A stretch of 64,000 nt of DNA, taken from Chlorokybus atmophyticus (Eukaryota > Plantae > Mesostigma and Chlorokybus algae). The stretch is from assembly GCA_009103225.1 (NCBI GenBank), contig RHPI01003642.1:1169099-1233098 (forward strand), written 5' to 3'. The translations under genes were made by a program, and so were the position numbers. Of the stretch, positions 1 through 64,000 are shown in pieces. The first letter of the stretch is position 1. Every line of letters starts with the position of its first letter. Under the pieces are notes generated by a model. The model searched no databases. It was not told the origin of the DNA and was given only the letters and a program-made list of their open reading frames with translations.

Positions 1-305
1 GCCATAGTGTCCTCACACTCCGCAGCTGCACAGGCGGCGTTGCGGCATTTGCACCCAGCTTGCTGCTCCCCGACAAGCGGGCTGTGACATGCGGCATTGC
101 AACCGCAAAGGCTCTTCACACTGAAGGCAAACCATTTGACGTTAAAAACTGCTGATGGAAAGAAACATGCACAAGTATACTGTCCACAAGCAATGAGCCT
201 TAAACAAGGCCTTCGGCACGGCCGACTTACTCAGCAAATTGATGGCCCTCTAGTACCGCCTTGCCGCCTGCACCCGCCGACCGCTCACTTGTCCCAACCT
301 GAGGC
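1..305 (-). CDS. Possible spliced exon pair of an uncharacterised gene running off the window start
   Basis: Phase-compatible junction GCT GA|gtaagt...cttcag|T GTG joins VGTSERSAGAGGKAVLEGHQFAD to a Cys-rich VKSLCGCNAACHSPLVGEQQAGCKCRNAAC. No recognisable family motif. Confidence 0.25.
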
Positions 306-2749
306 CGAACAGCGGCGCGTCAATGAGCCTGACTCCTGTGCAGTGGCAGGAAGAACGAAGAAGAACCAAGGCTGCAAGCTAAGTGCAACTGAACTAGTAT
401 TCGGTCAGCAAACGCGGGCGCCAACACCTACAACGCTAAGGTGTTCCTGCGCAGGTGCCCTGTCACCTTCCAGGCCGGTCACAGCCAAGAGCATTTGAAG
501 GTCTTGCTGAGGAAACAAAGTGGACTGAACGATGCAAGCGCAAAGCAAACCGCGCAGCTAGCACCAGACACGCACGCTGGCCCTCTCAGGAGAAAACGGG
601 CGGGGGTGAAGGAGAGGNGGGGGGGCTTCAACTTGACACCGGCAGACCACGACGCTAGGGTGTCACATACCTACTAATGCACCAACGACAGACCACACCC
701 ACACCGACGACGACAGGCACAGCTACCATGCCATCATCCAGCCCAGGGGGTGGAAATGCCCCAAACCCTAGCCCCATAGCACCCCACGACGGGCGCAGCC
801 CCACTGACCCAATCGCCGCAGTGCACAACGCCCTCAGCCTCACGGCTACTCAGCCCTACACATACCACACAGTGGCGGCGACGTCGCCAGCGGCGGCAGC
901 GGCGGCGACGGCGGCGGCACCTCCCTCCTCGCCGGCGACGGCGGCGACAGGTCCCAAATGTTTCCCACGCAGCAACGCCTTGCGCGTGAAATGGCTTCCC
1001 GGATCGTACCACGCCGGCACCCTGCAAATTCGTGCAGCGTGCAGCAGGCAAGCCTAACGCACAATGGATGCTTATATTCAAGCCATAATCATTGACGGTC
1101 GGCCTGGTCCGTAGGTTACACCAGTGAAACACATCACATTGACAACACATGACATTGTCGTTGAGGCAGCGGGCCTTCAACTTCATCGGGCCGCGGCTTC
1201 AACAAATGCAATGACCCTTTTAACTGTTACTACCACAATCTGTTTAGGCAGGACACATCTCACAACTATATAGCCTAGTCAGAAAGTTGTCGCGCTTCAT
1301 TCTCACCCTGGTTATAAGCCGACTGTACAATGTACTACTAGCCGTGCTAGTCTAGCACTCATTGCAATCCGGGGTCCTGCGCTTATTGCCAACTTGCAAA
1401 GCCTGCTGGCGCGGCTTCCTGGCACGTCACTTACTTCTCGTAAAATTTACTCGGAGATTCCGCCATCGCAATGATGAAGGTTTCATTTATCAAGGTGCCA
1501 TCGGCCGAACAGTGAATGGGAGGCGTCACTTCCACGCCCGGACACGCTAAGGACTCTTCGTTGGCGAATGAGATGTTTGTCGTTTTGCTCCCACACAGCA
1601 CCACCAGCCTGCACTAGCCGACAAGACGCAAAGCCTGGACATCATGAAGCCCTTCAGGTGAAGATGCCTTTCTATCGGAAAGCATCTAGGAGGACTCAGA
1701 GCTACCCTCGCTATAAGAAACTGACCGCGACCGTCCCGCTGCAGGTACGGCGCGACGCATAAGGTCGATATCCAAGGTAGTGCAGCGGCATACGCAAGTT
1801 TGTCTTGCGGCCTGTCATGCCACAAGACGCGTGCTGCTGCCAAAACGGAAGGCGAGAAAATCTCATATTTGATTGCAAGCAGCACTCGGCGTAAGCGTTG
1901 ACCAGCACAAGGGTGTGAGCGTGGCGGGAGGAGCGGCGGTGGCGGTAGTGGCGGAAGAGGAGGCGGAGGTGCTGGACCGAGCGTTTTGCGTCGTCGTCAT
2001 GCGCTGAAAGGTGTGAGCGCCTCGCATTGCAAGCTGTTGTGCTTGCTTGTGTAGCTTTTGCCTGCGGGCTGCAATTAGGGTTTCAGGGCGTCGCATTGCC
2101 CAGCATTGACGGCCGCGTCTGCGAGATCCCAGGCTTGAGAGTGCGCCTTCTCCTTTGCATTTGAAAGCATGTGTGCATGCATCCACCATTAGTCCAGCTG
2201 CCATCGCATTGTAGGATCAGGGACATTTGCCTCGCTTAAATGGGGGAATGATTGGCAGTCGCATGCTGCCAATGTCGAACAATTTGTGCTGAGATATTTC
2301 CAAGGTTCATGAGTAATCTTGCCTTAATCAGCTGGTGTTGCATTTGTCGCGAACCAATGTGGGCTGAGTGCAGGCTGAACAGCGCAACCCGAGCAATATA
2401 GCATTAGACCAAGTTCACAGCGTAGTAGTACACCACTGTCACACGCAATGCTTCGCTGATTGTTCAGCCATCCCGCTGGCAGGGTTGCTGTTAGCCAGTT
2501 GCCCGAGGCAACCAAGCTGCTGTCAATACAGCACTGGCACGCCAGCAGTTTCAAGTCAGCATGCAAGGATGTGCATGGTTAATCTGGTCTGTGCATGCGG
2601 TCTCAGCAGTGTGCAGTGTCGTACCCATGTCAACTTGCAGTTCACCGTTAAGCACAGCTGTAAAGTTATGTGTGTATGGCTCAGGCTGTACACAAGACGA
2701 GGCCAATTGCGCCTGATCCCAACATGCATACACGTTTGTGGTGGTGATC

Positions 2750-4675
2750 ATGAATTTGCTGGCATCTGTCTTTTCCGGCAAAGAGCAGCCAGGGTACACT
2801 CCGACAACTGGCAGCGCTCGCAGGCAAGCATGCATTGTATCTTGCACTGCCAAATGAAGTTTTGTTGATACTCAGTTGGCAGTGAACAGCAGTCTTCGCA
2901 GTGACTGACATAGTGCATGACCTGTTCTTTGCTGCAGTGATGACGGGAAGATCAGTTATGGCTATGCACTCATGCGTGGCAAGCGTGCGTCCATGGAGGA
3001 CTTTCATGAAGCTCGATTTCGAAAAGAGTCCATAAATGGAGAAAAAGTTGCTTTCTTCGGAGTGTTTGACGGTCAGTGTCTGTTGATGTTGCAATGCGTG
3101 AGCGACCTTGGCTTAATGACAACATCGCCAACCATCCGATTCCATGCCTGAATGAAATTGATGTAGGACATGGTGGACCCAAGGCTGCAGAGTATATCCA
3201 ACGAAACCTGTTTGAGAACTTGCTGAAGCACCCTGCTTTCACAAGCGACATTCAGAAGGCCATATGTATGCTCACGCGCTCTTGGTACACCACACATGCG
3301 TACATGTTGGAGGGATGTCTCAAGAATTTGTGCTTCACAGCTGACGTATATGTCAAGACAGACCAAGATTACATGACATCCGATGTGGGACAAAGTCGTG
3401 ATGATGGCTCAACTGCAGCTACAGCCCTGCTGGTAGGCCGCAGACTCTTAGTGGCAAATGTCGGAGACTCCCGCGCAGTCATGAGCCGTGCAGGCAAAGG
3501 TATGAAGGGTTCTGCTATTCTAGGTGTCGCTTCAAGCACAACACCAGTGTGTTGATGCAATGAAGTGCAGTTGCAAGCTAGGCCACGCTGTCTTTTACGT
3601 CAGGGCACAACACTGTGGCCATCAGGAACTGGGCAGTAATGCTGGAACTTGTTAGGCCTTATTGTAAAAGGCCTATGGCCTCACAAGCCTGGCTGTGTTG
3701 ATCGCTTGTACAGTACCCACTTCTTGCAAGGCATTGTCATGCATAGTTAATCAACTATCCAAGGGGAGGTTTGTGATGAAGTCTTTGGTCAGCCAGCTCA
3801 AGACAGCGTCAGATTCAAGTGTTTTATCTGTCTTGAATAACGTTGTGATGGTTTGCGTGGGTGATCTCATTATCTTGCTCAATGTTCCTGTGTTCCGTGT
3901 TCCTCTGCAGCTGTCCCCATGACGGTGGATCACAAGCCCAACCGCTCTGACGAAAGACAACGCATAGAAAAGGCTGGCGGGCACGTGTTGTGGGCAGGTG
4001 GGTGTTGTTGGAATGAGGTCGTACATCACAGAACGTGGGCAGACAGTTCTTGTTCTGCCTGCTTCGTGCTATGCGATTGATCGCTGTGCAGGCACAACGT
4101 ACATAGTTTTTGCATTATTTTTGCTTTTGCAGGCACATGGAGAGTTGGCGGTGTGCTAGCTGTATCCCGAGCGTTTGGAGATCGTCTGCTAAAACGCTAT
4201 GTTGTTGCAGAACCCGAGATACATGTAAGTAGTAGCCCATAATTACGTGTGCTTACTTTTTGGCATTGCTAGTTGTGTCTACCTTCACATATGTTTATGG
4301 TATGACAAAGGTTGCACAACACATTGCTTGGTAGTGAACATCACTGCGTTGGCAGGATGATGTGCTCACGCCGCAAGACGAGTTCCTGCTATTAGCAACT
4401 GATGGCCTTTGGGATGTAATTTCTAATCAGGTAATTGGCAGCGCAGAATCAATGCACGGAGTACTGGTGCAATCAGTATCCTGGTGTACTTCTCACTTCT
4501 GCGTGTTTTGTCGTGCTGATATGCTTGTGTCATTGGTGCTTGACAGGAAGCTGTAAATCTGGTGCGTGATATTCAAAGTCCGGAGGAAGCCGCGAAGCGC
4601 CTTGTTGATGAGGCATACCGGAGAGGAAGCGCGGACAACATCACCTGCGTGGTTGTGCGCTTCCATTGCGACTGA
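2750..4675 (+). CDS. PP2C: Protein phosphatase 2C (PPM family, plant-type), 8 exons by manual splicing
   Basis: Spliced translation [47 protein letters not shown]...[11 protein letters not shown]...DDGSTA...NVGDSRAV...DHKPNRSDE...[15 protein letters not shown]...ATDGLWDV...[13 protein letters not shown]. All metal-binding PP2C motifs are present and splice phases are consistent. First intron is GC-AG (2824-2937). Stop TGA 4673-4675. Confidence 0.95.
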
Positions 4676-5360
4676 TCTTGCTTGTCACTGGCATCTTTGC
4701 GACCCTTGTAAGTAGCGCACTTTTTGTTGACTCACAGCAGCAAACTTTATCACACCAGCATTTTCTCTTGTGCTTAACTGAGGGTGTCGGGTTGGGTTCA
4801 CAGCAACCAGTTGAGACCTGGTTGCTGTGAAAAAGCTCCTCATGGTGAGCTTGCACACTGCAAGAGATTTATCTGACGGATTGTGTATTGCGCTTCATGC
4901 CCAGTGCGCAGACTGCGCTCAGTGATCTGAGTGTGCTGTTACACAGCATGCAACAATACAAGCATGCACACACGCTTCAACCCGCGCACACGTTCTGTAG
5001 TGTATGTCGTCATGTTCGACAATCTATGGCAGGGGTGCATGTCTGAGCCGTGACCTTGGCTATGTTTGTCTTCAGTAAACAGTGGTTGGTGCATATCAAG
5101 TATGGCTTGTGCAAGTGTGCGAGTTGCTGAAAATGCAGCACTCATATAACCCTCAACTGCATAGGTAAGTGTCATACACAGACTCGACCATGACATTGCA
5201 CACTCCCAGACACATAAATACCAAGCACCCTGTACACAGCACACATGGGGGCTCTGAGCTAGCTGCGTGTCACCATCACATGACAGTCCACATGCAGACA
5301 TGGCTGCACTGATGTTCGGATGTCTAAGTGCAGTATCAGGTCATTGTATTGATCAAGCAA

Positions 5361-7644
5361 TCAGTAAGCAACAGCATCATCATGTGCTCGGCGTGCTGCA
5401 GCAAGCTGTGAGTCGATGAAGGCCTTTGCTTGTTGTGCCAAGTCCTCAGAGTCGTCCCACAAATCCCTGCATACATGTTCAGTTGCAACCGGAACATGCC
5501 AAAGCCAACCTTGCATGACCATCTGAGGACAAATATTGTATGGACATCTCATAAAATCTACTTCTCTCACCTCCAAACGCAAAGGTTGGTGCTAAGAGCA
5601 GGGCTGACAATGCGTGATGAGAAAGACTCAAACGTGATTGGCCCTGTGTACCTGAAGACATCAATGTACAACATTCAGTGTGAGTCAGCCACGGATGGTG
5701 CACCGCATGTGACTGCAACCGCATGAACGGTGTTTGACTGCATGTGGACATGATGCTTACATGTGTCGTGCATGTGCATACTCGTTGCGCATTTTCCGTA
5801 CATACATACCCAGTTTCAGCCAAAGCTCGAAACAAAGATTGCCAGTCGACACTTCCAGTTCCCAAGTAACCACGATGGCTCTGCACACAACCATCAGCAT
5901 AAACATGACTGTCACAATCAACGGCACATCTACCCGCACGGCGCACTTACCTCGCCAACATGTATGTATCCCAGCCTGGAGCCACACGTCTTTACGGCTT
6001 CAGCCATACCCCGCTCCTGCCAGGTACTGAAGTCAGTATACAGCAGTAACAATCAGGGTAAGTTTCCTAAGCCATACCTCAATGTTCATGTGATGCGAGT
6101 CAAGGTGCACTAGGATGTTGCTCTTCCCTATCTCCTCTACGAGCTCAACAGCCTGCGAGCAAGTGTTGCTGTGACATGCAAAATTGATCGACAACCATAC
6201 CCAGTGCCAATGGGGCCTATACCTGGCTTGCTGTGTTCAGCACATTGGACTCATAGCGGTTGACTACCTACGCCACGACAAACGCACATCAGGCAGTTAT
6301 ATTGCAGAGTGTCCTCAAATTGCATGTCGATAGCCATTGACGCTGCACATGCCAAGAGCACGGAGTGTCAAACCTCCAATCCAATGGTAACGCCTAGATT
6401 TGCAGCCCGATTAGCCAGCTGTCGCATAGCGCTGACAAGGTTTGCTCTGCCGGCAGCTGTAGGAGGCTCTCTGTACTTGCCAAGTGCCGAGTACAGCACG
6501 CCAACCTAAGCAACGCATACGTGTCATAGAATGCAGGTCGAACTCAGTCCAAGCATGCGCTCAAGTCTCAAACCATCAACTCACAAGATGCGTGCCGCCA
6601 ATCGCTGCAACAAGGTCCAATGCTTCCGTGAGCAGCGCTTCGCCGCGCTGCGCACATGCTGAGTCAGGGCTTGATACATCTGCATCAAATCGAAGCCCCA
6701 TTGATGCGGCTGCTTGCATTCCACTTTGTCGAAGTACTTTCTTCCTAGCAAGAAGCAGACAGTTGGTTGCTTGATGAAATCTGTACCACAAAGCTCAAGC
6801 TTACGTCATCTTAGCGTCCACAGTTGAAGGCTCCAGTACAGGGATCTCAATGAGGTCATATCCTAAGGAGGCAGTGCCCTCGATAGCTCTCCAGGCCTCC
6901 TGCTCTGACCAACCGCCGCACCTGATCGTAGTAACATGTGGAATAACCACAACTCCTGTATCCTATGATTGCATTGCAGTGTTACGCACTGAAAACATGT
7001 CGATGGCGTCCCGTGTTGTGCTCTGATTGACATTGGACTTGATGCCCAGCACAAAGCCGGCCTGCAGACAGCTTACCAAACCAATGCATGGACGCCTATG
7101 GGATTCTTCTTTGCAGCCTGCGCTTTCCCTGTCGCAACTGTTGTTGCTTGCACTGTGCGCAATCGTGACTGGAGCTTTGGTTCGGCATGAGTCCCAATCT
7201 GGCACTCAGAATTGCATGTTAGTGACTAGCAACCCAACATTGTGCTTAGCTTTGTATGCACTCGGTGTCGAAGCACAGCATGGCACCGTGCATGCATTGT
7301 CTGTTGCTTTTATTGGTTGGTGACACCCTGCCTACTGCCTGCCTGCCTTGACCGCATTGCATTGCACACAGGAGCACATAGGGTAGTGCTTAGCTCAAGG
7401 CCACGTAGACAATTGTTGCCCTTATTTCCTGCCCCTTTCCTGCTTCTGTTCACTGCCTTGGTGTTGTGTACTTGAACGAAGTGATTACCATGATTACCAC
7501 TTGCATCCTACGCATGTGCACGATAGGCAACATGGACAACTTCAGAAGCGGACAAAACAAACCAACCTTGCGGCATGCAGATGGCCGCAGCTGCAGCCCA
7601 AAGAAAACGGGAGCAGACATCAGCGCGGCTGCAGTCGTCATCAT
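5361..7644 (-). CDS. D-psicose/D-tagatose/L-ribulose (ketose) 3-epimerase family TIM-barrel enzyme with probable chloroplast transit peptide
   Basis: Spliced exons give MMTTAAALMSAPVFFGLQLRPSACRK/IGTHAEPKLQSRLRTVQA...NPIGVHALVW/CGGWSEQEA...GYDLIEIP...GVLYSALGKY...IGLE/VVNRYESNVLNT...HLDSHHMNIE/E...YIHVGE/SHRGYLGTGSVDW...ITFESFS...CVW/RDLWDDSEDLAQQAKAFI. The family's metal/catalytic Glu, Asp, His and Glu and the phosphate-free-site Arg are recognisable. Confidence 0.92.
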
Positions 7645-7756
7645 GCTATGAGCAGCAGCAGCTAGCACACCAGCTTGCAGCACGATGCTTGCTGCACGCT
7701 AGCGCTGGTGCTGCCAAACTCAAGCCTTAACGCTTTGTAATGCCCGTAATGCTCAA

Positions 7757-8012
7757 ATGCCCGCCTGCGGCACAGTCACTACAGTACTGTAGGGTCGCAG
7801 CGTTCAGATCTACGCTGACACCTCGAAAATATGCGCGCGCTCTTAAGACCTTAACGCACGGATGCCCGCTCGCGCAAAACGCGGCTTGGCGCAGCGTTCA
7901 GACCTGCACTGAATGGCATTCGGCAGTATTTCTGCAAGTTGCCAGCAACGGACTCTTCTTCCGCCGCGGATGCCCGCCCGCACAAAATTGCGCGGGCGTC
8001 GCAGCGCTCAAA
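7757..8012. repeat. Three imperfect copies of a bipartite motif ATGCCCGC-N18-29-G(T/G)CGCAGCG(T/C)TCA in the divergent intergenic region
   Basis: ATGCCCGC at 7757, 7862 and 7970 (spacing 105 and 108 bp), each followed by gtcgcagcgttcaga, ggcgcagcgttcaga and gtcgcagcgctcaaa respectively. Confidence 0.7.
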
Positions 8013-8582
8013 ACGGTTTTAGACGCTGCGTCAGGATGAGCTCAACAACTTAGCGTGTTGAGGTTGGCGGCGGAAGCGGAAGCGGCGGCGGTGGGGGAGT
8101 TGAGGACGTGCCTGGAGAGCAAGCTTTGTCTGTTCCACGTCCTGCAACAGCTCTTCGCTTCGGCTGCAGGTGCGGTGGGCGTTGGCTGTTCGCATCCTAG
8201 CGGCCTTGCTGTCGTAGTCTTTGCTGTCTTAGGGCTTGCAACGGTTTCTCACCGTGGCTTGCGCGGAAAGCGTTGTGTTGCAACAAGTCACAGTACCTAT
8301 GTGAGCGTATTTACTTGGGGAGTGTTTTGAATATTGCAGAGGCCGCTGCATGCTAGTCCCGGCACGTGTTGCATTCACGGCCACTTGTGGTGCTTCTTTT
8401 TCCTTTTCTTTTGTGTCTGACTGGTAGTGGTGATGCGGGGGGCGTGGGGGCATGGACGGGTCGGTTTGCTGCTTTCAGAGCAAGGCTAACAGGCGGCGAG
8501 AATTTGCTTCAGTTTTCTTATCGACATTTTTGCGTGCATGCAGCCCTCTGCAGACAACATCAGCACCACCGGCCGGTTCAAT

Positions 8583-10139
8583 ATGTCGGGACTGACCGTT
8601 GCTGAGCTGCGGCGTACACTTGCTGCACGCGGTCTTCCGACAAAGGGTCAGAAGGACGAGCTGGAGCAGAGACTCTCAGCCTCAAAGCACACCGGTGATG
8701 CAAAGAAGGGCGTGACCGTTGCAGAATTGCGGGCAGAACTCAGCGGCCGGGGACTTGATGCTGTCGGCACGAAGGAAGTCCTTCTGCAGAGGCTCACAGA
8801 GGCACTGGCAGGAGAACCAAAAGAGAAAGAGCAGACTGCTAAGGGAGATGACACTTTGCCAGAATCTGAACAAGGGCAAGATAAATCGTAAGCCCCCCNN
8901 NNNNNNNNNNNNNNNNNNNNNNNNNNNNNNNNNNNNNNNNNNNNNNNNNNNNNNNNNNNNNNNNNNNNNNNNNNNNNNNNNNNNNNNNNNNNNNNNNNNN
9001 NNNNNNNNNNNNNNNNNNNNNNNNNNNNNNNNNNNNNNNNNNNNNNNNNNNNNNNNNNNNNNNNNNNNNNNNNNNNNNNNNNNNNNNNNNNNNNNNNNNN
9101 NNNNNNNNNNNNNNNNNNNNNNNNNNNNNNNNNNNNNNNNNNNNNNNNNNNNNNNNNNNNNNNNNNNNNNNNNNNNNNNNNNNNNNNNNNNNNNNNNNNN
9201 NNNNNNNNNNNNNNNNNNNNNNNNNNNNNNNNNNNNNNNNNNNNNNNNNNNNNNNNNNNNNNNNNNNNNNNNNNNNNNNNNNNNNNNNNNNNNNNNNNNN
9301 NNNNNNNNNNNNNNNNNNNNNNNNNNNNNNNNNNNNNNNNNNNNNNNNNNNNNNNNNNNNNNNNNNNNNNNNNNNNNNNNNNNNNNNNNNNNNNNNNNNN
9401 NNNNNNNNNNNNNNNNNNNNNNNNNNNNNNNNNNNNNNNNNNNNNNNNNNNNNNNNNNNNNNNNNNNNNNNNNNNNNNNNNNNNNNNNNNNNNNNNNNNN
9501 NNNNNNNNNNNNNNNNNNNNNNNNNNNNNNNNNNNNNNNNNNNCTTCTCCCCTCTTTCTGAGCGCGTGGATTACGAGAATGCATGCATACAAGTCAGTAG
9601 GCAGCGATGCTACAACAGCTATGCACAGCTATGATAATTCGCTGTACACCCTCTTGCATTGAACTACTGATTTGCCTGGTTGCAGTGACAGCATAAACGC
9701 TGCCGAGGTTGGTGAAGCTGCGACGGACGCTGACATGCCTGCCACCGGGGAAAACACTAAGGCAGAACAAAAAAAGACACTGCCAGACTCCATGACTGTA
9801 GCTCAGCTACGCAAGGCGCTCACTCGACGCGGGCTGGATGCAACGGGGGTGAAGACGGTGCTCGCGCAGAGACTTGCAGAAGCACAGGCCTCACATGTGT
9901 CAAAACCTTCTGGTACCAAGCAAACCAAAGGCGCTAAAACTGACAGGTCTGTGTGCAGTTCGTTTCTGCATTGATTGTTTCGAAGCGCTGCACACTCAGT
10001 TAGCAGGCTGCTTGTGGTCATGTACACTAACACTGATGCTCTCAGCTCGGCCAAAGGTGGAGCGGCTGCGCCCGCAGGTGAAACGACTACTACTACAAGC
10101 AAAAAGCAAGACAAGCCGTTACCGTCACCAAAGAGTTAG
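8583..10139 (+). CDS. Triple SAP-domain DNA-binding protein (5' and 3' ends uncertain)
   Basis: Three SAP motifs: LTVAELRRTLAARGLPTKGQKDELEQRL, VTVAELRAELSGRGLDAVGTKEVLLQRL and MTVAQLRKALTRRGLDATGVKTVLAQRL. Exons join in phase across the first gap (TC|gtaagc...tgcag|T) and at AG|gtctgt...tcag|C. It may continue to exons at ~10420-10580 and ~11330-11484. Confidence 0.75.
8899..9543. other. Assembly gap (N run), probably intronic
   Basis: N run flanked by C-rich sequence directly after a gtaagc donor. The flanking exons are in phase without extra sequence. Confidence 0.9.
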
Positions 10140-10593
10140 CGGCACCGTTTATATCATACAACGTTAGGGCTTGGTTCACGTTCAGTACCAGCCCCGTGAA
10201 CTGGAAGTAGCGCACACAGTGTTCTGTGCCCCAACAGAGCTGCTTTGAGCATGTGGTGGACCGTCAGCAGTTTGCATTTTCACACTCGGCTAGAGTGGGA
10301 GAAGTAGGAGTCAGATGCACAGGGTTGAGGAGGAGATGAGCAGCAGGTGGGAAGGAGAGGGGGTGGCGAAAGGGAGGGCGGAGCTTTCCTCGAGTGCTGC
10401 CCAGGAGTAGCGGTGCTGTATGGATGGTGAGCTGGATAATGAAGGACAGTGGTTTGAGGAGAACGAGGCGGAGCAGCGATTAGTTGGCGGGCAGCGGTTG
10501 ATGCGCCGCGCATTGGTAAGCGCCGTAAAGCTTCAGCAGCAGTGATGGCGGCACTTACAGCGGCAGAACAGCTTCAGGTAAAGAGCCCCCCTC

Positions 10594-11190
10594 NNNNNNN
10601 NNNNNNNNNNNNNNNNNNNNNNNNNNNNNNNNNNNNNNNNNNNNNNNNNNNNNNNNNNNNNNNNNNNNNNNNNNNNNNNNNNNNNNNNNNNNNNNNNNNN
10701 NNNNNNNNNNNNNNNNNNNNNNNNNNNNNNNNNNNNNNNNNNNNNNNNNNNNNNNNNNNNNNNNNNNNNNNNNNNNNNNNNNNNNNNNNNNNNNNNNNNN
10801 NNNNNNNNNNNNNNNNNNNNNNNNNNNNNNNNNNNNNNNNNNNNNNNNNNNNNNNNNNNNNNNNNNNNNNNNNNNNNNNNNNNNNNNNNNNNNNNNNNNN
10901 NNNNNNNNNNNNNNNNNNNNNNNNNNNNNNNNNNNNNNNNNNNNNNNNNNNNNNNNNNNNNNNNNNNNNNNNNNNNNNNNNNNNNNNNNNNNNNNNNNNN
11001 NNNNNNNNNNNNNNNNNNNNNNNNNNNNNNNNNNNNNNNNNNNNNNNNNNNNNNNNNNNNNNNNNNNNNNNNNNNNNNNNNNNNNNNNNNNNNNNNNNNN
11101 NNNNNNNNNNNNNNNNNNNNNNNNNNNNNNNNNNNNNNNNNNNNNNNNNNNNNNNNNNNNNNNNNNNNNNNNNNNNNNNNNNNNNNNNNN
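10594..11190. other. Assembly gap (N run)
   Basis: N run preceded by gtaaagagcccccctc and followed by a polypyrimidine tract. Confidence 0.9.
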
Positions 11191-11985
11191 CCCTCTGTTT
11201 TCCATTGCTTGCTCCCGCCTTCCCTCTTTCATGCAATCCCGCTCCCTCTGCCCCTCTCTCTTCCCCTCTCCTCTCTTGCGGCCCAAATGCTGTATATGCG
11301 TGTCGTTCTCCTGCATTTGTTGATGCATATATTGCAGGCTTTATACAGCTTGATGATTACCTACGCAGGTCAAGCAACCCGTCCAAAAACAAAATTGGAT
11401 AACAAGAAGTGCAAACGCGTTCCAATAAGTGACCTGTCAGCTCGTCAACGAGCAGCAAGGGGTGTGTCAGTCCATGCCTTTTAACAGAATTGTTACATTG
11501 AAATACACCAGCTTGTCAATTATTATCCATTGCAGACACTTGCCTTCAGGAACATTGTGTGGAGCATTGTAACATAACATGTACCTGCCTATAATGAATA
11601 TGTCATCATAATCCGAAATGCTGTTCGGTTTCGTCTGTGCATAGCGCACATTGATGTTTTGTCAGCACAAGAGAGACAGGTTATCAGGCTGCCCTGTTGC
11701 TGCGGGACTCACTGCAATGCATGCGCAGTGGTGGTGGTGTGGCCAGCAATCGACGAGCCCCAATAGTGACTTCATGTACATGTGTAGCAAATTAGCTGGG
11801 TGCAAATAAAACCGACATTGAGAACCCATGAGAACAACTCAGAAATCCACATCCTCAGCGCTGCATTTTTCCAATTTGGTGTCAAATTCCACAAGCAATA
11901 CATCCACGTTCATGGTGAACACCTGCAGCAGCAGACTGCGCGAGCATGTGCTGACTTTGTGCTGAGTTTCTGTCATATGTGTACA

Positions 11986-14900
11986 TCACAAATCTCGTTG
12001 AATGGTGGCAATGTCGCCCGCTTTGACTACGTAATCGACGACATCAAAAGTCGACGCTATCATCGACCTTGCCTGTGAGACAACCAGCACAGTCTGCTGC
12101 TCCAGACTTCGCAACACGCTGGCCACTCGCCTGAGCAAACATATCCATATAGAATCAGACTACCTCCTCACACAACCTGCTGTTCTGTCAGCTGTGTAAT
12201 GCACGTACCGGCATCCTTCATCATCAAGGTGTTGCAGGACCTCGTCAAGGACGATGACGCTGCAATGAATGCCATTGCGGTCCCGCAAGAAGTCCGCATA
12301 ACACAAGGCCACAGCTAGTTCAAGGCGCCGCCGCTCACCGCCAGAGAGCTGCTTCAGCGATCGCTGTGCACAGAGCAAGGGTCCAAGCAATAGCAAGAAA
12401 TTAGCAAGAAAGGCCAGGGCGCAGCATACCGAAGTACATGCTGAAACTCATTGGGGAAGCCAAGTCACCTGAACCAGCTCGCCACTCGCGGTGCGCACAT
12501 AGACAACCTTGTTGATGCGCTCAGCGACATTCTTGGTAGTGCGTGACTGCAGGCAGCAAACAAGAAGAGAAGGGTTAACCACAGTCAATGCGCACCAGAC
12601 TGCTAAGTTTGGAAGAATGTTGCCAAAAGAAGAAGCACAAGCAAAACACACTTGTGACACTGCACCTGAGTGGTGGCTTGCAGCTCCAGGGACAAAGTGC
12701 CACCGGACAGCAGCTCAAGATACTGACCCGCGCGAGACTGTAACTCCGCCAGTGCACCCTCCACGACATAGCTCTGAAGGCATGTTCATCATCAGTACTC
12801 ATCGCCACCATGCGCCTTCAGCAGATGGACAAGGAGGCTGTTTGCATGCTGACCTGGATGCCGGTGTGTCCGTATGCAACATCCACTTCTTTCAGCTCCT
12901 CTGCCTGCTGCTTGAGTGTGCTGTACTGAGCCTTCATTCTGATCAACTGGTCTTCCTGTGATGCGTGCTGTTCTCTGAGTGCTGCCGCCTTCGCTGCAAA
13001 AGGATTTGCCTCCTGGTGTGCCGCTTGCTCAAGCACCCTGCACAGACAAATTTGAATACTACAACCCAGCAACATTGCTTGCCGTTACTCATGACACCAG
13101 TACCTGTAGCTAGCAACAGAACTGCGCGCATTGGCAGACCAACTCCTGATGGCAGCTGTCAACTCTGCCAGCCTTGCTAGCAGCCCCTGTCGTTTCTCAG
13201 CAACCGACAAGTTGCTGCCCTCCATTGCCGCACTAGCTTCACTAAGCTCCACCACTGGCATTGCAGCCTTAATGGACTCTGGCAAATCAGAAACCATCAG
13301 CTGCGCAGCGTGTCCTTGCTGTTGCGCATCTGTCAAGTGATCCCGTATCCGGCGTTCCTGAGCCCTGTAAACCACAACATGCAATTGGATACAACGTCTA
13401 GGGCAACGTCATGCAATCCCGTGGTGCTGGCTCTGACCTGTGTGCCGCAGCAGCTTCCTGCAACTTCTGCTGCGCTTGACGACGTGCTTCAGCCAGCATC
13501 TTTATTTGATTTGTCAAAGCACGTAACTCATCGTGACATGCCATTCTGCGACCTGTGACGGCCCTCAGGTCTTCAGCCGCAACAGCAGCCGCAGCATGCA
13601 ACTTATGCAGCGTGTCTGTGTGATGTTCAGGGCCGATAGGCTGCAAGCACAATCCACACGTAGGCAATTGCGTGCCGCTTTCAAACTTGGCGAGTTGCGC
13701 ATTGCTTGCAGCTGCAACCGTCCTAGCTGAAGCTTCCTGCAACAAACACCGGTCAGCGTGCAGAACTACGTCGTCTTTGGCTGGGCAGTTCCTGTGCAGG
13801 TCAGGCATTGCAGGATGTGCAGCTAGTTACTTCGAACCCACCAGCGACATAACAAGCAGCACCTACCGCAGATGTGTACTTCGCCAACTCGGCAGTCAGC
13901 AGCTGCCGATCACTCTCAAGTTCTCTTTCTTCAACGCTTACATCCAACACCGACACAGCCTCTTCTTGCATGCGGTCACCCAACTCATTTACCTGCCAGG
14001 TTATTATAACTTTATCCAGCATGCAAACACAGCAAACAAACAGTGACTGAAATATCACATCATCACCTGCTGTACGCACTGTAATATATTTGCACAGCAA
14101 ACAAACAAAGTGACTAACACATATTACATCATACCTGCTGTATGCACTGAAATATCCTTGTAGCTTGCACCAGGCCTTGTGCAAGCTGTGCGGCGGTCTT
14201 GGCCGCCACATCCGACAGCAACGCCATCTTTTTCTGCTGCTGCTCCACCCACTCCACACTGCGGCGTTTGCAGACAGTGATCTGCTCTGCATGTTCCTTC
14301 AATGAGGCTTCCAGCAGTGCTACAGCACCCTCGAGCATGTTCAGCTCTTTGACTGTTGCTTTCAGGTGCTCAGAAGATTTCTCCTTTGCTCGCGACCAAG
14401 CATCCAAGTTGACAACGCGGCCGATCTCATCTTTGAACGCTCTGTCTGTTGAGTCTAGAAGGCCATTGATGGCGTACTGCCCATGGAAAGCCATGCGTGC
14501 AATGGCTGAGGTGTCCATAGCTTGGTCTAACTTCTCCTGTGTCAGCTTCATCTCCTGACACGTCAGATCTTCACCGCCAACCCAAAATTGCAAGCTCGAG
14601 TGCCTGCATGACAAGAGCAGTAGTCAGGGTGAGAAGTAACCGCATGCCAATTGCAAATAGCAGAACAATTCAGCTCTTCCCAGTGTGTTATGCGCATGTT
14701 GACACCAGCTGCAGTCATACCTGGCTCCAACAGATCGCTGGACAGTGAAGTCTTTGCCGTTTAGCACACCTTCAAGGCGCACGGTTGCGCGTTTAGCCGT
14801 GTGATGCACCAAGTCGCTGCCATTCAACCCAGTCAGAGCGCCAGGCCGCGGATCCGTACTGCCTGCGCGAGCAGAAGCCAACATTAACAAACAGAAACCA

Positions 14901-17900
14901 TGCAATCATATAATGCTCAAGCTCAACGCTGTGCTTTTGACAAGCCTAAAGCAGTTGAGATTTTGTACAGTCCATACTGTACCTGTCAGCGCCCAGAGCG
15001 GCGCCATGGCAAGCGTTGTTTTGCCCGCGCCGTTGCTGTCCGCTCCAAAGCTGTCTACGTTGCGTCCTGATATGACACAAAGGCCCCGGCGCGCCAGCGG
15101 GTACTCTGTTTTGTGCAAGAATGGACCGTACCCTTCCAGCTCAATTCGGCTAAACTCTACATGCACTGCACACGGAGACTATGTCACAGTGGGGTTGACA
15201 ATAACAACATGCACACTGAGACGTATGCAAGGTTTAGTCACATGTCCCTTTCTGTGAGAAACGCACCAGCATAACACAACGAACACGCTTACCGTTTTCT
15301 GGCTGGACCAGGCCAGCAGGCAAGGACAACTCCTCTAGTAATGTTCGTCCCAACAACCTTGCACCATCGCTCATGCTGACATTCTCAGCATACTTGTCAA
15401 ACAACCTGTAGATGCCCTGGAAACACTCAATAAGCATCATCTCCCACTAAAGTCAATTGTCAATGGCCATTGCTCAACATCTACAGCAATCGGAGAGTGG
15501 CATAAAGACCATGCACCATTAACATGATGCCATCGCACACGCCTTGATAGCTTTCCGTACCAGGTCTTGAACTGACTCGATGCGTGGAGGCACGGCATTC
15601 GGGATGTGAACCAGCTCCAAGTTTACACCTTTCAATTTGAGCCCATCCTGCAAAGTGCACTGTTGTCACTGATACCCTTCCAGAGTATGGTACCCGACAC
15701 TCGTATGCAAGGCTCTCAGCAATGGACCATACCACAAGACTGCTTTTGGAGGCGGAGTTGTCTGTGGTCGTTAAGCGCACTCGATCACCTGCTTGCACGT
15801 CCACGAGCTGCTGTTCTGCACCTCCAGCATCTAAGCTGACTGCGAAATGACGGGGCCCGAAGCTGATGGGGATTGCATCCATGACCTGTCATAGATCGCT
15901 ACCGGCTCAGCCCAGGCAACACACTATGATCACACTTGTGCAGTCAATGACACTTACCTGCCACTCTTTATTCAGCACCAGGAAGCGCTTCTCTTGACCC
16001 GCCTCACCATGAGATACCTGAGAGAGTTCAAGACCACCAGTTTTGGTACGAAGAAACTACTAGAAATACCCTGCAGTGCCCGCGTGCACTGTACCTGATA
16101 CGGTGAGCCCACATATGTGATGTCTGAATGTGACACAGTGTGCGGCTTGTGATAGTGCCCAGTGAAAACGGGAATGGAAACAGGAAATATAGAGGCTTCT
16201 AACCCAGAGCGCGCTTGACACGCTTCGTTCATATATGCACCCATCTGCAGACACAAAAGCTGATCTACTGCCGCTGTCGCAGTTCTTATCCCAACATACA
16301 GCCAAGAGGCAGCAAGCATGATTCGATGCAACGGCACGTACTACATCCACGTGAGCAAAGACAGCTTTCACACCATTGCCATGCATCTGCATGGCAGCCT
16401 TGATAGCCTCTTGATCGCGTCGATACGGCAACCACAGTGCATCCAGAAACACAGCTGGCTCGGAAAAGACGCGTATATACCCATTACCGGCGGCCTCCAG
16501 AGGCATCAGCGCATGCAGCGAACCGCCCAAGTTCACCTGTACAAAACACAGGACAGCAGAGGGAGATATAAGAAGGGTTTAAGTGAGAGTGATGAGCTGT
16601 CTGGGCCTCAGTTTTAGCCTGCACTTTGGCCATGCGGAAAGCCGCGTGCAACGCCCTTGCCAACACTAATGGTACCATGCCGTTTTATAACACATACACC
16701 TAACTGAAGTCAAGCACCTGGTCATGGTTTCCTGGTTGCGCGCGGGTAACACCAACCGTCAGCACAGGATGTGGTATAAGTGTTACAGCTCAAGGCGCAT
16801 ATCCATGTGCCAGTTTAAACACCTGTACAGCCACCTCTATACCTGGTATCATGAGCATTGGCTGGGTCCATGTCTGCATCAACTCCAGCACTGCATTCAA
16901 CGGTTCCACTGGCAAGCTACCTCTCAAGTGCCAAAAGTCGCCCAGAAACAGTATCCCTGCATTCCTGTAAAGGACGCATTCGTTTCAGTGCTCACATGCA
17001 CTAGACCAGCCAAACGCATAGTAACACATCACTGCGCATGAGATTGCAAATGGAAAAGCGATTGGCTTCCACAGCAACCCCAGACAAGTGACCCCTTGGG
17101 TGCCAAGCTCTCAACAAAAACGAAAACCACAAAACTTCATACCTCTGTCGTGCAACTTCGTGAACATGCTGCAACACAGCAAGACACGTTTCCTGCGTTT
17201 TGGTACTGAGGTGCAGGTCTGAGAACACCACCCATGACTCGATTGCATCCCAGTCAGGAGCGTGTGCTTTCCGGCGCAAGCTGTCCCTGCTGCGAGCGCT
17301 CTTGACCCTAGCACCGTCATCAACTTTGGTGCTTGCGCGCCTGCTAGTTCCTTCCACCGCCAAGCTTCCCACCTGCCAAGTGGCGCTGCTTTAACCAAAC
17401 CCTAACCCTCGAGCACAGTACAGCAAGCAGTGCAGCAAGCAGCTGACTGTATGGCAATGGTAGTTGATGCGTTGAAAACGTTGGTATATCTCCAGAGCCG
17501 CTTATAAACACGAAACTGAAACACTACTGCTCAGATACTCCACAGCTGCTAATCCAATTATACCTGCTAATAAACACGACATTCAAACACTACACATAGT
17601 AAGAGAAGCATTGCAGTTAGTGCATTTGGCATGCAAGACGACAGTTCCTAAACCAGTGCATGCCGAGCACTTAATACAGGTCGTGTGATCACAAGCCGTC
17701 GACTCGACTGCTTACACACATGCAATTGACAGTGACAGTTTGATGTTTGCATAGAGCAAGTAAAGCAACGTGCATGCTACAAAAGTTGCATAGATCAGAG
17801 CAAGGTGCATGCTAAGTAAAAACCAAGCTTACCGCTGGTTGCCCAGTACTGTACAGGCGAGACTGCTTCAAAGCAGCATGCTGGCTGGTATCAGCACGTC

Positions 17901-18084
17901 CGCTGACCACTGCTGCTGCTGCGCCATGGAGTGGAACCGTACAACTGCCCAGCCCTGCTCCTCCAAGGCGAGCCTTCCCGCCTTGGCAGCATGACGATGC
18001 CCGCCAGAAGCCGCGCAGCAGAGCGTTGCGGCTAGCAAGCTGCAGCATGCCACACTGGGCGGTCCCAGAGACGGCGGATACCAT
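11986..18084 (-). CDS. SbcD-SbcC (Mre11/Rad50-like) nuclease-ATPase fusion with probable organellar targeting peptide
   Basis: Nuclease motifs: VFSDLH, LGDFWH, PGNHDQ, FAHVD, TGHYH, YVGSPYQ. ATPase motifs: Walker A SGRNVDSFGADSNGAGKTT, coiled coils, zinc hook PTCGLC, signature LSGGERRR, Walker B/D-loop VLDEVLQHLD. Exons between nuclease and ATPase splice in frame (...QPEN G|gtaagc...gcag|TG HVEFSRIELEGYGPF). Stop TGA at 11986-11988. An alternative ATG lies at 18144. Confidence 0.9.
17398..17409 (+). promoter_or_regulatory. Telomere-like/telo-box motif AAACCCTAACCC
   Basis: Motif lies in the first intron of the SbcDC gene. Similar TAGGGTTAGGG at 35540-35550 and a degenerate CCTAATCCTACCCTAA at ~38915. 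Confidence 0.3.
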
Positions 18085-18419
18085 GCGCCTTCCCTCGGCG
18101 GCTACACCGCCCCCGCGCCAGGAGGCGACAACGCCCACATGCATGCAGGCGATCTACATGTGCTGACGGCTTACAGTGCTTGTTGTCGAATCGGCGGTCA
18201 AGTGCGGCTCGGGCACAGGCGATGTGGGCGGCGGTCTTGAGGCGGCGGTGGCGGCAGCGGCAGCGGCAGCCAGGGGGCAATGTGCACTGCAGGTGGGCAA
18301 AGCATGCATCCGCAAAATACGCAGTAGTTGCTGCTTGTCAACTTGTGTGCAAGATGCCATCTGGCCGCTTATAACATACGACGTCTGCGTGCATGCCTAC
18401 AACGCACACGCCACATTCT

Positions 18420-18485
18420 CCCCCCCCCCCCCCCCCCCNNNNNNNNNNNNNNNNNNNNNNNNNNNNNCCCCCCCCCCCCCCCCCC
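18420..18485. other. Poly-C tract containing a short assembly gap (N 18439-18467)
   Basis: C homopolymer on both sides of the N run. Confidence 0.85.
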
Positions 18486-20019
18486 GTGTCGCACTGTGCA
18501 AATATGATGACAACACACACATGTTCAGCAGCAGTGCTGTCGGCATGGAACTACTAGCAGCAAAACATACATTCAGCAGCCGCTAGCCAGTCACGCAAGC
18601 GTTCAAGCAATGATGATGAGTTTGCTTGGGCATTGCCTAGTCTGGCGCTCGCTTGTGGAAGCGGCATTGGGGTGGCTTTAACTGCGCAACGGTCCGTGCG
18701 CAGAACTCAGCTGAGGCTTCATTCAGAGTTTGAGGGTGACTGCGGCCAAAGGCATAGCGGTCACGGTCGTTGCGCAGCTTGCTGTAGTCGCTGTTGTGTT
18801 AGTGTTGGTCGTTTATACCGTGTGCTTGTGTGCTGTACTGTTGATTTGCTGGAGTAGTCAGCCTTGCCAACTGTGCTGTTGCGTGTGATTCGCAATGTGC
18901 AGTGGTGAATGTAGCAAGCTTGACAGTAAAGCAGCTGTTCGCAGTGAGCAATGCTGCTTGGCACATGCATGCTGCAATCAATGACTATATTACACGGGTG
19001 CCAAGTGGATTATGGGTGGGGGTGTAGTGTCCAATGCCACTCTACTACAACACAATAATACAGATTGTATGGTTCGATAGGCTGTACACCAGCAATGTCC
19101 TCAAGACCTACATACTGCCTAGCGTGCACGCGCAAGGAGGGGCTTGCATGCACGGCAGCTGGCGCCATAGTAGCGGTGGCCTGCGCGTGACAATGTGACA
19201 GACATGTGCTGGCGGAATGCAGTTACAAAGCGTGATAGATACCGCGTCTTAGCAATAGCAACCTCCACCGCCTTCGCCGACATTGCCTCCAATGTGGTCA
19301 TCTCATCACAAGCATTTCCCGTAAGAACCAAAACAAATCGCTAAAAAACCTTACACACACCTCCCCCTCCCTCTAAAGAAAGCTCATTGAATGAAGTACC
19401 TTGGGGCTCACGTGTACAATGTACACTGTACATCAATCAACGTAACAATAACGATTGTTTGCTGAAGCTTGCGGATTGCTCCACTCAAGTATATATCAAC
19501 AATTATTATTTCCTTTAAGTGTATGAAGTGCTCTACTGAAGCAATGACATTTACAATATCGATACTCTTACAACTCTGTATTATCTACGCTCATGTGGAA
19601 CATTGACACCGTGTTCATTGTGTCGCGCGAAGAAAATGCAATCACTTGGCAGCTCGCATGCACCTTCTTCAGCATCTGAATCTCTCCTTTCTTTTTCCGC
19701 ATGGCATCCTGCATTGACAATAACAATGACACAGCACGCACAGCGACGACACGCACGCAATTGGCGACACGTCCTAGCGATGCATGCTGCGCCAATGCGC
19801 GTAACCATAACTGATATTGCCTGCGGCAGCGCAGACGACAGGATCGGCGGTAAGGGTGTGGGCGAGAGAGATGGGGAGGGAGGGGGAGTCCGCGTCCGCC
19901 TGTTGGTGTTGGTCGCTGCTGCAAGGCCGCTAACCAAGGTGCATGTGCAGGTGCCTACAATTGCCCTGCATGCATGCATATCTGATAGGGGGCAATAGTG
20001 GTAGAATTAAAGGTAGTCA

Positions 20020-21250
20020 ATAGGTAGCATGTAGGCGCCTTACCCCGGTGGTCAATGTGGTGAGTGTGTGTGGTGTTGGTGACATTGCATGTGCACGTAG
20101 GTTTGCATGTTCGAATTCCACTGCATCTTTTGTAAAATGGATGTCAACATTGACACATACAACACTTTGCGTGCCTATCGCATGACCTTTAATGATACAC
20201 ATCGCGGTCTTCAACGCCAACTTACCACACCGGGTCATTATCATCTGAAGAGGATCGCATAACTTCAACTATAAAGCACATTCAGATCAACTTAAAAACA
20301 CATACTGTTTCGGTTCAAATATGAGAAAAGTGATGCGCATTGACACACAGTCGATTCAATTTCTTAATTAACCCAAAGATTTACCATTATAATCGCATTT
20401 GATACATTGTTGCATGCGAGAGCATCTCGCGGAACTACTTAAGTTGATTAATATGAAGTCGTTGGCCATCAAATCTTCCTGGTTGTAATAACATTTTATG
20501 TCATTAAATGTGAGTATCGGGTATAGTTAGATTATTACCGTGGTGCCATATCTTTGTATAATAAATAACTTAGCGAGGGTACTTTTGGAAATTTTTAGCA
20601 ACTTTCAGGCGGCCAGTCTTATGCATTGAAAAGACTTCTCTTTGGATTGCATAAATTGGCAGGGTTTGATAAAGAATAGAGTACATATGTTGACGGTGCC
20701 TTTTATGAAGATTTCATAGCACTACGGTAATAAACATTTCAATTGAAAGCGACCCATGTGGTTATGGAATGCCTTTGCAATATGATGTGCTTTGCAAATC
20801 GATTATCAATATTGTTCATATATGCAACATGCGTGAACATCAACCATAAACACGTTTCGCTATGATGATTGGTTGCCTTGAAAGTAATCATATACAATGC
20901 ATTACTAACTTGTTGCTTATAAAAGATGTACAAGCCGCACTACTCAACAATTGCCATGTTGCAGGCAAACTTTGCTTCATGAGGTTAAACGCTGTGACAC
21001 GATATTGTTTGGCAAATGAATCAATCACTCATAAAGTTTCCAATAATGTCTACAATGGTGAAATGGTTTGTGTCCATGCAGCAACTGCATGGCAGCTCCT
21101 CGATAATTATACGGGCCCAAGCTTGCATTGTGGCCATAAGCTTACAATGCAACATGTTACACACATGTTTTAGTTTGGGCGTTGAGTCAACACACTGTTG
21201 ACACAACTTGCGCCGGGCACATCTCATAACACCGTGGCTGCGACTGCTCA
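20020..21250. other. AT-rich non-coding segment, possibly decayed mobile/foreign DNA
   Basis: Visibly more AT-rich than the flanks, with only short ORFs and frequent stops. No terminal repeats identified. Confidence 0.4.
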
Positions 21251-21358
21251 AAGCGGGTCACGTGACGGTCCGTCGCATTATGGTTTCAAGCCTCCCTGCC
21301 GGCCGGTGGCGCCACGTGGCACACCGCCGCCGCAGGTGAGGGGGGCGTCAGCGATGGG

Positions 21359-24300
21359 ATGAGCGGCGGCGCCACCATGTTTAGCCCCTCACCACCACGG
21401 CCATGGCCATGGCCCCACACAACTCTCCTCCCCGTCCCCCTCCTCCTGCCCCTCATGCTTCTCCTCCTCCTCCTCCCCACCCCTGCCTCCGCCTCCCCCT
21501 CCCTCTCCCTCTCCACAGCCAACAGCTGGCAGTACACCGAGAGGCAAGGGGACCTGGTGTTGGGAGAGCCAGCGGCCATCTCCGGGTCCACCCTGCTGGC
21601 GAAAGCGACCGTTACTATAGCGGCGGGGTACGATAGTGGGAAGGATGGGCTGGGGCTTGCAACGCCACCGGCAAGCATACAGGTGAGGATGACTTGTTGT
21701 CGTTCGGCACACAAAGGACAGAGGCATCATGGTGCCTAGCGTGTGAAAATGAACGAGTGTATTTACATTCAGTTGTGCTTTGAACGCTGTACACACTCCA
21801 TCAGCACAGCATGATAATGACATGTCTGCATTGTCATTGAAATAGCGTCTACAACACACAAATGAGAACGGCAGAGCGATCTCAACTTGGTGCTTGAGAT
21901 GTTGACGCAAGGCCGGTTTGTTAAGCAATTAGGGTTGTGATGTACAAGTGTTGGGGATAAATTTAGGGTCAGATCATACATTGGCGGATATGCACGACAA
22001 CTGTGAAGCTTTTCAAGTTGGTTGTCAGCGTGACTGAAAGCTTGTGAGTAACTATCTGAGCTACCAGAAGCTACATCCTTGCATGCAACCATGACAGCAA
22101 CAACTAATACTACCACTTCACAATAACAACAACAAGAACAACAACCACACCAACAACAGAGCATTGACCTGAAGGCCAGTTAGGTTGTGAGTTTGAGACC
22201 CATTAAAAAAAGACACAGGCCGAATGTCGCAACACACGCGGCATCCAACTGTTGCATACGACCAGGTGCTGTGGCAGTCGAGCACAGGCGTGCTGACTCT
22301 GACGGGCGCCGCTTCCGCCGGCAACTACAAGGCTGCGCTCCAGGCCATTGTGTACCGCAATGACGCGTACGACCCAAGTCCAAAACCGCGCACCATCACG
22401 TACCAGGTAGGAGAGCGAATGTGTCATGAGGAAGCTGTCGTGGTTGTTGTGATGATGTCGTGGTAGTGGTCGTTTATGATGATGTCGCTGATGTTAATCA
22501 AAAAAACAAACAGCAACATCCGCTACATTGGTTTTGACATTAGTGTTCAACAACAACATTATTTACGACAATGACAACATTTTCTCTGCTGCTGTTGTTG
22601 TTGTTGTTGGTGGGGTTGTTGCTGTTCGTCATCACCGACAAACGCAACACCAACGTGCACACATCCGCCCTTCACCAGGTCTTTGACGGCACTTCTTGGA
22701 GCCCATCTCAATCCCGCACCCTTCAGTTCACTGCTCTGAACCAGCCTCCCACACTCACTCTCTCCTCCTCCTCTCCTCTCCTCTTCACCGAGGGCGATGC
22801 GGACCTCACCATCGATGGCGGCCTCACCGTCGCGGACGTGGACAACGCGCAGCTCGCTAGGGCGTATGTCAACATCACGAGCGGGTGAGAGAGAGAGGAG
22901 GATGTGTGGGTGGGAAGGGGGGGAGTGGGTTTTGGGTGTAAGAGGAGTGGTTATTGCGCAGGGTGGGGACGGGGGATACGCTTGTGTGCGCGGTGACCAC
23001 GAGTGATATCGACTGCACGTGGGATAAAAGTACATCCACAATCACACTCACGGGCCCTGCAAGTACTGCCAACTTCCAAGTAAGCGTGTTGAATTGACAG
23101 CAACATAGTGCTTCTGCACGTGCGCATGTGTGCATAGATGTGGATGTGGATGTGTGCGTGTGCGTGTGCGTGTGTACGCACGCGCGTGTGTGTATGTGTC
23201 TCATCTTTATCGCAATGTGCAGGCGGTGTTGAGGGCGGTGAAGTTCCGCAACGTTTTCCAGAACGTGACGAGCGGGTTGCGTACGGTTCAGCTTCGTGTC
23301 AGTGACGGAACCGTCGAGTCCACATCCGTCACGCGCACCATCTCCGTCACAGCCGTCAACAACGCGCCGACTCTCTCCGGCGACGTCTCTCAGCTCGTAT
23401 ACAGCGGCGCCATCGTGCTCGTTCAACCCAACATAACTGTATCCGATGTGGACAACACGTCTGTCGCGTGGGCACAAGTCGCCATTACATCTGGATACAA
23501 CGCCTCTACCGACACGCTCACCGTGACATTGCCACCCAATGGGGCTTTAACATCCACCTTCTCTCTCTCCAATGGCGCGTTGACCGTATCCGGCATAGCG
23601 ACATTAAGCGTATACTCGTTGACGTTGGCGAGCGTAGCCCTCGTGCAAAGCAACGCGACGGATCTCGTAACACGTACCGTCCAAATGCAAGTATCAGATG
23701 GTGACAAGGAGAGTACCCCTCCACTCGAACGAGTGTTCTTCCGTGCAGACAACTTACAGATACCCTCAGTGACATCCATCTCATCTATTGGCACCGCCGG
23801 AGGCCAAGTCACTCTAACTGGGAGCTTCTTCGGTCCCGTGAGCCCCACAGTGTTGCAATACGTCGTCATCGGTGGCGTTGTGTGCGCCAACCCGCGTGTG
23901 GTTGTGTCGGGCACGAGCGCCACGTGCGATGCGCCGCCCGGCACGGGTGGAGGGATAGCTGTGCAAGTGCAAGTGAATGGAAAGACGTCGGCGCCGGCGA
24001 AGATATTCTCGTATCAGGCGCCGACGGTGGTGTCGGTGTCATCCGCAACCACTGCGGGCGGGGTAGTCACTGTTGTTGGGAGTAACTTTGGACCGCTTGG
24101 ATCAGGATTTGTTGACTCGGTTGCACTCGGAGCCGTACCTTGCGTCAACCCTACGGCAAGTGTGGCTGAGCTTGTCAACTTAGTGGTTGTGCCTACTGCT
24201 GCTTTGTGTGTGGTCACGTGTGCGTGTGTTTGCGCGTACGTGCGTACATGTATGCGTGCGCGTGCGCATTTGCAAACTTAGCTTAGTTACTGATTGACCT

Positions 24301-27300
24301 CTCCTTTAGGTTACGGTGGCGCACGCACAATTGCAGTGTTTAGTCCCCGCCGGTGTTGGTTCCAACTTCGCCGTGACCGTAACTGTCTCTGGTCAGTCGG
24401 GTTCCAAGCCCTCTGCCTTCTCCTACTTCCCTCCCGCCCTCCCTTCCTCCCAACTATCCGCGCCCTTCACGGGCGGGAGCGCCAACATCACGGGGACGAA
24501 TTTTGGGCCTGCTGGATCCGCCAACATCGGCGTGCAGTTCACGGTGAGTGGTTGGTGGGTGTGGGTTGGGAGAGGGGGTGGCATGTGGATGTGGTGAGTG
24601 AAGGTGTTGGGTGAATGCAGGCGAATGGCGCAGCGTTCCAGTGTGTGTCGCTAAGTGTGGTGGTGGCCAACACCATCGTCACGTGCGTGTACCCGCCAGC
24701 AACGGCGCAGGATCTGTCGCTGGCATACACGGTGACAGTCACTGTCGGAGGCCAGAGTAAGTAATCACAGCGTGTATCTTTGGGTGTGTGCACGTGCGCA
24801 TGCATGAGTGCGCGCACGCATACTTGCGTGCGCGAGTGTGCATGCAGGAGATGTGTGCAAGCATGCGTGCGTCTGTGTCCGGTACGGTTGACTTAACACC
24901 AACCAAGCAAACACACTCTCAAACTCATCTCTCCCTTCTTCACAGCCAGCGGCAGTTCCGGCACTGGTCTGTTCAAGTACGAGGGCCCCGTCGTGACATC
25001 TGTCTCGACCGTGTCGTTCTTCGGCGGGACCGCGCAGATAACGGGTCGGAACTTCGGGCCCCTCAACTCGCTCGTCACCATGACGATTGGAACACTTGTC
25101 GTCGGGAATGGGGCCAACGCAGACATGGACGGCGCAGTAAGTCTGTGTGAGGAAGTATGTCAGTGGGTTCTGTTCAGTGGCTTGTTGGCACTTATAGGTC
25201 CCTGCACCTTAGCATGCATCAATGCATCATGCGTGCATCCCTGTTTGAGCACGCATGCACGCACGCGCAACCAACTGTCCACTTGCCTGGGCACTTTCGC
25301 TACCCAACATGTCGCATGTTTCCCATCAACTGAGGGCCTTGTTGTGTGTCTGTTTGCAGGTGACCTCCTGCTTGGTCACCTCGCAGGACACGGCCATAAA
25401 CTGCACTGTGCCAGACTACCTCACCCCGAAGGTCAACTCGATGTCCCCCGGGAACTTAAGGATCACGGTTTCCAACGCGACGACGCAGACCAGCGCCAAC
25501 TATGGCGCGTTCGCGTACGAGGGACCCGTCGTCACCGCCGCATCATACGGGATCAACGGGTCGCAGTTTGGAGGGGACACGATTGTTGTGACGGGAAGGA
25601 ACTTTGCAGTGACGAGCGGGTTCTCGCAGGTACTAGTGCGTGCGTGTGTGCTTGCTGTGAACAACATGCAGTCAGTCTTTGACGAGTGAGAGTCAGATGA
25701 TGCGTGATGGTGGTGTATGCATAAGGAGAGAGAGCTTTCATGCGTGGTGATACTTCCCAAGCCCTAACATCAGCATTGATACTACTACACACACTCACAC
25801 ACACCTTCACCCTACCTTGTCCCCGCAGTCCTCCGCAAGTTTACTCTTAACCTCCGCCTCCCTCGGCGGCGCGTCCGTCTCCGGCGCCAAGCTTGTCAAG
25901 AGCTCCACGCTCGTCTGGCTCGCTAGTCCAGCGTCCCCCGCCGCCCCACTCAACGGGCAGAACCTCGACATCGTACTCAACATCAACGGCGTGAGCACGG
26001 GAAGTAGCGGGGGGAAGAGCTTCTCGTATCTAGGTACGTGTTTTTGGAATGATGTGTGGTGGGGGTATGTGTACTTGTATGTAGTGGTGATGGTGTATGT
26101 TGTTGTGCAGGGCCGGTGGTGACGGGTGTGTCGGCGCCCGGTACGGCCGGAGGCACGCTCACCGTACAAGGCAAGCGGTTCGGGCCCGTGACTACGGGAG
26201 GCGTGTACAACTACTTCACTGGCTCATCTGGCGGCGTGCAGGTACACACAGCAGTGATGTGATGGCTGCTGACCATGACCATCAACCGTGTGTGCGTGTG
26301 GTAGTTATGACCAACACACCTGCCTCTCTCAGGTGTGTGCGAACCGTGCCTGCACCCAAACCATCCCCTGCTCCTCCCCTTCCGTCACCGTGTCCGATAC
26401 CACCATCGAATGCCAGCTCTCCTCCGGCGTGGCCATCAGCTCCACTATCATTCTCACCCTCAACTCCCTCTCATCCGGCACCTCCGGTTCATCCCTCATC
26501 ACAAGTCAAGGACCCACTATAACCTCCGTTAGCGGGCCTTTGTCCACATCGGGAGGGACATTAACAATACAAGGGAGCAATTTTGGACCGGTGGGGGCGG
26601 GGTTCGTGTCGGTGATGGTGAATGGACAAACGTGTACGGGAGCTAGTGTGACACAAGCCCACGTAACGATCGTGTGTACAACGCAACCCGGCACGGGGAC
26701 GTCTCTCCCAGTGATAGTCACACTTCGCAACTCAGATGGACTCACACTCTCATCCCTTCCAGCACCACTCTTCTCGTACTCAGGACCTGTCATATTCTCA
26801 ATCACATCTCCAACAACGGGACCTTCACCGAGGCTAATAACCATCACAGGGTTGAATTTCGGGCCCGCGGGTGGGAATGGAAAAATCACAAGCGTGCAGT
26901 TTGCGTCGGATGCGAATGGGAATAATATTGGGGATGCGTGCGTGAGCGCGAGTGTGACTCAGGCCAACACGCAGATACAGTGCTTGTTTAGTCGAACCGG
27001 ATCGGGGACGGGGAACTTGTTGAGGTTGAGCATCGATGGACAGGCAGCACCGGACTTTACGGACTTTGACTTCCAACGTAAGGGAGTTGTTGTTGTTGTG
27101 TGATGGTGGTGAGGAGGTGACAAGTTGTGCTTGTGCAGCGCCGGTTGTTTCTAGTGTGATTCAAGCCCCTTCTATTTTCGGCGGCGTGTTGAAGCTGAGC
27201 GGTACCAACTTTGGTGACCAGATCGACGCCTTGACAGGTTTGTTGTTGTTGGCTGCAACTGTCCTTGTGTGTTGTTGTTTCAAACTAAACTTGAGCTGAT

Positions 27301-30300
27301 GTTGTATACCAACATTGCCACAGTGACCATCACCGGGGATGGCCCGGGGGCATGCGTCCCCGCGAGTTCTCCCACCCACACGTACCTCGACTGCATGTAC
27401 ACGTGCCAGACACCGTGCTCATCAATCAAACGCTCCATCACAGTACAAGTAAGCAGCATGTGTGTGTGCATGATTCGTGTACCGGTGCCTGAGCCTGTGT
27501 GAGTGTGTGTGTGCGCATACACGCGCACATGCGCGCACGCGCGCACAGTGTATTAAACCAACATACGAGCCTATGTGTACTTACAACACACGTACATACT
27601 ACTCAGGTCCGGAATCAGGACAGTGGCACTAGCGGCACCAACCTCCTCTCCTTTTCCGGTCCCTCCATCACCTCCATCGACCCCGTGAGTGTCTTCGCTG
27701 GTGCGAACAACCCGCTCATCCTCCGCGGTTCCAACTTCGGTTCCGTCGACAGCGACGGCGACGGCGTGGGCGACACCGACGGCAGCGTGTTGGAATCACT
27801 CCTCGTGTGTGCCAACTCCAACATAGCCGCATGCGACGCGGGGAATATGTGGTCGAGTGTGACGGCGGGACCGAGCGTGACCAACGGACCAAAGGTCACG
27901 ACATCCAATGTTGTGATAGTGGGGTACTTGGATCCGTCGGTTGTGGCTTCAAAGCTATCCGTTCGTGTTGTTGTATCGGGTTCGAGCTCGGGTGCGACGG
28001 GTGAGGGAATGTTGTCTTTGACGGGACCCAACGTAGCGTCCACGTCGTACGTGTCCACTCAAGGAGGGAGTCTCACTATAACTGGGTCTGGTTTTGGCCC
28101 CGTTGGAGTGCAGAGCCTCGTGTCGGTGACGTGGGGCGGGGTTGCGTTGGGCTCTAGCGCGTGTAGTGTCACGCAGGAGAGTATGACGTGGCCGACGGTG
28201 AAAGTGGGGATCGTAATGTGCACGGTGCCGGCGGGGAAGGGAGCTGTGGGACTTGTGGTTAGTGTCACAGATGATGTGGCGACTGTGGACACGCCAACGT
28301 ACACATTCAAGTACAACGCGCCATCCGTCACCTCGGTCACCAAGGTACAGCCGCGTGCATGGAGTTGATCCAACCAACATGTGTGTGTGTGCGCGCACGC
28401 ACGTGTGTTCGTGCGCGTGTGCGTGTGTGTGTGTGCGCGCGCGCGTGTGTGTCTGTTTGCGTGAACGCATCTTTCTCATTGTGTACATGCAGGTGCCCGC
28501 GTTGGGTGGTGTAGTGACCGTGACCGGCTCCTCCTTCAGTACATCTGTCGACAGCGTGTCCGTTGCCTCCAAGGACGGCAAGACGCTCTTCACCTGCGCC
28601 AGCGCCAACGTCACCGTCCCGCACACAACAATCCAGTGCCTCATGCCTGCGGGAGTGGGATGGGGATACAATGTGGTCGTTAGCGTTGGAGGACAAAACT
28701 CGGGGGCGTCTGGGACAGGTAGATGAGAATGTGTGTGTGTGTGTGTGTGTGTGGTGCGTCCATTCAACACATCACTAACGCATTGGTCAGGTATGTTCAA
28801 CTACACTGGCCCTGTGATAACGTCCGTGGACGTTCTCCCGACGGACGTGTTGGACCCAACTACCGGTGCACCACTCAGCCTCACTATCAACGGCACCAAC
28901 TTTGGCCCTGTGGGCCCATTGGCAGGTTCGCAACCACACCCAACCCAACCCAACCCAACCCAACATCCACCCACAACCTCACACGCTATCGTCACGCAGT
29001 CGCGATCAAGGTTGGCGGCGTCTCTATCCCCAACGCCCGCGTGGTCATCTCCGATACATCCATCAGCATACCCACATTCCCACCTGGTTCGGGTGGCCCC
29101 TACGACATCACCCTCGTCGTTGGGTCCCAAAGCACGGGTCCCGTGTCCGACACAACATCAACAACACCCGCCAACGGCTCCGGCGTGAAGAAGTTCACTT
29201 ACACGTCCCCGAGTGTTGTGTCGGCATCAACGGGGACATCTTTCTTCGGCGGGACACTCGTGTCGATATTTGGAGCCAACTTTGGGTGTGTGACGGGGAG
29301 CTCGGCGTGCCAATTGCCAAACACGCCGTCGGTTGTGAGTGTGAGTGTGGCGGGGAGTGCGTGTGGGAATGTGGTCGTGTTCAAGGAGTTGTTCCCGTCG
29401 GGACATGGAGTACAAATCACGTGCACGGCGCCACCACTACTGCGCGTGCCAACCATCACCAACAAGGTGAGTATGTTGTTGTTGTTGTTGTTGTTGTTGT
29501 GTCCATTGATAATCTCTCTTAACCCACCATATTCCCCACACAGGATGTGGTTGTGACCGTTAATGGTCTTACTTCGGGTTCCACCGGCTTCGGCGTGTTC
29601 AACTATACCGGTCCCGCTGTAACCGCGGTCACCAACGCATCGGTCTTTGGCTCTGTCATAACCGTGACCGGAACCAACTTTGGCCCTGTTGGCAAGTAAG
29701 TGGCTTACTGGAGTTGTATACTATGTTGGGAGAAAGAGGTTGAGGTTCATGTGTGTGTGTGTGTGGCTGCAGGGTTTATATTGACAAGATTGCTTATGGT
29801 GGGAGGGAGATCGATCTCAGTCAGGCCAATGCCAATGTCACCGTGGATAACACGCAATTGACGTTTGTTATACCGCCAGGGCGAGGCACAGCCTTGGACC
29901 TCACCATCACCATTGCAGGTATTGAATCATTGTCGCTTACACGCACGCATGTTGTGGACGTGTCTCACATGTTGTGTGCTGCAGGTCAAGCCGCAACCGG
30001 TGTGGCAATGTTGTACTTCATCGGTCCCCGTATCACATCCGTGTTGGGCCCAACAACATCCGGCGGGTCCGTTTCCATCCACGGTTACAACTTTGGTCCC
30101 TCTGGTTCTACCAACATCATCTCCGTTACAATCGGATCCAAAACTTGTTCCAACCCCACCGTGACGACAACAGACAGTGTCATCGCGTGCACGTTGGGTG
30201 CGGGGACGGGGACGGGCAAAGACGTGGTCATCACTGTTGTGGGTTTGTCTACCGATGGCGGCAGCGGTGCCGGCAAGTTCGCGTACTCCCCACCCAACGT

Positions 30301-33300
30301 AACGTCCATAACCCCACGCAACGCTGCCCCGGGAGCCACTATAACGATATATGGTACCAGCTTTGGGGCTGATATAAGCGTGGTGAGCGTGCTTGTCGAC
30401 GGAGTGGCGTGTCAATCCGTTGCGTTGGTTGTATCCCACACGCAGATAGCGTGCGTGACACCACTCGTGACGGGGACAGCGAGACAAGTGAAGGTGTATG
30501 TGGACACGCAAGCGAGTCAAGACGGCGTGTACATATCCTTCACGCCACCCGTCATCACATCAGTAAGCTCCCCACCAACAAGTGGTGGTATTATCACCAT
30601 CACAGGCACCAACTTCGGCTCCGACACAAGCGACATCAACGCCATCACAATCACTACATTGGGAGCGTGTCTCAGACCTTTCATCCTCATGCCACAAACA
30701 CAACTTGGGTGTGAAGTGGGTGCGGGCGTCTTGTCCCGCCTCGACGTGGTTGTGACAATCAACAACCAGAACTCGAGTAACACGGGAGCCAACATGTTTA
30801 GTTACCAACCACCGAGTGTGAGTACAGTATCGCCAAGTGTGGCGAGCTACCGCAACACAATCACCCTCACGGGCAACAACTTCGGGTACTTACTGAGCTA
30901 CATACAACTACTTGTTGGTGGACTCGCCGTCACCAGTGGGGTGCAGATCACAAGTCCACATACAACACTCACCTTCCCGATGCCGGCTGGCGTGGGACTG
31001 AACATACCCGTCGTGCTTTACGTGGCGGGGAGGTTGGCCACATCTCCCGCGCCAACAGTCGTGTCGTATGCGGCCCCAACTGTGTCGAGTAGAGGGATGG
31101 TTGCGCCAACAAGCACGGCGGGAGGCGTGTGTGTCATCGCGGGGACGGGGTTCGGTCCTGTTGCCAACACAGCCAATATGTTGGTTACTGTCAATGGCGC
31201 TGCGTGTACCAACCCGATAGTCACCACTGCGGACACGCGCATAAGTTGCACATGTCCACCTGGTGTCGGCGCACGCCTACCCGTCATTGCCACAGTCGCC
31301 GGGCAAGACTCGGGTCAGAGTGGCATAGCCTCCTTCAGCTATAACTTACCCAACATAACGTCCATCGTACCCGCTTCCAACATTACCCCAAACTTGCTCA
31401 TCTCCTTCATCGGCGACAACTTTGGGGCCAACGCAGCCAACATCACCATCACGATCAACGATCAGCCGTGTGGGAGCGTGGCGATAGCCAACCCGCACAC
31501 GAGGATTACGTGTCTCGCACCCAACGCAGTGGGAGCAAGTCAAGGTGTGACAGTGCAGGTGGGGAACCAACGTAACGATCCCGCAGCGAGCCCAACGTTG
31601 TCGTATGCCAACCCGGTTGTGATTAATGCCACGTCTGCGCCAACTATTGGAGGCATGGTTACTATTACTGGGGTCAATTTTGGACCTGCTGGAGCAGCTT
31701 ATACAAAGTTCTTTGACTATGTGAATGTTGGCAACTCCAAATGCACCAACCCACAGGTGAGGAAGAGTTATGTGATGGTTCGAGTCGTGGTGGGTAAGAA
31801 GTGTTGTGTGCGTGTGTGTGTGTGTGTGTGTGCGTATGCGTGTGCGTGCGCAGTTGCGTGTGGGTGTGGGTGCGCGTGTGCACATGTGCGTGTCGGTATG
31901 CGTGTGTGCGTGTGCATGTGCGTATATGTATTCTTATGCCTGTGTGTGCCATCAGGTGGTGGTTGCGGGTCAGCAGATCCAGTGCAAGGTTCCCGCATCC
32001 GCCGGTTCCAAGCTCGACGTCCTCATATCATTGCGTGGTTCAACTTCAGGCGACACCGGCAAAGGCGTGTACAGCTACCAGTCCCCAAGCGTGTTGAACT
32101 GCACTCGTCCCCCAACCTACGGCGGGACCGTGACGATAGCCGGCTCCAATTTCGGTCCCGCTGGCACAAACTTCCTCCAGAGCGTGTATATCGGCGGGAC
32201 AACCACGGCGTGTATCAACGCCACGGTCGCTATCGCAGACACGCAGATAATGTGTACAGTCCCACCTGGCACAGGGAGTGGCAAAGATATCGGCGTTATG
32301 TTGGGTGGGTTGGCTTCATTCAATGGCACAGCAAAGTTCGCATACCAAAAGCCTGTTGTGAGTTGGGTATCTCCTCGCAATCAAGGTGGCGTGTCCAACA
32401 TACGCATCACCGTTGGTGGCCTCAACTTTGGCTCCGACTATCGACTCGTTGCTATACGTGTGGGTGGGAGACTTGCCAATCCCAACACTTTGACGATGTT
32501 TCAGCCCTTTGGCACGTACGAAGCACAGATATCAATCGAGCTTCCGCTCGGAGCTGGTTTGAACCAATCAGTTGTTGTTACTGTTGATGGTCAAGACAGC
32601 GATATCAATCCCAACATGGGGTTCTCCTACAGCGCTCCCTACTTGATATCAACCTCACCCGTGCCGACATCAGGCGGGGTCACGACGATATCAGGGGGGA
32701 ACTTTGGCCCTGTTGGGATATCTATTCGCAACATCACCGTCGCGGGGAAGCTTTGTATCAACCCACAAGTTACAACCAATGACACGGAGATACAATGCGA
32801 GGTCCCACCCGGCATAGGGAAACAGCTTGATGTTGTTGTGTCGGTCACGGCCGATATCAACTCGTATGATTCTGGCAACAAGCTCTTTCGCTACCTATCG
32901 CCGACGATATCCGTTGTATCCCCGCATCAGGCTAGTGCGGGCGATATCGTCACCATCACGGGGAGTCAGTTCGGCACCAGCACGAGCGCGATGGATATCA
33001 GGCTGGTGGACTCAATCAGCAACGCAGTGTGGTTATGCACAAATCCAACTGTTGTTGTGTCGCACACGACGGTGTCTGCGAGAGTACCTGTTGGGTTAGG
33101 CACCAACCTCACGGTGATGATATCCATTGCAGCCCAGAGTGATATCAATAGCCCCTCAGACCCTGTGGCGATGTTCTCATACAACCCGCCGGTGATATCG
33201 AGTGTGAGGAGTGTTGGCACGCCTGGCGGTGTGGCTGTCATCAATGGCACCAATCTTGGCCCTGTTGGGTACACATCTGTCTCATACGCACGCTTCTTCA

Positions 33301-35410
33301 ACGCGCTTCCCAGCAACACAACACTCGTGTGCTCCTCGCCGCGAGTCACGGCGGCAAATGTTGGCATCGAGTGTGACTTACCAGCTGGTGGAGGTGCTGG
33401 TTGGGATGTGTTGATATCAGTTGGAGGCCAGGATTCCAACATGACTGGGTTGGGCGTGTACGCGTACTCTATCCCAGTGATACAACAACTCTCTCCCGTC
33501 ATCGCGAGTCCCGGCGATATCATCACTGTTACGGGTGCCAACTTCGGGTCCAACCTCTCCGCGCTGGTGATGTTGCTCGACGGCGTGGCAATATCCGCAC
33601 CCAACATCAACCTCACTAAGCCTCACACGCAAGCAACATTTGTTCTACCTGTTGGTGTTGGCAGCAGCGTGCTTGTGTCGGTGTCTTACTGGAATCAAAC
33701 CAGCATCGAGTCGGGTAACACCAACAACAACACCTCCCGTATCGCGTACAACCCGCCAGTGGTGATATCTTCCACACGCATGCCTACAACGGGTGGACAA
33801 GCCAACATCACCGGCACGGGGTTCGGCCCAATCGGCAACAACAACATCACCTTCATCACCATTGACAATGTTGCGTGCACCAACGCAACCGTAGCTGTCG
33901 CAGATACTCTCATCATGTGCGATATCGGCGAGGGCTCGGGTGGAGACCTCCCTATTATCGTTGATATTGCCGACCAGGAGTCGAAATCTGTGCCGTTATT
34001 CGCGTATCAAGCACCTATTGTGGAGATAATATATCCACCCGCAGCGCTGCCGGGTACTCTTTTAACCATCGATGGTGTGAACTTTGGGCCCGAGCCAACA
34101 CGAGGAGAGTTCAGCGTCATGGTGGGTGGTGTTGCGTGTGCCGACGCGACACTTGTTGTCCCACATACGCGCATAACGTGCCTCGTGCAAGAAGCTAAAG
34201 GCATCGCGCAAGCTGTGGTTGTGACTATTGATGGCGTTGCGAGTGATGCGCAAACCAACATCACGTTCACGTATTACAACTTTGGTTGTGTTGACAATGA
34301 GGCGGTGAATTATGATGTCAATGCCACGGCGGATAGAAGTCCCAGCGAGTGCGTGTTTGTCGGATGCAAGAACAAGTTGGCTCTCAACTACTGGCCCAAA
34401 GCCAACAAGGACAACTCCTCGTGCGTGTTCGAGCCTGTTGTGGTGGATATGGAGCTCAAGAAGGAGTTTGATGTGTATATGGCGAACGTGACGCAGAATG
34501 ATGGCATTGTGGTGGCGGATATCGGCAACCAGATGGGCATCAATGCCACGCGTATTAGCGTCACGGGACATAGAAAAGGAAGCACTATTGTCACGGTGTC
34601 CATCGCGGATGACCCAACCTATCGCGCTGTGCAGGTGCATATGCGTGTACATGCACTTGCGTCATGATGCTCTTGAGTGCGTGCATGCGTGTGTGGGTCC
34701 GTGCGTGTGTGGGTGTAGATGCGTGCGTGCGTGCGTGCAAGTGCTTGTGCTTGTGTATGTTTGTTCTCAAGTGTCTCCACTCTTGTTGCACGTGCGAGAG
34801 GTGGGTTAAACCTCAACTTCTCTCCCCAGGTTGTGGACAACCTGCAGGAGAGAATCAAGGAGGACAACTTCACCATGACCTTCACGCTGCTCCAGATCAG
34901 CGTGAAGAGCGGCTCGGGCAAACCCACAGAGACTAAGACTGTGGCAGGACTCCCTCGCATAGGCAAGTGCTGTCACTCAACTCGAATCAGCCCACTCTCT
35001 ATACATACAAAACAATGCAATAACAACTGACCTCTCCATTCCCTCATACAGGCAAGTACACCATCATCGCTGTCGGCGTGAGTCTTGTGGTGTTGGCCGC
35101 GTGGGCGCTATACTGGCGCAAGTCGTTGTTGTTGTGTTGTCGTCCAAGGCGCAACAAGACAGCTCCACTTGTGTCTGGCCAGATTGTTGGACAGGAAGAA
35201 GATGACAATGCCCACGTCACGTACACCAACATGAGCTACAACGCTACGTTTGTCGATCCCAACAACAACAACAGCAATGGACACGCACACACAAAGGCCA
35301 TTGGGCCCGTGAAGAGGCAGGCTCAATTGTTGATGCAGAGCGGAGGTACTGATACCACATTGACAACAACGGGTTCGAATGGTGCGGTGTCGTTTATGCG
35401 AAGGAGGTAA
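21359..35410 (+). CDS. Giant (~3,400-3,600 aa, estimated) type-I membrane protein: signal peptide, 3 bacterial cadherin-like repeats, 30 IPT/TIG domains, 2 GC-x-D/N Cys repeats, SEA-like module, TM helix and cytoplasmic tail
   Basis: Signal peptide LLPVPLLLPLMLLLLLLPTPASAS; repeats with TV(A/S)DVD and N(Q/N)(P/A)P motifs; 30 copies of P-x-(I/V)-T-S...GG-x-(V/I)-T-I-x-G-x-N-F-G-like TIG motif counted by eye; GCVDNEAVNY/GCKNKLALNY; HRKGSTIV; TM IIAVGVSLVVLAAWALYW followed by RK. Stop TAA 35408-35410. Confidence 0.88.
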
Positions 35411-35436
35411 TGTTGGCGGGGTCGGGTGGGGGGTTT

Positions 35437-35441
35437 TGTAA
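35437..35441 (+). terminator. Putative TGTAA polyadenylation signal (green-algal type)
   Basis: TGTAA lies 27-40 nt after the stop codons of four genes: 4707-4711 (PP2C), 35437-35441 (TIG), 51546-51550 (kinase) and, on the minus strand, 52077-52081 (VPS13). It is not seen at this distance for the other genes. Confidence 0.4.
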
Positions 35442-36523
35442 CAACCTGGCCCTGGACATAGCAAAGTGGCTTGGTTGTTTTGGATTCTGTGCAGTGAACT
35501 GAACTCTCATATACTGTAGTATATCTATTAAGTTGTAGCTAGGGTTAGGGCGCGTGAGGCGTTAATTAGACCAATTGGACAGCTGCTTGCTGTCAATTTG
35601 CAGTTACTGGCTGTTGTCTACATCGGCAGCAGTGCAATTGCAGTCTCTCATGTTGAAGGAAAAGTGGTTTGACAGCACTTAGGTAGCAGCCCGTGCACTG
35701 CTGCAACGAGGGCTCAGCAGCTTCGCACACCATGTTTTAACAACAAGAACCACACCTGCGACTCTGTGCAACTGAACAGGCATTTGCACACCGTGTAAGT
35801 TTTAGCAACGTTGCCAATAGCAAACCTTGGTTTAAGGTCTGCTGTGTGCGGTGTGTCACATAAGAATCGTAGTTAGTACTTTTCTGTGTTGGAGTGCGCA
35901 TGGCTGGTATTAATCGCTTATGTGGATAAGCACACATTGACGCACATAGCCTTTACATGGGACTAAACATACCCCTCTCAAATTTTCTGTACATACACGT
36001 GTACACGGTTCTAGTTGCTAGTAGCATGCCCACTCAAAGTAGCCACCACCGCGGACAACAACAGTGTACTAGTTTACAACGGTCTTGATTGCAGTAATGT
36101 CTGACTCAGCAAACTGCAAGAGTACTGTCCAACTTCGCCTTCTTGTTGGTGTCTGCAGCTTCACAAGCGCCAGCACATGCAGCTTGCTGATAGTGGCGGT
36201 GTGTCCCATCACAGTGGGTGTTGGTTACCTGTACCCCTTCGTCGTTAACACTGTATCACACAATCAGGGTTCCACGACCAGACACACCAATACACACACT
36301 ATACAAGACCACCAGCGACAACCACTGACCGATCTGTCTCATGTTCAACAACAGCGACGACGCTGTGGCAAGCCATGAACATAACGTGTATGTATGGGGT
36401 GAGCAGTCACACCACTCTCCCATGCACATGCCGACTCGGTCTGGGCCGATGTGGTGTGCATGCATGTGACGGGGCAAGGCAAGCAACAGCTGCCATGCCC
36501 ACGCGCCGCAGCCTTGACGGAGC

Positions 36524-37893
36524 TCAGAGGGGCTGCTGGCAATAAGGGCACAAGCCACCGTCCATTGCGTTCCAAAGCGCCAGGCAGGATACATGGAACT
36601 GGTGCCCGCATTGGGTGGTTGTCGGCGGATCAGTGACAGAGTCAGCGTGTATCTTTGTGCTGCAGATGCGGCACTCATTTGTGAGTAAACCTCCCTGAAG
36701 CCCAAGCTTGCGCGCGCTAATCAGAAGCCTTGCCCAGTTCACCTGATAAGCGTCAGTATCGTTAAATAACTCATAACGGTCGCCCGCACGGGTCCATCCC
36801 TGGCTGCTAACGTTGGTGGGCTGCTGATTCGTCTTGTCTAGCTTGACACCGGTGTAGCGCCACTCGCAGTTGTTAAATGCGCAAGTGCGGGGCTGCACCA
36901 CGCTCCCGCATGCAGGGCATCTGCACCGGCCGCTGCCGGCATCCAGCACAAGGTCAAACGTGGAGTAGTAGAGGTTGACTATGACCCGGTTCTGCCAAGC
37001 CTTACAGCTGCGATTGCGGCAATAGCCCTCAATACACAGTCCCCGTGCAGCGCTGCACCAGGGAGGAGCTATTTTCGCCCATGGGAAGTGCTGCATCGCA
37101 GTGGCATCGGATACGTCCACAAATGGAACAGAGGGCACGCTTCCCCCGCGCAAGCGCCAGATGCAGTGCACGCTCATTTCGCCATGTAGCTGACAAGGCT
37201 CCCAGGTGGACGCAGCAGCGTCACTTGCTTTGATCAAGTCGCACAGCCGGTCAGTCTCTTTAAGCTGCCGTCCATAGTACAGCAGGCGCATGTGGTTGAT
37301 AGGCGTACCTGCAAGTGCAATGATGCAGTTAATGACAAGCGAATGACCATGTATATAATGACAAGGCTTTGCAAACAACTTGATGTGGTATACGCCCTCA
37401 CACCTTCTTTATGAAAGATCAGCAACATCAGCGTGCATACCCTTAACTTCGAGGGCAGCGTAAACGTAATGGTGTGTCCGGCAATGGTTTTCACATACAC
37501 CGAGAGTAGGGCTGTGGACTTCATGCGCGACACGGCATCAACACTGGCAGTAAACACGGTTGCCTGCGCCTGAGGCATGTAATAATCCAGGTCCTGGGTG
37601 GCGTCGCATGCTTGACCGAGCCAGCGAAGCCTGATTGGAGTAGGGCCTACCAACATCAACGTATCCACAAAGTCTGAAGAGCTGGTGTGCATTCCGTGAA
37701 GTGCGAGCGCCCCCTTCAGCCTTGCCTCTAACTGCTTAGCGATGTCGCCAACAGAGCCAAGGCGGTCCATTGTTACGGTGATCGGAATGACCTGTGCCGC
37801 TGCATCTGACCTCACCAGCTCAGAGTCTTCTGTTAAGGCTATCTTGGTCACCGTGCACTTGACCTGTACAGGCACCATGATGGCATGCGCCAT
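36524..37893 (-). CDS. Tandem ubiquitin-like domains ending RLRGG, fused to a Cys-rich uncharacterised domain and a RING-H2 finger (2 exons)
   Basis: Degenerate Ubl (IRLRWLGQACDATQDLDYY); Ubl VYVKTIAGHTITF...KEG|TPINHMRLLYYGRQLKETDRL...IWRLRGG; Cys domain GLCIEGYCRNRSC...CPACGSVVQPRTCAFNNCEWRYTG; RING CRIC...CGHQFHVSC...CPYC. Intron phase GAA G|gtgtga...gcag|GT ACG is consistent. Confidence 0.85.
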
Positions 37894-40332
37894 CACTACC
37901 TAGTCAGCCTGGCTAGCCTTCCTCTGATAGAGAGCACCTGCGCAACCGAACAAAGCACTCACATCATACAGTGCAACATCATGCGCAAGCGCATGCACTC
38001 ATGCCCATTGCCCAAACGAAGCTGTTGGCTGCATGGGTGAAACCGTTATGAGGCCAAGACATGCATGCAGGCAGGCAGGCGTACATGCGGCAAGCATAAC
38101 AGCAGCATGCAAGCGCAGATACTGCAAGCAAGGGTAGTCCGCTAATGCCAACGTGATCTCCGCAACACAGCTTCCCCCAAAGCCGCGACTACAACTTCAA
38201 CCGTACTTCACCTGACTACCAGTTGTGTGAGGCAAGCACAGATCAGCGGTAACAATGAACTGCAGGCAAGGGCAGCCAAGCATGCGGCAATGACAGCAAA
38301 TCAGATGCTCCTATCTCTCACATACCAGGCACGACGAGCTGCACAATACTCCACAACATTTTAAGCAAGAAAAAGGGTCCACACAACCATGGCAGCCCCC
38401 CCCCCCCGCCCCCTCCCCCCTCTTTTCACGCACACCAAGGCACACAGCGTACCTTCTCAGCGGCAGGCAAGGACCTGAACTGGTTTGGGAGGCTTGAGCG
38501 ATGGGCCTCGCACCACCGTCGCCGCCGTGGACACAGAGAGGGGAGGTAGCCGCCTCGAAAGTGGGGTGTGTGTGAGAGAGCAGCAGATGCGGAAGGGGGC
38601 CGCAACAAGCCGACTGAGCCAGGCAATGCCTTCCCTGTGGTGACAGCTTTCCTGTAGTGACAGCTTCCCTGCTCCCTGCGGTGACAGCTAGTGTTTGCTG
38701 GTGACAGCTTGCTGAGTCCATAAGAATCTATACTCTATCCGAGTACAGTGTGCAGAACAATTTTACGTCACTGACTGTGCATGACCGGCCAATTTAGCCG
38801 CTCACCTACATAGCCACGCTGTCGTTCTGTAGGCAAGGCGGACGTTGGCCAAAATCCAGTGTACAGTACATCGAACATGCAACCATGGTGGGCGCGATAG
38901 CAGCAAGTGGGGTTCCTAATCCTACCCTAAGCGCTAAGCATCGGGCACAACTTGCATAACCAACAGCTACAATCCGCTAGCCAAGCAACAACTGTTTCAC
39001 GTGTTCTGCGGTGCAACCGCCTGCCTTGCTCACCTGTGCACTTAATTGGCCTGTCAACGTCCGTCGTGACAGGCGGCAGGAATCATGCGCTAGCTGTCAT
39101 GACCACAGACGGCATCTGCTCGCATGATGATGGAAGTTCACGCAAGGGAGGGGAAAACTGCGCTGTATACCACGCGGCAGCTTGGGGCTGCGCGAACCAC
39201 CATAACCAACCCATGCAAACCCCCGTCATGGCAACCCTACACTGACAGCAGGCAGCAGTGGGTGTCAGTGACTTGCTGAACAACGACCCTCAAGGAGGGG
39301 GCCAATGCTGACAGCCACGCCAGCAACACTGCGCCGCCGTCGTCGCCATTTTCCACCCCCAGCACCCGGCGCTTTCGGCAGCTTAACTATGAGCATACAC
39401 GTCCTCATCAAGCCACTGCTTCGCGCGCAGACTGAACCGCGTTAACACGCGCTGACTGCCTGCCTACGCCAGGCATTGGCACCGCCGTTAAGCTGCTGGA
39501 TGCATTCATTAAGGCACTGAATGCCATCAGCGACACCTGCCCGGCAGACGGTCAAACGAGTCACCGCACACGTTGCTGACCGCCGCTTGGGCTGGACTTG
39601 GGCGGCGGTAGCGTGCTGTCGGGTGGGTGCTCGCTGGGTCAAGGTATGCTCGCAAACGTAACAAGGGCTCAACTATAGCTGCCCACGTGCTGAAAGGCGG
39701 GGCCCCCCTGTTGGTGAGGCGTCGCGCGTGCTTGCTGCCTGAGCGGAGCGGAGTGCTCTCATTCGATTACTGCTGAAGGGCGTTGAGCGAGTACTGCTGA
39801 TGGTAAGTTTGAGATAGCCCACCTGTGCAGCGTGTCGCGACTCACAGCCGCTAAGTAGCGCAGCATTGTCATGCTTCTAGCAATTCAGCTGCCTGTGCCC
39901 GTCTAGCATACATACGTTACAATGCAATGTACTTGTTGATAGCAATACACATGCACGAATAATAGCGGACACCATGATTTTCACCCAGAACACCTCCGTG
40001 CAACATGGGCTGCAATGCAATAGCTGGTGTTTTTCCCTCAGCTGGGGCTATAGTGACAACGTCTGTCACCAGTGCGGCACTGTCAGAGGCCACGCATAAC
40101 CAAACATCCATAACAAACCCTAGGTCAATAGTGTTAGCAAGCTTGCTGACACCGCGATGCAAGGCATTGCATAGTTGGTACGGAGGAAGCGCTGGTGCTG
40201 CTGTGTTGTTTACGACTGGTCTTATGTATTGAACACGTCTCATGTCTCCATCGCCGCATGAGGTTTATACCAGTAGTCGACCTGATGTTTTGTTATGTGT
40301 AATTGGCACGTCACAGTATCCCCCCCCCCCCC

Positions 40333-40644
40333 NNNNNNNNNNNNNNNNNNNNNNNNNNNNNNNNNNNNNNNNNNNNNNNNNNNNNNNNNNNNNNNNNNNN
40401 NNNNNNNNNNNNNNNNNNNNNNNNNNNNNNNNNNNNNNNNNNNNNNNNNNNNNNNNNNNNNNNNNNNNNNNNNNNNNNNNNNNNNNNNNNNNNNNNNNNN
40501 NNNNNNNNNNNNNNNNNNNNNNNNNNNNNNNNNNNNNNNNNNNNNNNNNNNNNNNNNNNNNNNNNNNNNNNNNNNNNNNNNNNNNNNNNNNNNNNNNNNN
40601 NNNNNNNNNNNNNNNNNNNNNNNNNNNNNNNNNNNNNNNNNNNN
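40333..40644. other. Assembly gap (N run) after a poly-C tract
   Basis: N run preceded by C12 and followed by cctccccc. Confidence 0.9.
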
Positions 40645-40871
40645 CCTCCCCCTTCGCTTCCGGCGCGGGGGGGCAGGCCCAGGGATTCCACCTGCGCACA
40701 CTGGATCAGCCATTTGTGTACCGCAAGATGCCACCTCAAGGCATATGATGTTGTTGTTTACGGTGTCTTAGGAGCAACGTCCACCGACAGAGCACAGCTG
40801 CTCCGCATTGACCACAGCATCTCTACCTATCGCAACATGTTCACAGGTTTACGTGCCCGGATTCTGAGGCA

Positions 40872-43320
40872 ATGGAGGCAGCAGTAGCATGGCCACTTGT
40901 TCTCGGTTTCGGCGAGCTGTGCGTGAAGGGGTATGCGGCCTGGCAGCAAGCAGAATGTGTGGCGGACAAAAAGCAGTCCATCAAACAGTTCAATGCCTAC
41001 CTGTCTGTCGTCCATGACACCATTCCACAACTGAGCACAAACGTTCAGCAATTAGACGCAGATATCCATATATTGAGTGCAGATATTAGTGAGCGCTTCA
41101 AAGCTCTAGAGCTGACTACTCGTGCCGAGTTTGCAGCTCTACGAGCAGACTTTGGCGCAGATGCAGACAAGCGACAAGTTCAAGATTTTGTGCTTGAGGT
41201 CAAGTTGTTCTGTGTCTACTATAATAAGCTTGTTGCAGCTACCCTGCCAAAAGACGTTGACATGTGGTCTAACAATGCGCTGCCACTTGGGGAAAAGCTG
41301 GGGCTGCAAGCTGCAGACTACTCGAGGAGGTTGCAGAGTACCGCTGACACTGTAGACGACATCAACAAGTTCAGCCGTTTTTCATGGGTCATGATGCGGG
41401 CGACATTACTCATTGTGCTAGCCGACACATACAGGCTCTCTGGAGACAGTGTAGAATATCACAAGCGATTACAAGAAGCGCTGCACATCGTGACGCTGGA
41501 GGTGGGGAGGCTCCGAAGCTACCTGACCCGCAACGGCTATGCACTGGAGCAGGAGTTACGTCCTATGCTGGCTTGGTTGTCAATCGCAGGACGGCGGCTG
41601 CATGCAGTGACTTCCTCGCCATCAGTTGGTAAGTATTGAACTTGCTCAGGTGTTCAGTCATATATAACTGTTTGTCTGACTGTTGGCTGCTGCAGCAACT
41701 GTTGACGACTCCACCGCATCCACAAACGTCTTTGATCAGCAAGCTATTGCAGAGTTGCAGCTATTGTGCAGTGCAGGCTCAACAACAGGCATCTCTTCTT
41801 CTTTGAGCACCTTGGAGGAGGAAGACGCGGCAGCACGCCGCGTTCATCATGTGTTTGATTGGATGGAAGATGCAAGGTCGCCACTATTGGAGTCAACGCC
41901 TGGCTGGTTGTTGATGCTGGACATGTTAGAGCACGGCTTGCCTTCTGCTCGTCTGCTGGCTGCAGCGGGCCTGATGGGTATGGTTCAGTCTGACGCTGGC
42001 ATTGAAGCATTGTCGGCTCCAACAGCAGTGATTACCCTCTTTAACGTTGCCACAAGCAGTCCGTTCTCGCGTCATGGAGAGGACGTGTGTTCGTATGCTT
42101 TGCAAGCTCTTCAACGACTGGTTCAGCAGGATACTGTTAGAGCGATCATCCTGGCGAACAATGACACTGCACAGTTGACGACATCTTTGCAAGCTGCTCC
42201 TTCAACCTCAGCACGCATACCTCGTTTAGAGCGACTGTTACATGTCTTGGGTGTGAGGACTTGGCAAGGCATAGCGGTGTTGAGTGGGCACACTGACAGC
42301 GTGCAGATTATCAAATTCAGCCCAGATGGCAGCACCCTAGCGACAGCTTCGTGCAGCACAGCCATGCTATGGGACGTCAGCTCAGGGCGAAGGAAGTTTG
42401 TACTTGAAGGCGAAAGTATAGAAGTGTTTTGGCTGAAAGTTCCTTCAGGGAATGATACTTTTGGGTGCGTCGCCTGGAGACCAGATGGGCGGATGCTGGC
42501 CGTAGCAACAACGAGAAATGTATGGTTGTGGGACTCTGCCACTGGGCAGCACGCCTTATGTAAAGTTGAATCTAGCGCACACCTTGCATGGCACCCAGTT
42601 GACAATATACTTGGCGCAAGTGGTGACAGGGACGGAAGGGTTGTGCTATGGGATGCTGCAGCATCTCGGGTGCGCTCGTTCCGTTGGCACACAGCACGTG
42701 TGCAGTTTGTAGAATGGAGTCCGGATGGGCAGACGCTGGCTACAGCCTCGGATGACTGTACGGCAGCACTATACAACCCCAAGACAGGGCAGCAGGTGTG
42801 GGTGCTAAGGGGTCACACTAAAGTAGTGTACCGGGCAGTGTGGAGCTCAGATGGAAAGCTCCTGGCCACAGCCTCAATGGACGGCACAGCTGCTGTATGG
42901 GACGCTGCATCAGGAAAACGATTGCATGTACTATCGCACTCAGGTTTCATAGCGAACGTGGCTTGGAGCCCAGATAGCCGCATGCTGGCCGCAACTTCCG
43001 GGGATAACACAGCCACTTTGTGGAACAGCACATCAGGCAAGCGACTGCATGTGCTGGCGGGCCATGGAGGGTTGGTACACTCTGTAGCATGGAGCCCAGA
43101 TGGGCGGTTGCTCGCAACGGCTTCCAGTGATTGCACAGCCAGACTCTGGGACAGCGCATCGGGGCGTGAGGTGCGCGTGCTCAGTGGCCACAGCGACTGG
43201 GTGAGAGATGCCATATGGAGTCCTGACGGCCAGGTGCTGGCCACAGCATCAAGTGACAAAACAGTGAGACTGTGGGAGGTGTCTGCTGCGCGGACTGGGT
43301 TTGCTACGACTGCCCCGTAG
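40872..43320 (+). CDS. ~800 aa protein: N-terminal helical/coiled-coil domain, ARM-like helical region and 8 WD40 repeats (2 exons)
   Basis: The 255-aa and 545-aa ORFs join in phase via intron 41629-41695 (GTT G|gtaagt...ctgcag|CA ACT). WD40 repeats are of the GH-x-x-x-V-x-x-V-x-WSPDG-x-x-LATAS-x-D-x-T-x-x-LWD type. Confidence 0.88.
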
Positions 43321-43949
43321 AAGTCAATCTCACTACATGTATTTGATTATGTGCGGATGCAGACCAATAAGCCAAAGGGAACCACATTGTCATGTTAGCG
43401 CATTGGTAGCTATAACTTTGCAGACCTGGTGTAGCATACGAGCCTGTGCCGCTGGTGGTAAGTTACTATGTTGACAATGGTAGTAAAGTCGTGTGCTTAA
43501 TGGAGGGAGACATATATAAGCACATGTGTGTGCACGCAACTTGAACTTCTCTACGTATGCACATGTAGATGTGCAGCACGTTGACACAATTGCGCACACC
43601 AACGCACACTTATGCGTGCATGCGCGTGTGCACATACAGCAAGCACGCCCCGCAGTGTTTGTACATACATATGCACACGCGCGCAGACACAAGCTTATGC
43701 ACAACTGCAGACACAGCACACAACCACGCACACGTTCGTGCGCGTGCACAGGCTGTGTGGGACACAGTGACGTGCACAACTCTCCATTCCCTCAACGGGA
43801 GGAGATGTCTATCATTACCAACGGATGGACAACAACAACAACAACAACAACAAGTCTGGTCTGACCGCAGGTCAGGCCGCCCGCTCGATAACCACCTCTG
43901 CTATGGCCTCCCTACCTCGCCACAGTCGTGGTTAAGTTCTGGCAGTGCA

Positions 43950-44190
43950 GCTTGATGACGATGATAGACACGACAATGGCGACAATGACAATGACAGTGA
44001 CAATGACAATGACAATGACAAAGACAATGACAATGTCGATGACGACAGTCACAGCAGAAGTGACATAATCATGTTGATGAACAACCGTCCTGCTGTTGAG
44101 CCAGACAGGCTGTTCGTTCAGTTCGTCCATGAACTCGCAGCAGTTTGAACTGTGATGACGATGACGACGAGAATGACCATGACGATGATG
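43950..44190. repeat. Degenerate (GACAAT)n/(GATGAC)n microsatellites
   Basis: gacaatgacaatgacagtgacaatgacaatgacaatgacaaagacaatgacaat at ~43980-44035 and gatgacgatgacgacgagaatgaccatgacgatgat at ~44155-44190. Confidence 0.8.
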
Positions 44191-46279
44191 GTATTGTTGT
44201 CCAAAAATGCATGTGCGCGCGCGCGCGCGTGCGTGCGTGTACTGTCGAAGGCGTCGGTTTGGGGGAGGCAGAGAGTGCATTGAGCTTGTATTCGAGGCCT
44301 GGCACCGCCCCCCTCGCTCTTACAGCACCTGAGCTCATGACGACTGTTCAGACACTGTCATACCAGCGCGCAACACCACAACACCTTCAATTGCATACAG
44401 GCAGTTGCCATCTATGCGCCCTGAGAGTGGTTGAGCAAGCCGTCAACAACCACTACGTTGCAGCTAAGAACACACACACACACACACACACATGCGTGCG
44501 CGCATGCACACGCACACGCACACAACACTGATGTCCAGCTTACCTCGTCGGTTGTTATCCTGCATGAGGAACCCACAAGCATGTGCGATGCTGGTGTGGT
44601 TGGGTAATCTTATGAAGCAGCTGCAATCAGTACGGAAGGGAAGCTGGCAGGGGTGCGCAACGCCTTCCCACCATAAGTGCACAGCACTTGAAACGAGGTT
44701 AAGGACTAGCGTGCCTGAGTTACTGACTGTGTCGCGTGCAATACTGGACATTGAACTTGCTGCCAGCACTGCACAACTGCAGCAACACCCAGTCACAAAG
44801 AAACCATGCCATACTAGGGCAACCATTGTCAACTTACAGAAGCACACAGGCAGGTTTCAGAGCCGGTTACAGCAATACCAGTGTGCTGGTTGCTGTGTTG
44901 GCTCACACCTCCCGTATTGATTGCATACAGACGGCAGCCGCCACTGCCAGTGTGTGTGAGTCCCACATACACATGCACGCATGCGTGTGCGTGGGCGCGT
45001 CTGCGTGCGAGCATGTGTTCTTTGCCTGCGGTGTGGTGGTTATGGACTGCCAGCGAAACAATATCCGAGGCGCAACAGACTGCGACAGCTTTTGCACAAA
45101 TGAGAAAGACAAGAAGGATCTACACATTGCCTGGCAAGGGTTCCTGAACACGATGAACAAGTTGTGGTGATGTAACACTTGACCACGTCAAGCTTACGCA
45201 GTAGTCATGAGCTAGCTACCGCAAGAATACAGCGGGGGTGCTAGGTCTTTGAACACACGCTCAACGCGCTCTTGGCCAAGGCCGGGCCAGTCCCAATCCA
45301 ACGCCTTTGACAAGCTAACACGCACGCACGCACGGACGCATCCACACACATGACGCACTCCATTGTAACAAAAACACAACAATCAATGTTGTTCCGCACC
45401 TCCACGAGTTGGAGGACGGATGGGACAAGGACAGCGTGTCTGGCGGTAGACACGTTAGTACTTACCCTGATTCTGTGGATGTGGTGGTTGTTGTTGTTGT
45501 TGTTGTTGTTGCCGTCACCAGTGAGGAACACTGTCGGAAACGAAGCCGTGGTGGGGCAGTCACCCAGGGTGAGCCGGGCGCAGGTAATATGACTACACCC
45601 GTGCGTTCATAACGCACGAGTGGAGTGGTTTTCGGCGCGGACCCAAACGAGGAGGTCACCTCCTACGATAGATGTCATAGTTGGCTCGCAAAAGTCGGCG
45701 CATTGGCGTCCGGCGCAGAACCGTCTTGTGCGATTGAGGGAGCAGTTAACCGTGCGTGCATGCGTGTGCACGCGTCCAAGAAAGCACACATGCATGCATG
45801 TCGATGTGTGGCACATTCGCACATGCAGATGCGCATGTGCATGTGTCGGTGTGCCAGATACGTACGTGCTCGCGCACACACGGTCATGTCTCCCTCCTCC
45901 TCCCCTCCTCCCTCCTTTTCAGCAATGCGGTCAATCAAGCCCGTGCACTAGTCACTTGCCTCGCTGCTGGTGCAGGCCGCGAAGTCGTTGCACGCCCTCC
46001 ACGCAGCCCTGCAGGGGCCACTCACGCGTTTGCCAGCTTACACAACACCTTTGCGCAGCTTCACCTGGCAGTAGGGCGGGAGGGGTGTCGGTGGTGTGAA
46101 TGTGAACTGTTTACATTTACACCACCACTCGATGCAACTTGGAGGGGGCAACGAATTGACATTCAAATAGAGGTACTACAGGTTTCTTTACTGATGATGT
46201 TAATACGTTGTGTGCAGTGTTCTCACCACCAAAGCAATGTTCATTCATGTCGTGAATTTGATGAGTAAAACTCGAACTG

Positions 46280-47400
46280 CAAGCGATGATAAGTTCTAGT
46301 TAGGGACGCATAACAGTCATTGCTTGAATGTATACAAGGTCGTGTGACTTGTACATACTCGCGTGAAGATGCAGAATTATTGTGAGGATCGTGGAGATCA
46401 GTAGAACAGAGCACTAGCATATTGTTGTTGAAAGCAACACCCCACACGCACATGCACCAGTGCATTATGTGCAATCATTATGCATGGGTTATGTGCATTA
46501 AGTGTACGAAGTGCATTGAGCTTGTTCGTATTACCCGTTGAGGTAATGTTACCTGCACATGACCTTATAGGCATAAGTATATGTCAAAGTAAGTAATTAA
46601 TACAATAACCGTTCTTAACATGACATATATTGTCCATAGCTGCGGGTCAAAGTGACGAGCTATTAACATTTGTAAAAACAGTCTATGCATCACCTTAACT
46701 GACAGATAATAGTGCGTTGTAGGCTAATATGGCACAAGCAAACTTTGCTAAACTAATGTAGTTGAACTCATACAACAATGCGTGATTATGGGACTTACGT
46801 GCTGATTGTTGCCAACATATTTGTACCTTCACTACACATATCATCAAGATAGATAAGATATGAGTTTTGCTCATCACTGTCGTTAACAATCATTAAAGGC
46901 ACAACGTTAAAAGCGTCATTCCGATTGTGGTTGTGAAATAATACGAGCACCTTAATGTAAGCAGGTAAACCCAATATTTTCAAAAATGGATTCACTTCAT
47001 TAACTGACAATTCAATTGAATCGTGCCCGAAAGAGCATCTTTGATGCACATGGATGTATCATATGATTACCCGCTAGTAGTGCTGTCTTTAAACTAAAAT
47101 GCCCCACTTAAACTATACATCAAAAAACTTTTAAATAAGTGCAACAATTTACCATGTTCAACATGTTCGATGACTTATTGCAAAGCACTTCCTTAAGGTG
47201 CTTTACCTCGTGAACAAGCATGAACAAACGTAAACGCTCCTAACACCGTACATTGGAGTTGCTATAACCAAAGAAACATGACATTTGAGTAATTGTTGTG
47301 CATCACTCACGTGTGAATCACATTGTAAGTTACACATGTAATTTTGAAGGTGAAGTGACGTGCTCCAACTTTGGAGAGCATAGTGAGGCTTGGAGCCTCC
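46280..47400. other. Second AT-rich non-coding segment
   Basis: AT-rich and ORF-poor, similar in character to 20020-21250, but no shared sequence was seen by eye. Confidence 0.4.
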
Positions 47401-47977
47401 CAGCATCAACCTTCGTCGAGTTTGTGCAACGCCGTTGCAAAGGTCTCAGTTAGAAACTCCTACATGGTGCCACGATGATCGTCCCACCTAATGCCGCCGG
47501 AGGAGTTTCATGCGGTCATCCGGTATCTTTTATCTTTTAATCCCCATGATTAGCCTGAAAGCTCGCCTATGCCTGTAGTACAGGCACTGTACTGCCTGCG
47601 GCATGGAGGTGCCAGTAGCCCCTGCACTGTACCTCTGTGGCACGAAACGAACGCAGTGCCAGTGCCACATTGCCGCACTTCGGCTTGCAACGTTGCCACT
47701 TTGTAGCGAGCTTTTGCCTCCATCAAACTTACGTCCCAAAGTCCGGAGGCGCCTTTTGCTAGGCACCTCCGTAGCCTCCAACCTGTTGCATAAAGTATTT
47801 TGTACAACACACTTTTGCTTCCCCTGTCCCTGTCTGTGCCTGGGTGGTGAGGGCGATGGGGTACTTGGCGGTGTTGGTGGCGACGGCGGCGGTGCTGCTC
47901 GAGGCGGGGGTGGCACTGTGCTCCGCCTGGTGCATTGGGCGGGGCTGCTGAATGGTATAAGTAGACGGAGCGGCGCC

Positions 47978-51507
<3,530 letters not shown>

Positions 51508-52120
51508 CATGGAAAGTGTAGGTGGCAGGTAGTTGCTTTGTACAGTGTAATTAGATCCAAACTCAACTATAGCTACCATCGCTGATTGGTCTATAGCTGC
51601 TCTCCCGCATCCATTGATGTAGTTGCTCAAGCTGGCTTGCAATATCGGGGAACTGTTTAGATAAATCCTGGCCAGCAGCGCATCAACAGCACAGACTTTT
51701 GCGTTCATTAAAGTGCACTCAGCGCATGGCCCTCATTGGGTAACCCTTACTCCTCCTGGCTGCTTTGCTCCGCCCCAAAGTGCCGCATGCAGGATGACCC
51801 ACCATCACGGAGCGCCAATGGGGGAGGCAGCTTGCATTGCTCTCATGTAGCTGACCTCACCCGCTGCGATGTATAAGTAGCTGCCCAATGGGCGCTCATG
51901 TACATGAGTTTTTTTCATGCATTGCCCACAGAGTGTGGTGACTTTGGACACTCACTCCTGACAGTATGACATGCCCAGACGTTATGACAACCAACTCAGT
52001 CTATTAACACTATTGACACGTCTATAAACACGGACAGTCATACACCGTGCGCTCAATCACAAACTAGTTCTTCACATTACACCTCTGTGTACCTCAACTC
52101 ACTAAATCAGAATCACACCA

Positions 52121-55100
52121 CTATCGAGTTCGCGACTTGCGCAACTGCAAAGATCGACGCAAGCTCGGCAACCAAGTCGCCCACGCCAACGCACCTGTTT
52201 CAACATGCGCTTGAGCCGACTTACTGGAAGAGTCGCCGGAGTGCTGCTCCCACATTGATGTGGTAGCACTTGCTATGAGGAGGGAGCAAGTACGCCCGTC
52301 TTCATGCACTGCGAGCCCGTCCAACGGAAAGCGTGCAACTGCCGTGCATCCGCCGTGCTCAAGCAGCCACAATGCTCGCGCACTTAGCAGCAAAACAGGC
52401 CGGATGAGCGTGCGCGGTCCTCTATCGCCATATATCAGCTCCACATGTGCCGTGTCAACAGTGGTGTGGCTAACATACGAGTCGCCTGACTGGTCCAGGA
52501 CCTGTCGCTGGTACCTGGGCACCATGCTGTGAGCGCGGAGACTGGCAGCGTCGGATTGTCGCGTTCTTCCTGGACGCCTCTGCTTGTGCAGCTGGTAAGC
52601 CGTCGCAATGCCCGTGCTGCTAAGGATACCCTGTGATGCTTGCGCTACCATGTCCAGAGCCCCACTAACAGGGCGAGTAAACAGTCCAAGAACCCCCTGT
52701 CAGCATAAGCTGGCATGTTCAAGCCGCAAAAGGCATCCAAACTTTGCATGCATATGATGCACACACTCATGCTTGTACGCATGCACCAGATGCTACTTGC
52801 ACTCCACTGACATCTGACGTTGTTCTCCAACGGCTTCAGTAACTCACCTTGCCCATGCCCATAATGAGGCCGGAGCCTCCCGATGTGGCGGCTCCCCTGA
52901 TAGGTTGCATGACGAGACCAGACACTCCATCAACAACACCTTGGCCAAGTCCTGAAAGCCCTGTTGCTAGTGCTTGAGTAACATGCTGTGGGTTTGCCCG
53001 TGTGCGAGCTGGTGACCCTCCCTGCAACACCACACAATGTGCATTGGTTTTGGCGTGTGAAGCGCACTTATCAACCTTACATCAACGGATCATCGCCTTA
53101 CCTGCGGCCTGCCTTCCACGGCACGCTCCAGTATGCGTGCAACACTAGAGCTGAACCCTGCTACCGATGTCAACGACCATGTGGTCATATGGCGTGCAAA
53201 AGACGCGCTGCCTTGACCGATGCCATAAATAAAGGCTGCAGGGCTCCGCTGCATCCCTTGCATCGGCATACTCACAAGGTCGCGAATGCCTGCACCAACG
53301 CTTTGCACAAGTCCCGTGGGGTTGAACAGCAGCTCAAGAGAGCCCAGCATGCCGGGTGCGTTGAGGATGGCTTCAGCGACATAGTGTGCGAGTAACCCGT
53401 GCAGCAGCACGGGAGGGCGATACAGCAAACCCCGCAGTTGCAGCGCGGATAGTGTTAGCGGTGACCGATGGGTGTCGATGGAAACAGGGCCAGATATATG
53501 AATGTTGAACAGGCAAGCTGCTGCTCCTATGTCAAGCTCCTCAAGGTACAAACGCGAAGCGACCATGAGACTTGTGTCCGCTAGGAAAACTGGAGGTGCA
53601 ATGGCAGTCCAAGCAGATGCCCAATACGAGCCGTGGTTGGGATCTTCGTTCACAACATAGTCTCCAACTTTCAATCGTATCCGCTCCACTAGCTGTAGCA
53701 GCGGATCATTAACATTGACCACTATCGACTGCGTGTGTACTGTCAATTTGCGCAACCATAAACTGTCAAAGGAAGCTGTCGCAGGAGGAATGTCTGCTGG
53801 CAGGCATGCCAGGCAAGACAAGCTCAAAGCTGGCGTGTTGTCGGCTGCAGGCCATTGCGACGGTTCAAATGCAAGTACATAAGCATGATCACCACCATCA
53901 GCAAAGCTGTCCAGCTGCAGAGCGTCCACTTGAGCCTTTATTGAATGGGTGGTGATCCCAGCTCCTGTGACTAGCGGCAACTCATGGCGCTGAAGGTACA
54001 CAACTTGCATGCCATTGACTGTGAGTAAGGCAATCTCAGCCGCAGAAGGAGTCGGCTCCTGTGCATCCATCAGTTTGGCATGATCGTCATCCCAAACAGA
54101 TATAGCCAGGCAGTCAATTCTGACGGTCACTGTCAGGTTGGGCGACGAGTGTGCGGCTAAGCTCTTTGCCTCTAGCGCCAACATCTCATGGGACTCGAGA
54201 ACGATCTCAGAAGTTGCGCCTTTGCAACTAACAGCAACAGCAACAACAACCGTCTGTTTGCCACACACCAGGCTTAGCATCGTCCTCTTCATGACGCGAC
54301 CCATTCCAATGGGATCAGACCACTCGCCATCTGGAAGTTGAAAGCGCAGCTTTGGGTGAACAGCAGGGCGATGAAGATCAAGCATGGCCTCATCCTCATT
54401 GCCGGCGCCAACGGGGTCATCATCCCCAATACCTGCTCTACGCAAGGTTCCTGCTGGCCAGTCGTGCTCCACTGTCTGTTCCGCCCGTATGAAAGCAGCC
54501 AGCTTGTTGACACCCTCAGGCGCTACCAGTAGGTCATGTGGAGTGTTGTTGCGAAACAGGTAAGGGGGCTGTTGGTCACGAAATACCACAACATGCAGCT
54601 GCCCTTTGGACACGACCACTCGCAAGGAGACCATGACTATCGCATTGCTGGACGATTGAGGCTGGAGAAACAACCTCTGCCGCTGGTGCTGGCGTGCAGC
54701 TGCAGGCAGCGATATGGGACCTGTCCACAGCGCTTGTTTCAAGTCACTGCTGCTTGATGGGTATGCCAACTCGCCAGCGGGTGCCAGTGACACAAGCAGA
54801 TTGGTCAAAGCATTACTCTCATCGTCCTGCGCAGTCAGCCAATCTGTTGGGCCGCTCCACGCTGCTAGTGGCAGGGCCCGTGTGCCAGGGGTGACAACTT
54901 GTGCATCCACAGGAGAACCATGCGCAGTGGCGAGCAGCAGACTATACTCGCTGAGGTTGGACACCAATGCCCACGGCACCACACATATGTGTCTGATCTG
55001 GTAAATCGCCTTCAATGGGGAGCGTTGCAACCTGAGCATGCAAAGTGTTACCAGTTGCATTTAAAAACACACTTGGTCAGTGATGCAACAATGGCATGAC

Positions 55101-58100
55101 TCTCAGTCCTTACTTGGAGTTCTCTGACCACACCAGCAGCTTTTCCACATGGCTGTGTGCTCCAATCTCTTCTATCAACGAAACATGCTGCAGTTGCGAC
55201 TCAGGATTGATGGCATTAGACCATACTGCTGGACCACTGGGTTTGGCACTGTGTGATAGTCGCCCGATCCGCAAGATAACTTTGCTTCTTTCAGCGCTGG
55301 CTATGTGAATGGCAACAGTTGCTTTGGCTGGGATCTCATACTTGTCATTGGCAGACGTCAGTATGCACAGCGTGCTGCCTGTTTCATTGTGCAGCAGTGT
55401 CTGCGGAACCAGTGACAGCCGCACTGATGGAACGCCAGGTTGGTAGCTGTCAGCTAGGACAACACATGCTGCCTGCGTCAATTGGAAGAAACCCAGTCAA
55501 TTTATCATAAGTAAGAGCTACGACTTGACAGGATACCACTACACAGATCGTACCTTGCCTGCATGACCGCTGAGAGTCATGGGCAGCAGCTGACCGACTT
55601 CTGGCATGCGTTTGGTGCTGCTCCGCGTGCCTTCCAACGTACTGGACGGCGCGGCCAACAACAGACCCTCTGTCCATGCAGCAGTCTGTGTGTGTTCTGC
55701 ATTGGTAGGACCTGCTTCCGGATGGCCAGCATCCTCCGCCAACAAGAGTTCTATATGTTCACTAGCCATTGTTGCCACATGCAAGGCAGCTTCCGCGCCA
55801 GCAGCAACCTTTGACGTGTAACTGCGTGCTGGGGAAAGTCCTGAAGTGCGATAGAATAAATTCTGGGGCATGCAGTTGCTGAGGAAGAATAGTGGCCACA
55901 GCGTAATTACAACCTGCTATCAGAGAGGAAAATGTCAACATTTAGCGACAGCTGCTGTTGTCACGCCACCATGTTGCTGAACAAGAATGCAGATGTGACA
56001 AATGTGTGATGAGACCTGACCTGCCCTGATGCAGCTGTGTTGCAAGCTGTCTGACACCAAAACTGGTAGGGCTGCTCTGAACCCGCAACAGGAACAGAGA
56101 GCAGGCTAGTGGCGGATGCGTTGTTTACGACATCAATGGGTTGGGACCATTCCTTCCCTTCGCCGAACATGATGCATACGGAAGGGTGATGATCTTTGAT
56201 TGGGCCTCCTTCAATGCAAACTACGTCCCTCTGATGTGCACCGGACTCGCCCGCTGCAGGCAGAGCAAACAGCAATTCGCCTGGCGTGCAATAGTTGCCA
56301 GGCTGTGAAGGGGATAGCCGAGATGGGGAAGCCCACGACTTCTGCACTGGAGCAGCTGGTGGAACAAGTCCTCTGTACCGAACAACCAGCAGGTGGGCTG
56401 TCCTATTGACAATCTCATAGCCTGGCTTGATGACGACCGAAATATGGCGACCAACCACACTAACATTGACAGACACTGCCATAGATGCGGCAGCTGGTAG
56501 CATGACTACACGCCGAATGCTCGCCTTTCCATCTATCGCAAATGGCTCGCACCATATGCTATCCACACCACCATCGTCACCATTACGCTCTGTGCCAAAA
56601 CAAGCACGCAGCAAGGGTCGCTTTTCGGCATGCAAGATGGGAGGCGTGTGCCACGAGTACAGCACGTGAGAACCTGCTGACAACGAAAGGCGCTCATTCG
56701 TGCCCACCTGCCCGATGCATAAAGGGATAAGGGCATGGTTCTCAATGCGATAACCACCAACATCGGCAGTCCGGCGCAGCACTGCTGCTTTGATGCTGTT
56801 GTGCACCAGATGGTCAATCTGAGCAATGGGATGTTGTAAGACAGCCACAGAAGTGATCGCCCTGTGCACTGCACGCAGCGCTCCCTCGCTGAGCTTGATT
56901 TCTGCAGTCCCACTGATATGGCCTGAGATGCAAAGACCACTGCTGGAAGGTGGCAGCCGTGGAAGAGGCGACAGCGTTGCTTCAATCCTGCCCTCGTGAT
57001 GGGCGCCTTCATGCACGCCAGTAGCTGGCGCTGCAAACGTCTGTACCATCGTTGCTTTGTCCAGATTTGTTTCAACACAAACAGCTATGCTCAATGCACT
57101 GACAAAGGGCTCCTGCACGATCAAGACAATGATGTTGAGTCACAGCAACTGCATCGAGGAGCAAACAAAATCAAGCACAGGTCTCAAGACCTACATGTAC
57201 CAACGTCGCTGTATCCGCATATTCAGCAGACAGGACCCCTGCCACTGCGACGGCAGTGGTATTGTCGCTCCATGAATGCAGTCCAATGCAAACATTTGAA
57301 CCGCGAGCCGCAAACTGCTCAACAAACGCCTCTGAGTCCTGTTGCAAAGGAGGAGCAACGCATCAGCTGCTGCTGTTGCAAAAATGCATGCAGACATAGT
57401 GTATCCTAGCATGAGCAACACCTGCTGCAGGATAGTCGCCTTCACATTCGCCAAACGAGCAGAGAACACAAAAGGCGCCACGAGCGGAGGGTTGGTTCCC
57501 CAGGCTGGGTATTGTCCACCGAAGGGGTTGACATGCACACGCTGCAGCACTGATGGGACACTGAACTGAGAGTGAAGTGCACCACTGCTTGAGTTGGTTA
57601 ATCCACCAGAAGCCATTGCCCAAGAAAGACGCCATGTTGCCGCAACTTGACCGCCAGCATCAATGACCACCGTACATCCAGGTGCTGTACAAACAGCCAG
57701 AGGAGCAGCATCCACGTAGGTACCTGCAGCAAAAGCAACCATAACCCCGTCATGAAAGAACAGAGACGGTTGTGGGATATGCAAGTCACTGTTAAGATGC
57801 TGGCAAGCAGGCACATAGTACCGGCTGATGCATCAAATTGGCTCAATTGGAATGCAACCGGCACTGCTGGCTGATGGCCAGGTTGTTCCACAGAGATGCC
57901 CTCAATGACAACCGAGTACACCTCGCGTTCATAAGGGTACCTGCAAGCCAGAGAATCAGCATCACCGTAATCCTGCAGCTTAGGGCCAGAAAGATAGTGA
58001 CATACCCCCATGCTATCCACCCATCACTTTTCAACCGATCTGATGTGCCTGGACTTGTTCCCCAGCTGATTTCAAGCCTGTTGGGCACCTCTGCGGGCTC

Positions 58101-61100
58101 TTGAGACTTCTTGAAAAGCCCAAGGCGCAGATCATCGCCGTCGACAGAAGTAGCTGGAAAATCTTGGCGCAGCTTGCAGGCCTGCAATGGAAGAAGCATG
58201 ATGCACCACAGTTGCCTGCACATTGAGCCATGCAGGCACCCACCTGAGTGTATAACGCCTCCAGTACAGATCCGAGTTGAGTAATGGCACTGATATGCTG
58301 CTGAGACAGGCGGACATCCAGAAACTGTGAGTCGAGTGTAAGCGACACTGGCAATGGGATGCCTACGACTGAGCCAGAGATATGGACATCTGTATGGGAA
58401 ATGGTGAGTGCCGGCGCCTGAAAGGCTGAGCTCGTTGTGAACAGGCTGCCACTAATCAGTGAGACATCAAAGCGTTGCACGAAAGCCAGGGAGTCGGCTG
58501 CAGGCGCTTGCATTAAGGCAGCTGCCGCCATGAGCTCCCCGCTTGAAAGACTGGGACTTTGCGCCCCTACCCAACGGCGCGCATCGTCCTCAAGTGTATC
58601 GTGCAAAATGGCCACAGTGTCCTCGACATCAAGCAAGATGCCTGTCGCTTGTGTGTATGCGGCTGGCTCAGTGGCAGTCGGGAACTCTGACATAACATGC
58701 AAGGAGGAATGTCCCAACACTACACGGCCATTGATAGATGGTGGGCGTGATTTTAATGGAAGCTCCTGCTGCTTCCTGCTGCTCAGCGTCTTTACATCCC
58801 AGAGAGTTGCCAACGTAACAGCCTGCAAGAAGGAATGCAGCGTCATGTGCAACCGAGCATTACACCTTCATGGGGGGTGCAATTTGGCAGCGTTGGATTG
58901 CTTCAGTCGCTTGCGGCCAGCATGCATGGTCCCGTGGACACAGGGGTACACGCAGACCAGCCATCCACACAGAGATACATACTCAATGCACTCACCTCTT
59001 CAAACACCTGCACATCGAGCTGACTATTGAAGCCAGCAACGTCTGCAGTGAGCTCAGCACCAACACCGCCTTGCACGCAAGCACGCCATTCTGCTGTGAT
59101 AAATGGCCTGTCGCCTGCCGTTGGTGCCGGTTTCAGCAGCAAGTGCTTAACGACTGATTCCTGCAAAAAAGTTGTAATCGCATTTATGGCGTAAGAACAT
59201 TATTTTTATGAATAACTTCGGACGCACCTGCAATTGTGGTGAAGCAGGTCGTGCAACCGTTGCAACCATTTCACCCAACCCAATTTGCACAGCCAGCCAG
59301 GACCTTGCGCTGTTCTGTCCTTGTGTCTCAACAGGTCTGGCACCAAATGCATCCACTAGCCGCTGGCGATGTTGTTCCAATGGACGCAGGGTGAGCTGGC
59401 TGCTTACATGCAATCTTTGCATTGCAACTGCGACAGTGGACGTCTGCATAGTCAAGTCCTGCAATGCTGGCCGGGCACAACCGAATGACCGCCATGTGTC
59501 CAGTGCAATAGCCAACTGCTCAATGCGAAGGGAGAAGGCATGTGGTGTAGGCTGGGAGGGATGCGTGGCGCTTGCATCCATCTCTGGCAACTCAGGCAAG
59601 GGAGGCAGCGCAAGTAGAAGCTGATGCTGCATCTTGCTCAAAGTGACAGTAATGGCCACAACCGTACAGTCCAAGCCCTGCAACAAAGCGCAATGTGGGC
59701 ATCTGGACAACCAACTCAGCAGTCATAATCGCTGGCACATGCCAACAAGGGACTGTACCAGCGGAGAGGTGCTAACGGTAGCCTTCCGAGGAATGCTCAG
59801 GTTCAGCACGCCTTTGCGCACGGACACAGCAGAATTGGGTAGCTGTCTAAGCTGTGCATGCCCGTCCTGAGCACAGTATCTTATCAGCAACAGCTTAAAC
59901 TCTCTGCAGCTGTAGTTGCATGAGGACAAGCTGCAACCTGCAAAGATCTGGTCTTGTCAGTATAACCCAGCAACACGTCCAGCTCCGGAAGTGTGACTGA
60001 CAACGCGGCCAAGACCTCCTGCGTGCTCGCCACGGCAGCCACACTGGATGAAACTGCAGAGCCGGAGCAGATGCTTATCTGAAGTTGCTGTACACATAGC
60101 TGAACTGCCGCAAACTGGTCACTGCGGCGTGCAAAGGAGGTGGATGCCCCATCAGCTGACGGCAAGGGAGGTTCATTTAACTCCTGCAGCTTGGCATGAT
60201 CGGCTAAGAGGACAGCACTTGAATTTATTACAGTAATGCGGCAATGAATTGATGGCGCAAAACTTGCTGTTTTTGTAAGCACGGGAGGTGTGCCTGATGG
60301 TGGGGAAAATTGCTGAAGTTTGAAATCTAACAGGCACAGCAGTGTACTGACGCTCAGCTCTGCCTTGACTATACCAAGCTGTGCATCTACACGCAAAGGA
60401 GCAGAGTCCTTGACCGGTGGGACGTCACGATCGTTGTGGTGGAACGTTAACGGCAAATGGATCCTAGCTTGAACTGCTGTTGCTGATGGCACTGCCGGCA
60501 GAAGAGACAGTCTGCACAGGCATACTTAACAACGAGTACTTCAGCACCAACAAACACGCAAGCACCATGCCTCACCTTGTTGTCAGCAGCTTGGCAACTG
60601 CAGTTTCAAGCTGCACAGCCACAAATGCAGGTGTGCTGTTGCTCTTCGTGGTGTACTCCACCGCAAGTGCCATGACAGAGACCTGCACCAGCAAACCTGC
60701 AACCAGACAGGTCGGCAGGTGTTAAAGATCACAAACAATTTAACATGGATGCCTGCTAGCAGCAGCCTACGTGACAACATGAGCATTGTTACAGAAGGGT
60801 TGTTGCTTACTGTGCGTTGAGAGTTTTTGTGGCCACTCTAGTGACACCTGGTTGAAGCCATGCTCCATGGCTATTGCATGGTACAGCCGCAGGAAGTTTT
60901 CAACATGCCTTTTTTTCACGGTCAGCGTCAGTGCATCCAATGACACACTGGCTTTGAGGTCACTTGCAGCCCGTTGACTGCCAGAGAGTGCAGCAGTGCT
61001 GCGAGTGTCACTAATGGACGCCTGCAGGGTAGCTGCTGGTGCAATAACGTGGTCTGCCTGCAACGAGATGTACAACATGCTCAATGTACCCTGCCACAAG

Positions 61101-63709
61101 AGTCGGTGGACAGTGCTCAACGCCATTGCACAGCTTACATGTATTGTGGCATGAGAAGCATCTGGAAGCCACTCAGGTATAACCGCCAGTTGCACAGTAG
61201 CCACTATGGATGCTGTTGAGCAACCTGACGGCAACTCCTGCCCGGATGGCGCTGCAGAGGTCTGCACACTCCCAGCAAGGCTCAACACTTCAAGAAGCGC
61301 TGCTGTACTAGGTGCTGGCTGGCCAAACGGGGCTGAAAGCACACAGACTCGCAGGGTTGCAATAGCCAATGATACATCACCAAGCTTGGACATAATCAAG
61401 GGCTCTGAGACTGTTTCTGTGTGAGCCTCTGCAGCTGTGGGATCAGTCTGCTCTTCTGTTGTTGGCTCTGCGACTTCTTCCATAGGGCTTGCAGTGCTAT
61501 GCACCCCAGCGAAGTCAAGTATGGCAGCAACAAGCCCGCTGCTGTACGCTGCCGTCACACGACCAACATCCAGCGTGGTTGCAAAACTGGAACTATCTGC
61601 TGTTACTGTCAATGAAGCATCTTCCGAGCTGGGAAAAGAGTTCCGTAAACTTCTTTGCCATTGAGCGCCCACAGCAGGCATGTCACGCCCAACAGGATAC
61701 ATACCAAATACTGTACTCTTGTCGCCCGCAGCACTGTGTTGGAACAAGTCCAGCTTAAAGAGGTGCATGTTGACTTCAACCAATGCATCCCCAATGATTG
61801 AAGCCTCAGCCGCAGCACTGGCCCATTGCAACTCCATGAACCTCACAGACCGCGACCGCAAGCTGCGCAACCTCAGCGACCGCTTGGATTCACGCAAAGT
61901 GCTTGCAAAAGGAGCCAGCGAGCCAAACTGTGCGGCCAACTCCAGTGCGTCCAACTCAGACGTTTCAGCTCTGGCTGAAGAAGGCTCATGAGCGCTTGAT
62001 CTGCCTGCAGAGCTGCTGCGCAGGAGCTGCTGTCCAGGCTCGGTGCTTGAGTCCTCATCATCCCTGGATTTTGAAGCCGCTTGTTCACTGAGACTTGAGA
62101 AGGATGTAGAGGCTCCGCCGTGTTCAGGTGACTCAGCTGCTTCATTGGAGACTTCTATACGACAGCACACGATACTACCGCGTTGCAGGCTGACAACAAC
62201 AGCTACCTCAGCAGGTTTGACGCTAAATTCACCTCTATCTTTGGCCCCTGGTGACTGTGACCCAGTAACACCATCCTGCTGCAATGATGCAGCGTTTGCT
62301 GCATCTGTGTTGGCGAGAAAGTCCCATACTGCTCCCAACGCCCAGCCGCCAGCTTGCACCACCTGTGCAACAACAGGGGGGCTGGCTGCTTCAGCTGCTT
62401 CTTGTTCAGCTGGCTTGTCTAAAATTTTCGCTGGCTCCTCCTCAGCCTCTGTGCCTGCAGCAGCACCTGCACTTTTCGTCGCTTGTGGAATCAGCAAAGA
62501 GATGATACCCTTCAGTAGCTGAATTTGTACATCGCTAACAGAAGCATCTATAGACTCGACATCCACGGTCACATTGGTCTGCTGTGCATCGGTCTGGTTT
62601 GCCACCCGATGAGTGACACGCGCCCTCACTAGTGGGGCCCGTAACAATGGGTCTGCGCAGCGAGATTCAGTATGACATGATACAAATGGCACTAAAGTTG
62701 TGCTGTTTACCTAGGAACTGGATCGAGTCGCCAGATTGAGACTTGTCAAGGCAAAGTGTGATGTTCTTGATTTGCAACACTTTTTGCAGCAGGTAGGTAT
62801 CCGTATCCTGCGAAAATCAGACTGCTGTACTCCATGCCAAAAGCGCAGCTGCCCATCAGTGCACCATAGCACTTACCACGAATGCAGGTTCCCAGTCAGA
62901 TCCTGCAGAGAAAACTTGCACAGCCTCGCAGGATAAGGTGGCTATAGCATCGTTAGCAGTGTACTTGACAACAAGATTGTTGACACGCAGTGTGATGTTG
63001 GAGAGGGCACGCTGCACTAAGCCACCAATCCAACCCACTACTGCAGCAGCGTCGCTCAAGTCGGAACCAGCTGTCGCCACAAAAGTTGTAAGCTTGTGAT
63101 ACGTTTGCTGCACAGTGGTCATGCTACCTCACACGAACAGGTTTCTTACAAGAACTTGCCAAAGGTGGATCGTCTAGACGCCCCTTTAACACTGTTTCCG
63201 GTGATGCGCTTGCATTGCTTGTGGAAGCTGTGACTTCATCTGGTGTGGCAGCAAAGACGCACTCCACGGTGTCCAGCACTACCTGTATCAGATTTGAGCT
63301 GACTGCACAAAAGCACGCCACAAGTTGCACAGTATAGGCAGCAATGCTTACTGCATCTTGAAACGTGTACCTCAATGGGTTCGGATGCCAGCCGAGTCCA
63401 CGGTATTTTGATGTGAAGCTCTCTGGCGAATGTCCTGACCACTCTTCCCGGAAAGTTTTGCAGAACCTCTGCATGAGTGTGGCTAGTATAGGCATGAGCT
63501 TCAATGCAAAAATTACGCGAAACCAACTCAAAGAGCTGCGCATGCATGAGCCGCCTGACCAAACAATGCTTACCGTCCAGGTTGAGCTCAAAGTTACGAA
63601 AGATGACTGAGCCTCCTGATATAGAGGCTCGGAAATCGGATCCGGCAGCGTCATCTGCGTTTTTGATGAACTTTCGTGCAAGTCGCAAAACAATCTGCAG
63701 CAGGTTCAT
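52121..63709 (-). CDS. VPS13B: VPS13-family bridge-like lipid transfer protein, VPS13B-like
   Basis: Chorein-N start MNLLQIVLRLARKFIKN...GGSVIFRNFELNLD...ELHIKIPWTRLASEPIE/VVLDTVECV; ITLRVNNLVVKY; VAB-like region YRIENHALIPLCIGQVGT...YSWH; PPYLFRNNT; C-terminal LELLFNPTGLVQSVGAGIRDLVSMP and GVVDGVSGLVMQPIRGA. The B-subfamily call rests on the IPWT-x-L-x-SEP motif. Confidence 0.88.
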
Positions 63710-64000
63710 TGCTCAGAGAGTTTGCTGCAAAATTGTGGCACAACCCCGACTTGCAAGCGCTTGTCCACACACTCCATGCTAAAGTGATTGATTAGTCCTA
63801 ACTCTGACGAGCAGCGGCACGCGTGCAGTCCTGTCATGATTACAGTCTGCATGCACAGAGTCAGACTAACGGCATAAGCCTTGCGCGTTACAGCTCACAC
63901 AACAACGCATTCGGCCAATGCTGAAGTTGCATGCAATCACAGACGATGCCAACATCAAGTGCAGAACCTACGAAGGAGCGCGACGTCAATGTCAATGAGT

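What the first reader, a model, noticed from the sequence alone, without database searches (positions are those of the whole stretch)
11986..18084. Single-polypeptide SbcD-SbcC (Mre11-Rad50-like) fusion that appears targeted to an organelle
Seen in sequence: all five metallophosphoesterase motifs, Walker A, CxxC zinc hook, LSGGE and Walker B lie on one in-frame splice path, preceded by an Ala/Arg/Ser/Gly-rich, acid-poor N-terminal exon (…RNALLRGFWRASS…QSRLYST) spliced in phase 0. Established: bacterial SbcC/SbcD, T4 gp46/gp47 and nuclear Rad50/Mre11 are normally separate subunits. Inference: this is a fused, prokaryote- or phage-type hairpin/DSB-processing enzyme for mitochondrial or plastid genomes, distinct from nuclear MRN. 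The extended P-loop (GRNxDxxxxxSNGAGKT) looks more like phage/bacterial SbcC variants than eukaryotic Rad50.
Basis: partly seen in the sequence, partly recalled or inferred. Interest (0 to 1): 0.75.

Follow-up and report, generated by a model that had tools for sequence, protein, structure and literature searches.

The report
Single-chain phage-type Mre11-Rad50, probably plastid-targeted
This green alga (Chlorokybus) expresses one gene that joins a DNA-end nuclease and its ATPase partner into a single protein with an organelle-import-like leader; the fusion itself was described in 2011, but the evidence here points to a phage-derived DNA-repair machine of plastids, which nobody seems to have tested.

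Summary
On the minus strand, 18144/18084 to 11986, lies a 21-exon, all GT-AG gene. It encodes 1198 aa from the first ATG, or 1178 aa from M21. A 3928-nt spliced transcript contig, 100% identical, spans the whole CDS, and my model equals the public Chlorokybus protein Chlat1/5253.

The protein has four parts:
- a disordered, acid-poor leader of about 125-145 aa;
- an SbcD/Mre11 nuclease with capping domain, all motifs intact, and a confident SbcD-like fold;
- a short linker;
- an SbcC/Rad50 ATPase with an extended P-loop, Q-loop, CxxC hook, LSGGE and Walker B.

The fusion is not new. Yoshida et al. 2011 described a "moss-diatom-prasinophyte" Mre11/Rad50 fusion group, and an earlier scan note reports a second, divergent copy in this genome.

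- All about 240 listed homologues that carry a taxon name come from plastid-bearing eukaryotes.
- The nearest relatives are uncultured phages, fused and unfused, not bacterial SbcCD or nuclear MRN.
- Phage members lack the leader. Green members have transit-peptide-like leaders. Diatoms have a signal peptide followed by a Phe motif.

Plastid targeting is therefore likely but untested.

The parts
11986..18144 (-). Whole CDS of the fused gene: 21 exons, 20 GT-AG introns; 1198 aa from M1, 1178 aa from M21 at 18084. Exons (high..low): 18144-17833, 17372-17143, 16964-16843, 16731-16718, 16536-16342, 16244-16095, 16017-15958, 15885-15733, 15647-15561, 15416-15293, 15165-14983, 14862-14721, 14603-14135, 13992-13867, 13736-13438, 13364-13104, 13037-12854, 12773-12666, 12546-12469, 12363-12209, 12130-11986
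   Evidence: Spliced contigs of X1, X2 and X3; model building; identity to Chlat1/5253
17250..18144 (-). N-terminal leader (model residues 1-145; exon 1 plus the start of exon 2, intron 17373-17832 included in this span): Ala/Gly/Ser/Arg-rich, acid-poor, not conserved, modelled as disordered. Candidate organelle presequence.
   Evidence: Composition; homologue alignments start at about residue 145; pLDDT about 25 with no secondary structure; absent from phage members
15300..17249 (-). SbcD/Mre11-type nuclease, capping domain and two C-terminal helices (model residues 146-480). Motif I DLH 17211-17219; II GDFWH 16928-16942; III GNHD 16721-16843 (split by an intron); IV His 16351-16353; V GHYH 16149-16160; HLH-like helices 15327-15413.
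   Evidence: Invariant motif residues in 25-27 homologues; AF2 pLDDT 89.6 with all top 50 Foldseek hits SbcD/Mre11; PHROG 100 at 2e-30
16718..16731 (-). 14-nt micro-exon that carries most of motif III (GNHD)
   Evidence: Ten extra letters in the X1, X2 and X3 contigs at joint 16539->16842; AG/GT flanks
14411..15293 (-). ATPase N-lobe (model residues 483-655): extended Walker A/P-loop 15017-15070, Q-loop 14477-14488
   Evidence: Pfam AAA_23 on the exon; motif alignment; AF2 secondary structure
12872..14404 (-). Antiparallel coiled coil (about 150-190 aa per arm) with the CxxC zinc hook at its apex (CGLC, 13647-13658)
   Evidence: AF2 helices 638-788 and 805-1011 (P0230 numbering) with a loop at 789-804; C796 and C799 invariant
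11989..12859 (-). ATPase C-lobe (model residues 1036-1198): signature LSGGE 12334-12348, Walker B VIVLDE 12241-12258, D-loop QHLD 12223-12234, H-loop position Gln 12073-12075
   Evidence: Pfam SbcC_Walker_B; profile hits to Rad50 structures; motif alignment

Best explanation
This is an expressed nuclear gene of Chlorokybus. It encodes a single-chain, phage-type SbcD-SbcC (Mre11-Rad50-like) nuclease-ATPase. It belongs to the Mre11/Rad50 fusion group first described in 2011 in moss, diatom and prasinophytes. Shown here: one transcript contig, one reading frame, intact catalytic motifs in both halves, a confident SbcD/Mre11 fold, a Rad50-type head with a coiled coil and a zinc hook, and a non-conserved disordered leader. 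Inferred: the leader is an organelle presequence that takes the protein most likely into the plastid, possibly also into mitochondria. There two chains would pair through the nuclease domains, the ATP-bound heads and the zinc hooks, as in SbcCD and Mre11-Rad50. The enzyme would open hairpins and trim or resect broken or blocked DNA ends, so that the organellar RecA can start recombination-dependent repair and replication. Also inferred: the gene came from a bacteriophage lineage in which the same protein exists both fused and as a neighbouring nuclease-ATPase pair. It was present early in Archaeplastida and moved with red plastids into diatoms, cryptophytes and chromerids.
For: Transcript and gene model.

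Both halves are conserved and look active. Invariant residues: D136/H138, G169-D170, G202-N203-H204-D205, H268, G300-H301-x-H303, S506/N507/G510/K511, C796/C799, S1086-G1087-G1088, D1119-E1120 (P0230 numbering); Q613 of the Q-loop is nearly invariant (Thalassiosira has Glu there). Nuclease model pLDDT 89.6, with all top 50 PDB matches SbcD/Mre11 at E down to 1.5e-14. The family profile hits Rad50 structures at 4e-22.

Phage affinity. PHROG 77 at 4e-53 and PHROG 100 at 2e-30, against 20-27 bits for bacterial and archaeal SbcC, SbcD and Rad50 models. No close relative in one genome for each of 185,579 bacterial and archaeal species. Fused members without a leader sit on phage contigs that carry endolysin-type PG-binding domains, Erf, DnaC-like and replication-initiator genes. 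Unfused pairs sit in UvsX/RecA-SbcD-SbcC-RuvC modules. In the careful ML tree, eukaryotes plus these phages form a clade at 100/100, apart from cultured phages, T4-like gp46/47 and E. coli SbcDC.

Targeting. Alignments start at about residue 145. Residues 1-120 have pLDDT about 25. 62 of 78 green-type members have a leader of 50 aa or more, with a median of 1 acidic residue in the first 40 aa and no hydrophobic signal. Phage members have a median of 6 aa before motif I. In diatom-type members, 8 of the 9 with a hydrophobic N-terminal region are followed by [ASGC]-Phe, the pattern of diatom plastid presequences.

Distribution. Every listed homologue that carries a taxon name is from a plastid-bearing lineage: streptophyte algae, bryophytes, a lycophyte, chlorophytes, red algae, diatoms, brown and yellow-green algae, cryptophyte, haptophyte, Chromera and Euglena. 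None is from an animal, fungus, oomycete or seed plant. A cryptophyte, Chromera and the diatoms form one loosely supported group; it, the red algae, the phage clade and the green clade meet in an unresolved basal polytomy.

Context. A review table of plant organelle recombination factors lists no RecBCD or RecFOR counterpart (PMC7076466).
Against: No localisation experiment, proteomic record or dedicated predictor (TargetP, ASAFind) was available. The green-lineage leaders, including this one, are ambiguous between chloroplast and mitochondrial types. Some homologue models have short leaders (Coccomyxa 28 aa, Diacronema 32, one Pseudo-nitzschia 17), perhaps from truncated gene models. The H-loop His, important for hydrolysis in ABC ATPases, is Gln here, so ATP turnover may be slow or altered. 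The base of the tree is unresolved: eukaryote monophyly has only 63/19 support, so the direction and number of transfers are not proven. The 2011 paper reports Mre11/Rad50 fusions in slime moulds too (a different group), so fusion alone does not imply a plastid. The contigs show one assembled transcript but give no 5' or 3' end mapping and no protein evidence.
Confidence: 0.62

Rival explanations
1. The enzyme is the same, but it is imported only or mainly into mitochondria, at least in the green lineage, where it processes mitochondrial DNA ends and hairpins.
For: The leaders of the moss orthologues are Arg-rich and could form amphipathic helices. Many plant organellar DNA-maintenance proteins are mitochondrial or dual-targeted (table in PMC7076466). 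The Chlorokybus leader is compositionally ambiguous.
Against: Diatom orthologues carry a signal peptide plus a Phe motif, which directs to the complex plastid, not to mitochondria. The family is missing from the listed heterotrophic eukaryotes, which all have mitochondria. Lineages with secondary red plastids form a loosely supported group beside the red algae.
Confidence: 0.2
2. It is a nuclear or cytosolic accessory DNA-end processing or anti-viral enzyme acquired from viruses. The N-terminal extension would then be merely a disordered tail or a regulatory region.
For: The 2011 paper saw the fusions as sporadic virus-to-cell transfers with unknown roles, beside the canonical Mre11/Rad50. No localisation data exist.
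Against: The extension changes type exactly as plastid import systems do: a simple acid-poor leader in green and red algae, and a signal peptide plus Phe in diatoms. The family has been conserved with intact catalytic residues across lineages that diverged more than a billion years ago (established knowledge), and only in plastid-bearing taxa.
Confidence: 0.13
3. It is an artefact: two neighbouring genes merged by annotation or assembly, or a recent viral or bacterial insertion or contaminant rather than a host gene.
For: Prokaryote-style gene callers do split eukaryotic members into two ORFs on metagenome contigs (L001, L008). Assembly gaps flank the locus at 10594-11190 and 18439-18467.
Against: A single 100%-identical spliced contig covers the whole CDS, with 20 spliceosomal introns. 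The same structure is seen in a second study and in a relative 90-95% alike. The frame is continuous across the junction. Orthologues follow the streptophyte phylogeny. There is no gap inside the gene.
Confidence: 0.02

Closest known systems
Mre11/Rad50 (SbcD/SbcC) fusion proteins, 'moss-diatom-prasinophyte group' (Yoshida, Claverie and Ogata 2011, Virol J 8:427, PMC3175470)
   Same: Same architecture: N-terminal nuclease with capping and HLH region, a short linker, and a Rad50-like ATPase. Same taxa: Physcomitrium, diatoms and prasinophytes cluster with the Chlorokybus protein. These organisms also keep canonical Mre11/Rad50.
   Different: The paper treated the distribution as sporadic lateral transfer and never mentions plastids or organelles. 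Here the family is seen in all major plastid-bearing groups. It has lineage-appropriate targeting leaders and identified phage sister lineages.
Phage SbcCD-like recombination nucleases (PHROG 77 and 100: SPO1 gp21.3/gp21.9, Staphylococcus Twort-like 'recombination exonuclease A/B', Pseudomonas phage nickie, Escherichia phage Cyrano; more distantly T4 gp47/gp46)
   Same: Gene order is nuclease then ATPase. The ATPase is short (about 640 aa) with a CxxC hook. The extended P-loop (G.N.D..G.D-SNGxGK[ST]) is shared. The genes sit next to RecA/UvsX and RuvC genes.
   Different: Only about 22-28% identical. They are separate subunits, have no leader and keep the H-loop His. T4-like gp46 lacks the P-loop insertion.
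Uncultured marine and freshwater phage contigs with fused SbcDC (P0025 TARA, P0098, P0140, P0265) or split pairs (L002, L006, L007)
   Same: 31-41% identical over both halves. They are in the same 100/100 clade and share the family motifs FLGDFW, GNHDQ, SNGAGKT and LDEV.QHLD.
   Different: No N-terminal leader, His in the H-loop, and phage genomic context.
Bacterial SbcCD (E. coli SbcC/SbcD; PDB 6S6V, 7YZO) and archaeal/eukaryotic Mre11-Rad50
   Same: The nuclease half has the same fold (TM about 0.6, E 1e-14). The ATPase head has the same motifs and a zinc hook. The presumed mechanism is the same.
   Different: About 15-18% identity in the nuclease. TIGR sbcC and sbcD scores are far below their cut-offs. 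The coiled coil is much shorter than in SbcC or Rad50. It is a single chain with a leader, and no Nbs1/Xrs2-type partner is implied.

Membership tests
Mre11/SbcD nuclease (calcineurin-like phosphoesterase, DNA-end nuclease branch) | Five phosphoesterase motifs with the metal-binding Asp/His/Asn residues | tested here: met
   DLH, GDFWH, GNHD, H288 and GHYH are present and invariant across 25-27 homologues
Mre11/SbcD nuclease (calcineurin-like phosphoesterase, DNA-end nuclease branch) | Nuclease fold plus capping domain | tested here: met
   AF2 model pLDDT 89.6; all top 50 Foldseek PDB hits are SbcD/Mre11, aligned over 320-397 columns, TM 0.55-0.64
Mre11/SbcD nuclease (calcineurin-like phosphoesterase, DNA-end nuclease branch) | C-terminal helix-loop-helix that binds the base of the Rad50 coiled coil | tested here: inconclusive
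   Two helices are predicted at P0230 423-433 and 438-450, with a partly conserved LF..YA motif. No complex was modelled.
Rad50/SbcC ABC ATPase | Walker A, Q-loop, signature LSGG, Walker B and D-loop, split between N- and C-lobes by an antiparallel coiled coil | tested here: met
   SNGAGKT, FHGQ, LSGGE, VIVLDE and QHLD are present. Pfam AAA_23, SbcC_Walker_B and SMC_N match orthologues. Profile hits to Rad50 structures at 4e-22. AF2 topology agrees.
Rad50/SbcC ABC ATPase | CxxC zinc hook at the apex of the coiled coil | tested here: met
   CGLC at model 816-819; both Cys are invariant; it lies in the loop between the two long helices
Rad50/SbcC ABC ATPase | H-loop (switch) histidine | tested here: not met
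   Gln at model 1170. It is Gln in all green-lineage, haptophyte and diatom members, and His in red algae, phages, T4-like gp46 and E. coli SbcC.
Bacterial SbcCD proper (NCBIfam TIGR00618 sbcC, TIGR00619 sbcD) | Score above the curated family cut-offs | tested here: not met
   23.2 bits against a cut-off of 478.5, and 23.2 against 77.65. No close relative in one genome for each of 185,579 bacterial and archaeal species.
Canonical eukaryotic nuclear Mre11-Rad50(-Nbs1) | Separate subunits, very long Rad50 coiled coil, nesting within eukaryotic Mre11/Rad50 sequences | tested here: not met
   It is a single chain with arms of about 150-190 aa. The family profile matches human RAD50 only at 1e-12, weaker than archaeal Rad50 and far weaker than the phage families. 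No eukaryotic Rad50 or Mre11 sequence was put into the tree.
Phage SbcC-like/SbcD-like families (PHROG 77 and 100) | Significant full-length match to both profiles; extended P-loop | tested here: met
   4.2e-53 over residues 465-1174 and 2.1e-30 over 132-438. The P-loop insertion is shared with SPO1, Staphylococcus, nickie and Cyrano phages. PHROGs has no curated cut-offs.
Mre11/Rad50 fusion, moss-diatom-prasinophyte group (PMC3175470) | Fused architecture and clustering with the Physcomitrium, diatom and prasinophyte members | tested here: met
   It is in a 100/100 streptophyte clade with Physcomitrium, inside a 98/96 green clade with Ostreococcus. Diatoms are in the same 100/100 ingroup. That the paper's accessions are the same genes is inferred from species and architecture, not checked by sequence.
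Nuclear-encoded organelle-targeted protein | Cleavable N-terminal presequence absent from non-organellar homologues | tested here: met
   A leader of about 125-145 aa that is acid-poor, disordered and not conserved; it is absent from phage members
Nuclear-encoded organelle-targeted protein | Positive call by a trained predictor, or experimental localisation | not testable with these tools
   TargetP, PredAlgo and ASAFind were not available. No paper in the library names these proteins except the 2011 one.

The most novel reading that the evidence does not exclude
Plastids of nearly all algae and of early land plants use a bacteriophage-derived, single-chain Mre11-Rad50 as their DNA-end and hairpin processor. 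This would be the missing step that feeds organellar RecA. It would have been acquired once near the origin of Archaeplastida, passed on with secondary red plastids, lost in seed plants, and given a His-to-Gln change in the ATPase switch in the green and diatom lines. It would join the phage-type RNA polymerase and Twinkle as a phage legacy in organelle DNA transactions.
Probability: 0.45. Interest if true: 0.7.

Novelty: new member of a known kind. Interest (0 to 1): 0.5.

Why it matters
Plant and algal organelles repair breaks and replicate partly by recombination, yet a review table lists no RecBCD or RecFOR counterpart for them (PMC7076466). An intact, conserved, leader-bearing SbcD-SbcC found only in plastid-bearing lineages is a concrete candidate for the end-processing step. 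It can be tested directly in models that have the gene: Physcomitrium, Marchantia, Chlamydomonas relatives and Phaeodactylum. Plastid inheritance would also explain a distribution that was published as sporadic lateral transfer. It would add a recombination nuclease to the phage-derived parts of organelle DNA metabolism.

Tried and rejected
- Pfam on single exons gave only borderline AAA_23 and SbcC_Walker_B hits.
- The Walker A exon alone found nothing in the PDB.
- The spliced window protein could not be handed to tools as a reference until its public copy, P0230, turned up.
- The scan of bacterial and archaeal genomes with family motifs found only three remote C-terminal ABC matches, so a cyanobacterial or other bacterial SbcCD origin is not supported.
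- Many 620-660 aa 'stand-alone ATPase' hits are split calls of eukaryotic fused genes (L001, L008), not real unfused relatives. Only L002, L006 and L007 are genuine split pairs.
- Literature searches for localisation, or for any accession of the family, returned only the 2011 paper.
- Contamination or a merged-gene artefact was rejected on introns, transcript contigs and phylogeny.
Full report
**The sequence.** The window is eukaryotic, with short GT-AG introns and about 53% G+C. It matches the streptophyte alga Chlorokybus. An earlier scan note on this genome gave that name, and one search confirmed it. The finding lies on the minus strand.

**Transcript evidence.** I laid public runs on window 12000-17999, which is 6000 letters.
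- Run X1 holds one 3928-nt contig. It is 100% identical and skips 20 segments, all bounded by CT..AC on the plus strand, which is GT..AG on the gene's strand.
- Run X2, from a different study, holds partial contigs with the same joints. One of them bridges window 14203 to beyond 15560.
- Run X3 holds a 4719-nt contig that is 90-95% alike, so a relative, with the same structure.
- Run X4 holds unspliced DNA pieces, including intron sequence.
- Ten extra letters at joint 16539->16842 reveal a 14-nt micro-exon (16718-16731) that encodes most of GNHD.

**Gene model.** I resolved the junctions by splice-site shifts, by reading frame, and by the 1230 nt that the X1 contig places between two anchor exons. 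The result is a 21-exon CDS, 18144..11986, of 3597 nt and 1198 aa. The public Chlorokybus protein jgi/Chlat1/5253 (P0230, 1178 aa) is 100% identical from the second Met onward.

**Architecture.**
- Residues 1 to about 145 form a leader. The first 104 residues have 2 acidic and 11 basic residues and are rich in Ala, Gly and Ser. Homologue alignments start at about residue 145. AlphaFold gives pLDDT of about 25 and no secondary structure for P0230 residues 1-120.
- Residues 146-480 form the nuclease. Motifs I-V are present and invariant in the family. A model built with 27 homologues has pLDDT 89.6. Its 50 best PDB matches are all SbcD/Mre11: E. coli SbcD in the SbcCD head complex at E 1.5e-14, and Thermotoga, Methanocaldococcus, Pyrococcus and human Mre11. 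This part includes the capping domain and two terminal helices where Mre11 has its Rad50-binding helix-loop-helix.
- Residues 483-1198 form a Rad50/SbcC-type ABC ATPase. They hold an extended Walker A loop, a Q-loop, a coiled coil of about 150-190 residues per arm, a CxxC hook in the apical loop, LSGGE, Walker B and a D-loop. A family profile finds archaeal Rad50 heads at 4e-22, human RAD50 at 1e-12, S. aureus SbcD at 4e-7 and E. coli SbcC at 2e-6.
- One defining residue is not met. The H-loop His is Gln.

**Relatives.** A full-database HMMER search with the largest exon, local BLAST of my model and two word-indexed searches give hundreds of proteins of 1000-1700 aa that align over both halves at 30-48% identity.
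- Named sources: Mesostigma, Spirogloea, Closterium, Chara, liverworts, mosses, the lycophyte Diphasiastrum, many chlorophytes, red algae (Cyanidium, Cyanidiococcus, Galdieria), diatoms, brown and yellow-green algae, an ochromonad, the cryptophyte Hanusia, the haptophyte Diacronema, Chromera and Euglena.
- No animal, fungus, oomycete, fern or seed plant appears among about 240 listed rows.
- All are annotated as hypothetical, 'calcineurin-like phosphoesterase' or, wrongly, 'ABC transporter'.

**Affinity.**
- Against bacterial and archaeal family models, the protein scores only 20-27 bits for SbcC, SbcD and Rad50.
- Against phage families, it scores 182 bits (4e-53) on PHROG 77 SbcC-like and 107 bits (2e-30) on PHROG 100 SbcD-like.
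- A motif scan of one genome for each of 185,579 bacterial and archaeal species found no close relative.
- Cultured phages are about 22-28% identical and have the colinear nuclease-ATPase gene pair. These are SPO1, Twort-like Staphylococcus phages, Brochothrix A9, nickie and Cyrano.
- Uncultured phage contigs are much closer. Split pairs sit in UvsX/RecA-SbcD-SbcC-RuvC modules (L002, L006, L007). Their nucleases are 36-38% identical to the Chlorokybus nuclease half.
- Fused genes also occur on phage contigs (P0025 from TARA, P0098, P0140, P0265). These have no leader. Their neighbours are Erf, DnaC-like, replication-initiator, SSB and SNF2-helicase genes and endolysin-type PG-binding domains.
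- The extended P-loop is shared by this family and the SPO1, Staphylococcus, nickie and Cyrano-type phages. It is absent from T4-like gp46 and from E. coli SbcC.

**Tree.** I built a careful ML tree of nuclease plus ATPase: 41 rows, 1013 columns, LG+C20.
- The eukaryotic proteins and the uncultured phages form one clade (100/100) apart from cultured phages, T4-like gp47/46 and E. coli SbcDC.
- Inside it, the phage sequences are one clade (99/96). Green-lineage proteins plus Diacronema are another (98/96). Chlorokybus groups with Mesostigma inside a 100/100 streptophyte clade.
- Cryptophyte, chromerid and diatom proteins group loosely (80/83) beside the red algae.
- Eukaryote monophyly is in the best tree but is weak (63/19).
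- The pattern fits inheritance along plastid ancestry. It does not prove the direction of transfer.

**Targeting.**
- Phage members have a median of 6 residues before motif I.
- Of 78 green-type members, 62 have a leader of 50 residues or more. The median is 1 acidic residue in the first 40, and none has a signal-peptide-like hydrophobic segment.
- Among 42 diatom-type members, 9 have a strongly hydrophobic N-terminal segment. Eight of those are followed by a small residue and Phe (for example ...IPRS|FQF...IASS|FQL...ISNS|FHY). From established knowledge, this is the mark of diatom plastid presequences. Several others look N-terminally truncated.
- A leader whose type changes with the host's plastid import system, together with the plastid-restricted distribution, is the main argument for plastid targeting.
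- For Chlorokybus itself the leader cannot be assigned to chloroplast or mitochondrion from composition alone.

**Prior knowledge.** Yoshida, Claverie and Ogata (2011, PMC3175470) described Mre11/Rad50 fusions in Mimivirus, a phage, plasmids, bacteria, slime moulds, and a 'moss-diatom-prasinophyte group' with 91% bootstrap support.
- They noted that these organisms keep canonical Mre11/Rad50.
- They noted that the fusion order is compatible with the Thermotoga complex.
- They proposed a viral origin with sporadic lateral transfer.
- The paper does not contain the words plastid, chloroplast or organelle.
- No other paper in the library names these proteins.
I found the paper independently and could not find the paralogue.

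**Mechanism.**
- Shown: one chain that carries an intact Mre11/SbcD active site and a Rad50/SbcC head, coiled coil and hook.
- Inferred by analogy with solved SbcCD and Mre11-Rad50 complexes: two chains form the M2R2-like assembly. ATP closes the heads on DNA, and hydrolysis exposes the nuclease to cut hairpins and blocked or broken ends.
- Inferred from the leader and the distribution: this happens in the plastid, possibly also in the mitochondrion. It would supply ends for organellar RecA in recombination-dependent repair and replication, as gp46/47 does for T4.
- The Gln in the H-loop suggests altered ATP turnover in the green and diatom lines. This is untested.

**Verdict.** The feature is real and expressed, and it is a member of a published fusion family, so the fusion itself is not novel. 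The plastid-associated, phage-derived reading is new relative to the literature I could search. It is moderately well supported in silico and is directly testable.

Noticed in passing
window 16718-16731 (-): A 14-nt micro-exon encodes most of the catalytic GNHD motif. Aligners placed it as '10 letters between' a 302-nt skip with non-canonical ends.
   Followed up: yes
window 12073-12075 (-); alignment: The ABC-ATPase H-loop His is Gln in all green-lineage, haptophyte and diatom members. It is His in red algae, all phage relatives, T4-like gp46 and E. coli SbcC. This is a lineage-specific change at a residue that is usually needed for hydrolysis.
   Followed up: partly
N-terminal extensions of P0279, P0298, P0291, P0285, P0312, P0275, P0066 and others: Diatom, Euglena and other red-plastid-type members carry a small conserved module (VGD.V...G.V...GGWY.V.L....KRRG.QL) between the targeting signal and the nuclease. 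It is absent from green and phage members, and its function is unknown.
   Followed up: no
L015:10001-13528, L016:6111-9677, and the contigs of P0098 and P0265: Bacteriophage contigs (one from TARA Oceans, one 104 kb long) encode the same nuclease-ATPase as a single fused gene. It sits in a shared neighbourhood: SNF2 helicase, SLT, DnaC-like/Erf, HTH, PG-binding endolysin-like, RNase_T.
   Followed up: partly
L002, L006, L007; L012 (phage Cyrano), L013 (phage nickie): A recurrent phage recombination module: DnaB, then UvsX/RecA, SbcD-like, SbcC-like (about 635 aa) and RuvC. It parallels the RecA and RuvC-type (MOC1) activities known in plastids; that link comes from memory and was not tested.
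   Followed up: partly
run X3 on window 12000-17999: A 4719-nt spliced contig is only 90-95% identical, with the same exon structure and small indels in the leader exon. This is a second Chlorokybus lineage that expresses the orthologue; the leader evolves fastest.
   Followed up: no
If real, the two copies might serve different organelles. It was not recovered in my protein searches.
   Followed up: partly
L001:5522-9466 and L008:6593-9977: On eukaryotic metagenome contigs, prokaryote-style gene callers split the fused gene into a 'Metallophos' ORF and a 620-660 aa 'SbcC' ORF. Many database 'stand-alone ATPases' of this family are such artefacts.
   Followed up: partly
window 10594-11190 and 18439-18467: Runs of N (assembly gaps) flank the gene on both sides. 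The 5' gap lies about 300 nt upstream of the first ATG, inside or near the 5' UTR or promoter.
   Followed up: no
P0155 and P0038 (Ostreococcus), P0246 and P0248 (Micractinium, Chlorella): Public names such as 'ABC transporter AbcH.3' and 'ABC transporter (ISS)' are misannotations of this nuclease-ATPase.
   Followed up: no
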